A stretch of DNA of 64,000 nt from Lytechinus pictus (lineage: Eukaryota): NCBI RefSeq assembly GCF_037042905.1, contig NC_087257.1, forward strand, positions 16,554,001 to 16,618,000, given 5' to 3'. Within the stretch, counting starts at the first letter, position 1, and each line of letters opens with the position of its first letter. The notes below the pieces were generated by a model. It had not been told where the DNA came from. It saw nothing but the letters and a program-made list of their open reading frames with translations, and did no database searches. The position numbers were made by a program, and so were the translations under genes. Positions 1 to 64,000 of this stretch are shown piece by piece.

Positions 1-3000
1 GTCAAAGGTCACAGCTCATTATATATGCGAGTTGGTTCAAAGATATAAATTTGTTCATTATATACATATTGGTTTCTGCATGATATTAAGTTCAATCATA
101 TTGAATGAATTTCTGATCGCGGGGGCATCTGTGTCCTTAGACACGTCAAATTTCTTGTTTGTATATAAAAGGGGTATGAAATGGTGTCTCCAATGATGCA
201 TCCACTGCATGCAAAGTTTAAAAATTTACAACTCTCTTATTCTTTGTCAGATTTTCAACAACTTTCATTAATATTTTTCTCCCATTATCTGCTTTAAAAA
301 AAAATCATTATGGAGAACTTCCCCTTTAAAACAAAAATGAATGCTTTGAGATCATTTACCAAAACCTGTAGGTCAAGTTGATATTGATTAATAAGACACA
401 CACACAAAAGCATAACACTGGAAATTCCATTGATATTGGCTGTGAAATATAAGAAAGTTCTGAAATATTCAAATTTCACTTATTTCCACTAAACTGATGT
501 GCAAATGATGCAAAAAAAATGTCCCTAAAAAGAAAAAGAAAAGAAGGGGGAAAAGGAGGAAAAGAAAAAGTGAAGGGATAAAAGGGAAGAAGCGTATGGC
601 TTTTTTGTTTTTTTATTTTTTGTCAAAAGAATAAAAACCTAAACAAGCCGTTCTTCTCTCTCTCTCTCTTCATTCAAAATTTTGCTTTTGCGCATGAAAA
701 ATATTTTTTAAATGCCTTTCCCCTTTTGTTTACCTCAAGAGAAATTATATCTAATTCAATCTTTTGCCATATTTGGCGTGCTCATAATTTTTTTCAATCT
801 CAGAAATTATATTATATTCAAGTTGATAAGGGTACTAGAGATGCAAGAGACGTCTTTTTATTTAAATTTGACGAGACATTGAAAACTTGCACCCCCCCCC
901 CCCCCCCCCCCGCCCCCTCCCAAACTAAAATCCTGGCTATGCAGTTGTGTAACACTTTTGTTTCTTCAAATATCTAATTTAAATCTCTTCTTTTTTTCTG
1001 AAGTTTAAATACATGTAGAATTGTTTACGTGAAGGTCAAGTCCACCCCAATGAAAAGTGTATTTAAATAAATAGAAATCAAACTACATAGCACTTTTAAA
1101 ATTCTCATCAAAATCTTATGTAAAATAAGAAATTTCTGACACTTGAAAGTTTTGTCTAAAATCCTAGAAAGCATATGTGTGTAATTCATATGTTGCTATG
1201 CCAAAAAGATTTCCTGCATTTTCCATCTCCATCCCCCCCCCCCCCAACATGCTTTCAAAACAATTTTGCTGCTCGTTAAGTATGATTTTCCCCTTCATGT
1301 TTTGAACATGTTTAATTCTTTTATGAACTCTTCAAATTGCCATGATATCCTATTCATTTTAATTCCCAGGGTTACAGGGGGATAGGGCCCCTAAAATTTC
1401 TCAAGTGGTAAACAAAATTGAAAATGAAAAGAGGAGGGAGGAAGATGAAATAATTGGATGAAAGCGAAGTCCCCAAAAAAATAAGTCTGGGTTGTGTAAC
1501 TCCATATTACCCATTATCTAATTGAAGAAATTTTTAGGTCATCGTCTTTCAGTAATCTCTGGTGCCCCCTCTTGGGACCACAGAAATATATTTGACTTTG
1601 GTGAAATTCAACTTTAGAAAATGTAAATAAAACATTTCGCATATTCTGATTTAAAAAAAAATGCTTTGATTTGGATTATCATATTTGACTTCTGAAAGAT
1701 TGACTTATACATATTCTATTGTATAAGAGCTCTCTTCTATACATCCTGAGCCTGCTATATAGGATTTATTTATATGTTAATGAGATAATCCTAGATCATT
1801 GGCATTAAACGACTCAAAAACTATGTATTCTATTAAAGATGTATTATAAACAAACATCTTTGAGTTTGATAGCTTTCAAATTGCAGGTTTCTTGATTTTT
1901 TTTAAATTGTTTATTAGTTTCTTTCTCATTATATCAAGGGCAATATTACCAAGCCAACCCACCCCCCCCCCCAAAAAAAAATCAATTATGATTTTGAGAA
2001 ATGGGGGGGGGGTCCTGATGGAAGTATTTAATATGAATATCTTTTCAAAGTTTTTTATCAAGGTGAATATTCTTCCATCTAATCTTTTTTTTTCTGGGAA
2101 CAAGTGCAGTGCATCAGACAGAATTAATTAACTTTTAAAATAGATGTATCTCTCCCTCTTAATATTTGAGAATCGAGTAAGTGCTAATTCATGAAGATAA
2201 GTGCTTAAATGTTTTAATTTGATTCTTGATTGAATGGTGAGTTTTGGATAGAAAATGAAGTGTGCTCTCTCAAGTCTTTACTATGAATAAGTGATGAGAG
2301 GTAGAAAAAGGATATGGTTTTATTTTTCAATCAAGTGAAAGTAATGATTTTTTTTAAATGTACGGTAGAGGTGACTGTCTATTTGCAAGTCAAATCTTTT
2401 GATACCACAGAAATCTGTTTGACTTACAGGGCAAAATTTGATGTTTTGCATATTCTGGTTAAAAAAATGCTTCAAAATAGCCGTTGACGTGTGTATATGT
2501 AAGGTTGATTTAATATGCTGTCTACTGTCATAGCTTACATGTAGTTCAGTTGTAAGTTGACAACATATATTTCTTATGAAGGATACTCCCACAGTGGGAA
2601 AGTTTGAAAAGGATTGTTTTTAGTTGGGAAGTTCTTTGCATGATGATTAGGAAGAATATAAATGGTAAAAAAAAAATACTGTGTACTGCATGTGACTAAC
2701 ATAAATTTATTTGAGGAAAATATTCAAAGTTCAGTCTGCAAAAGTCAACCTTACAAGTCAAAATAACCCCCTATGAAGGAGTCGAAACATTTTTCCAAAT
2801 AAGATATATTTTCCCCAGTTTAGCAAGTTTTCCCCCAGGTCAGTATTAGATTTCTGAGGAAACAAAAGATTTTACTATGTATTTTCTTTTCATTCTTTTT
2901 ATGTGTTACCATACATTTGCACAATGCATATTTAGTTTTGAGTGTGTTGTTGGTTGTATACATGATGTGTATGACAAAGACAAGTACTTCGAGTGGAAGG

Positions 3001-3513
3001 GGGGGGGGGGCAACTGAATGGCAATTTGTTATATCTGTGTGTGAGAGTGATATGTGTACAGGTTCACTGTAAATAATGGAGTTGATTCACACTTAAAGTT
3101 GGTGAGCCTGGGATTGTTTCATGAAAGTTGTCAGCTCCAACAAGGGACAAGTCATCGTTATGCGACAGTTTCCCTAGTAACAGTCAGACATCCATGCTTC
3201 TCAGCCAATCAATATCACGAAAGTTGTCCGATCTGGCGACTCTGATCAAACGCCTCATGAACAAATGCAACAATCCAAGTGGCAGCTTTAAACTGGACCA
3301 GTCTTACGCCATGCTCTCTCTGAAGAAAGGCAGTATCCGTTGTCTGCTCATCATACATCTGCAGGCGGGGCCAAGTTTCATGAAACCATCACGAGTCTAA
3401 GTTTGTGACCATCCCAGTGCAATACATAGTAATTTTCTTATACCCCTCTGTATGAGTGTATGGGTTGTCCAAAAAGTTATGACTTATGACGGTTCCATGA
3501 ATCAGACCCCATA

Positions 3514-3901
3514 GGCCCGAATTCACAAAGGTGGTTTTGAAAACCCACGGTTGAGTCCGTGGTTTATGCAGATTTCCTGTATAAATTACGCTTAATTTAC
3601 CGCGTATATTAAATAATGTCCAATGCTGATGTGCGCTTTTGTCACAGTGGGCCAAATTGACGCCTGTTGCCGTAGTTATCCACGCTATTTTATTCATGAG
3701 TCCACTCTTCAAACAGTGGACTCATGAATACTATAGCGTATCTAACCATGGAAACAGGCGTCAAATGTGCGCACTGTGACAAAAGCATGCATCAGCATTG
3801 GACATTTTTATACACGTCCCCGATACGCGCTAAATTAAGCGTAATTTATATAGGAAATCTGCATAAACCATGGATTCAAACCACCTTTGTGAATTCGGGC
3901 C
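3514..3901. mobile_element. PIF/Harbinger-like MITE (near-palindromic)
   Basis: TIR GGCCCGAATTCACAAAGGTGGTTT at both ends, 3-bp TSD ATA, long internal inverted homology. Confidence 0.75.
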
Positions 3902-4448
3902 ATAGTGACTCGAGGAATGAATTCTGATCATCCTATGTGGCAGTTCGGTTGGAAGCAGGAGAGAGGACCCCCTAAAGGTAAGTGATGAATAATGTTCTTT
4001 TGGTGATAATTGATTTGTATGATTGAACTATTGTCTAAACACATACTGAGAAAAATAATGAGGCAAATGAAGAGATGACTAAATTTATTTGAAGAGATAT
4101 GGAAAAATGGGGGAAAAATGAAAGTGGAAATTCATCCTGATGTCAAATTGGTTTTATAAAAGGAGACGAATATGACCCGCAAATTAATGACAATCTAGCA
4201 ACAACAAAGATTAAACAGTTAAAACTAAAGTTTATATTTTGTGACATCGAAAGCCTTTTCTCCATATTGCAGTAAAATGCCAATTTCTCAGAAATGTGAT
4301 ATAAGCCTGTGCATTCGGTGCATTCAGTGTATCGTCGGGCAGATAATTTCATACACACTTCAGTATTTTTTAAGAAATAAGAAATTTATAGAATTTGTAA
4401 TACATGCTGTATGGGGCCACTGCGTGATGTCACAACATCCAAACTTAA

Positions 4449-5034
4449 AGGGGAATGAAACCTTTGGAACAAATGGGCTTGTGTCAAAACAGAAAAATCA
4501 AAGAATAAGAACAAAGACAGTTTGAGAAAAATCGGACAAATAATGAGAAAGTTATGAGCATTTGAATATTGCAATCACTAATACTATGGAGATCCTCCCG
4601 TTGGCAATACGACGATGTGTGATGTCACATGTGAACAACTTTCCCTTTGATGGACTATAAAATACTGCTAAAATGTCTCTTTTTGCCTTTTCTCATGGTG
4701 ATACAAACTCTTTATCCATGATGTATTAAAAAAAAATCTGTATTACATGCCCTCCTATAGAAGGAACACATGATCTACTGATAGATGTGATAAAAGAGGC
4801 AGTTTAAGTGAAATATATACTAAAGTAATGGGAAGAGTTGTTCACAAGTGACATCACACATCTTTGTCGCATTGCCAATTTGAGGATCTCCATAGCATTA
4901 GTGATCGCAATATTCAAGTGCTCATAACTTTCTCATTATTTGTCCGATTTTTCTCAAACTTTCATTGATCTGTTTCCGCTTTGATTTTTCTGTTTTCACA
5001 AAAGCTACATCTTGTTCCATAGGTTTCATTCTCC
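4449..5034. mobile_element. Kolobok-like MITE
   Basis: TTAA flanks, AGGGGAATGAAACC...GGTTTCATTCTCC termini, long inverted arms. Confidence 0.7.
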
Positions 5035-6027
5035 TTAAACTCAAGTGTTTTAAAAATAGAAGGGAGTAATTGCAGCGAACAATTATTTCATGAGATAGTT
5101 TAATAAAATCAAGGTTAAATGCTACCATATTATCATAAATCTAGTTCTGGTACATTGAAATAAACTTCTCTTTGTGAAATCTGATGATGATCAATAACAC
5201 AAAAAGGCATTTGTGGGACAGTGTATTAATATTATCCGGAAAAAATACCCAAAATTTTATGCCGAAGTCTGCTTATTTTGCCCATTTCTTGACAATTACA
5301 AATTTTCTTCCGGAACCATTTGGCACATATTTGTTAATTAATACAAACACTTGGGTGGTCATTTTATTGGATTCTGTTCAAATGAATTTGAGATCATTTA
5401 CAATGCATTTTTAATCTCTTCCTCCTTTAACCAATTTGATGCCAGGGTGGACTTCCCTTTAACTATGGAATACTACATATTATTTTGGTTAAGAATTGAA
5501 AAGGGAAATGACATTTTCTTTTTTTTTGCTAACAAATACATTGCATTTTTATACACAAGATCTGTCAAATGTATGCATAAAACGAAGCATGCTTTAAACT
5601 ATAAACAAAAATAAGTGAACGCTGGCTATAATCGATGGGAGACGTGTGATGAGATGTTTGTGTCATTGTGTATTAATCCAAATAATGTTGAAAGGGGGGG
5701 GGTTGAAATTTCAATTGATATTGTTTGTTGGATGCGACTGACTTGGCAAGTGCTGTAGTGAAATTGACCTACGCAAAATATTTGCGTAATTGCTCGTTCT
5801 TTTTTCATATTTTTGTCGCTGGCTTTCCATACTGTATGAAAACTTTATTTGAGTCTGCACAGAATACACATCAAATAAAAATAAATAAGTAGTCGATGAA
5901 AGTCTGTCCCTGTTAAATAAAAAAAAATATTTATTCTTAACCAGAATTACATATCTTGACCTTTTAGACTTCAATGGGAAATTCAAACCAATCGGCACTC
6001 TTATATGAACACTATTCAATGATCCTG

Positions 6028-6201
6028 GTGGGTGTTTCATAAAGCTGTTCGTAAGGTAAGAGCGACTTTAAGAACGACTGATGATCCTTGTGGTAAATAG
6101 TATACACCAAAACGTTCAGTGGCGATGGTTCAACACATATGAAAGGATCACCAGTCGAAGTAGTCGCTCTTAACTTATGAACAGCTTTATGAAACGGCCC
6201 C
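6028..6201. mobile_element. Harbinger-like MITE (same family as 9203-9381)
   Basis: TIR GTTTCATAAAGCTGTTCGTAAG, CWG flanks; closely related copy at 9203-9381. Confidence 0.7.
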
Positions 6202-8786
6202 CAGGAATAGGGAATGAATTGGCATTGTGTGGAAAGGGTTTCTTACAAATGCTGCAGGGGCAACAAAAATGCCCAGTAGAGCATGTCTTGGGAGTGTAGA
6301 GTGTATGAGCTGACTTGATTCTTTGTTAACCCCCCCCCCCCCCCCCCGAGAGGGGGGGAGATTACCACTGGCATTGATCATGCTTCAAATAATTCCACTG
6401 CTGAAATTGACATTAGATAAACTGCTTTGCTTTTATGTTAATTTAATACAAAGTAAAAGTTGCAATGTAGCTGCGAGCATTCAGGATCAAAACCCTTGTC
6501 GCAAATTTAAACATGCCCTTGTGGGTTCAGCTATGGAGTTTGGGAAAGTAAGAAATTAATAGAGGGGTGGGGTAAAAGCAAGAAGAGATCTAAATCGGGG
6601 GGGGGGGGAGGGTGCGGACACTGCAGCTTGGAGAAGGAACAAGTTGAGAAGAGTAACAATTTCAGGGCAAAGTGCTATAAATTTAGACAGGGAAAGAGGA
6701 AAAATCAATAGTGCAGGGATGGGTAGAGATGTGGGAGAAAAAATGAAGGGGAATGCACATGGGCCAAAAATATTTCAGAAAGCAGTTATTTATCAGCTAG
6801 ACGGAAACCGCCACTTGTCAAAAATGTCAAGTCAACACAAGTGCGATGGGCTTCTCCACAAAATTTTTGCTTGTCAAATTTATTTTCGTCGAAATGACCT
6901 AAAATTTGGGGTGATAACCCTTTTTTTTTTGGGGGGGGGGGGGGGCTTGTCAAATTTTCCAGCCCCTTGTCCCCCTACCTTTTGGGAGAGATTTCCGCCC
7001 CTGCATGACAGTAATGCCCCTCACATTCACCAGTAATTAACTTCTTTCAAGTTGAAGCAATATGTGACCTTAATCCCAAATGAATTTTTTTACTATATAA
7101 TTACAATTTGACTCTATAATTACTCTTCATGTAATCCTTTTTATCGTTTCCTCAAATGTGTTAAAAATTAATGATAAATTGCAGAACAAGCTCTTTCTTA
7201 AATAGATTACTACCCAATTTTAGTATTATTTCTTGATTTAGACTTTCTTTGATGCAGACTGCTATGCAATGAATCTCAAAGCACTTCAGGCGAAACAGTT
7301 TTGCTAATCTCTTAGAACAGATCATGATCTGTTTGATTTGATATGCATTGCTGTGAGTGGTTCAAGTCCACTGGTGTTTCCCTTCTGGCATGCAGTTTTA
7401 CATCAAGTTCATCCCATAAAACTGTCCAATAATAACCCAAGCTTCATAAACACTGGCAAATCATTATATACAGTGTACAAGGATTTTGCACCTGCACATT
7501 TTCAAATAGAAAATTGGGTGTTTATCAGGAAGAAATTTGCATTGTAATATGGTCACTTGTCTCAATGCAAAATATGGCATATTGAAATTTATGACTATTC
7601 AGAAATGAAACTTGAAAAAATAAATTTTTGCAAAACTTTCAAATAAACACAGTACAATAATGAGTGAATTTCATATTTTAATTGAATTGAATGAAAATTG
7701 TTGTGATTTGCCGTCCTAAATTGAGTCAAGTGGATGTACATAGACTATCTTCCTAAATCACGTTTTTAAATCTTTTAAGATCGTGTATGATAACCTAGCA
7801 CTTGTCAAATTGGATGGAAACACTTTGGTACATCTATTTGAATAGAATTCTGTACCATCTCCTGACCCCCCCCCCAAAAAAAAAAAAAAAAAAAAATGAC
7901 ACAGGTTTCCAAGATTATGAAGCATGATCCAAGAGATTTAGCATCCCTGAAAATAAACCATTCTCCCATTGCTTCAATCTTGAATGTAAAGTATAAATTA
8001 TATGGGACTGAAAATAATTTACCTTTTTGTGATAATTGCACATTTGCACAATACAGTTCTTATATTCAAAGCGAAAACAGTGACAACTATTTAAACACTT
8101 GCCTTTCAGCAGGGTTTAATTGACAATTGGTGTTGTCCCAACAAGTCAACCTACACGTGACAGCCCTTGCCCTATTTATCAACTTTGACAAAGGTCCCCA
8201 CTGCCGACAAAGGATCACAATCCGCCGTGTCTTCTCGACTTTACAGGACACTTTGCAATTTCATGTTACCACTGCGGGGGTTTCTTCTTTCAACATATGG
8301 ATATCTTCTCACAGATTATGCATCATACCCTAACCTGGTACATACCATCAATGACTTACAAAACATGATACTTCATAAGTATACGATGTCGCAGAGCGTC
8401 TGGTCGGGCTATCAATGCCGTCTTGTTGATGACATAGTGGATCATAAACTCTCAGTATAATCTGCCAGATGGCCATTGACCATTATCCATTTTCCACTGG
8501 TCTGGTCGTCAATGGTCACTAAGGATCATGGTAGCGGTCCATACGAAGATTATGCAACATCACTGATCGGCTATGGTTTTGGCAGCCCTTCTCAATCGGT
8601 CATTGACGGCCACTAACCTCATGCACCATACTCACTGAGGATCAGGTTAATAACGGTCAACACAAAAATTACAGCAAAATCATTGACTTGCTTCAAATGG
8701 TGACGGTGGTAGCCGGACAGTCAATGGTGACCCCTGACCTCGCGTATCACTGAAATTGTACAGTCTACAGTGCCCTAATAGTCCAG

Positions 8787-11700
8787 CTATGATGATGATA
8801 CAGATGCTTTCTTGGCCACAAGATTCTTCCACGGATCCTCTAACATGGATTGCTTGAAGTAACGCTCTATGACTGATGAGTTTCCACCATGCTGACCTCT
8901 CTGGTACGGACTTCCTCCCTATAAATTGAGGAACAAGCAAGAGATGCATTGATGAATACACAGAATTCTTTAAACATGGGTAAAATTAGACACTGGATAT
9001 GTGTAATATTTCTTCACTTCTTACAAGAGTACATGATATATGTAGGCCTGCTCTTGGATGGATAATAATAATGTAGATGCCAACCAATTCGGACAAGAAA
9101 ATGATGAAACAACACATACTAAAAGTAAACATCGTATTCTGAACAGTAAACCTCCAATGCGAGTAAACTTCCTTTGTTAATTTCTCAGTATTGAAACACC
9201 AGGTGGGTGTTTCATAAAGCTGTTCGTAAGTTTAAAGTGACTTTATGAACGACTAGTGATCCTTTCTTACGCAATAAATAATCACCAACAAATAATGGTG
9301 AACATCATTTACCACAAGAAAGGATCACCAGTCGTTCTTAAAGTCGCTCTTAACTTACGAACAGCTTTATGAAACGGGCCCCAGGTTGTTTACTATAGCT
9401 ATTATTAGACAAATAGGGAGCAATTTTTTTTTGTAATTCTGTTTTTTATTAGTTACTTGCAATGAATCATGGCATCAGGGGACTTCCTTTAATTTAACAT
9501 TGACATTTAAAATTATCGCAATTTTCAAGTGAGGCTCTGATGATGTTGAAGCCATTCCCAATGCATTTTTATACAGTTATGAAAGATAAACGAATTCAAA
9601 AACTTACCGAGAATCTTTTCCTGTTGTGAAACTGCTGATTACCAGACGGCGTAAACTGGACACCACCCCCTCGTCCGCCGCCGCCTCCTCCTCGCCCCCT
9701 TCCCCACCCCCTGGAGTCTCTCCTCTGGTAGCCCCCTCTCCCTCCTCCCCTGTTGGGCGATTCGTGGGGAGAAGATCCCGCGTTCGGCTGATAGGGCGAC
9801 TGCTGGAATGATGGTGTAGAGAATGGGGAGTTGTTGTGCGAGGGGTACCGCTGACCTGGAATTATGCCTCCACCAATCATGGGAGCCTCACCTTGTTGAG
9901 GACTGAAGTAGCCATGCCTATCGAACAGAGGTTGATAGAGAGGGGGGGAGACATAGGAAGAAAGAGAGAGATATGAAGGCAATGTCAACTTTGATAAGAA
10001 ATTGTCAAGCATAACTCAGCAATTGTTGGGGCAGCCGACTGTCAGCCAGAAAATTGAAATCATGCAGTGTTTTATTTGTCTGCCCATCGACGTTGCACAA
10101 CTGCTTTATTAAATTACAAAATCCAAGATTATCGCGGTATAACCATTGGCAAAAAAATTCCTCCTGTTTTTAACAAAACTGAAGCATTTCATGAAAAAAA
10201 AAAATCAAAATTTTGGTCATTGTATTGACGGAAAATGCAGAATTATCAATGTACATGTAATACTATATTCTAGCACTTGATATCTATTCTGTGCATGGAA
10301 TCTTGGCTTGCAGAGTAACCTTGCAACTCCTGGCTACAGCAACACTCAACCACAGCGCATTTGTATACCCCCCCATCATCTACTGTACGTTTAATTTCCC
10401 CACTCACTAAATCATAATTTAAAGTTCAGTGCTGGTGTCGGTTTTTGTGATTTGAAGCCAAAGACAGGCAGCGAACAGGATGAAACTTTAGCGTAAAATT
10501 AAATATTTAATGTAAGATGAATTAATTGACAATAATATTTACTCTCACATTCTTGAAGTGATGTTAACATTGGCATTCTGTACGATAAAATTTGACTGTA
10601 CATGTAATTTCTCCCCGATTTCACTTTCTTCAAGTAATCAAGAAGTTTTTCTAAGATCTAGCATAAATTGAGATGACCAGCAGCGCATGCCCCAGAGGCG
10701 TGACGTCAAGGTATCGATAACGCGATTGGCATCATTCTTCTAAACCCAGCTCAGTGTTGGGGCTCGGTTCAGGAGCTTTTTCACGCTCTCAACACCAACA
10801 CTAACACCAAATTTAGCATCTAGACCTTATCGCAAATAGATTCACGCAAAGGATCATGGGATCGAAAATGGAGCAATAGCGCCGCTATTGTCCGGATGCG
10901 ACCATGCAAACGCAAGCAGCCGACAATAAAGTGTACAATTTCCATAGTGTATCAAAATATGATTCTTCAAGTAAACGACTCGTCATATTTGTTTCAGAAA
11001 CTAACATCACTTTTCTTCTTAATTATGGGTGGCGGAGATAGATGTGCTGTCTAAAGCTGCAAGAATTACCACAGATTTTATGAAGACAAGTGCAATTTTG
11101 TTTCATTTTCGCGCACTGTCTGTGCGTATTCTGAGCTGTGCAGCTGTGACTGCAAAGTGCGCTTGTATGCACGGACCTCTGGCACGGACTGCGGGCACTC
11201 TCGGCCCAGGGACAGTGTACGTCCGCGAGGCAGTGGATGAAACTGGTCCCAGCATTCCAAGGAATTAATAAAATGATTAATAAAATAAACTCTGCAGTAG
11301 ATTTGATTACTTTATTCTAGTTATATATTTTAGTAATATATCAATCAATTGTCAAAAATACATGTTTCATAAATAATTATCTCAATCATGATTTTATTCA
11401 GATATTAACCGAGCTGTGTTTTCTTTTTCTCTCCACAGATACATAATATTATTGCATGTAATTCAGGATCATGGCCAGACGTTCTGAAGTTTTATTAGTG
11501 GCCTGGTGCCCCGGGCCTGGTCCCAACATTTTATAATACTGCAAAGACAAAATAATGAATTAAATAGAACAAAAAATGTGAGAATAGATGAAAGTATGAG
11601 AGAAAAAAAAGTATAAAAAAAGAAATGAAATGAGGAAGGTGATCTGTGAGAGAAGTAATCTGCGATGAAATTAATTGAAGATGCAAATTTTTAAATAAAA

Positions 11701-14700
11701 TTTGTTTTATTGAAACAAATATTGAATATCATTTATATGAATTAAATATCCATCAGCTGGGCGATTCCACACTAGAACTTCAAAAATATCATAAATTTCA
11801 ACATGCTTTCAATAAGTCATAAGTAGTGTAATATTTTACTATGATACCTACATTTTATGAAGATTATGAGTTTTAACCAAAAGTGAAATCAGATAGTTTT
11901 TTGGGGGAAGAATAATGGAATTTTAAATTTTCAATAATTTTGCTAATTAAATAGTCAAGTACAAACACTGCCTGAAACAATTATTGGCAAAGCACGAGAA
12001 GATTGAAAATATTGCAGGTCAATGGAATAATGTATCATTGATGGTTCCAAATGATATCTACAACATTTTCATGATCCATAATAGGGGCAGCCCTGATTTT
12101 TCCGAACCTATTTTTGGCAATGTCCCGTACGACACATAAAGATGCAAAGGTTTATCCTACAATTTTATTTTTGATGATGCAATTTCACAATATCAGTTTC
12201 TCTTTCTTTGACCCATGGGTGATCGATTTATCCCATAAGGATCTAATCACAGCCCTTCATTTTTCAATAATTGTCCTATTAAAAGTTGTCCCGTACGACA
12301 CACAATATATAATGCATTTAATTGCAGGATTTTGATTCAGAAACTGTAAATAGTAGGCCTATTTTAATTCAAGTAATTGATTTGACATAAAGTGAACTGA
12401 AAAAATACTTTTTTATCTCCATAGAACATGAAATAGGTGATTCTAACCATTTTAATTGATGTCATGTAGGTGTATTCTTTTGAGAATCCCTTCAGCTAAA
12501 CTGGTGATTTTCACTGGTCAGAGCGGGTTAATTTCTTTGTCACTGAGCATGAAAAGAAAACCTTTATAATTGATTCACCCTAGCCTGGAAGATGACTTCC
12601 TCTTGCATGGAATTATTATAAGATGTAAAAAAAATTACATATCAATCAACTATTTGGACTTCCCTTGATGATCACTAATTTTTTTATATACAGTATTGAA
12701 ACTCCTTACTTTTTTCAAGTTGTAAAAAAAAAATCTGGAAAATAAAACAAACCATATGGTTTCATGAAATGCAGAAAGGTTTGAAAAAGTAGAGCCGCAT
12801 TTCTTTAGAAAAAAATATTTTGTGGAATTATAAGTGACAGTTGTGACATATATCATGTATATATACATTTTATATGAAAAATTATAACATTTTAGCCCCA
12901 TAATTTACACATAGTTTCATTCATTCATTGTTTATTGGAAAACATCAATTAATTCACTAAAATATAACTTCACACAAAACCTCAAGTTCTTCAGCTTGGA
13001 AAAAAATGCTGCGAACCCTTGTACATTTCCCATCATGAAAAAAAATGATAACATATTGCTCCCGATTGTATATTTTGAGGTTACTTAATTATATTGTCCT
13101 GAATGACTACTTATTAAAAGACTTTTCATTAAAAAGGTAGAATTTAGGGGCAATGCTCCCCTTTTGATTGATAAAAGTTCATTGTTTTATTCAGACTGCC
13201 CAGTAGAACACGCAAGTGCCTGTACAACACACAAGTGTCCCGTACGACACACAAGTGTCCCGTACGACACAGAAGTGTCCTGTACGACACACAAGTGTCC
13301 CGTACGACACATTATTTTGTTTATGATATATTGACAGAAATATTCAGCCAATTGCGGTTTCTAACATAATGAATGTCTTTAGTTTGATAGGATTATCATT
13401 GTCATCAGCCAAATAGAGTGATTGAAGAAGTCAAAGAGACATAAAGTAAGAAAGTTTGGCTTCAATTTAGAGGTGTCCCGTACGACACATTTTGAGTGTC
13501 CCGTACGCCACAATGTTCTCGAAAATTGTAATTTGCTTTATTTATTCATGAATGATAATTTTGCTTTCTTTCATAGATGTGTTTGTTCTTGGGTGATTGA
13601 ATATCAATTTGAGTTCAGTTTCTATGAAAATTATCTGTCCAACTCACAGACTTTAGAGTACAAACTTGAGGTTTCGAAAAAAGCCACTTTTTCTGCATCC
13701 GTACGACACATTACTATTTTAAATCTGTATTATACAGGATGTGAATTCAAGTCATGTTAAGTATTGGTTTTTCTAACACTCTGGTAGTACTTGATGATCA
13801 CCTTTAGTTACTGGAATATTTTTTGTTTTTCTTGTCAAAAAACTGTCAAATGTTCTCTAGATGTCCCGTACGACACGTATGGAATCACCCAGCTGCTTAA
13901 TTTTCAGACAAAATAAAATTACAGAGAGGTTAGAGGGAGACCATGATGAAGAATACTAGACTTTTAAAAAAGCCTGGATTTTGAGTGACACTACACAAAA
14001 CATATGGCGTTGTATGGCTTCGCGAAAGCCGATTCCGCGTTTGCTCCCTCATTCCTGTGATCCTTTGCGGTGACGTACGCCCTCACGCGACGAACGCTAT
14101 TTGCGATAAGATCTATTGTTGACAAATTGAGGCAGCTCGCAGCACATGCCACATGTCATGATACCTATACCTATTCTACTCTGAGGAAGTGCTTTGTGCT
14201 CTTATAACTATTTATTCAACAATGCAGCAACCAGGGGCCTGTTTCTCAACACATGGACAAGTTAGTCATATCTTTATCCACCAACCACGAAGTTAGTTCC
14301 AATCTTACTAAACCCGTTTCACGAAGGACTTCCTAACTAGAATCCCTTGATATCGATACTATCGGTAGAAAGAGCAGACGAGACGTAGCCTTAGTCACAA
14401 AATAGCATAATTTTTAAAAAGCAAAAATATGATAAAACTACAATTATTGTGATTAATTTGGAAATAAATCTAATCAAAATAATAACAGAGGCAAAATATT
14501 TACCATGCATACTTAAACCATGAAGACTGGAGCATTCACGTGCTGAGAAAATTAAATTATGAATAATTCATTTCATGACTAAAAAATCACATGTGGACAT
14601 TGAGATGGGTATCCCCGGGATGGTAAATTTTGATAGTTTACAAAAGTAAACCACAATTGTTTTCTTTGTAAAATAAATGATAATTATACGTTTATTTATG

Positions 14701-16457
14701 GTTCCAAACATCATCAATATACAGACTAAGTTTAACATAAATTTTTAAAATTTGTACATACCGAAACACTCGATTTGACAAATTCTCTGCATAAATAAAT
14801 TAGAGATAAAATCATCAAAAATGTTGATGAGTGTCTGAAAACAACGAATACGTGTCCAGTTATGGATGACCTGACGTGGTAGAATCTTTATCGATTCAAT
14901 TATTTTACTATTTCAAAATGAATGGTTTTGTTGCGTTTTACCAACAGTTTTTATAGTTTCTGTGCATTACAATTATTATTGAATGATCTATCATACTTGT
15001 TTTGCAATGTAATTTCAACTTCTATGAATGAAAATTTTCAAATTTCGAGGCACTTTTGCATGTCATAGTCTACCCACGTGATGCCACTACGTCATTAAGA
15101 AAGAAGTTATGACTGGTTCGGAGGTGTCATAAATATTTAGTGAGGTTGTTGTACCCGATCTTGGTAAAGATCTGAAACGGTTAGCGGACAAGTAGCTCAC
15201 TATCTTCGATTTAGTCAAGAAGTTGGACTTATGACGGTGTTGAGAAACGGGCCCCAGCTGTAGATCTCCGGGATCAGTGGAGGAAGAAGATCAGTCGCAA
15301 GATTCGAATCTCAGCGTGAATTATTTTTTCAAAGTTTTTTGAAAAAATATGGCATGCCAAAAATACAAGTCCAAGAAGGCAAGATTTGTAGTGTGAATGA
15401 AAGCCTCCAATACACTACACAGACTGACAGTGACAGAGCTAGACTCTAGAGTTTAGTTAGCCCAAGTTAGCCTAGCCAGGCGGCTTCTAGAGAGTAAAAA
15501 TCATTTACTAACGTAAGGTCACTCTCATACGAAGCCAGGGCTTCCGTCATATACTTTTGCGTGTACCACCAAAAAACCTGAAACTTTCGCCCGAGAGATT
15601 TCTACTTTCTTTCTAAAAGATCTAGCCCTAAATCATGTACATGGGATACAACTTCATTTCCGACATTTCTACGCTCTCGTTGTTATTTTTTAACAAGAAT
15701 TCATCAAAAAAATGAGTGATATATTGTGTAAAGACGGAAGAGACTTGCCCGATGTTTACGCCGCCATCTTGTTTTCTATTGTTCTTCCCCAACGTTACGC
15801 GTTACCCGACGCACGCGTCTGTAACGTTGGCGAAGAACAAGTCAATAGGAAACAAGATGGCGGCGTAAACATCGGGCAAGTCTCTTCCGTCTTTACACAA
15901 TATTTCTCTCATTTTTTTGATGAATTCTTGTTCAAAAATAACAACGAGAGCGTAGAAATGTCGGAAATTAAGTTTTATCCCATGTAGGCCTACAATACAT
16001 CATAGGCCTAGGCCTACATGATTTAGGGCTAGGCCTAGATCTTTTATTTTAGAAAGAAAGTAGAAATCTCGGGGGCGAAAGTTTCAGGTTTTTTGGTGGT
16101 ACACGCAAAAGTATATGACGGAAGCCCTGGCTTCGTATGAGAGTGACCTTACGTTAGTAAATGATTTTTACTCTCTAGAAGCCGCCTGGCTAAGTTAGCC
16201 GTCAAAAAATACGCGAAGGGCTACATGCACTGACCCTGGGCCCTGGCAGATTTGTCCGCCGGAGATCGTGGCAGACAACGCGCCAAGCGTCCGACACCTT
16301 TCTCGCTCAAAAACCCCGATTACATTCTCACTAACCTGTGTCCTCCAGGAGGGCCCATCGAACCTCTATTTTGACCTTGGTAAGGAGAGAATCCTGAATT
16401 CCTTGATGGTGTACCCCCAGAATATGGATTCCTATGGTAGTTGGGTGTTCTTGACAT
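8787..16457 (-). CDS. MPLKIP: M-phase-specific PLK1-interacting protein (TTDN1) homologue, 187 aa; exons 16457-16336, 9917-9608, 8918-8787
   Basis: Three phase-compatible GT-AG exons (phases 2 and 0) give MSRTPNYHRNPYSGGTPS...SP/TP-, G- and R-rich body ending IERYFKQSMLEDPWKNL, which matches the MPLKIP C-terminal signature YFKxSMLEDPW. Confidence 0.9.
9203..9381. mobile_element. Harbinger-like MITE in MPLKIP intron 2
   Basis: Same TIRs as 6028-6201; CAG TSD. Confidence 0.7.
11759..13890. mobile_element. Non-autonomous DNA transposon (Sola-like) with internal TGTCCCGTACGACAC repeats
   Basis: TIR GGGYGATTCCA, 4-bp TSD AGCT (11755-58 / 13891-94); motif recurs at ~12120, 12288, tandemly 13215-13310, 13473, 13497, 13862. 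Confidence 0.65.
14235..15254. mobile_element. Harbinger-like non-autonomous element
   Basis: TIR GGGCCYGTTTCTCAACA, 3-bp TSD CAG. Confidence 0.75.
15473..16192. mobile_element. Foldback (palindromic) DNA element, ~330-bp arms, 8-bp TSD
   Basis: TAGCCAGGCGGCTTCTAGAG...CTCTAGAAGCCGCCTGGCTA; TSD AGTTAGCC at 15465-72 and 16193-200. Confidence 0.9.
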
Positions 16458-17156
16458 GTTGAAGTGATTATTCGCTTTTTACTGTTTCTTCTACAAAATA
16501 CAAGCAGGACACGGCTTTCCGGATGAACGAACTGCGCATGTGCAGTATTGAAGTTGCCGATTATTATTATGCGCTAATGCCGATCGCATTTTGTTTGGTG
16601 GCTTAGTTCGGGACGTGAAACGGAAATTAATCAAAAGTAAATCTATATCAATACACAGTAAAAACAAAATGGAATGGATGATGAATAGGCCCATACAAAA
16701 GTCCGATGGGATAAAAACAAAGAAATGTCATAAAAATTGTAAAAAATAAATCTCCAAGACTGCCCCGAATCGATCTTGTATACGTGAGAAACACCGTCAC
16801 TATTTCGAATGAAATATTTTAAACCTGTAATTATAATAGTGTTATAATGTTTAGAGAGGTTAATGTGAATCTATCGAATGCATTTCCCATATAAGGCAAA
16901 GGCGAGTGATGTTAGGCAAGGGGGTGACAGCAAATATGCCTACATAATATACGAGACCGATCTAGCCGTTTTCGTTTTTCACATGCATTTTGGCCCATAT
17001 ATATACCGCGGGTCTATTAATACTGATCGATTTTCATGTCCGCTATAGGCCACAAAGTAACCTTGTCCCACATTTTATTGGCCTATGTATTCGACAGTAC
17101 CATAAAAACACAACAACGGCCAGTCAAAAAAAAACACTCCTCATTATTAGGCTATA

Positions 17157-17362
17157 CACAGTAAAAACGCTGTTTAAGATTTTATACAACGCTGTTTACC
17201 TTATTTGTTTAACCGTTTAAACAATCATGTTTACATTATTGAAAATTAGATATTGAAAATTAAACTTTGTTGCTTAAGATTTAAACACTTGTTTAAAACT
17301 ATTTAAACAAATTACTGTAAGGTTCATATAGTAAACAGCGTTGTATAATTTTTTTTACTGTG
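17157..17362. mobile_element. Short EnSpm/CACTA-type MITE
   Basis: CACAGTAAAAA...TTTTTACTGTG termini with internal inverted AACGCTGTTTA motifs. Confidence 0.55.
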
Positions 17363-17540
17363 TGTGTGTGTGTATTTGAGTTTTGTCAGACGTGTATCAA
17401 TCAGATATGATTATTTACGTCTGGGACCGACCTTTAACGTCACCATACGAAAGACGTGACCAGGGCTCGAACCTCGAACCTCTGCATCAATTTGTAACTT
17501 CCCCACACCTTGGATTACAGGCGCACGCCACAACGCCCAA
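17363..17540 (-). mobile_element. SINE with 7SL-RNA-like head
   Basis: Minus strand GGGCGTTGTGGCGTGCGCCTGTAATCC resembles the 7SL 5' end; B-box-like GGTTCGAGCCC; SINE-like body; (CA)n tail. Confidence 0.65.
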
Positions 17541-17805
17541 ATGCAGTCAATTAAGTAATAGCGTAATTGTGTACAATTAAGTAATAGCCTACTTCCAATC
17601 ATTCCTAATTTATTTTCTACCATTAGGAATGTTACAATAATTCTTTGATTAATTAGTTAGGATTAGGACTGTACGTGTATTTTCATGGCCTTAAATCCCG
17701 GGGATTAGGGGATATAATACTCCCCGACACACACTTTTTGGAGGGGGGGGGGGGAACCGCGGGAATGTAATCATCGCCCCCACCACTTTTCAAGCCAGAA
17801 TATAG

Positions 17806-19079
17806 CCCAGAAGGAAAAACCAGTTCCACTGGACCAGTTAGATCAGTAGAATTTTAACTGGTAACTCTGAAAATTGGAACATCGGTTTACTGGTCTAACT
17901 GGTCATACTGGTCCAGTTAAACTTTTACTGGTCCAGTTAAAAATTAAACTGGTCTTGAATTACTGGATTTTTTTCTGGTGGTTGTTATACTGGTCTCACT
18001 GGTCCTTCACAAGCTGGTCTTCTTTACTGGTATTTTCTACTGGTCTTGACTGGTTCTCGAACTGGTCCTCGTACTGGTCTTACTGGATCAATTTATTACA
18101 TGCATTTGGTTTGTTATATACCATGGTCAGTGAAATGTGATGGAAAAGATGGTTAGTAAATTAATCTTTCTGCTGTCATTTTAAATGTGATATATGAAAT
18201 TACACATTTTCGTTGTGAATTAGTTCACACACTTATTTGGAAAGTTTTTAAACAACAATGAGTGCCATTGCAAGGATATTCCATTCTAAATCCTGATTTT
18301 TCTTTTAAAAACAGGAAATATGCAAATGAGGTAAACCACTTTATCAGCATCATCAGAATTACTGGTATTACTGGTCTTGACCAGTTCAATTTCAAACAAT
18401 GAATTACTTTAGACCAGTTGACTATATCAGAGGAATATATCTTGCTTCGATCTTAATCATAATTAAAGGAAATAATTATTTTAATGATAATGTTAATACT
18501 TGATAATTATGAAAATATTAATAATAATAATAATTACAATATCGATAAAAATGATAACAGTAATAAGAATGATAACAACAATGATCATAATAATCATAAT
18601 AATAATTATGATAATTATAAGAATGATGATAACGATAATAACTTTCTCTGAATTGCAAGATTCATTTTCCATAATTCGTCAAATGATCTGACTTGAAATA
18701 AAGTCATTATTTATTGGACCAGTAACACCAGTTTGATGAAAAACAATTTAACTGGTATTACTACTTTGCTTCAACTGGAATGCAATTGTTTGAACTGGTC
18801 TCCAGTTGATTTATACTGGTCCAGTTAAAAATCAACTGGTCCAGTAAACATATACTGGAAACCATTTATTTGACCAGAAACACCAGTTTGATGAAAAACA
18901 ATTTAGCTGGTATTACTCATTGCTTCAACTGGAATGCAATTGTTGGAACTGGTCTCCAATTGATTTTTACTGGTCCAGTTAAAAATCAACTGGCCCAGTA
19001 AAAATATACTGGAAACCAGTAAAATTCTACTGGAAACCAGTAAAAATTCTTACTGGTCTTACTGGTTTTTCCTTCTGGG
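17806..19079. mobile_element. EnSpm/CMC-like non-autonomous element with ACTGGT subterminal repeats
   Basis: TIR CCCAGAAGGAAAAACCAGT, 2-bp TSD AG, dense ACTGG/CCAGT arrays at both ends, (ATA)n core. Confidence 0.8.
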
Positions 19080-19985
19080 AGGCTTTATTTTTCTAATCAT
19101 CAAAATGATTGATACTACGGTTCATGTGCATGTGGATTCATCTTAAAATGCAGCAAAAGTAAATTGGTATAATTTTGCATTCCGAAAACGCAAATTTTTC
19201 AGTCTATTCTCACAAGAATTTGTCGAGTCTATCATAATGAATAATCCCTTATAGCAATGGTTATATCTGCTGCATCATGAGAGTATGGTTATTGTAGTCC
19301 AAATTATTGTATGATAGAATTTTAGGTATGGTTATGACTTTGATGATTAACCAATAAAAAAAAACCCGTTAAGTAGGCCTATACACTGGCGTGAATGGGG
19401 GGGGGGTATTAATAATTTATACAAAAATATAGGCCTATCCTATACCATGTATACAATGAGCCATTGATGACATTGACCAAAATGCTGTTTATGAAACACT
19501 GAGCCACATTAATTAGGACAGCAATGTTAACTATTTTTATATGATACTTTAAATCACATTTAGTTAACACAACAATCTAACAAATATTCAAAATGTGAAT
19601 GTCGCATCATCTCCCAATATAATCTTGAAGATTATTATAAATCTTTTCTTTCTGCAATCTTTTCCTTTTCATTTACATATATCATTATGCTTTTTTACGT
19701 TTTTGGAAGCCTGTGATGGCCTACACATTTCATATGGACCCTTATTCTTGATGATCATGATCCCATTTTGTTTCATTTTCATCTCACCTTAAACCAGTGA
19801 TCGAGCAAATGCGTTTCGTTGAACAAAATAATCTCGACTGTTCAATCATTTTGCTCTTTATTTTCCCTTTCTTCATAAGGTTTACGTTTTAGATAATTTA
19901 CCCTTTACCTCTGTTACTGTAATTATATGCATATTATCTCAAAAGAATGAAGTAATTTTTTCAAGACTCGCTCACTATACATACA

Positions 19986-20263
19986 CACTAAGAAATAAAA
20001 GTTCAAAATTGAACCCCGAAAGGTTGATGCAAATTGAACCCCTGATTGGGGTTCAAAAATTGAATCCCTGGTTGGGGTTCATTTTTGCACCCTGCGGGTT
20101 AAAAACTGCACCCCTAAATTTTAAATTGAACCTCTAGGGGTGCAGTTTTGGACCCGCAGGGTGCAAAAATGAACCCCAACCAGGGGTTCAATCTTTGAAC
20201 CCATAGGGTGCTGATTTTGCATCAACCTTTCGGGAATCAATTTTGAACCTTTATTTCTTAGTG
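19986..20263. mobile_element. CACTA-type MITE
   Basis: CACTAAGAAATAAA...TTTATTTCTTAGTG termini; internal short TGAACCCC/GGGGTTCA repeats. Confidence 0.75.
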
Positions 20264-20794
20264 TATACGCTCACTCGCCTTATTTCTCTCATAATTACAC
20301 ACTCCTTGAAAGACGATTTTGGTTATCATTCTGCAAGTCGTTCAGCTTTTAACAAATCGCTCGCATGTGGAATGATTGATCACAACAAAACCTTTACAAT
20401 AGCCATTGAAAAAAAACTGTGATAGGCCTTTAATCATCCTCAACAAAAAGTGATAGATGATAATATTATGTACATTATGTACTCTGGTATTCATAACCTG
20501 TGGAGTGAAAATTACACACCACTTGAAAAAAGTTTTAGGACACCATTTTCTCTTTCAACTACTGAAAATTTGCTCACTCGCTTACTGTAATTCAGTAGTT
20601 TAGGTTAAAAAATTCCATTACTAAATAGCCATCGAAAAAAATCAAGATAGGCCTTTAACTATGTAGGTCAATATATTGTTATCACCCCCCCCCCCCCTTC
20701 CCCACGTACTGCTCCGACCATTGGTAGTTTTTATATCTGAACATTTTCTGAACCTCGAGTTCTTCGAAAAGTTACTGTGGTGTACTCCGGCCGT

Positions 20795-20840
20795 CACATG
20801 CGCATGCATCACGGAGGGCATCGAATTGTGACATCACAAT
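20795..20840 (+). promoter_or_regulatory. Promoter motifs of paralogue A (NRF1-like TGCGCATGC and CRE-like TGACATCA)
   Basis: Equivalent motifs retained upstream of paralogue B (48096-48150). Confidence 0.45.
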
Positions 20841-20994
20841 AAATGAAACTTATGCAATGCGCGTCTTAAATCACCCTGGGAACGCCTACTTATTGTCACA
20901 ATGATTATTGTAATGATTTTCTCCGAGTGAACTTGCATTTAGCAGTTTCTCTGATATTTCTTTACGAATCTTCGGAATTTTCAAAATCTTTATC

Positions 20995-23677
20995 ATGGGA
21001 TGTACAAATTCTAAAGTATGTCCTCTACCAATGGGTTTGGTGGTAGATACTTCACAAACTCGGCGCAAAAAGCGCAATGGGAGATCATTGTTGAAGGCTT
21101 TGACCAATTTGTTCCGCAGGAGGAATAAAGTAAGAAACCCTTCTATTTGCTGTTTTCTTGAAAATAATCACATTGAGTTGCCATGATAGGCCATTTACGT
21201 TCATTGTTTAATATTCTAAACAAAGTCTTATTTCTGCACTAGATCTAATTAACATAATAAAGCCGAACTCTTGTTTTAACACACTGATTTGTATAAAGTG
21301 GGCGAAGATAATGATGAAAACCACAAAACATCAAGGACTCTGTTTCTTTCAAAAAACAAAGAATAAATTGTGTAATGAAAAGAGAGTTGGAGATTAGAAA
21401 GAGAATCAGATGCCAGGGGCCGCGGAATGATTTAAGAGGTGTACGTATTTAAATCTATGGTAATAGTGGGGGTCGAACATGCATAAAAATAAAAACACAA
21501 ACAAACGCACGCACAAAACTTGATGGTAATTTTCATATATTTCTTTTTACACATTTATTAAAAACTGTAAAGTGTTTGTATGGTGGGGGGGGGGGGGGTC
21601 TGTGGTCAATGTAAACAGAGATATAGCATTTCCATGTGAAGCTCATGAGTGGTAATAGGAAGCCTACAAATACCAATATATAGGGATCATTGGCGTATCG
21701 AAATGGGGGCATACTATGATGATAGTTATGGCCTGTATGATCGATAGAGATAGAGAAAGAGAATAGAGAGAATTATGGACAGACAGCTATTAATAGAGAG
21801 AAAGTGATGAGGGAGAGATGAAAGAATGGGGTGAGGGTTGTTAACTCGAGCTAAAGCTATTGGTTTGCACCAGCATTATGAGCAAATTAATTCATAGACT
21901 TCAACATAATTGTCAATAGGTGGTACCCATCAATTTCTCTCGAATCGGTGACGTCATCGACCAGCCTTCAACATCCTATCTGAGAGACGAGACAATGATC
22001 AACGCACATGACTTCCTGGCCTATCGTAAGTCCATGTTTGAAACTTCTCAAAGGAATTATAGCTGTAGGCCTGTCTTGCTTATAATAAACATAAAGCTTT
22101 TTTTGGCAAATGTAATTCAAATTTTTTTGTAATACCTCATACATGTCATATAGAGAATGGTTATATGTTTAAGAAAAAAGGGGTAAGGCAATTTGACACA
22201 ACCGATATTTTAAAAGAGTCTCAGTGATCAAAAAGTTTTGCGAATCCGATACAATATATTTCCCAATCAGATTAACCGTGAACTAGCAGTAGACAGAGTA
22301 AAATTTATGACTACGAATTATTGTGGAAGAAAATTTTGCCATGTTTCTTAAGACCTTCCACTAAATAGGCCTTTTCTTTTACATGTCCGGTTGAAATAGA
22401 ACGATTCTTGGCAAGTACTGTTCTCGAAGACAGCGAGCCCGTCTTTGACGACGATGATGACACGGTCAAGCAAAAGCAGCCATCTATGTCATACCCACCA
22501 GGAAAAGTCAAGAAGAGCTGTGACATCCTCGTCATTGGTAGGTCTTTTATTTCTCTCCCAGAAGCGGCAATACAATAAGAAGATATTATTAGGATGAAGG
22601 TGGCCATGATTTGCGGGGCAGTAAAAAAATCAAAGTTTAACAAGACAAAATAGAGTCTAGATATGAAAAGGGTAATTTGGATGTATTTACGAGTTGACCC
22701 TCGTTTTTTTTTTTTTGCAGATCATCCTTCAGATGAGAACCCTTCTGCTCACATTATTCCAATCAAGGCACGGCCTGGGGGTGTGGCTTTTGAGGTTGCA
22801 AATAAATTTGATCCAATCACAGATATGGCAGACGTCAAAGTCAGCCGAGGGGGCGTGGCTTTTGAGATCACAACGGATGAATCTCCGGTTCGGTCTGCAG
22901 AAAGTACCGAACCATCAGAGATGTCTCTGCCTAGCCCACCAATCACAACCATGAGCTGCACACGTCACACCAAGGAAGGTGTGGCTTTTGAGATCGACTT
23001 CGGCGATGACGAAAAGCAGAAGCAACAACTACGGTCTCTCAGCAAAGTGACATCACGAATTGCCAAGGAGGGATGGAGCGAGCGTGACGTCATCAAAGAA
23101 ACTGATGACGTTTGGGTGGCCAACAAAGTTCTTGCAATGAACGTAAGTGGAAGTATCATAATTTTCAGACTGGATTTAACAGTTAAAAGTCTTCATCTTT
23201 TTCTTTGGGGGGCTTAACACATGGTGAAATTTTTCATGATCTGTAAAATTCATATTGTTGAAAGATTGACATTTATGTGGAAATATTACAGCAGACCTCA
23301 GTCAAACTTCATTTTAAAATATGTTGGTAACTCTGAGAGAAAGAGAAAAGATGCAAAACCATGTTAATTCTGAATATTTTTGGAAAGTATATATGCTTTT
23401 TACCACATTATAATCGATGCCCTGAAAGTAAAGTATAAAAACTGAAAATCGAAGTCTCTTTTTTTCCTTTGTTTGCTTTCAGGACAAAGCAAAGAGGAAC
23501 GAGAAACGGTTGGCTTCTCTGAAGAAGGCTGAGGAAGAGTTCGACCTGATGACAGCTACTATGACAGAGAGAGCCCTTGACAGCTTTCACTACATCCTGG
23601 TGAAAGAGACCTGCACAGAACACAGTCTTCTTAGGAGAGCTCAGTTCAAGGCCTGGCAGAAGAAGATGATGCAGTAG
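20995..23677 (+). CDS. Uncharacterised N-myristoylated/palmitoylated protein with 3 stathmin-like GVAFE(V/I) motifs, paralogue A, 331 aa; exons 20995-21129, 21920-22025, 22400-22537, 22721-23142, 23483-23677
   Basis: Five GT-AG exons join in frame (996 nt); exon structure, phases and stop position are shared with the paralogue at 47941-45082; MGCTNSK N-terminus. Confidence 0.85.
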
Positions 23678-25100
23678 ATAGAACAAAGAAGAACGAGAAA
23701 CCCTTGGCTTCACCGAGGAAGGCCGATGAAGAGTTCGACCTGATGACAGCCACTATGACAGAGATCGAGAACCCTTGACAGCTTCCACTACATCCTGGTG
23801 AAGGAGACCTGTACTGAGCACAGTCTTCTTAGGAGGGCCCAGTTCAAGGCCTGGTAGAAGAAGATGATGCAGTAGATAGAACAAAGAAGAACGAGAAACG
23901 CCTGGCTTCACCGAGGAAGGCTGATGAAGAGTTTGACCTGATGATAGCTACTAATGACAGAGAGAACCCTTGAAAGCTTCCACTACACCCTGGTGAAGGA
24001 CACCTGTATTGAGCACAGTCTTAGGAAGGCTTAATTCAAGGCCTGGCACTTGAGCAAATGGGAACGAGGAAGGCTTGGCTTCTCTAAGAAAGGCTGATCA
24101 TGAAGAGTTCGACAAGATGAAAGGCTCTGTGACAGAGAGTACCCTTGGATAGCTTCCACTACACCCTGGTAAAGGAGACCTGCACTGAGCACAGTATAGG
24201 CTAAGTTCAATGCCTGGCAGAAGAAGATGATGCAGTAGACTGAGCAAAGAGGAACGAGAAACTCTTGGCTTCTCTGAGAAAGGCTGATCCGATGAAGACT
24301 TCGACAAGATGAAAGGCTCTATGACAGAGAGTACCCTTGACACCTTCCACTACACCCTGGTAAAGGAGGCCTGTAAAGAACAAAGTCTTCTTAGGAGAGC
24401 TCAGTTTAAGCCTGTCAGGAGAAGATGATGCAAAGGACTGAGAGAGGAGGAACATCTTGGATTGATGACAGCTACTATGAAAGAAAGTACCCTTGACTCC
24501 TCGTGAAGGAGACCTGTAGCTGAACAGTGTTCATAGGAGGGCCTAGTTCAAGGTATGTCATAGGAAGATGATGCAGTAGACCGGACGAGACAGATCGCCT
24601 TGGACTGATAGTTTCTTCTGAGGAGAAGACTCTGATAACAGATACGATTCCTGTACATTCTGGTGAATCTTTATACGAAGGCCCAGTTCATCCTGGCTTG
24701 GTAGGAGATGCATCATACTGTAGATTGAGCAAGGAATAAATTCTTGCAGTCCTAGTTGAGATGGAGAATACAGCAAACATGCTCAATAATTCTGGTGAAG
24801 GACTCAATTTTGCAAAATACGGTCTTATAGGCAGCTTAGGGCGTGACAGAACAATAAGATTTAGTAGACTGAACTAGGAGTAACTTATGTATCTAGAAGG
24901 AACAAAGATTCTTCTGTTTGCGCGTTTGCTAATGAAGGAGATCGGTCCTAAACACAGCACCCAAAGCCAGAGTCCGTCTCCGGCCATGCCGGCCGTGTAG
25001 AAGATGATGCAGTACGTAGACTTAGCAGAGTAATAACTGAGGAAGGCTTCAGATAAAATGGATACCAATTTGGATACAACGGGCCTTCTACAGTCGTGTC
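23678..25100 (+). repeat. Decaying tandem array (~170-200 bp unit) of the terminal coding exon, 3' of the stop of paralogue A
   Basis: Anchor AACGAGAAA-like at 23498, 23692, 23890, 24063, 24253, 24451; GAAGATGATGCAGTA recurs to ~25010. Confidence 0.9.
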
Positions 25101-27403
25101 AAGACATCTGCCAAGAATTCAAATTCCTAAGGAAGGCTTTGCCTCAGTGCACACATGGAAGGAGTTGACCATTCCTTCGCTATAAACTCCCATGACGGAC
25201 AAACATCATGGATTCTGGTGGGAAACTTCAGGAGTGAAGGAGGCAGATTACTTTTCATATGAGAAACCGATGAGCTGCTAAAGTACAGTGCCCAAAGAGG
25301 CAGCTGGATTTGAGTTAAAACCTTCAGATTATTTTATTGCATTTCTTCCTAATAAATTGACATGAAAATCATGAAAAGAAACAAATTTTTTCTTGATTGT
25401 CTTCTTTCCTTAACTACTAAAGAGTACTTTTATTGTTCGAATTCGTGTAATTAGGGATCCATATGTCTAGACGAGGAATCATGGCCCTGCATGGGAAGCG
25501 GGGGTGCTGCGTGTAGTATTCACCATAGGCACACCCCTGCATGGAAATTTGGTACGTAGATATGCTAAAAAGCATAAATTTAATCAAAATCGCCTTGTCA
25601 ATTTTTTTCCTGGACCAAAATCCTGTACAATTTGTATCGAAACTTTTTTTTCTTTCTTTTTGCTTGTCAAATTTGGACCAGCACCCCCTGCTCATTCATC
25701 GTTCCCAGGACCCTGCAAAGAATATAACAAAGCTATGATTTTATTTATACACCGACGAGAATTTAAATCCTTTTAATGGAATTCAGTGAGAGAGAGAGTC
25801 AGACAGGTGAAAAAGATGGTAACATCAGGCTTCCACTTTGTATATTTCATTTGCTCGTAAAAGCTTTTTGAAGAGTGTTTTGCAAAAGGGAAAGGAAATT
25901 ACACCAAATGGTATCGCCTCCTGGCGACACAGCTTCTACAAAAACGCTATAATTAGAGGAGCAATTAGACCAAGGAGATCTCCTTGATTAGACTGTGCTC
26001 TCAAAAATATACATATTAGAGTAGAAGATTCTGTGTTTATTCCCGGGGTTTATTCGGTATTTGAATACTTACACTAACGTTTCCTGTCTTGATCATGTTG
26101 ATCGAGGCGAATATTATCACCGTCATCGTCGTCATCATCATAGTAAGTACATGTTTTCTGACACTTTATTGCTTCAACTAAGTAATATCAGTAGCGTACA
26201 CAGAGGGGGTGGGGGGTTACACGGGTTCAACCCCCCCCCCCTTTGATTTTAGTGAAAGGCAACCCCCATCAATAAATCAAAACCCCTCTTTAATAAAATA
26301 ATGTTGGAGAATTTTTTTTTTTGCTTTTCAACTTTTCAGTCAGTTTGACCCCCCCCCCCTTCAGAAATCCTGCGTACGCTACTGTGTGATATAATTTTCG
26401 GACTGCGGAAGAATCCTTATGAGTTATGTGATATGAGTTTTGTTTGTGATATTCTATCGTTTTATGAATTAGCTGTTTCATAATCATAAAAGGAATTCTC
26501 TGAACGTCACTGTTTCTGCCCTACTTGGTTTTCATGTTCCCTCTCTACATATTATATGACCCCTTCTCCCCTCTCTCTCCCCCTCTCTCAATTCGCACCC
26601 TCCCCTCTATCTCTCCCCCTCTCTCTCTTCATCTTTTTCAATATTTCTTTAGTAGAGGGGAGATATAAATTATGTTACAGCACTTTCACACATCATCTTC
26701 CCTCATCCCAGTGACATTTTTATGCTCTCTATTTTACGATGTTGAATCATTCTGCATGATACATTTTATTTTCCAGTTCCCTCCATCCCCTTTCATTATT
26801 TTAATCTCNNNNNNNNNNNNNNNNNNNNNNNNNNNNNNNNNNNNNNNNNNNNNNNNNNNNNNNNNNNNNNNNNNNNNNNNNNNNNNNNNNNNNNNNNNNN
26901 NNNNNNNNNNNNNNNNNNNNNNNNNNNNNNNNNNNNNNNNNNNNNNNNNNNNNNNNNNNNNNNNNNNNNNNNNNNNNNNNNNNNNNNNNNNNNNNNNNNN
27001 NNNNNNNNNNNNNNNNNTTTGTACCCCATCTCTCCCTTTTTATTAAAAAAAAAAAAATTAAAAAAACACAATCAAACACAGTGACAGTTTTCGTCTATCC
27101 AGCATTGTTCAAAATGTATAATGTTATTCCAAACACACACTCAGTGTTAGTTTAAATATGCATATTATTACATCCTGAATTATGAAGAATCACTTTTCCC
27201 TACTTGGCATATAATAATAAACTGAATACTATGTCTACGGGCCTACTGCAAGTTCTGTCAAATAATTCGTAACCTTTACCATGTTTACGGCATATATAAC
27301 TTGCATGGGCCTATTTGAAATATGATTATGTTTTATACGCCAGTAATCAGCGTTGGTCTTGTAGGCCTATTCATTCCGGTGTTCACAGTGTCCAGTTCGG
27401 TGT

Positions 27404-29439
27404 TTAGATGGCGCCTCCGTCACCAGCACCTGCATACAAACGGAATCAGGATATACATTAAACAACACTGCAAAAAACACAACCGTCCGGTGCTAATTTA
27501 ACACAAGCCCAGTATCTCCATGTACAGTATGTACCAGAAAAGTGTTGGGACAACCCCAGTTTGGATTTGGGGTTAACACTAGACAGGCGTCAAATATTAC
27601 TTCCTTCTTTTGTTATAAACACTGCTAATGATACAATCCTTGCAGCTGATTTTCTAAGAAAAGAACACACCCTAAGAGGTACATAAATGAAAGCTTAATG
27701 AAAATCATACAAACATTAAGAGAGTATAAACGTTTTGATCACTATGTACATGATATACAAGCAAATTAAAAAAATATCGAAATGTCACTGTACATGAACA
27801 ACCTGTATATTAGATTAGCAGATACCCCGATGGGCCTGTATAATAATAATAATAATAATTATTATTATGAGGCGCCGATTTATCTAGTTGCCTATTCAAT
27901 TGCGCACTATATACCCGGCTGTAGCTCCAGCTGCTTATGGCGCTTGGTGCATTCAAGGAATTAATCCTACCGGGTACCCATTCACCTCACCTGGGTCGAG
28001 TGCAGCACAGTGTGGATAAATTTATCGCTGAAGGAAAACACGCCATGGCTAGGATTCGGGCTAGGATTCGAACCCACGACCCTCCGTTTGAAAGGCGAGA
28101 GTCAGAACCACTAGACCACAGCGCGCCCGACAGACTACAGATTATTTTGAAAATGTCATCAATATAATAAATGAAGTGGCAGTTTATGTTCCGTTTTGAT
28201 CAAGTTGAAAGCAAAAAGACAAACGTCATACTAACATACATGCGACTAAAAATAATTTGTTCATCTGCATTATGGAGAAAGTTTACAATACTAGGCTAGT
28301 ATTTTTTTAGAATTACAATATTAAGAGGCCGCCATATTTCATGTTACGAATTGGGGGGGGGGGGGAGAGCTTAACACGCGTCGAAAACAACAAAATATGT
28401 ACGTCACAGTACATACCTTTTTGTTGATTTTATGGACGTGATTGACAATATCCTCTTAAATAGCTTAATCAGGCCTGAGTTGAATTTAAGAACCTTCAGA
28501 GTTTATTTCCATCATATTTATATTTTGAAGCGTTTAATATGCAAATGAAAACAACTCTATAACTAGCTAAATTGTTTAGATTTTTTTTAAGCGTAAGTCA
28601 AATAAAAAAATTATACAAAATATGTATAGAAAAACGCTCTAAGCTTTAAATCGAGGGGGACGATGCCCCCATAATTTTTTTTTTGTAATGAAAATAGCAA
28701 TGATAATAATTAATTTACCGGCACAAAAGACGACCCTGTTTTTCCTCCGTGTACACCAGCAGCCAGGGGCATTGGCACAGGCTAGAGAACAGAGAAAACA
28801 TTGAAATACAGATAGATGAAACACAGATAGGTAATAAGGGCCATGGGCCCATTCAAAATGTCACAAGTGAGATGAGGGCAATTTTCGGGGGGGGGGGGCG
28901 TCTGACTTGAATCATGCAAATTCCGACTCCAAATTCAACTTCAACTATTATTCTGAAGGCATGTTATGTTCTATCGCGGACACTACATTAGAAATGTATG
29001 TCCGTAATACAACACAAATGGATTGAAACTTTCATGATCACATTAAGGATACCTTGTGCACGCTTTTATTATAGTTCAAAAAATGCAATAAATGGACAAT
29101 GTCCATAACTCATAACACCCCAGGGCCACGGACCCCCCCCCCCCCAACACAAAAAAAACATGTATATACATTTTATATATATATATACATATATATATAT
29201 AGGCGAAAAAATGACAAGACGATTTGACGTTGCTGTAGACCACAATTTAATCCGAGCTTTCGGCCTTAGGCCTTCTTCATGGGTTCTTTTAACAAAAACG
29301 AACGAAACATATCAATAGTATAGAGGGAGGAACAGGTGGAAATATGGGCATTTACATGTACATATATAATAATTGATATATAACATATTTGGTACAAGAC
29401 ACAGTAGTCATGTTAAAGAGTGGATGCCTGTTTACATTT

Positions 29440-29494
<55 letters not shown>

Positions 29495-29804
29495 TAATTG
29501 CTCTGACTTAAAATGAAGGAAATACATTCTAACATCAATGTGCAGGCAGTAAACCTCCATCCTTTACATGGTCTACAAACATCACAATTACTTTTTTTTA
29601 TAATGCACTTGATCACGTTCACGACGTACCTTTGTATTTCTTCATATTCCTCCCCCTTTTCTCCGCCAACAGAAGGTCCTGTGTGAATGGGTCTCTCTTC
29701 ATGAATTCGACATCAGCGGCGAGATCGTCCTCGGCATCGTCGAAATCGAAAGCCAGGGCAACGGCGAGCAATGCAGCAAAGACGATAAGTGCCTTGGTAG
29801 ACAT
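27404..29804 (-). CDS. Secreted prepropeptide, 87 aa (signal, acidic pro-region, KR sites, cationic 4-Cys mature peptide), antimicrobial peptide/toxin-like; coding exons 29804-29630, 28781-28719, 27429-27404
   Basis: Phase-1 GT-AG junctions give MSTKALIVFAALLAVALA-FDFDDAEDDLAADVEFM-KR-DPFTQDLLLAE-KR-GRNMKKYKACANAPGCWCTRRKNRVVFCAGAGDGGAI*; probable 5' UTR exon ending 30613 and an upstream TATA box. Confidence 0.8.
27840..28127 (-). mobile_element. tRNA-derived SINE
   Basis: Minus strand A box TGGTCTAGTGG, B box GGTTCGAATCC, SINE body, (ATT)n tail. Confidence 0.85.
29203..29440 (-). mobile_element. Penelope-like solo pLTR/retrozyme remnant between (TA)n tracts
   Basis: Flanked by (TA)n on both sides; contains a minimal hammerhead motif at 29283-29251. 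Confidence 0.55.
29251..29283 (-). ncRNA. Minimal (Penelope-type) hammerhead ribozyme motif
   Basis: CCC-ATGAAGA-A-GGCC-TAA-GGCC-GAAA-GC-TC-GGA; core differs from CUGANGA at C3. Confidence 0.55.
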
Positions 29805-30735
29805 GGTGTCAGTGTCGTTGACCTTTTCTGTGTTGATTATTTTGATTCATAGATAAAATTCAAAGGAAAAGTAAGCGAATAATGATCATTTTGTTTAAAA
29901 AAATTATGTCACCTTTTATCATACAAGCTATGTACTCAAGTTTGAAGAGATGCCTTGTCAGAGGGCTACTTTATAAAAAGAAAGTGTATGCGCGGCAAAA
30001 TCTACAAGAAGCTTATGGGATTTTTTAAATCGGAATTCTAATAATTTTGAATAGAATGTAGTCATTTTTAATTGATATGCCCCATGTACAATGCTGTATA
30101 TATTTTTTCGAGAGTACAACCTGTTCTGTAGGAGTGAAATACATCAAAGCACTTCTAATAGTTGGTAAAAATAATTAATGACCCATGATGGACTATAACA
30201 GGTAGGCCTATACCAGAATGAGGTATCCTATATAGTGTCAATCATAAACACTGATATTGTACCAGTCGGGCCAAAAGAATGTACGTACTGTAGATAAGGG
30301 TTCGCCGTGGCATTTGCTGCGGCGACAATTTTACGCTGTAAATTCAACACACTAATGGAATGACCAACTTTAACCCTTGGTTTAACACTATACCCTATCC
30401 TAAACCTGACATAAAACCCTATTACAACCCTAACCCTATATTTTAGACGAAATAACTCCCGGAGCAAATGTGGTGTCACCCTGGATAAGATGAAACCAAA
30501 GCATGTATAACAAAAAAGCTATTAAATCCAAAACATTGTTCTCTATATGCACAGATGAGTAATATCATACGACAACAGCAACATCATTTGCGATCACAAA
30601 AGAAATTCTTACCAAAATAACTTGACAGGAAGCAAAAACGGAATCTTCGATAGCCCTCCCAGGACGATGAATACAAGCTACCGTAAGAATCTTAAAAAGA
30701 TTGAGCAGTTCTGAAGAAACCTCCAAGATACTCGA

Positions 30736-30743
30736 TTTATATA
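30736..30743 (-). promoter_or_regulatory. TATA box of the prepropeptide gene
   Basis: TATATAAA on minus strand ~25-30 bp upstream of an Inr-like TCAGA and a 5' UTR exon with a GTAAG donor at 30612; ETS-like ACCGGAAG (~30913) and AP-1 TGACTCA (31017) further upstream. Confidence 0.6.
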
Positions 30744-31129
30744 GTTTTTTGGGGACGTAAATCGAATGTTAATATTTATTTATCCTTCACGGTAATTGGG
30801 CTGGAGCGAAGCGCGTAGGACAAAGAATCACAAAGTAGAATTTCGTGTTAATTAAGCCTCATTGTGTTAATTAGCTAGGATCTGCCATTGTGCTTTAGTG
30901 ATCATGCTCACCACCGGAAGAATGATTTGCGTCGGTTTTAATGCGAGGCTGTCATTCTCAGTGAAAATTTGACCTTTCTAAAACATACGAAGTATACGAT
31001 GAAATGTAGATTAAGCTGACTCAATAAAGTATCATATTTACTCATTGGGACATGACCGTGTCTCCAAGAAATTCTGTTTTTGAAGCATTTTGTCCTGCGC
31101 AGGGAGTTCATTTTTTCTTGCCTGTTTGC

Positions 31130-32700
31130 GTCCCCCCTCCCCCTCTCCATCTTTTCTTTCTTTTCTCCTTCCCACGCCCTCCTTTCCCTCCCTCACTCTG
31201 TCCATCTTTCTTCCTTTTCTCTTTCCCCCCTCTCCCTCACTCTGTCCATCTTTCTTCCTTTTCTCTTCCCCCCTCTCCCTCACTCTGTCCATCTTTCTTC
31301 CTTTTCTCTTTCCCCTCTCTCCCTCCCTCACTCTGTCCATCTGTCTTCCTTTTCTCTTTCCCCTCTCTCCCTCCCTCACTCTGTCCATCTTTCTTCCTTT
31401 TCTCTTTCCCCTCTCTCCCTCCCTCACTCTGTCCATCTTTCTTCCTTTTCTCTTTCCCCTCTCTCCCTCCATCACTCTGTCCATCTTTCTTCCTTTTCTC
31501 TTCCCCTCTCTCCCTCCCTCACTCTGTCCATCTTTCTTCCTTTTCTCTTCCCCTCTCTCACTCCCCCACTCTGTCCATCTTTCTTCCTTTTCTCTCCCCC
31601 TGCCTCACTCTGTCCATGTTTCTTCCTTTTCTCTTTCCCCCTCTCTCCCTCACTCTATCTATCCATCTTTCTTCCTTTTCTCTTTCCCCTCTCTCCCTCC
31701 CTCACTCTATCCATCTTTCTTTCAGTTCCCTCACCTCCTCTCTCACTCTGTCCATCTTTCTTCCTTTTCTCTTCCCCTCTCTCCCTCCCTCACTCTGTCC
31801 ATCTTTCTTCCTTTTCTCTTCCCCTCTCTCACTCCCCCACTCTGTCCATCTTTCTTCCTTTTCTCTCCCCCTGCCTCACTCTGTCCATGTTTCTTCCTTT
31901 TCTCTTTCCCCCTCTCTCCCTCACTCTATCTATCCATCTTTCTTCATTTTCCATTTCCCCCCCCCTCTCTCTCTCTCCCTCCCTCCCTCCCTCCCTCCCT
32001 CCCTCCCTCCCTCCCTCCCTCCCTCCCTCCCTCCCTCCCTCCCTCCCTCCCTCCCTCACTCTATCCATCTTTCTTCCTTTTCCGTCACCCCTCTCTCCCT
32101 CCCTCATTCTATCCATCTTTCTTCATTTTCTCTTTCCCCCTCTCTTCCTCACTCTATCCATCATTCTTTCTGTTCTCTCCACCCCTCCCTCACTCTGTCT
32201 ATCTTTCTTCCTTTTCTCTTCCCCTGCCTCACTCTATCCATCTCTCTTCCTTTCCCTCACCCCCTACCTCCCTTACTCTATCCATCTTCCTTCATTTTCT
32301 CTTTCCCAATCTCTCCCTCTCTCTACCCATCTTTCTTCCTTTTCTTTTCCCCCCTCTCTCCCTCCCTCACTCTATATCCATCTTTCTTCCTTTTCTCTCT
32401 CCCTCCCTCACTCTATCCATATTTCTTCCTTTTCTCTCCCCTCCCTCACTCTGTCCATATTTCTTCCTTTTCTCTTTCCCCCTCTCTCCCTCACTCTGTC
32501 CATATTTCTTCCTTTTCTCTTTCCCCCTCTCTCCCTCACTCTATCCATCTTTCTTCCTTTTCTCTCCCCTCCCTCACTTTCTCCATCTTTCTTCCTTTTC
32601 TCTTCCCCTCTCTCCCTCCCTCACTCTATCCATCTTTCTTCATTTTCTCTTTCCCCACTCTCCCTCCCTTCCTCACTCTGTCCCTCTCTCTCCCCCTCCC
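31130..32700. repeat. Polypyrimidine/polypurine minisatellite (~40-bp unit CCCTCACTCTGTCCATCTTTCTTCCTTTTCTCTTTCCCCTCTCT) with (CCCT)n core
   Basis: Direct inspection; accounts for the 550-aa low-complexity ORFs. Confidence 0.95.
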
Positions 32701-34531
32701 CATCAAGAAAACAGTCAATTGAGGCCCATTTCATAAAACCTTTTCATAACAAAATAACAGCATTAACAGTTAAACGCTACTGAAATCCTTCAAGCTAATT
32801 GACTTATAGTATTAAATTTGTTAAAGAAATTATATGTTATTATAACAAGTCTTTTTGAAAGGACCCCAGGTCGCAAGCGTGTCTGTGCATTTCAAACTTT
32901 GAAAAGGAATGATCTTGTATACACTTTCGAAGGATTTCTTTTAAATTTGCACAAAAAAGTAGAAAATATTTCTTACTGGTGGAGGGGGGGGGGGTAGGTA
33001 GTGCAAGTGCCCGTTTGCCACTCCTCCATCTGCTTACAATCATGGCTACAGCCATAATATGATTTCTTTATTCACTTTTATCTTTCATCATAAACACCCC
33101 CTCATGCAAAAAGACAATCCTTACTATCAACGTTTTGTAACTTATTAAACAGACAATCGAGTTAAAAAATATGACCAACAAGGGTTATAGATATAAGTTA
33201 TGATCAGTATTGTTAGTCGAAAATTTTGGATCAAAATACCCATAGGTACTCCAATAATTACATCCAACCACCATCAATTGCCCCAAAATAATTTTTCGCA
33301 GCTTGTTGGTCATATTTCAAGTCACTTGTTTTGTTGGAGTACAAACGTTGATCCAGAAATTATCAGTATTTCCAGTATCTTTCGGCAATTGCAAGAACAA
33401 TTGTGATACTATCGATTGCAAAAACTCCACAAATAATCATTTAAAAAAAATCGGAAACGTTTTTTTTATAAATAATATCGAATGGCAATATTGCCCTTTA
33501 AAGTTGCCGAACGACTCCTATATCTCAATATTATTTCATTTTCTCACTCCCCCCCCCCCCCTTCATTCTTTTTTCATTTCCCACGCTCTTTTTCTTCAGT
33601 TGCTATAATCTTTATTTTCATTGTCCATTATAAATTATTCGTCAAAGGAAAAGTACTGTAAGGCTATGTGTTTATTTTCTTTGTTTCAGAGCATGTTTCG
33701 TTTCACTGTTTTAGTATCAATATAATATTATTATGCATAGCAAGAATATGATTGCATAAATTTGATTGATTAGTATTGTATAATACATACAGTATATGTA
33801 AAGGAATATAGGCCTATATAATGAGTCATATTCAGACACAACACAATAGATTAATAAAGAATAGTGAATAAATGAATCACAGCTAATGTAAATCAGAAAA
33901 TGAATATATGAAAGAATGACACATGATGAAGATGAACGAACAAACACCATTTGCTCAAAAGGGTTTAAGATGGAATGGAAATGCAATCCATGCAAGGTAT
34001 TGTTGGTATGCACGTAACGTGATACACCATAGATTTTGAAGAAAAACACCAGTGTTGAAATAACAAATAAATGTGTTTTAATAACACCAACGACTAATTA
34101 AGTAACACTGAATTAAAATGACAGGTGTCGTCCCTTTATATGCACCAATATTAACAACCCAGTTTTTGCTGTGTACACAAAGACTGTGCTCTGCATATCT
34201 AGAGTAGATGTGTACATAGTGAAATATATCTACGTAAAAATATGGATATACCCGAACCGAGGGAATAGGTATAATATCGGGGCTTTTTTTTGGGGGGGTG
34301 GGATGGCCCACCCCCCCCCCCTCTGTACGACAATAGCAAACCGAGTAATGACACTCTATATTCAAAGCAGTGATCAGAATCGTTCTGCAACACCAATTTC
34401 GAATCTTTACATTTCGCGGTTTGTCACTGCATTTCTAACCAATTTGACCGCTATTTTGCACATAACGACTCGGCCTTGAAAAAACCCTATATTTTTGCAT
34501 TCCAAGTACACTATTTGCTATACCATTCGAG

Positions 34532-34790
34532 CAGGGGCGGATCCAGGATTTTCCAAGGGGGGGGGGGCACATTTTTCCGAGGAAAAATTTGACAAGCAAG
34601 AAAAAAAGGTTTTCAACCAAAAATTAAGAATATTTTGTCCCAGAAAAAAAGGTCTTTACTTTCAAAAGTGGGAGAGGGGGCACACTTCTGTTTCAACGGC
34701 ATTTTTACATTACAAATTTTAATTTTGCTTCTCAAAGGGAGGGGGGCACGGGCCGTCTGTGCCCCCCCCCCCCCCCCGGATCCGCCAGTG
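34532..34790. mobile_element. hAT-like MITE
   Basis: CAGGGGCGGATCC...GGATCCGCCAGTG termini, 8-bp TSD CATTCGAG; related copy at 50501-50852. Confidence 0.8.
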
Positions 34791-35833
34791 CATTCGAGTT
34801 TTACCAATAGATTTCAAGCCAACAAAACTGAAAATTGCAAAATAGCACCGGAGAAAAACATTTTCATTCAAACATAAAAAGCACAAACAAACTTTTTTCT
34901 TTATTGCCACGAAATCACCCATACAGTTTTGTTAAACAAGCATAGTCTTCACAATTTAACATCCTTGAACTGTCTATAATTATTGTTACGCTTCTTGGAA
35001 TCTTTCAACGGACGTTTAATTGGATGGTCGTATTCATTTGGTTTTCTTCACCATTTTCCATCTTGTATCATTTTGATTGTCCTTCAAGCACAAATAAGCG
35101 CCGTTTAATTAGGGCACCACATTTCAGAAAGTAGAGCAAGCATTGCTACAGTGTACAGTATTCTCTTATAAGACCGTATAAAGACGATTCTTGTTAACCA
35201 TAGCTACATAGGAGGTAGCTTTGCGATAGTAGCCATATTCAGGGGCCGCGGTACGGTTTTCAAAGTGGGGGTGGGCTGACCATGCAAAAAATCACAATCA
35301 TATGGTAATTTTTACGTTTTTGTACACGGTTTTGGAAAAAAGTGGGGAGGCTGAAGCCCCCCCCCCCCCCCAGCCCCCCGCTTCCACGTCCCCTGATGTT
35401 TTTTATTCGGTTGTTTTCTCAAGGCAAGCCTCGCAGGCCTGCAGGGTGCTATATATGCCATCTTTTGTTTGTTCTACTGTCGGATAGTCTACAGGGGGCT
35501 CGAAACATTTTTAAAAATAGGGGGGGGGGGGCTATTTGAATGAACCAAAAAAAAAACCTCGGGGATATCGAAATTATAATCGTAGGGTTACGATGTCGGT
35601 GCTGACAATGGAATCTTAGTTGAATGACAATTATTCTTTCATAAAAGACAGAGATAACCTTGTCAAGAGTTCCAAGTCTGTGAACAACGCAGTATCATAG
35701 ACGATTCTTGCCCCCCATGGGAATCTGACAATTATTATGCATGGTCAAGCGCTTTAATCCATTATAGAAAATTAGCCAAACAATTATTCGAAGATGGGCT
35801 CAAACTTAGATCAAAGTAAAAAACGAAACGGGT

Positions 35834-38800
35834 TTACGATAAAGACAATTGACTCAAATACACAGCCGCTGATAGTGCAGTGGTGAGCCACGCCCAACAA
35901 TTAGTGTTGCTATAGTATCGGGACACGCCCATCGATTCCATGGTATTATAGGCCACCTCTCTACCAGTGTATTTGTTGCAGAAGTTGTCCCGACAGCACG
36001 CTTTGCAGTTGCCCGAATGGGCGAGTTCACGGCAAGTAGATTCCTCGGTACAGTCGAACTGCCGTGTGCAGTCACGCTTGGTGTAGACATGGACTCCAGC
36101 CGCCATCATAACTTCCGTCTGAAAAGGAAAAAAATAAGAAGAAATATTATGGAAGCTTAAAAGTGCCACCCATATGTTCATAATCATAATCATCTCGTCG
36201 TGTCTACATCTCTTAGGGAAAAGGATAAGATGAAGAGATCTCAGATCTCGTCATGTCTATATCCCGTGTGAGAGATGATCAGATGACAAGATCTTGGATC
36301 TCGTCATACCTACATCTTATAGAAGAGATGATCAGATGGCAAAATCTCGGATCTCGTCATGTCTACATTCTGTGGGAGAGATGATCATTTTCCCTAAGAG
36401 ATGTAGACATGACGAGATGATTATATGAACATCTGGGTGGCACTTTTAAGCTTCCATAGAAATATCATATTATAAGCAATGATCATTCCAATAAGGTAAG
36501 GTAAAAGCCTCCTGCTATTCTGTCAAATAATAATTTAAAAGAATAAACACAATGTTCTTTCACCTTGTTAGTTTACTTTTCCTCAAAGGGTCCTCAAATG
36601 GTCCTCAAATTGTGTGTTTTCAATGTTGTGTACTACTTTGTATTTTTGTTTCGAACAGAATATTTGCAGATTCCAATGATGTTCAAATAAATTCAGTTCA
36701 CTTCAATTCACAAATTTATTTGACAGCAGATAATGATGAAGAAGAAGACGACGAAGAGGAGGAAGAAGAAGAAGAAGGAGATGAAAAAGAAGGAGTAGAA
36801 GAAGAAGAAGAAAACAAAAGAAGAAGAAGGAGTGAAAATTAGACTACTTGGAAGTTTCACTAGATGTCAGGAAGCCCAGTAAATATTGAATGAAGTGACC
36901 CTATTGGACCAAATAGATTAATTCGGTTAACCCGTGATGATGTTAGACGATTTGACCATCACTTCTGCTCGTAGACAAACCCCTATAAAGGGGGTGGGGT
37001 GCATGTATATGAGTCTATAGGCCTAATAGAAAATTTACCAGGGATGCTTAATTGAATCGACCGTTTCCGTACCCCCCTCCCGCCACTAGCACCTATTTTA
37101 TAAGGTATATTTATCATGTGAAGGCAACCAATGATGAGGTTACAATGAATCAATGAATAACTGTAGGTATTCATGAAGTATTAACCCAGACGGGGACACA
37201 TCCCTGGCATTCATAATGCCAAAGCAACACGCACAGACCCAATGAATGATACGAACAACGCTATTGTTTCGAACTTTACATTCATCGATGTAGTGTATGT
37301 AGTCGGCTACCGTCGCGATGATGAGCGATGTGACTGGGGACTTATAATCATTAACCCCGCAGATGTCATCCATATTTTAGTAACCCGGTCGCCAAGACAG
37401 ATCCAGTGATACAATCCACGTGACATCGCAATGGACCGTGCATATTTCGGACGATAAATTTGTATCTCATGCGTTTTTAGTTTCGGGACACGCAGAAAAT
37501 ATCAGGTAAGGCTTTATTGAAGATCTTTAATTGGAAGAGTTTAGTGACATCTGTAACTGACATTGTTCAGTGGAATCTTTAATTGAAAAAGTTCAGTGAA
37601 ATATTTAATTGGAAGAGTTCAGTGATTTTTTTTATTATTGAAAGAGTTCAGTGCAAACTTTAATTGCAAGAGATCAGCGCAGTTCCGCAAATCTGTAATT
37701 GGAAGATTTCAGTGAAAGTCAATTTATTGTTAGATTTTAGTGAATCTTTAATTGGAAGAGTTTAGGGGTGAAAGCCACTGACGTACAGATGGGGGGGGGG
37801 GGGGCTTGGTGGCCATGGACTCCTCCCAAAGTTTTTATGACTAAGAAAATAAAACATGGGGAAAGGGGGAAAAGGGAAAAGGTGGATTGCAAATCTAATT
37901 GTGTTACAGATTTTGACAAAATGACCTAAAATTTTACAACTTTTCTGTTAAAATCTCGTCTTGATTTTCCAGGTGTTTCTCGATCGTGATTTTTTTTATG
38001 GGGGGGGGGGGGGGCAACAGCCCCAATGGCCCCATCTGTATGCCAATGGTGAATATTTGGGTCATAATATTTGAACTTACAAAGCAGTAGGTGTCACATT
38101 CAATGGCTACGAGGTCAATAGGTGAAAGGTCGCAGGTCGAGTTTGGGGATAACATGGACATACACCGGAAGCACTTGAAACAAGTTGAATAATCGAATAA
38201 ACCTGATAGAAGGAAAAAAAACACAGTAGAACGGTAATGCATTTTTAAATTTCATTATAGACATAAAACGATAATGAAAGCTGACTATCATAGCGACACA
38301 TTGGTAGCACCCAAGTCGGGGACATTGTGATGACCGTCGACCCCCATGAGAAGGGAAGAGAAATAGGGAACAAAAAGGGGGGGGAATCATTATTTTAAAT
38401 GCATATATCGTTCTCCCAGATGATGCACCACACTAAGGCCTACTTGAGCCCCCCCCCCCCCCCCATATAAGAACAATGGAAATAATCTTCGTGACGATAT
38501 CGCTTCTGGAATAGTTAATATTTCCGATAGTGATAACAGCAGAAGAAATAATTAATAAAAAATTCGAACTTACTTTGCTAGACATTGTGCAATCCTACAT
38601 TAAAAAAATGAAAATGCGATATACATTCTTCGTAACTATGACTTGTGTGTACTTGGATCCCCCCATTTTTTCTTATTAAGAAAACGAACATTCTGAGTTT
38701 TCAAATCTTTGGAAAAACGTGTTGCAACCATCATAAAATAGATTGGCTCTGTTTTGTTTTGTTATTGTTTGTTTTTTGTTTGTTTGGTTTTTTTGTATTA

Positions 38801-40052
38801 TTTTCATTTCCAAGTAAAGGAACAAGTCGCTGAGCCGCGTCACACACAAACCCCGACGCAAGCACCCGGAAAAGTTTGACAGATTTTCCCATTGCACCTA
38901 CACGTCTCCAAAACTCGACATGCTAGGGGTCTCATTCCACGTTCTGATGAAGATGGATGCATGCCGTCGAATAGCTTCCGAATATTCAATGTAAGTTCGA
39001 ATTTCGATTCGTAATCTAATGAGCTGTTAGTTAATTCTAACATGTAATATTCCAACTGGACTTTCTTATTATCTTGCCTGGAAATAAGATGAAAAAAAGA
39101 AGAAGAAAATGATGACTAAAATGGTAATCAACGTGTTTTTACAATGTAATAGCATTAAGAACATTAAAGGACAAGTCCATCCCAAAAATGTTGGTTTCAT
39201 TAAAAAGAGAAAAATCAAACAAGCATAAAACTGAAAATTTCATCAAAATCGGATGTAAAATAAGAAAGTTATGATATTTTAAAATTTTGTTTTTAATTTC
39301 ATGAAATAGTATACTCACATCCTGGTAGGTATGCAAATGAGGAAACTGATGACATCATCAACTCACTATTTCTTTTGTATTTCATTACATGGAATATGAA
39401 AAATTCTTATTTTCTCCTCATTGTCATGTCAAACGAATTTTTATTCCTCTCTTAACATTATGTAATTATCATTTCTTTGAACATTTTGTGGTTCAAACAA
39501 AAGGGTCCTTGTTGTCAAATCTGTAAAAATAATATTATACAATTCAAACAATAAGAAACAAAAGAAACGGTGAGTGATGGACATTATCAACACTCTCATT
39601 TGCATATCACGTAGTTGTACATGATTTTTTTGTGAAAACAAAACATAGTTGTACATAACTGTTTTGTGAAAAAATCGAAACTTTAAAATATCATAACTTT
39701 CTTATTGTATTCCGATTTTGGTGAATTTTCAGTGTAATGCTTCTTTGATTATTATCTTTTTATTCAAATCAACATTTTCTGGGGTGGACTTGACCTTTAA
39801 CAATGGCAAATTAAGTAGGATACGCATTAGTTATACATTCTAAAATTATGTAAAATCCATTTTGATTATCCCCGATATTGCACCTCATTGGTGAACGGTG
39901 ATAAATTTGCATTGATGCATAAAACGATTATCATGATAATAACGTTACCGACCCTTTGAATAAAAAAAAAACACATAAATAATAGATTCCCCATGTATTT
40001 ACTTACCGAGAAACACAATCAAAACAAGCGTCAAATGTCCTCCAAATATCAT
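35834..40052 (-). CDS. Ly6/uPAR (three-finger, LU-domain) GPI-anchored protein, 150 aa; exons 40052-40007, 38202-38081, 36118-35834
   Basis: Signal exon MIFGGHLTLVLIVFL (phase 1), CFKCFRC...C...CDTYC exon, terminal exon with RDC...CCRDNFCN and hydrophobic C-terminus; typical Ly6 three-exon layout. Confidence 0.85.
36148..36458. mobile_element. Foldback MITE (P-element-like, 7-bp TSD)
   Basis: ~85-bp TIR TATGGAAGCTTAAAAGTGCCACCCA; TSD GAAATAT; internal ~50-bp repeats. Confidence 0.75.
37520..37765. repeat. Minisatellite (~25-bp CTTTAATTGGAAGAGTTCAGTGAA unit)
   Basis: Degenerate tandem copies in Ly6 intron 2. Confidence 0.8.
39168..39796. mobile_element. Kolobok-like MITE
   Basis: TTAA-AGGACAAGTCCAYCCC...GGGGTGGACTTGACCT-TTAA. 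Confidence 0.75.
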
Positions 40053-41969
40053 TTTCAAAATTGAAACTACATGTAGCAAAGAATTGAAATCAAAAGTTTT
40101 ATCCTTGGACAAGTCCAGCTATTTTTATTGCATGGAAGGTGCATAACGGGAAATGCAGACGACACAGCACGAGATGTTGCTATCGATAACAGTCTTCATG
40201 CGAGGGATGCTTTGGCGGGTTTATTGTTATCGCGGGCTCGGCTGGACATCATCTCGCGGCTCGTTCATTGGAAGTATATGTGATGACGTCGTGATCGAGT
40301 CTCGGGGGGATCGAGAGACACCTTACTTTCCAACATCGCCCGCCTGCCCGGTCCAGACCCGCACTACCTCCAGAAAAACAGCGACATCCGTGACAATCTA
40401 ATGAATAAACAATTCTAAGCGAACAGGCATAAGAATTGATGTGACGATTGCTTTCTCCAATATTGGAAGCCATTTTCAAGCTTGTCTGGATATCACATCG
40501 AGAAAATGAGTAGATACAACTTATTGGAAACTTTTTGTAACGCAAGGATTGATAATATTTAATATTGGCCTAATCAGACTGTAAAATAACTNNNNNNNNN
40601 NNNNNNNNNNNNNNNNNNNNNNNNNNNNNNNNNNNNNNNNNNNNNNNNNNNNNNNNNNNNNNNNNNNNNNNNNNNNNNNNNNNNNNNNNNNNNNNNNNNN
40701 NNNNNNNNNNNNNNNNNNNNNNNNNNNNNNNNNNNNNNNNNNNNNNNNNNNNNNNNNNNNNNNNNNNNNNNNNNNNNNNNNNNNNNNNNNNNNNNNNNNN
40801 NNNNNNNNNNNNNNNNNNNNNNNNNNNNNNNNNNNNNNNNNNNNNNNNNNNNNNNNNNNNNNNNNNNNNNNNNNNNNNNNNNNNNNNNNNNNNNNNNNNN
40901 NNNNNNNNNNNNNNNNNNNNNNNNNNNNNNNNNNNNNNNNNNNNNNNNNNNNNNNNNNNNNNNNNNNNNNNNNNNNNNNNNNNNNNNNNNNNNNNNNNNN
41001 NNNNNNNNNNNNNNNNNNNNNNNNNNNNNNNNNNNNNNNNNNNNNNNNNNNNNNNNNNNNNNNNNNNNNNNNNNNNNNNNNNNNNNNNNNNNNNNNNNNN
41101 NNNNNNNNNNNNNNNNNNNNNNNNNNNNNNNNNNNNNNNNNNNNNNNNNNNNNNNNNNNNNNNNNNNNNNNNNNNNNNNNNNNNNNNNNNNNNNNNNNNN
41201 NNNNNNNNNNNTACAACTGCTCCTACTAGTAACACATCTACTAATCCGTTACTACTGCTTCTTTGCTCTTACTAAAAGCAGCAGGAGGGGGATAAGGGGG
41301 TATCCGTAGCAAAATGATGGTGCATAATTAAAAAAAAAGATCTGTATTCTACCTTCAATGATAATAAGTTCGCACGGGCAACATAATCGTGATTAGTCTT
41401 CATTTATTTTTCATTTTAATGACATACCGACCCACAGTCGTTAAATCTAAATGAACAGACATGGAAAATACTGCATAGACTTTACTATCTGATATATATT
41501 GCATGTTCCATGTATAATTGATTGTATGGTGATGAAAGCGATGGGTATGAGAAATTCTATAGGGGGACGTTGAAGAAGGTTTGTCAGAAGGGGATGGGAG
41601 GGGGTAATCAAGCAGGGAGAAGGGAAAATGGGCGTGGACAAAAAATATTTTGTTACCATGGCTATGGCGCGGATGAAACACTTCTTGGGACTCTTTTTCA
41701 GTTATCGACTTTCGTGGGTGACCCCCCCCCCCCGCCACCACCGCCACCACCCCCTTCCACTGTTTCCCTTGCGACAAACCATGATAAGAAAGAGAATAAA
41801 TATATTGCATGGAAATTGGGAAAGTAAAAAAGGAGGCGATTATTAAGAGATGGGTTATCAATTAAAAATTATCCAAGTAATTTCAATATATCCATCAGCA
41901 TAATTATTTCTAAATTTAGTGCATTATGGAGTATTAAGGGAGAATTTGGAAGAGGCCAAAAAGAGGAAA

Positions 41970-42017
<48 letters not shown>

Positions 42018-43565
42018 GGGTGGAAAGAGGGAGGGGGTGGGTGAGGGGGTGATAACTAATTTTTTTTGTTTTAATAACAAGATCAAAACAATGTGAATGG
42101 AAAAAAACTTCCATCTCTCGGCCCCCTTTCTTTTCCTCTCCCCTCCTATCTCCCTTTCTTTCTCTCATTCACTCCTTCACTCCCTCTATCTTAAAACCCC
42201 ATCGGACCCGCTGAGCCACGGATCATGATTATTTCATTATTATTCATCAAACTATTCCACCAGGAGGAGTTAATAATACAAAGACCTAGACATATCCATT
42301 CCAAGATAATACTCTGCTCCCAAATGATTCGAGGAATACATTAACCTATGAAAGAAGAATGGGGGGGGGGGTGACAGAGAGGGTGGAATAGAGGGGTGGG
42401 AGGGGAACGTAAAGATATCCTTCAATATCGAGGATGGAAATTTAGACAGAAGGGGGAGGGGAGAGAAAAGGGCGGATAGAGAGGGGGCGAAGATTGCAAA
42501 GAGGCTGAGAGATTACAAAGAAATGAAGGGAAGAAAGATGGATGGATAAATTGAAAGAGAGATAATTGTTTTAATTGATACAATAATTATTATCATTAGT
42601 ATCATCGTCATTGTAACTGATTATTTATTACTGCCTTTGTTATTTTATCGACGGAGAGGACTGTAGAGATGGCACCTGCATAGTGATAGCGCAGGGAAAA
42701 GGGGCTAAAATAAATTAAAAACACAAATGGACATTCCTGGAATTACAGATAATTGTTAACATTACCCAATAATTCTAATTTTTTTCATTATGATAATCAT
42801 CATTGTTTATTACAAATATTTTTTATGTGGGTTTTAATTATTTTATTAACATAGGTTTTGCACCATTATGCAAAATTTCAACGATCGATGTTACTCCTTT
42901 TTCATTGTATTTTTAGTATTATTTCAATCATCGCAATCAACACCAACATCACCATGAGTATATGCCATTATCACTATTACCTACCATCAGCACCACGACC
43001 ACAATAAGCCTATCACAGCCTTCATTATAATCATCATTGCAATTAATGTAATTACAACATCACCATGATGGTGATGATGATCATTATCATCACCACCACG
43101 ACCAACAGCACCACCATCATCATCATCATCACCATCATCATCAGTATCTAAATCAAGATCACCATCATCATCATTTGAATCGTAGGAGCATTTGCTTTAT
43201 CCCCTTAAATCAAGAGAAGAATAAACTACTACAACAGCAGAAAATATACTTATATCAGTCTTTTGTTTTTGAAATGTTCTTGCTTCTTTATATGAGCCTA
43301 TTCTTTCTTTTCACATCGTGGAAGACTGTTTTCTTACTTTTTCATGGGCTTTCTATAAGGCTAATCATCCTTCCAAGTGCCACTGCTGGTTTTGAAGCTT
43401 ACCCCAGATCTTAAATTTGATATGTAGAGTGACAAACAGGAATCCGTCCTCGTTTTAACTGACAATGACACCTTTTTTTTCCCGAGTGCTTTATACGAGA
43501 AGGCTCTGGAATCGTTTTAATCTTCATATCCCGTGGCTTACTAGCTTCATCTGGTACATGATCTG

Positions 43566-43710
43566 GGGCCCGTTGCAGAAAGAGTTGCAATCAAACGCAA
43601 CTCTAAAAATCATACGCAACTTGATTTTCAGCCAATCAGCAGCGAGCATTTTGGACTTGCGATTGACTTTTTGACTTGCGTTTAAACGCAACTCTTTCTG
43701 CAACGGACCC
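43566..43710. mobile_element. Harbinger-like MITE
   Basis: TIR GGGCCCGTTGCAGAAAGAGTTGC with CWG flanks. Confidence 0.7.
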
Positions 43711-44499
43711 CAGGCTCGGAGTTAAGAGTCCTCTTTTGGACGAGAACTTCTAACGTCTTCAGCTACCAATTCTAGGCTCAAAGAAGGTCTGTTCTGGGCC
43801 TGCCTTCACCAGAATGAATGTGTCTAATATTTGTGGCTAGAGAGTTGCTTTTTTCTCTCGTCAACATTCTTTGTAAAGTTCTGTGTATCGAAACATTAGT
43901 TCGTTGTAAATTCGAAAGCCAACTTTCAGCTGACATTGATCTCTGTCACGTAGATGCGATCGGGTAACGGTATATGAAACCTCCGTGCAGGGAATTAACA
44001 TGTTCTAATCTAAGCGATAAGTATGGAATCATTGTAATATTCTGTGCTTCTTGGTCTGTGAACGCATAAGATCCAGTCTTTATTGAACAATGATTCCCCT
44101 CGAACTATATATAGTCATCTTATTCTCCACCGAGCATCGAAGAGCTGCTGCTATGTTTTGGCCATCTTTGATTCCTTCTTTGAGTGGCTAGTGTAACCTA
44201 CTTTTCCATAGGTCTGCCATCTAGGAGTTGCTCGTGTCACATCTTCCACTTGACTCATCTTCTTTGAGCAGCTAGTTTTGCCCTACTTTCCCAGAACTTA
44301 ATAATATTGGTCTCCATGGTCTGGATTTTAGGAATTAATCTCCATGTCCTTCTACTTGACACTTTTGTAAGGGCAAGTGGTTAGCTTTTTCTTTGCCCAG
44401 TTAACCTTGATCTTCGGCTTCTATGTCTGGAAATGCATGTACCTGTCCGTTATGAGAGTAGCGAGTATCCTTAGACAGGACGTAGCAGAATCAAGGTGT

Positions 44500-45081
44500 C
44501 CATCAGCCGGACTATCTTGTCTCGATCACAAGAAGCATTCATCGGAGCACGAGGTTTTTCCTTGCTCGATGCAGAAGGACGTACTCTCCCATAGTTTCGC
44601 TGCTTCTGTCCTGGGTAAGAGTCATTCACCAGAGTGCAGAAGAATCATGATGGCTAGCTGGCTGCAATCTGGCCCATATCTCATTTTTAAGAGCTCATTA
44701 TTCGAAAAAGCTCCTCCTCGCCTAGTCTACTGCATCATCTTCTGCCATGACTTGAACCAGGCCCTCCTAAGAAGACAACGTTCTGCGCAGGTCTCCTTCA
44801 CCAGGGTGTAGTGGAAACTGTCAATGGGTCTCTCTGTCATAGTGGCTTTCATCAGGTCGAACTCTTTATCAGCCTTTCTCAGAGAAGCCAAAGGTCTCTC
44901 GTTCTTCTTTGCACAATCGACTGCATCATCTTCTTCAGCCAGGCCTTGAACTGATCTCTCCTAAGAGGACTATGTTCTAGATGTGCAGGTCTCCTTCACC
45001 AGGATATTTTGGAAGCTGTCAAGGTTTCGCTCTGTCATTGTGGCTGTCATCAGGTCGGATTCTTCATCAGCCTTCATCAAT
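44500..45081 (-). repeat. Decaying tandem copies of the terminal exon 3' of paralogue B
   Basis: Repeated CTGCATCATCTTCT / CAGGTCTCCTTCACCAGG blocks at ~45085, 44921, 44730. Confidence 0.85.
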
Positions 45082-47941
45082 CTACTGCATCATCTTCTTC
45101 TGCCAGGCCTTGAATTGAGCCCTCCTGAGAAGACTTTGCTCAGTACAGGTCTCCTTCACCAGGATGTAGTGGAAGCTGTCAAGGGCTCTCTCTGTCATAG
45201 TGGCTGTCATCAGGTCGAATTCTTCCTCAGCCTTCTTCATAGAAGCCAAATGTTTCTCGCTCCTCTTTGCATTGTCCTTTAAACAAACAAAAGGGAGAAA
45301 TGCTCCACTTATTAGTTTATACCAATATTCCAGGACACGTTTTCAGATATAATTCATTTTGAATAAAAGATATATATTTTAGAATAATATCGCATATTAA
45401 ACGTCTTGGCAGTTGTAATCCTGTTTTTCGGAAATATACACACATACTTCTCAAGCGAAGTGTGGGGTAGTTTTGCTCTAATGTTTTTATCGCGATGTTT
45501 TTCTTTCATCAACATTAAATTTCAAAATCACGGCAAATTAAACAATTTTCCTCTTTATTTTTTTACTACATAAAATACTTTTATTAACTTTTAGATTCAG
45601 TATGGATTGCTTTTATATCCACTTACATTCATTGCAAGAACTTTGTTGGCCACCCAGACGTCATCAGTTTCGTTGATGACGTCACGTTCGCTCCACCCCT
45701 CCTTGGCAATGATTGATGTCACTTTGCTGAGAGTCTTTAGTTGTTGATTCTGCTCTTCGTTATCGCTGAAGTCGATCTCAAAGGCCATGCCTTCCTTTGC
45801 GTGACGTGTGCAGCTCATGGTTGTGATCGGTGGACCGGGCAAAGACATCTCTGATGGTTCGCTATCTGCAGAAGGAGCTAGATAATCATGGTCCGTTGTG
45901 ATCTCGAATGCCACGCCCCCTTTGCTGACTTTGACATCTGCTTCTACATCTGTGATTGGGTCAGAATTATTTGCAACCTCAAATGCAACACCCCCAGGGC
46001 GCGCCTTGATTTGAGTGATGTGAGCAGTAGTATCCTCGTCTGTATGATGATCTGCATAGAAAATAAAACAGAAGAAAAAAAACATGTTATTATTCCTCTG
46101 AAAATTCTGAGCTTGAACAACAGCCTTAATCTTGTAATTCGACAAGCTTGTTACATTTTGTTTATTATACTATCCCATATTTCGTAACTTCCGTATCATA
46201 ACCACCTTTTGTCATCTTCCTCCGATGAATAATGTCTTCTTATTGTGTTACTTCTCTTGACAAAGAAATAAAAGTCTTACCAATAACAAGGATGTCACAG
46301 TTCTTCTCGACTTCACAGCTCTTCTTGACTTTTCCTGGTGGGTATGACATGGAGTGTGGCTTTTGTGTGCTGTCATTGTCGTCGTCGAAGTCGGGCTCGC
46401 TGTCACCAAGAACACTGCTGGCCAAGAGTCGTTCTTTAAATGAGCGATAGAAATTGGTAAGAGGCAACAGAGTGTTAACATGCATGGGTCAAATATCAAA
46501 TGTAAATGAATAATAAATATATGAAAAATAAATAATTAATTAATTGATTAATTGATAAAGAAATAAATATTCTTTAAAAATGAAAAGAAATAAATATGTA
46601 GATAAATAAATGATTATACAAATGAATAAATGAGTGTATGAATGAATGAATGAATAAAGCAGGAGATACTCTTTGTACATATCAGATACAGATTTAGATT
46701 ACATCTAAATTCACTAATATCTTTCACACGCAAAATATGCATTAATCTTCTTGATGGAATTATATATTTTTCATCATATGAATGGAGCTATTATGATCAT
46801 AAACCTGATTAAAATAATAAGCGTATAATAAAAAATGGTAAAGTAAAAAATATTTTGGCAATACGAAACATTGTAGAGATTGTAGAAGAACGAAAGGGAA
46901 AGATGCGAAATCTGGAGCTGCCCATTTCTGTCAAAAAGTTATGAATTCAAAGCCAAACATACCGATTGTTGCAAAAATTACAGATTATTTTTCTAATTAT
47001 TTTTTTTATTTATCAATTTCATCACAAAAATATCTCATTCACGTGTGAAGGGCCGCCCTTTCACAGGTACCCACCAACTCCCCTTCAAAAACATATTTTA
47101 TTCATGTTCTATATCATTGATATTTCATTGACTTACGATAAGCCAAGAATTCTTCCGCGTTGATTGTCTTGTCTCTCGGATAGGATGTCGAAGGCTGGTC
47201 GATGTCGGTATAGATATCGGAGAAATTGATCGGTGCCACCTGTTTACAATATCACATAATAGCTTGATTCATGAATACCATTTTGATTATATTTATCATA
47301 ATGCAACCCGGGATTCCACCCCCCCCCCCTCCCTTGGAAATTGTCTGATAGAGCCACTTGGTTGTGGAAAAAAAGTATTTTCTTCACCCACTTCCTTTTG
47401 TCTCGTTTGATATGTTTCTTTTTTCCTTCTCTCTTTCTGTCAATATATTTCTTAATTTCTCTCTCATACTCTCCCTCTCTCTCTCTCTCTGATCACCCGC
47501 CATCCATCCAACTCTTTCTTTACGTTTCTCGCCCCTTTCATGTTTTGTACGGTCATGCCGTCCTCTTTTTAAATGTTCCTATGTTATTTCTTTTTAGTTT
47601 TACCCTTATAATATCTGGTTATTTCACTTTTTTTGTTTCACATTGATCGTTGATGTAAAAAGAGAAGTGTACACAAAGGCGTGAGTATAAAGTTTTATTC
47701 AAAGTTAATGCGAATATAAAAAAATCTAACTTGGTCATAATATGACTATTATTCTCATGATCCCCCCCCCCCCCCTCTCCCCAATTGCAATTTGAACTTT
47801 TCTTACTTTATTCCTCCTGCGGAACACCTTGGTTAAAGCCTTCAACAATGATCTCCCATTACGCTTTTGGCGCCGAGTTTGTGATGTATCTACCACCAGA
47901 CCCATTGGTAGAGGACATACTTTAGAATTTGTACATCCCAT
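45082..47941 (-). CDS. Paralogue B of the MGCTNSK / GVAFE-repeat protein, 336 aa; exons 47941-47807, 47239-47137, 46433-46281, 46051-45627, 45276-45082
   Basis: Five GT-AG exons join in frame (1011 nt); exon length differences from paralogue A are all multiples of 3; same stop codon position. Confidence 0.85.
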
Positions 47942-48095
47942 GATGAAGATTTTTAAAATTCCGAAGATTTGTAAAGAAATAATCAGAGAAACCGCTGAAT
48001 GCAAGTTCACTCGGAGAAAATCATTACAATAATCATTGTGATAATGATTGGGCGTTCCCAGGGTGACCCATAGCGCGTGTCTAGTTTCATGCATG

Positions 48096-48150
48096 TGACG
48101 TCACATTGGATGCTCTTCGCGCTTACATGCGGTTTCATTGCGCATGCGTA
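48096..48150 (-). promoter_or_regulatory. Promoter motifs of paralogue B (CRE TGACGTCA and NRF1-like TGCGCATGCG)
   Basis: Positionally equivalent to the motifs upstream of paralogue A. Confidence 0.45.
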
Positions 48151-48342
48151 TCATACTTAATCAAAAGAATAAATAAGTTATTGTAAAATAAAGTATTTGG
48201 AATTGGCATCAATGCATTCGAGTCGTCCTTTTTTTAAGATCTTTAATTTTCCAAAAATGTGCATGAGAGCTCATTTTGAAAAATAAAATATCAAATATTT
48301 CAATTTTTACAGATTTGATATTAAATGACTCTTCATTTAATC

Positions 48343-48843
48343 AGTACGGTTCATCTGTGGGGACTACAGCTCTCGAGAACCAGGTTCGATTACCAAGATG
48401 AGAGAGAATCTCAACCTGCCTACTCTTGCCTCAAGACGCCAAGTCCTGAAACTTACATCCTACTTCGAAGTGGTCGAGGGGTTGGTTCCTGCCCTTCCTG
48501 TTGATAAATTTCTTATTAAAGCAAGACCTAAACGTAATATCAAAGCTAAGAAATTTGTAAACTTTGATGTTACTAATGTGGTAGAGAAACAAGTAACAAA
48601 TAACTCCAAGTGTTTCTCAATAAGACATTGTAACACAGAGCAGTTAAGAAATTATTTTTTTGTGAATACAACGTTGGCCTGGAATCAACTCCCTAACGAA
48701 GTTGTCAGCAGTACATCACCAGAGGTGTTTAAAGCCAAGATTGAAGAAAGCCACCTACGTTTCGACTAAACTCATTTGCGCCCTCTCCTAACCCGGTGCA
48801 TTATACCTGACGGTCCTGCACTGTATTACATCCAGATCCAGAA
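48343..48843 (+). mobile_element. 5'-truncated CR1/L2-type LINE 3' end
   Basis: ORF2 C-terminal motifs (VRFICGDY...LNLPTLASRR...YFFVNTTLAWNQLP), short 3' UTR, CCAGAT-type tail. Confidence 0.8.
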
Positions 48844-50082
48844 TCACAATAAGTAATTGTAATTTCTATTTTGTTTTTAAACTCTCGATGATTCCTTGTT
48901 CCTTGTCGTTCTATTCCCTGAAGTCCTCCACCAGGGAGGGTAACTCAGGGCTGACGAGAGTGGGGGTATTATTACTCTGTTTTGTTTTGTTGCAGGTTTT
49001 GCATGTTTAGTTTTAATTTAAGTATGTCAGTGCTTTTGGAGCACTGATATGAAGAAGTAATTCCAGTTTTAATATTCATATTTCAAATAATACAGCGTGA
49101 GTATGTGACATCATCGTCTCTTTTGTTTATACCCAGCCCTATCTCTCATTGATTTCAAAGTTTCAAGATTTTACTGATTAACTTCATTCTATTTTTTTTT
49201 TACACATAAAATAACTCAAAACGATCATGGGCATAATTGGGCAGATAATCAGATATAATGTATGATACAAAGTAATATCAGATAAGATTGAAAATGAATA
49301 TGTTGATGAAATCTTCGTGATGCATAGGCCTACAGCCTTTCACTATTTTTGTAGAAATTGATGCAGTGGCGGATCTACGGGGGGGGGGGTATGAGGGTAA
49401 ACCCCCTCCCTTCGGCTGCCAAGTTTAAAAAAAGGTAGGCCTAATGACCTAAATTTTGGAGTCAACCCCAAATTACCTTCATTAGAACCTTTTTTTAATT
49501 GATCGGTACCAAAATGACCGTTTGGTAGTGGAACCCTTTTTTATGCTAAGGAGGGGGGTTTGACCGAGAATTAAATCTGACAATTTCTCGGTCAAACTCC
49601 CCTCCTTGGAAAATAAAGCTAGATACGCCCCTGTGATGTATATTTTATATTCTTTTTCCTCATCCGTTTTTTCCGTTGGAACCTGGTCCACCATAATATG
49701 TGTTTGATTGATTGGCCTATGTGTTTTCCTTTTTTCCTCTTCTTCATTCTTTCATTATTTTCTTTTCATTCAGAATTATTTAAATGATTATAAATGATAT
49801 GGTGAATGATGACAATCTAAATCAAAGCCAAGGAATAGACCTATGATAGAGTTAAACACATTCATTCATACAATTTAGAATTTTTGCTCTCGACCAACTT
49901 ATCTCATGTTTAACATCTGTAAGTTTTTAAATGAACATCTCGTCACGAGTAAAGAAATTTCTCATTTGAAAAAAAAAAAAAACCCAAATAGAATTACAGC
50001 CGGAATATACTACAAATACAACGCCCCACTCCCCCTCGAATCATTGACACTCGATCTAAAAATCATCAAAACAACACTATCA

Positions 50083-50240
50083 GGGGAGTGTTTCAACAAC
50101 ATTTTTGTCCGACAAGTTATCAGATCTGACAACTTTCCTTGATTCTGATTGGCTGAGAAGCACTGTTACTATGGTAACTGTCTGATAAAACAGGATTTGT
50201 GGATAAAACATCTGACAAGTCCTTCATGAAACGCTCCCCT
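50083..50240. mobile_element. Harbinger-like MITE
   Basis: GGGGAGYGTTTCA...TGAAACGCTCCCC with CWG flanks. Confidence 0.65.
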
Positions 50241-50500
50241 GAAATGACTGAAAAGAAGGGAAGGGGAGAAGGGAGATACTTCAGTAGCTTAGTCTATATA
50301 TATATGATGGATTATGTACTTTTTTAAACCGAAAATAGAAACAAAATAGAAACAAAATAAAAACAAAATAAAAACAAACATTTCAATAGCGCTGAGCCTT
50401 ATTGCATGAGCTGTTTTGTTTTTACACTCTCGATGATATGAAGAAGTAATTCCAGTTTTTTCAAAATTGAATATTCATTCAATTATTCTACTAATAGATC

Positions 50501-50852
50501 CAGCGGCGTAGGCCTACCCAGGTCCCAGGATTTTCCAAAAGGGGGGCAATTTTTTGGAGGATATTTCGTTCGCGAAAAAATTTGACAAGCCAAAAAAAAA
50601 AGGTCTTCAACCACAAATAAAGGATTTCGTACCAGCAAAAAAAAATTGACCAGCCCCCCCCCCCCCCAAAAAAAAGGTCTTCAAGTTCAAAAGAGGGGGC
50701 ACACGTCTGTTTTCATTGCATTAATACATTGCAAATTATTAATTTTGCTTCTCAAAGGGGGGGGGGGGGGGTACGTCCCCTGGATCATGTTGTGACTCGT
50801 CAGGGGGGGGGGGGGCAGTCTGCCCCCCCCCCCCCCCTTAGGTACGCTAGTG
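50501..50852. mobile_element. hAT-like MITE
   Basis: 8-bp TSD AATAGATC; body homologous to 34532-34790. Confidence 0.75.
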
Positions 50853-52962
50853 AATAGATCATAGATCTATGCCCGGGATCTATGAGCTAGCTACGTTGAA
50901 AGGATTTAACGGAAACGGAAGTTCGGGAGGTGGATCTGATGACCAGAAGTTTGTGTTTATTTCAACATATTAGTAGGTATGTGCGACGCAAATGCTCCAT
51001 TATTTCAGAGATTTTATTCATTTTGATTGTGACGAGTGTGCTTGATGATGTACTTCTGTATAAAAACGGTTTTTATTCAACATCGCTTTCAAGATTTCTT
51101 CGTTTTTTGTTGGGCATACCCACGCATCGATTTTCGTGTTAGTATGTGATTGCCACGCCCATCAATGGGACTTATCAGTGACCGCGATCGCTCCACTCTA
51201 AGCACCAAGGCTATTAATTCCTGTGTTAAAAAAGTGAGTGCACGCGAATTAAATGTTGGACTTAAATTACTAGATCTTACCATGGAGCTCCATGACGAAA
51301 TCTGTTCTTAAATTAGACTCTAGATATTACTAAATTGAAAAAATGTATAAATAGTACTCGCCTGGTCTTTTCTTGGGGTATTGAAGCCTTTTTGTCCAGA
51401 ACTTGCTCAACTTTTGCGGCAAATTTTGTCGCCATAGGGTTGTGCACATTCTCGTTTAATACTGGTTGTCACGTGACACGGCAATGTCGTTAGGCTGTTT
51501 GGCCTGTATTCAAGGCGTTCTATCCGTTATGATTTTATATTGAATGAAGCTAATTCCATCAGGTATAGCCCTGATAGCAGAAACTGGTAAAAATGACGTC
51601 ATAATTACGTCAGTTTAACGACGAGTGTCACGTCATTTTGACGTCGTAACATGACGTCTTATTGACGGGATCTTGCACCCGCGAATAACGTCATTATGAC
51701 GTCGTATATTGACGTCATTATGACGTCTCCAAGAGTGACTACGACGTCTTAATGACGTCTTAGCAACGTTTTTACAACGTTTTCCTGACCAGTATCAAGG
51801 GTCAGATTGACGTCGTGTATTGACGTGATTATGACGTCTTCGAGAGTCAACAACGACGTCTTAATGACATCCGTGCAACGTGTTCCTGACCGGTTTTAGA
51901 CGTCATATTGATGTAATTATGACGTCTTTAAAAGTCATCTACGACGTCTTAATTACAACTTTGCGACGTATTCCTGACCAGTTTCAGATGTCATATTGAT
52001 GTAATTATGACGTCTTTATAAGTCAACTACGACGTCTGAATGACGACTTTGCAACATATTGCTGACTAGTAATAGACGTCATATTGACGTCGCATATTGA
52101 AATGAATATGACGTCTTTTGGAGTCAACTATGATATCTTAACGTATTCTGACATGATAATGACCTAAACATTAAATTCTACATGCAATGTACATACACAC
52201 ATCACTTCAAAGACCTTGTCATTGAGGATTATCTATATTTGGTGAATACTGAGGTGGTCTGACAATGTCCAGCATTCCCAGTAACAATATAATGATCCTC
52301 CATGCCAGGGCCTTGCATAACTTGTCTCAGTCTCAAGAACATGACCCCCCCCCCCCCGAAAAAGAATATATACAAAAATGGAAAACGAAATCAAATACAT
52401 GTACGCATTTCAATTACGAAATCGTGGCAAATATTCTATTAATAAATAAAAGTTGCATAACATATTACCAGGAAAAAAAAAAGGAATACAAAATGTTGAA
52501 AACTCTAAATAGATTGAAAAAAAAAAACACTTTTCTATGAAAATGCAGTATTAGGGTCAAAGGAATGAAATTACAATGTTTGTTATACCAATACATACAA
52601 TTGTACATGTATAAATACACATTAATACATAACAGAGGCATAATGATCTCCCAGAATAAAGCTTTTTCGTTGAAATTGTAATTAAATATACCTTCAACTT
52701 TAGACAACTATGTAATGTAGGTAAAAATATACTGTATGTAAAAAAAAAATACCCGAGTTGGAATAGTTTCAGGATTTATGGAAGCTCGCATTTGGGTGAA
52801 AGAATCATACATGTACATTAATTCTTATGAAATGTTTGGGTTGTATTACACTATCACTTAGGGCCAGGGGTAAAAGACAGTAGTTGCAGCAAACAATTAT
52901 TTCTTCGGAAAGTCTTTTAAATTAAGGTTAATTGTCAAAATATTGTACATAATCTAGATCTG

Positions 52963-53232
52963 GGCCCTGTCTTACAAAGAGTTACGATTGATCCGATCAA
53001 TCATAACTCTATGGAAATCCATCAGTGTCATAATTTTTTTCTACGAAAAATTTGCACAATGTCCTTTGTATGCAAAGAGAAGCGCAGCGAATTTTGAGAA
53101 AACAATGAATGCATGAACATACATCATAGCTAGAAAATATTTTGAACAAACATGCTTAATAGATGTTAACGTTGCTGACCGTCCATAGTTGCGATTGATC
53201 GGATCAATCATAACTCTTTGTAAGACGGGGCC
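52963..53232. mobile_element. Harbinger-like MITE
   Basis: TIR GGCCCYGTCTTACAAAGAGTTA, TSD CTG; empty site in the duplicate at ~54410. Confidence 0.85.
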
Positions 53233-53577
53233 CTGGTAAATTAATGTAAACTTGTATCTTTGTAAAATCATGAATTTTGATCTTAAAATCAATAATTCTG
53301 ATGATCACTAACACAGAAAAGCATATGTGGGACAGGACAGTGTATTATGATTGATTTGAAAAATACCCGACATTTGATAGAATTACATGCTTATTTTGCT
53401 CATTTCTCAGCAATTACACATTTTCTTCCCGAGCTTTTTGGCACACATCTTTTATATATACATACACTTTGCTGGTAATTCTGTTGGATTCTGTTCGAAC
53501 TCATTTTAAGATAGTTACTACTAGAGGTGCGCTATTAACTTAAGGCAACTATGTAATGTAGGAAAAAATATACTGTA

Positions 53578-54186
53578 CCGTAAGGGTACTAGTATTCAAC
53601 CCGTTTGGAGAGTTTCCTCATATATAGAAATATAGAATTTACCTGAATTTCAGACCCGTCTTATTTCCAAGAGCAAATGCTGGTTATTCTTTTTCCGTTA
53701 TTTTTTTCTTCAACCAGTTGACTGTGTGCGCGGGCGATCGAATTATACGGCGACGGATTTTAGTACTAGTATTCAACCCGTCGGCACTAGTATTCAACCT
53801 AGCGATGAAAGATGGCCCTGTCTCTCAATCTGCCCTTGTCCCAACCGACTATGGACTAGACCATTTGAGATGAGACCAAACAGGGAATTAATCAAAGCCA
53901 GAGACTTACATAGATCTAGATCTAATTTAGCAATCTAAACCCTTTTGAGATTTGCTATCAATCCTCACTAGGTTGAATACTAGTACCATTCAGTGCAAAA
54001 GGCCATCGCCGCATAATTCGATCCTCCGCGCATACAGTCGACAGATTGATAAAGAAAATACCGACAACAGATTACCCTGTACATAACAAAGGTATGAAAT
54101 TAAGATAAATTCCCTATTTCTAAATATTTTGGGGAATATGTCAAAATCTTTGAATTATGCCGGGTTGAATACTAGTACCCATACGG
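53578..54186. mobile_element. Tc1/mariner-type MITE
   Basis: TIR CCGTAWGGGTACTAGTATTCAACCCG, TA TSD; empty site in the duplicate at ~52735. Confidence 0.85.
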
Positions 54187-54944
54187 TATGTAAAAAAAAA
54201 ATACCTGAGTTGCAAAGTTTTCAGGATTTATGGAAGCTTGCATTTGGGTGAAAGAATCATGCATCAATAAGTCTGATGAAAATAGTTTGTGGAACTGTTG
54301 TATTACACTATCACTTAGAAGGAAAAGACAGTAGTTGCAGCAAACAATTATTTCTTGAGAAAATCTATAAAATCAAAGTTAATTGTCAATATGTTGTACA
54401 TAATCTACATCTGGTACATTAATGTAAACTTGTATCTTTGTAAAATCATGAATTTTTTAACTTAAAATTGATAATTCTGGTGATCGCTGTAAACACAGAA
54501 AAGCATATGTGGGACTGTGTATTATAATCGATTCGAAAAATACCTGACATTTGATAGAATTACATGCTTATTTTGCTCATTTCTCAGCAATTACGCATTT
54601 TCTTCCCTACATGTAGCTACGTAGGCTTTTTATGTGAGCTGAGAGATTTCATACCAGATTTCCTTTGCTTGATAAAGTTCTTATGATAGTCTGTGTATCA
54701 GCATAGCATGTGTTCAGTGTTTTGAACCCACTGGAAATTGTGCATCATATCTTTATGTATGGAAGTCATTTTGCATCTGCAGTCTCCATGGTTTTTTCAG
54801 GATCTATGTGTTGACTAGACCAGTCCCATATTGATATTTTCGTGCTGTGTCACTTTGGAAGGCCATCTCTAATTGGTTGACTGGTGAGTTGGCAGATGCA
54901 CAGCCCATCCCACTTTTCAATTATATCATTACGTAATCTCTAAC

Positions 54945-55560
54945 ATGTCTAAGATATCCACCAGATCAAGAGGCCGCTTGCACTCGGCTAACGCATGTAC
55001 ACAATCCTCTGCTTCATCATTAACTGGATCTAAACAAAGCCCAGCATACATAGATCATATTGATACAGTCGTTCAAAGAGCGGTGGCCGTGGCAATGGAA
55101 CGCGAGAGACAAAAACTCAATGATGACATGGATAAGCGCGAAAATAAATTGCGTGAAATTCTTGATGAAAAGCTCACTAGTCTACACGTTCTTGAAATAT
55201 CTATCGATACTAAATTGAAGCAACTCCGTGATTTTGAAAAATCGGTTTCTGATAACATGACTAACACCATAATGCTTTGTCAAATAGGCTTGACCACATC
55301 GAGCAGTACTCCTGTCGCAATAATATCCGTATCCGTATGAGATTGTTCGAAATGTAGCAAAGCAGATTGGTATCGATCTTACTCCATGTGACATTGATCG
55401 ATCCCATCACCTTTGCCGACCAACTAGCAGTCATGATGTTCAACCCAAAGGATCATACCCCGGCCCTGTAATGCCAACTTAGCAGCTCCACCAATCAATG
55501 TGAAATTCACTTCATACAGGCCGAAACAAACGATGATGAAAAATAGAGGAAAATGAAAAT
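54945..55560 (+). mobile_element. Degenerate LINE ORF1 fragment (coiled coil plus L1-type RRM-like region)
   Basis: Coiled-coil ORF, then frameshifted LDHIEQYSCRNNIRI, IDLTPCDIDRSHHL and PPINVKFTSY motifs typical of CR1/L2 ORF1. Confidence 0.7.
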
Positions 55561-56719
55561 GCTCAGGAACAGATGACTGGGTGCAGGCAGGCAAGGCAGT
55601 TCAGGTGGGATGAAAATTTATTGGCAGGACACCTTCCGTTTCAAATTACAGCATCTGCAAAAATAACAGAAGAGGAGAAACATAAAAACTTTTTCTACAT
55701 AAACTATTTATTAATCTTCATTAAAAACTAGATGGTTTCAATATTAATTTCCAATTTATTTTAAATGATTAAAAAACGATGTGGGGTTTGTTACATATTT
55801 TATACTTCAAATATTAACATGTTAAGTCAAGTCGGGGGGGGGGGGCATGATGCCCTCAAGACCTTTAACCATCTCTGTATAAGGAAGGAAATTTTAGAAT
55901 CAATTTATTTGACACATAAAACATATTATTTTTTTATAATTACAATTTTAATTCATGCCTTTTTTATGTGTTTTAAATGGTTATGGGGTAACCAGGACTG
56001 TCAGGACCGAGAATTCGAACTTCGAGGCTGAAATACAGCCATTCCCTATGCCTGATTTGGCTTAAATTCAGGTCAAGGATCAATTAAATATATATTTTGC
56101 AAAAAAAATCTGACAAATTTTGAGGTGGAATTAGTTTTCTGGCATCGCGAGATCGACCAATGCAAAATTTTATTAGCGCCAATTTACCATCTAAACTTGT
56201 CATTGAAATTAGAACGTCCAAACCGATCTAGTACCAGTACTAGCACAATGAATCAATCAGCTATGCATGTGCACCAATTCTGTATTTCTTGCATACGTAC
56301 GTCACTCGAGTTAAAGTTCATGTCATTGCGTTATATAGCGTGGGAATTGTAAGAAAGTGATCCTTCAAAATTTTTACCTTCCAACAATTAACATTTTTAA
56401 GCCTTTGTATGCATTTAGAGTACAAAAGCTTACAAATTGGACAAATTAAATGTTTGCCCCAAAATTATTGTGGGAAGGGTGGATTTTCTAGGGAAATCCA
56501 TCTTAGTGTACAAAGTTCTACAGGCAACAGAGACTTGTCTAGGCTCCGTGAATGAAAATACAATGAAAAATATCACAGAGTCCTCGAAGTACAGTCAGGA
56601 CCATTAACAGATTATAAGGTGCCCCGAGTTTGTGCACACCCAAATCTGCGTGATTCTGATAATAGAGATTCCCAATGATCCCCCCCCCCCAAAAAAGGCT
56701 TTACATCTGAAATAGCCTT

Positions 56720-56905
56720 CTAACTTACCTACTGCCCGATGCCTCCTATCATGTAGGGCAGCAACGAAGGATCTCCACTCCTGGCATCCAGCGATTCTTG
56801 GCCTTCTTCTGGAAACTCCCCAAGGCCAGGTAATATTCACTGACTTCATCTCCTCCTCAACTCCTCATGTGTGACACAGAGACAGGTGGTTTTGTGTCTC
56901 CCTCT
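56720..56905 (-). mobile_element. RTE-type LINE 3' fragment
   Basis: Minus strand ...EWRSFVAALHDRRHR with TAAG-like tail. Confidence 0.6.
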
Positions 56906-57011
56906 CTTTCTCCTGAAATGTCAAACAGATCTATTCATTAAAAATCTTACTCAAAATGGTGCTTTTGGTAGAAAAATAATGAATATAGGGCATTTCATGT
57001 GACGGCCTTAA

Positions 57012-57786
57012 CCCTTATTAAACTGGGGGGGGGGGGTCAATTTGACCCCCCCCTCAACAAATTTCATCACTACGCTGTCGCGCAAAAAATTTTGATCGCG
57101 CCTCTCACTGACTTTTTACTTTCAAGTCTCGCGCAAATTTTGAGACCAAATTGGCGACACCCGGGTACGCGGTTACGACATTACGCAACATTATGTAAGT
57201 GCATGTCAGACCCAAAATTGCTCATAAACATGATTTCATGTACAAATCCAATGCAAATTGTGTATTTAGCCAAAATTCATAAATTTATCTTTATTTCTAC
57301 TTTTACTGATTAAACTTAATTAATTTTGCCTTGTTTATGATTAGAATTAAGTCTAGAACGATTTCCATCGAAAATACTTGTAATAAAAAACAAAATGTAA
57401 AAAAACAAATACATGATTAGAAAAAAAATAAAATACATAAGAAATCGGTCTTGGTACCAGACTTTTTTTTCATTCACAATTGTTAGGAATGCTATAAAGA
57501 ATATTTTCACCCAAAAAATAGCATTCTAGGAGCTTTATTTAGTGAATCAGAGCAAAAAGTATGATTTCATGAATAAATTAGCATAATTAATTCATATAAA
57601 ATAAAAAAATATGAATTCAGTGAAATTTACCAATGCAACTACGTAGATTACGTCATTCTCTACCATCATGCAAATTTTCGTTGTGATCGTGCAATCCACA
57701 GCCGAGATCTTATAAGGGGGGGGGCAATAATACCCCCCCCCCCCCCGGGAATGACAAGAATCAAAATACCCCGGTAGATTTAGGAT
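57012..57786. mobile_element. piggyBac-like MITE
   Basis: TTAA-CCCT start and AGGA-TTAA end, with poly-G/poly-C subterminal hairpins. Confidence 0.55.
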
Positions 57787-60700
57787 TAAAAAAATTGTCA
57801 GTACGGTATATCATCGAGGATCTACATAGTAGGATGGGGGGTCGGGTGTCCGGACACTTTATATTTTTGAAGCCTTCTTTTTTGTCTTTGGATTACACTA
57901 AAAATATGAATTCAATAGTTGTAATCATCTTCTATTTTGTTCTCTATAATATTTCCTAAAAATTTTTACTAAACATTTATGAAACTTCGCTTGTAAATTT
58001 TTCCAAATGACTTTCTAAAGCTGATCGTCCGGACTCACAACCTGTCCGGACACACAACAACTGGGTATACATGTACTATGTAGATCTGGTACAGTTACAT
58101 AAACTGAACTTTGTGAAATCTTGAAATCTACGCTGAAAAATGTTCAAACTGAAGATCACCAACACAGATAAGAGCACGTGGGACAATTATTATTGCTCTG
58201 ATTAATGTCGGCCCGGCCCGACGCTTGCCTTGGCTCGAGTTGACCCGAATCCTGTGCTTTTTTTGCTTATTTCGCAGCAATTACACAATTTCTCCTGGCT
58301 TTGGCACATAGCCTACCGGTATATTATTTATAAATATAGACAGACACTTTGGTGGTCATTTCATTGGATTCTGTACGAACTCATTTTGATATCGTTACCA
58401 CAACTGGCATTTACCTTAAAGTGTGCACTGTGTCTGTGCAGACTTGGGCCCTGAGCCCACCAGCGCAGCCTGTCCTATTCAGCATGCCGGCGCTCGGGGC
58501 AGCCACCCCGGCCGGGCAGTGTCAGTGCACGAAATCTAAAGCCAAAGGCAAGCCGCGCTCCGAAAAGAAAATCTTAGTAGAAGATGGTTATCTAACTTAC
58601 TGTTTGGTCTCCTGCGAATGCCTTCGAAGTCGTTATCCAAATCTGAACCGTGTTCTTAAAGTAGTAGAACTATTATTAACGGCCATCTTCGTCGCACTTA
58701 ATTCTCGATCCAAAATTAGGCTGCAACATTTAACGGCGAAAAACGGGCGCATTCCTTTTTCAAGTTAAATGGTTGCGACTGCGCCAGTTGCATGCAGTGC
58801 AGCGCGCATGTGCAGGCTCGACGCCCGGCGGCGAATTAATTCTGCGGATCATGAATTTTTTTATAGGGGGGGGGGGGCGTGCATGGGGGGGGGGGTGAGC
58901 TAACTAGATAGGGGGTTTGCATGACACCGGGGCATGACACCACTTGCGAAAAAAAAGTTTTAAAATAGATACAAACTTCTTTGACATATAAAGCTTCCTC
59001 TAGTTTGGTTTGGTTGGCAACCAGTTAAGAAATGATTATTTTTGCCACTGCTTTTGAAACTTTTTTTCTTTGAAGAATTATATACTTTACCTTAAATTAA
59101 AAAAATTCTGTACTATTTTTTTTTAGTTTTACTTTTCCTTTTATAAGTAGAAATAGCCTTGCTAACATGGCAAGGTTGAAAAAATGGCAAAATAGTATGT
59201 GGCTTTGAAATTAAACTTGTAAATTTCCTCGTCGTTGATTGGTAAAATTTGATGTCATAATCACGTCGTAATGTGGTCATATGAAAACGCAAATTTCTTT
59301 GTCGTTGTTTGGTAAATAAATGATGTCATAATCACGTCATAATGTGGTCATATAAAAATGCAAATTCATTTGTTGCAGATTGGTCGATAAATGACGTCGT
59401 AATCACGTAATAATCTGGTCATATAAGAAAGCAAATTTACTTGTCGTAAATTGGTCAGTAAATGACGTCGTAATCACGTCATAATCTGGCCATATAAGCG
59501 AGCAAATTTACTTGTCGTAAATTGGTCAGTAAATGACGTCGAAATCACGTCATAATCTGGTCAAATAAAAATGCAAATGAAAGTTGCCATTCTAAGTCGT
59601 CAAAATGACGTCGTAAGAACGTCATAAATACGACGACATGACGAGTATTACCACTTTACGATCAGTTAATGACGTCATTACGACCGTGTCTGCTATCAGG
59701 GAGGCCCCTATCAAGTCAAAATCGATACAGGGATCGAGAGGGGGGGGGGGGGGTGGAGCCAAAAATTTCCCAGTCACATGGTATGAAAATGATATTTTTT
59801 ATGATTGTCCACGATCATTAGGGCAAACCCGTGTGGCAGTACGGTAGCGTGATGAGTAAAAAAAAAATAAAATAAAAGAAAGAAAGAGGGCCAATGTAGG
59901 CATACATGGCGCTTGGGAATAAAGTTGCTTTATATGTTCCAAGCGAGTGAAGCAAGCGAGAAAAAAACTTTTCCTGCAAATCTAAATTTGAGATAGATAT
60001 CTTAACTTACACTTTTCCTTTTCTTTTCATTAATTCCCTTCATTTCTTTTTTATCTTGGTTGTAGAACTTTCGGGGGCCCCTAGGCCTAACCCTTCCATC
60101 GTGTACCCCCAGTGCAATATCAGCAGGTGGGTCTCGATAACTCTGGATATTTAGCAATTAGACCTATTTATAGAAAAACATAACGTTAATGTTTTGACCC
60201 CTTCCCCCCCCAAAAAAAAGGAAAAACAATTATAAACTAAGTTATATACATCCCCCTTTTCTCATTTCGCTTTTTATTTTCTCTATTCCCTCCTAATTTT
60301 TTTTTGGGGGGAGGGACCTTTTCGGGGGGCACCGCCCCTAGCTACGCGCCTACCAGATGAAGAGGCGAGCGAGCAAAACCTTTGTCACTTTTATTACAAA
60401 TATCAATTTTGCAATAGATTTTGACATAACATTCGGAATTATTCTCGCATGCATTTTTCTTTCCTTTTGCTTTTTTATGGCCTTTTATTTCTCTTCCCTT
60501 TCTCTTTCTGTCTTTCTTTCTTTCTTTCTTTCTTTTCCTTCCTTCATTCCTTTTCTCTTATCCCGTTTTTTTTTTTGTGAAATCCACTGGACCGGGGATC
60601 AAGGGCCAGCCTGCATGCCCCCGGCGGTTTACGCCTCTGCCGTGGATGTAAGCTATATATACGCATGATCTTAATCTTCATTATGATTCAAACTATATAG

Positions 60701-62362
60701 AGGTGCATCCAAGATTTTCCAAATTAAGTAGGGGGGGGGGGGGCGGGGTGAATTTTCTCAAGTAAAATTTGACAACTCCCAAAAAAGGTTCTTACTAAAA
60801 AAAAAAAAACCGGTCATTATATTGTCTCGCGTAAAGTTTGACAAGTTAAAAAAAAATGGTCACTCAAAATGAAAGTCATTTTGTCCGCGTAATATTCGGC
60901 AAGCCCCCCCCCCCCCACAAAAATAAGAAAAGGGAAAGTCATTTAGTCCACGTGATATTTGGCAACCCCCCCCCCCAAAAAAAAAAAAAAAAAAAAAGGT
61001 TTTAACTATAGCAATGATCGAAGGTCATTTTGTCTCGCGTAAAATTTGACAATTTTTTTATAAAGTTGTCACTAAAAAGAAGGTCATTTTTTCCACCATT
61101 GATTATATTTGGCAAGCCCCCAACCCCCACCCCCATAAAAAAAAGTTTGTCCCTAAAAGTGATGTATAGAAAGTCATATTGTTAATTTGTTCCCAGTAAA
61201 ATTTTGAATTTGGCAATTAAAAAAAAAGGCAAAAAAGAGAAAAGAATATGAACGAAATATCCCCATTACAAATAATGCTGTACGTGATTCTCATGAGGGG
61301 GGGGGGGGGCACATAACTAGTATTAATAACATATTTAATTCCAAAATGTTTACTATAAATCTCAAAAGGGGGAACGGGCAGAAATGCTCACCCCAACCCC
61401 CCCCCCCCCCCCCCGCCACTGATTCCAATCAATAATGACTTTTCTCTGCAATACTGATGCTTTGAAATCAAGATACTGAAGATTGATACGCTTAACATAA
61501 ATTATGAACGTCTGACAAAAAGATAACCAACCGATCACCTGACCGATCAGCTGACCAGTACGCGTATCACTTCGGAGTTGATCACTCGTCGCAGCTGTGT
61601 GGAACGCTCACCGAAAATCAACAAAAAGGGCCTGAAATGTAAGTTTAACAATAATCGATTTTAATTTCAACTATTTTTACAACTAAATAAAGGTTTGCCG
61701 TCCGAATGAAAGGTATATCGGATAACTCTAACTTGTATTAAGGTGTACATTTACCAAAGTCTTGGGTTGGAAATCAGAACAGCATTGTCCATGTTGTCCA
61801 ACCCATAATTTGGGTAATGTCGCCTATGAGGTCCATACATGTTAATGTTTGGACCTCATTGGTACTAGGAGTGGATCGCTCGTGTTGCATCGCGCTAATG
61901 GCAATGCAAATGGTGGCAAAACTTCTGTCGCCAGACTTTTGAGCTTACTTGAAATTACTAGAATTTACTCTAAATTCATAGGCAAGAGTTGTTTAGCCCA
62001 GTTGCCCACATAACGTAATATAATTTCAAGGGAATAAAAATTAATGCTATTGTATTGTTATCAATTTATAAACTGACAATTGAATTAACAATCATGTGGC
62101 TGAAACCAAGGCCAGGTGACCGTTTGATAGGCGCAAATATTCACTGCTGAATGATATGCGCCGTATAAAACAAAAACAACAGCAACAGATTTAGATATAG
62201 GCATGATAGGTAGTGGTGAATGAAGTACATCCACATTGTCCAATTCAACAATACAGTTATTTGTGATTTGTTTTTTTCACAAGTATACTTTCTGTACATT
62301 ATATGTCACTGATAAACGAACCTCAAGGAACAACTTTCACTTTCCTTACACAGCAGTATACC

Positions 62363-64000
62363 ATGGCAGAATTACTGCGGATGCTTGTCCTACTAGGAGA
62401 AAAAGCAGGGAACCTGGCCCGCATCATCAGAGCAGAGAAGGCTCTCTTTGAGTTGCTGGTTGAGGAGAAAACTGGAGAAGCCAAGAACAAGCGATTCATC
62501 CAGGATTTCAAGACGCTCGGTGATGTCCTCATTCAAGAGATGATCAGACATGACGTAGGAGAAAAGGTTGGTTTGTATCTGAACAGCCTCCCTATAAATA
62601 TAATGAACTAGTACATGATCACATATACATGTAAGGAATGAATGAAGAAGAATCCATTCAGAAAAGGGGAACAACATCAATTTGAAGGAAACATATTATT
62701 ATTGGCCCAAATTCACCAACGTGATTTGAATCTGTGGTCTAAAACCATGATTTATGCAAATTTTGAGCATTGATGCTAAAGTCAGTGCATAAATAGGTAG
62801 AAGGAGTCAATCATTAATGCACACTTTCCTATTAAAATGGGAGCTGAATTAATGCTTCTTAAGTATAAAAGGAAGCAGCATTTATTATAATAGCCAGCTG
62901 TTTATGTGAATTTATTTACATAAAATGTAAACAGTGGAGATGTAACCTTTATTAACAATCATGGATTAAGTGTTCTCTTCTAAAATTATGTTTGGACTCG
63001 TTTTGATTCTATTCACTATTATACATGTATAGCATAATTTATGTATGAAATCTGCATCAATCACCTAGGTCATTCTGTGCCATTTGGGGTCCATGGTGTT
63101 AAAGATAATACAGTATCCCACCTGTCCAGTTAATTCAGATATGAAGTCTAAGGTCTGGTTTCATAAAGACTTGTTTAACAAATGCACAATTTCTATAACA
63201 TGTTTTATACTATCATCCAATCAAACTGAAGATTATTGCATACTTGTTATTGTGACCCTTTTTTCAAGCCTTTGAGGCCTTTTGGAATACCTTTTTCTTT
63301 CATTATTTTTTTTAAATCTCATCTTAATGTTTTATGATTTATTTGTATACATGTTTTTGTATGTTTTTATATGTATATATTATTGAAAGAAATAAATGAG
63401 AGTATTATTACTCTCCCTCAATACAATGCATTACATGTTTTATGAAACAGGCCCCTGATAATTTGAATTGAAATAAGGGAGTAAAGTTATTCAGAGATTT
63501 CCCTATTATGTTCAATCTTTTTGTATTTTTTTTTGGGGGGGATGATATGCTCTGAAATACATTCTTTCATTTTGAAAAGTACAATGGAAAAACACAATAT
63601 TCCTCCATTGGTGTAAATTGTATAAAAATCTATAGATTTTTATACAGATTTTTAATGAGATATCAACTTAAGAACATTACAAAATTTCAAATGAAACAAT
63701 ACTTGAATGATGCAAGAAATTGGAGTCGAATGTGTGAATCAGTTTGGTTGGATGCAGTCTAACAAGAGATCTCAATAGTTGAGAATTGTACACGAATCCA
63801 GCACTTGAAAGTATGATATATATTGAACCAGGTTTGTGAATCAATTATTTGTTAGCTAAAACCTTTGAAATATCAATAGTTCAGAACTTTGTGCACATAT
63901 CCGGTGCTTGAAAGTATGAAAAATATAAATTTTATTAACATATTCTTCTTTCAGTTCCCCGGTATGAGAGACCACATCTTTGGGGAAGAGAGCAACATGT
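62363..64000 (+). CDS. INPP1: Inositol polyphosphate 1-phosphatase, 5' part; coding exons 62363-62566 and 63955->64000; probable 5' UTR exon ending 61638
   Basis: MAELLRMLVLLGEKAGNLAR...KNKRFIQDFKTLGDVLIQEMIRHDVGEK|FPGMRDHIFGEESN matches the INPP1 N-terminus (DFKTLxDVLxQE, FGEESN). Confidence 0.93.

Follow-up and report, generated by a model that had tools for sequence, protein, structure and literature searches.

LOC129274580, a small gene of the sea urchin Lytechinus pictus, is on balance best read, by analogy, as a sea-urchin member of a host-defence peptide family typified by PpCrAMP, an antimicrobial, cysteine-rich peptide that was isolated from the starfish Patiria pectinifera and published in 2018 (as listed in PMC11767717). 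The gene lies on the minus strand of the 64,000-nucleotide stretch analysed here (the window, to which all positions refer), and the gene region of the window is identical at every base to GCA_037042905.1 CM073238.1.

In reviews of echinoderm antimicrobial peptides, the cysteine-bearing peptides of sea urchins are strongylocins and centrocins only, and PpCrAMP appears by itself, as a peptide of starfish. The present comparison connects PpCrAMP with more than 30 'uncharacterized' RefSeq proteins from four sea-urchin genera, which thereby acquire a provisional name and a role open to testing. The analysis also illustrates that a correct multi-exon gene for a small peptide can be recovered from a raw sequence reading.

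Gene structure and annotation

Joining three minus-strand GT-AG coding exons (29804-29630, 28781-28719 and 27429-27404) yields a 264-nt open reading frame for 87 amino acids, reproducing exactly the spliced gene and precursor that an earlier, sequence-only reading of this DNA had proposed. The product is identical (100%, full length) to RefSeq XP_063964739.1 / XP_054767344.1, titled 'uncharacterized protein LOC129274580 [Lytechinus pictus]'. The gene is therefore not hidden, as that reading had called it, since RefSeq carries the LOC129274580 model in two annotation releases.

As read from the sequence, the exon at 29630..29827 combines the final 23 nt of the predicted 5' UTR (29827-29805) with coding exon 1 (29804-29630), which encodes residues 1-58 plus 1 nt; the whole exon is 95% identical to L. 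variegatus and receives tblastn matches from 44 family proteins. Coding exon 2 (28719..28781) carries the Cys core ACANAPGCWCTRRKNRVVFCA(G), in which the four Cys, R70 and G80 are family-invariant, and coding exon 3 (27404..27429) encodes (G)AGDGGAI and ends with the stop TAA at 27406-27404. Both introns are phase 1. Intron 1 (28782..29629) contains (TA)n microsatellites and is bounded by AAG/GTACGT and ...TTCTCTAG/C, while intron 2 (27430..28718) holds a dispersed repeat at about 27970-28113 and is bounded by CCG/GTAAAT and ...TATGCAG/G (slashes mark exon-intron boundaries). ARAGORN and Rfam gave no match within 27000-31200. With a putative non-coding exon upstream, the locus would be a four-exon gene, one exon non-coding and three coding.

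Organization of the precursor

Residues 1-18 (29751..29804) read from the sequence as a signal peptide, with a hydrophobic core and A-L-A before the cut. An anionic pro-region follows (residues 19-35; 29700..29750), in which 8 of 17 residues are D/E, and is succeeded by KR36-37, the 11-aa spacer DPFTQDLLLAE and KR49-50 (29655..29699). The remaining C-terminal peptide of 37 aa contains 8 K/R and 1 D, has the spacing C-x5-C-W-C-x9-C, and carries a net charge of +7 with a calculated pI of about 9.9. Signal peptide, acidic pro-region, paired KR sites around the spacer and cationic cysteine peptide are all as the earlier reading had described them.

Orthologues and the sea-urchin family

All three coding exons recur in the orthologues of L. 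variegatus, D. antillarum and D. setosum, with unchanged intron phases and GT-AG splice sites, and these orthologues retain both KR sites and all four Cys; the tail G-A-G-x-G-G-A-I is also retained in Diadema. The position and phase of intron 1 are likewise the same in the S. purpuratus model P0021. Over the whole precursor dN/dS is low, at 0.09 for L. pictus/L. variegatus and 0.10 for D. antillarum/D. setosum, and the open reading frame, splice sites and phases are intact across the four species (dS 0.22 vs dN 0.02). Because four species retain the exon structure under purifying selection, the gene lies far beyond chance. Intron 2 of L. variegatus measures 493 bp and has no aligned copy of the L. 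pictus intron-2 repeat. Upstream of the gene there is no shared synteny with Diadema, where the neighbour is CybS, against a Ly6/CD59-like one in L. pictus, and blastn of Lytechinus against Diadema or S. purpuratus found no conserved non-coding block. Lytechinus and Diadema, whose split is old, keep one-to-one orthologues.

The wider family comprises at least 30 related 'uncharacterized' proteins, and all named ones come from sea urchins of four genera. Common motifs are EKRG, K-x-K, C-x(5-9)-C-[WYL]-C-x9-C and C-x-G, and the invariant residues are K49, R50, G51, K56, K58, the four Cys, R70 and G80. The pattern C-x(5-9)-C-x-C-x9-C occurs in 27 members. The second KR and the Gly next to it are invariant in 27 members, and the first KR is found in most. 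In every sea-urchin member, C-x-G is followed by 7-10 more residues at the end, free of any basic site. Pairwise identity amounts to 0.58-0.67 in the predicted mature peptide and 0.39-0.49 in the signal and pro-regions, the anionic pro-region being the least conserved part of all.

Tandem and multi-copy expansion is present, with at least 12 proteins in D. setosum (90% clusters), and the largest expansion seen is that of Diadema. Such expansion is usual for effector families and counts for a host-defence role. Two full-length spliced products, P0034 and P0040, bear the run-style accessions ERR1712198_30751 and ERR1712142_56150 (source 'merc') and presumably come from plankton samples. Two further matches of the exhaustive profile search, the repetitive protist protein P0016 and the phage tail fibre protein P0017, were rejected as spurious. 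Full-text searches with the LOC/XP identifiers and family motifs matched no paper, and the LOC identifiers of the S. purpuratus members do not occur in the supplementary files of a 2026 RNA-seq paper on coelomocytes.

Relation to PpCrAMP

As listed in PMC11767717, PpCrAMP comes from Kim et al. 2018 (Dev Comp Immunol 86:203; GenBank MF443207, UniProt A0A223G1S1), was purified by its antibacterial activity, is reported to be antibacterial and is predicted to form a beta-hairpin. Expression in coelomic epithelium has also been reported. According to supplementary file 3 of PMC11767717, its precursor consists of a signal, an acidic pro-piece, KR, G-R-basic and C-x8-C-V-C-x10-C-G.

The family HMM aligned end to end with this precursor at 16.2 bits, a score reached by 11 of 5000 region-wise shuffles, and hhalign of the family against it returned a probability of 95.8% (E 7.5e-9, 63 columns). 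In BLASTP, the best member, P0010 of S. purpuratus, gave 35% identity over 80 columns (E 2e-8), and the L. pictus 87-aa protein 34.6% over 81 columns (E 1e-5). For the mature region alone, with Cys fixed, similarity is weak and is reached by 191 of 5000 shuffles. An exhaustive search with the family profile returned zero starfish proteins at E <= 0.001.

The two precursors are similarly small (79 aa in PpCrAMP, 87 aa in L. pictus) and have a full-length identity of 27-35%. Both are built of a signal, an anionic pro-piece, KR then G-R-basic, and a cationic peptide 37-39 aa long at the C-terminus, in which four Cys form C-loop-C-x-C-loop-C with a (K/R)R motif after C-x-C and a predicted beta-hairpin. 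Unlike PpCrAMP, most sea-urchin members add a second KR and a conserved 11-aa spacer. Their first loop has 5-9 residues against 8 in PpCrAMP, their last loop 9 against 10, and Trp, Tyr or Leu stands between Cys 2 and Cys 3 in place of Val. PpCrAMP terminates in C-G, whereas the sea-urchin members have C-x-G and a Gly/Ala-rich tail of 7-10 residues. The native starfish peptide is reportedly amidated. Altogether, the family agrees with the PpCrAMP type in precursor layout, order of the four Cys and similarity beyond chance, and no sea-urchin member has Cys-Gly at the precursor C-terminus. These results suggest that the PpCrAMP-type scaffold predates the starfish/sea-urchin split. The earlier description of an undescribed echinoderm peptide family does not hold, because the prototype of the scaffold has been in print since 2018.

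The host-defence role proposed in the sequence-only reading gains support from this comparison, because the family is homologous to an antimicrobial starfish peptide; the function itself is assigned by analogy. Under a host-defence role, the signal peptide would direct the precursor into the secretory pathway, and the negative charge of the pro-piece would balance the positive charge of the C-terminal part. Cleavage after KR37 and KR50 by a subtilisin/kexin-type convertase could then release the 11-aa spacer and the 37-aa peptide. Two disulfides would link the four Cys and frame a beta-hairpin near residues 67-79, and the 37-aa peptide may act, like PpCrAMP, as a secreted antimicrobial effector. 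Mature-peptide conservation, the low dN/dS of the precursor, the differences from PpCrAMP, the weak mature-only similarity, the lack of starfish proteins among the profile-search matches and the low pLDDT of the structural model count against a host-defence role.

Comparison with other peptide families

Strongylocins and centrocins resemble the L. pictus product in being cationic secreted echinoid peptides from precursors with a signal peptide and pro-sequence. Strongylocins have a six-Cys motif, against four Cys here, and centrocins are heterodimers of a 30-residue heavy and a 12-residue light chain, in contrast to a single four-Cys C-terminal peptide. Neither group was among the matches returned by the family searches, and the earlier statement that the peptide belongs to neither stands.

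Among echinoderm neuropeptides, the MCH-type (ArMCHP/Spnp14) and somatostatin-type (ArSSP/Spnp19) precursors are of similar size and likewise end in a disulfide-bonded peptide after a dibasic site; they have two Cys and conserved residues of their own that are not found in the L. pictus peptide. In S. purpuratus, MCH and somatostatin are separate, named genes. Ambulacrarian MCH-type peptides are defined by two Cys with M/I after the first, K/R penultimate to the second and a 10-residue ring; an MCH-type assignment was rejected, as the L. pictus peptide has four Cys, with T following Cys 3, V in the position penultimate to Cys 4, and a loop of 9 residues. CCHamide/GGNG-type peptides have one disulfide (two Cys) and C-terminal amidation and directly follow the signal peptide. 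This assignment was also set aside, the peptide being C-terminal, with four Cys and without a Gly plus dibasic amidation signal. An orexin-like identity, suggested by C-x-C and the GAGN..AA..I tail, was dropped because the precursor layout differs and the PDB search gave no orexin chain.

The sole Pfam match is a sub-threshold DUF5826 on the signal peptide, and a PDB sequence search with the family profile found nothing at E <= 10. The AlphaFold2 model places a hairpin at 67-79 with low confidence (mean pLDDT 59.5), and its comparison with the PDB by Foldseek gave noise only (E > 6).

Signalling, venom and non-functional alternatives

The most serious rival, though less likely than host defence, is that the family consists of signalling peptides (neuropeptide, peptide hormone or cytokine-like), in which the C-terminal disulfide peptide, perhaps with the spacer, acts on a receptor. 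On that view, whatever antimicrobial activity the starfish relative has would be a by-product of its charge. This rival is taken seriously because conservation within the precursor is highest in the mature peptide, together with the residues around the cleavage sites, and selection is strongly purifying (dN/dS 0.09-0.10). Such constraint is the opposite of the hypervariable mature region of many antimicrobial and toxin families, and its unusual strength makes one ask whether these peptides serve as effectors, as signals or in both capacities. Established knowledge of prohormone-convertase specificity points the same way: both KR sites, as read, are without the Arg that a furin site has at P4 and therefore fit prohormone-convertase-type sites. 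Furthermore, the precursor shares the element order of MCH-/somatostatin-type precursors: a signal, a pro-piece, KR, a short peptide, a further KR and a Cys-bearing peptide at the C-terminus. Lytechinus and Diadema retain orthologues in a one-to-one relation, and the proximal promoter is almost invariant.

Against signalling, no known neuropeptide type fits, as the MCH- and CCHamide-type comparisons and the Pfam search indicate. QPCR primers for Np8, Np9, Np10, Np13 and Np17, which are unclassified S. purpuratus precursors, match none of the three S. purpuratus family loci examined. In addition, tandem arrays of near-identical copies are unusual among neuropeptides, and the sole characterised relative, PpCrAMP, was purified by antibacterial activity, as recorded in PMC11767717. 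The neuropeptide caveat of the earlier reading was justified. If signalling were the true role, a sea-urchin peptide-hormone family so far unrecognised would be at hand.

Relative to PpCrAMP, the echinoid precursors have acquired a KR-flanked 11-residue peptide, C-x-G with a Gly/Ala tail, and three loop-length subfamilies. Given these additions and the strong constraint, there is a modest chance that the echinoid branch is a receptor-mediated signalling system, or a dual system of signalling and defence.

It is improbable that the peptide serves as a venom, a possibility that the earlier reading had also offered, or as a deterrent in pedicellariae or spines. In favour of such a role, the peptide is small, cationic, disulfide-rich and secreted, and the largest family expansion seen occurs in Diadema, a genus with venomous spines. 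Nevertheless, no solved toxin was matched by sequence or fold and Pfam gave no match; the mature peptide is conserved under purifying selection, the same architecture occurs across all sea urchins sampled, and the spliced ERR 'merc' members did not come from adult venom tissue. That the locus is non-functional, a chance combination of open reading frames or a decaying copy, is scarcely credible: an exact-protein look-up had the genome record as its sole match, but the RefSeq model in two releases, the intact coding structure in four species with dS far above dN, and the conserved promoter all speak against it.

Promoter, putative 5' exon and 3' end

Comparison with L. variegatus reveals a conserved proximal promoter block at 30716..30850 on the minus strand. 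Its 135 bp (30850-30716) are 96-100% identical between the two species, compared with about 0.8 for the non-coding DNA around them, and include TATATAAA at 30743-30736, the TATA box noted in the sequence-only reading. The putative non-coding 5' exon (about 30613..30715, minus strand) lies downstream of it, with the donor TTG/GTAAGA at 30613/30612. This donor and the acceptor CAG/A at 29828/29827 are both kept in L. variegatus, and the S. purpuratus family gene models likewise begin with an upstream exon of their own. A 5' UTR exon at this position is plausible, its junction and transcription start being predicted. At the other end, the first AATAAA 3' of the stop (360 nt; 27039..27044, minus strand) is, by pattern match only, a possible polyadenylation signal, and adjoins an N run at 26809-27017.

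Gene structure and annotation

Joining three minus-strand coding exons (29804-29630, 28781-28719 and 27429-27404) yields a 264-nt reading frame, whose 87-aa product is the one proposed in the sequence-only reading. Its residue counts were reproduced as well, namely an 18-residue hydrophobic leader, eight D/E across residues 19-35, dibasic KR sites at 36-37 and 49-50 separated by an 11-residue spacer, and a C-terminal peptide of 37 residues with eight K/R, one D and the pattern C-x5-C-W-C-x9-C. Both introns are in phase 1, with donors AAG/GTACGT and CCG/GTAAAT and acceptors ...TTCTCTAG/C and ...TATGCAG/G, each following a pyrimidine-rich tract. In a word-indexed protein search, exon 1 returned a single protein of 87 aa, and the spliced model was found to be 100% identical over its whole length to 'uncharacterized protein LOC129274580 [Lytechinus pictus]', which carries two RefSeq accessions. 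The gene, previously described as hidden, is thus invisible to the ORF track only. The gene region of the window is identical to GCA_037042905.1 CM073238.1 at ~16.58 Mb.

Several repeats and gaps accompany the gene. Intron 1 contains two (TA)n microsatellites (29163-29201 and 29443-29494) with homopolymer G and C runs nearby, and intron 2 contains a dispersed SINE-like repeat with a tRNA-like 5' part (27970-28113), which drew no call from ARAGORN or Rfam. This repeat has no aligned copy in intron 2 of L. variegatus, which is shorter, but it matches a site elsewhere at the L. variegatus locus (L004 1777-1911, 75%). An N run of 209 bases (26809-27017) lies ~390 nt 3' of the stop codon, just past the first AATAAA, and the second N run of the window spans 620 bases (40592-41211).

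Orthologues, selection and promoter region

LOC129274580 is a real gene under constraint. The L. variegatus orthologue, LOC121426903, differs from the L. pictus protein by four conservative substitutions, while the orthologues of Diadema antillarum and D. setosum share 64% identity with it. The three coding exons, the intron positions and phases and the GT-AG borders are common to all four species, in which intron lengths range from 493 to 1868 bp. Nei-Gojobori estimates gave dN 0.020 and dS 0.223 for the Lytechinus pair and dN 0.010 and dS 0.098 for the Diadema pair, with dN/dS of ~0.09-0.10 for prepro and mature parts alike.

Upstream of the gene, TATATAAA at 30743-30736 falls inside a conserved 135-bp block (30850-30716), over which the Lytechinus species are 96-100% identical, compared with ~0.8 in adjacent non-coding DNA. 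The 5' UTR exon suggested earlier gains from the retention of both its donor and its acceptor AG in L. variegatus, and a separate upstream first exon is also present in S. purpuratus family models; this exon and the transcription start are nevertheless to be read as putative. Between 0.4 and 2 kb upstream of the promoter lies a 48-bp minisatellite of ~33 copies (31177-32669), C/T-rich on the plus strand, and at 31956-32061 there is a (TCCC)n run. This region gives rise to the long spurious ORFs, rich in S/L/P, of the ORF list, and a collinear repeat array occurs in L. variegatus (L004 ~6770-8590).

A sea-urchin peptide family

When 1.84 billion representatives were searched exhaustively with a family profile, 18 matches were obtained, 16 of which are real; the other two, a protist protein of repetitive sequence and a tail fibre protein of a phage, were rejected as spurious. 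Searching again with a profile built from nine sequences gave a list of 32 proteins. All named family matches are sea-urchin 'uncharacterized protein' entries, and several unnamed short matches end in ...KYKG or ...KYKCEY, endings which are phase-1 intron read-through from unspliced DNA. Two family members with run-style accessions and the source label 'merc' (P0034, ERR1712198_30751; P0040, ERR1712142_56150) are full-length spliced products, from sources that we take to be marine plankton metatranscriptomes. At least seven family loci were counted in L. pictus, at least four in L. variegatus and at least four in S. purpuratus, together with at least 12 family proteins (90% clusters) in D. setosum; the copies in these sea urchins are partly tandem.

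Each of the 27 full-length members compared has K49, R50, G51, K56, K58, the four Cys, R70 and G80. The first loop, of 5, 6-7 or 9 residues, defines three subgroups, and the last Cys loop has nine residues in every member. Net charge varies from +3 to +8 across the family. Conservation is highest in the predicted mature peptide (pairwise identity 0.58-0.67) and lowest in the signal region (0.49) and acidic region (0.39).

Several RefSeq family models begin at an upstream in-frame ATG within the 5' exon (for example, at locus L003, 10001-10129, and in the N-terminal extensions of proteins P0003, P0004, P0010 and P0031). Since these starts place 20-50 non-conserved residues before the signal peptide, they look mis-called.

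Searches with other resources

Pfam gave no match, nor did a PDB sequence search with the family profile. In the AlphaFold2 model (mean pLDDT 59.5), the prepro part contains helices and residues 67-71/74-79 form a hairpin; Foldseek returned only noise with this model. Among known echinoderm peptide types, an MCH-type identity was ruled out, as that type has two Cys and its own signature, as were the CCHamide type (amidated, with one disulfide and adjoining the signal peptide) and the eclosion-hormone and orexin types (both six Cys). For Np8, Np9, Np10, Np13 and Np17, unclassified precursors of S. purpuratus, the QPCR primers given in the supplement of Wood et al. 2018 (PMC6209648) matched none of the three family loci examined in that species (fewest mismatches, 4-8/20).

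Probable kinship with PpCrAMP

The 79-aa precursor of PpCrAMP, a cysteine-rich antimicrobial peptide from the starfish Patiria pectinifera, is printed in supplementary file 3 of PMC11767717 (GenBank MF443207, UniProt A0A223G1S1; Kim et al. 2018). As given there, its signal peptide is followed by an acidic pro-piece, KR and a 39-aa peptide that starts G-R-K and has the spacing C-x8-C-V-C-x10-C-G. Against the family HMM it aligned end to end at 16.2 bits, with KRG and the four Cys in register, a score reached by 11/5000 decoys shuffled within signal, pro and mature blocks. With the mature part alone, 30/5000 shuffled decoys reached the PpCrAMP score, and 191/5000 did so with Cys fixed. Furthermore, hhalign gave a probability of 95.8% (E 7.5e-9, 63 columns), and BLASTP matched PpCrAMP to S. 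purpuratus LOC115921513 (35% identity, 80 columns, E 2e-8, the best hit) and to the window's protein (34.6%, 81 columns, E 1e-5). The shorter PpCrAMP pro-region is best matched by members without the first KR and spacer (e.g., P0047 and P0049). The whole-library profile search itself reached no starfish protein.

Altogether, these alignments indicate that the sea-urchin family is probably homologous to PpCrAMP. The scaffold, earlier taken for an undescribed one, has a published prototype, and LOC129274580 is a new member of the known PpCrAMP kind, or its family a new sea-urchin branch of it. The reviews of echinoderm antimicrobial peptides that were consulted name no sea-urchin relative of PpCrAMP. 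Orthologues in other echinoderms are reportedly mentioned by Kim et al.

Processing and role

The precursor anatomy and conservation of the LOC129274580 product are directly observed. In the proposed processing, the signal peptide would be cut off after A18, and a subtilisin/kexin-type convertase would cleave on the C-terminal side of KR37 and of KR50. Both sites lack Arg at P4, and KR sites of this kind are closer to prohormone-convertase than to furin sites. Cleavage would release the 11-aa spacer and the 37-aa peptide (calculated pI 9.95, ~3.9 kDa), in which two disulfides would form around the hairpin.

For the sea-urchin peptide, the likeliest role is that of a secreted effector of host defence, which we favour with restrained confidence because of the homology to antibacterial PpCrAMP. 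PpCrAMP was obtained from coelomic epithelium, with listed MICs of ~8-34 ug/mL, and reviews give its structure as a predicted beta-hairpin. The multi-copy tandem expansion of the family fits an effector role. A signalling peptide, the neuropeptide caveat raised earlier, is kept as a less probable alternative: the low dN/dS would be expected of a ligand tied to receptor fit, as would a mature part better conserved than the pro-region, and the sea-urchin peptides have a conserved spacer and Gly/Ala tail that PpCrAMP lacks. The venom function also suggested earlier has no positive evidence and is very improbable. 

Neighbouring genes and tandem copies

The neighbouring gene upstream has its last exon at ~35834-36110 (minus strand; L001 3696-3971 of the L. 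pictus locus) and a 150-aa product whose Cys pattern, ending ...CCRDNFCN, and hydrophobic tail are Ly6/uPAR- or CD59-like; its match to Pfam CD59 falls short of the threshold (E 0.0068). In Diadema a CybS (SDHD-type) gene takes the upstream position, and synteny on that side is therefore not kept. The window holds no second family copy. A weak plus-strand fragment (50196-50279), with ...FMKRSPEMTEKKGRGEG... in its translation, is similar to the family's KR-spacer-KRG segment (45% identity, E 8e-4); the fragment is without a signal peptide, has stops just upstream and may be either an exon 1 relic or a chance match. In D. antillarum, a second, tandem family gene (L002 19571-19747 and 22135-22200), ~9.5 kb downstream of the orthologue and absent from the L. 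pictus window, has the same short AC..APGCWC loop.
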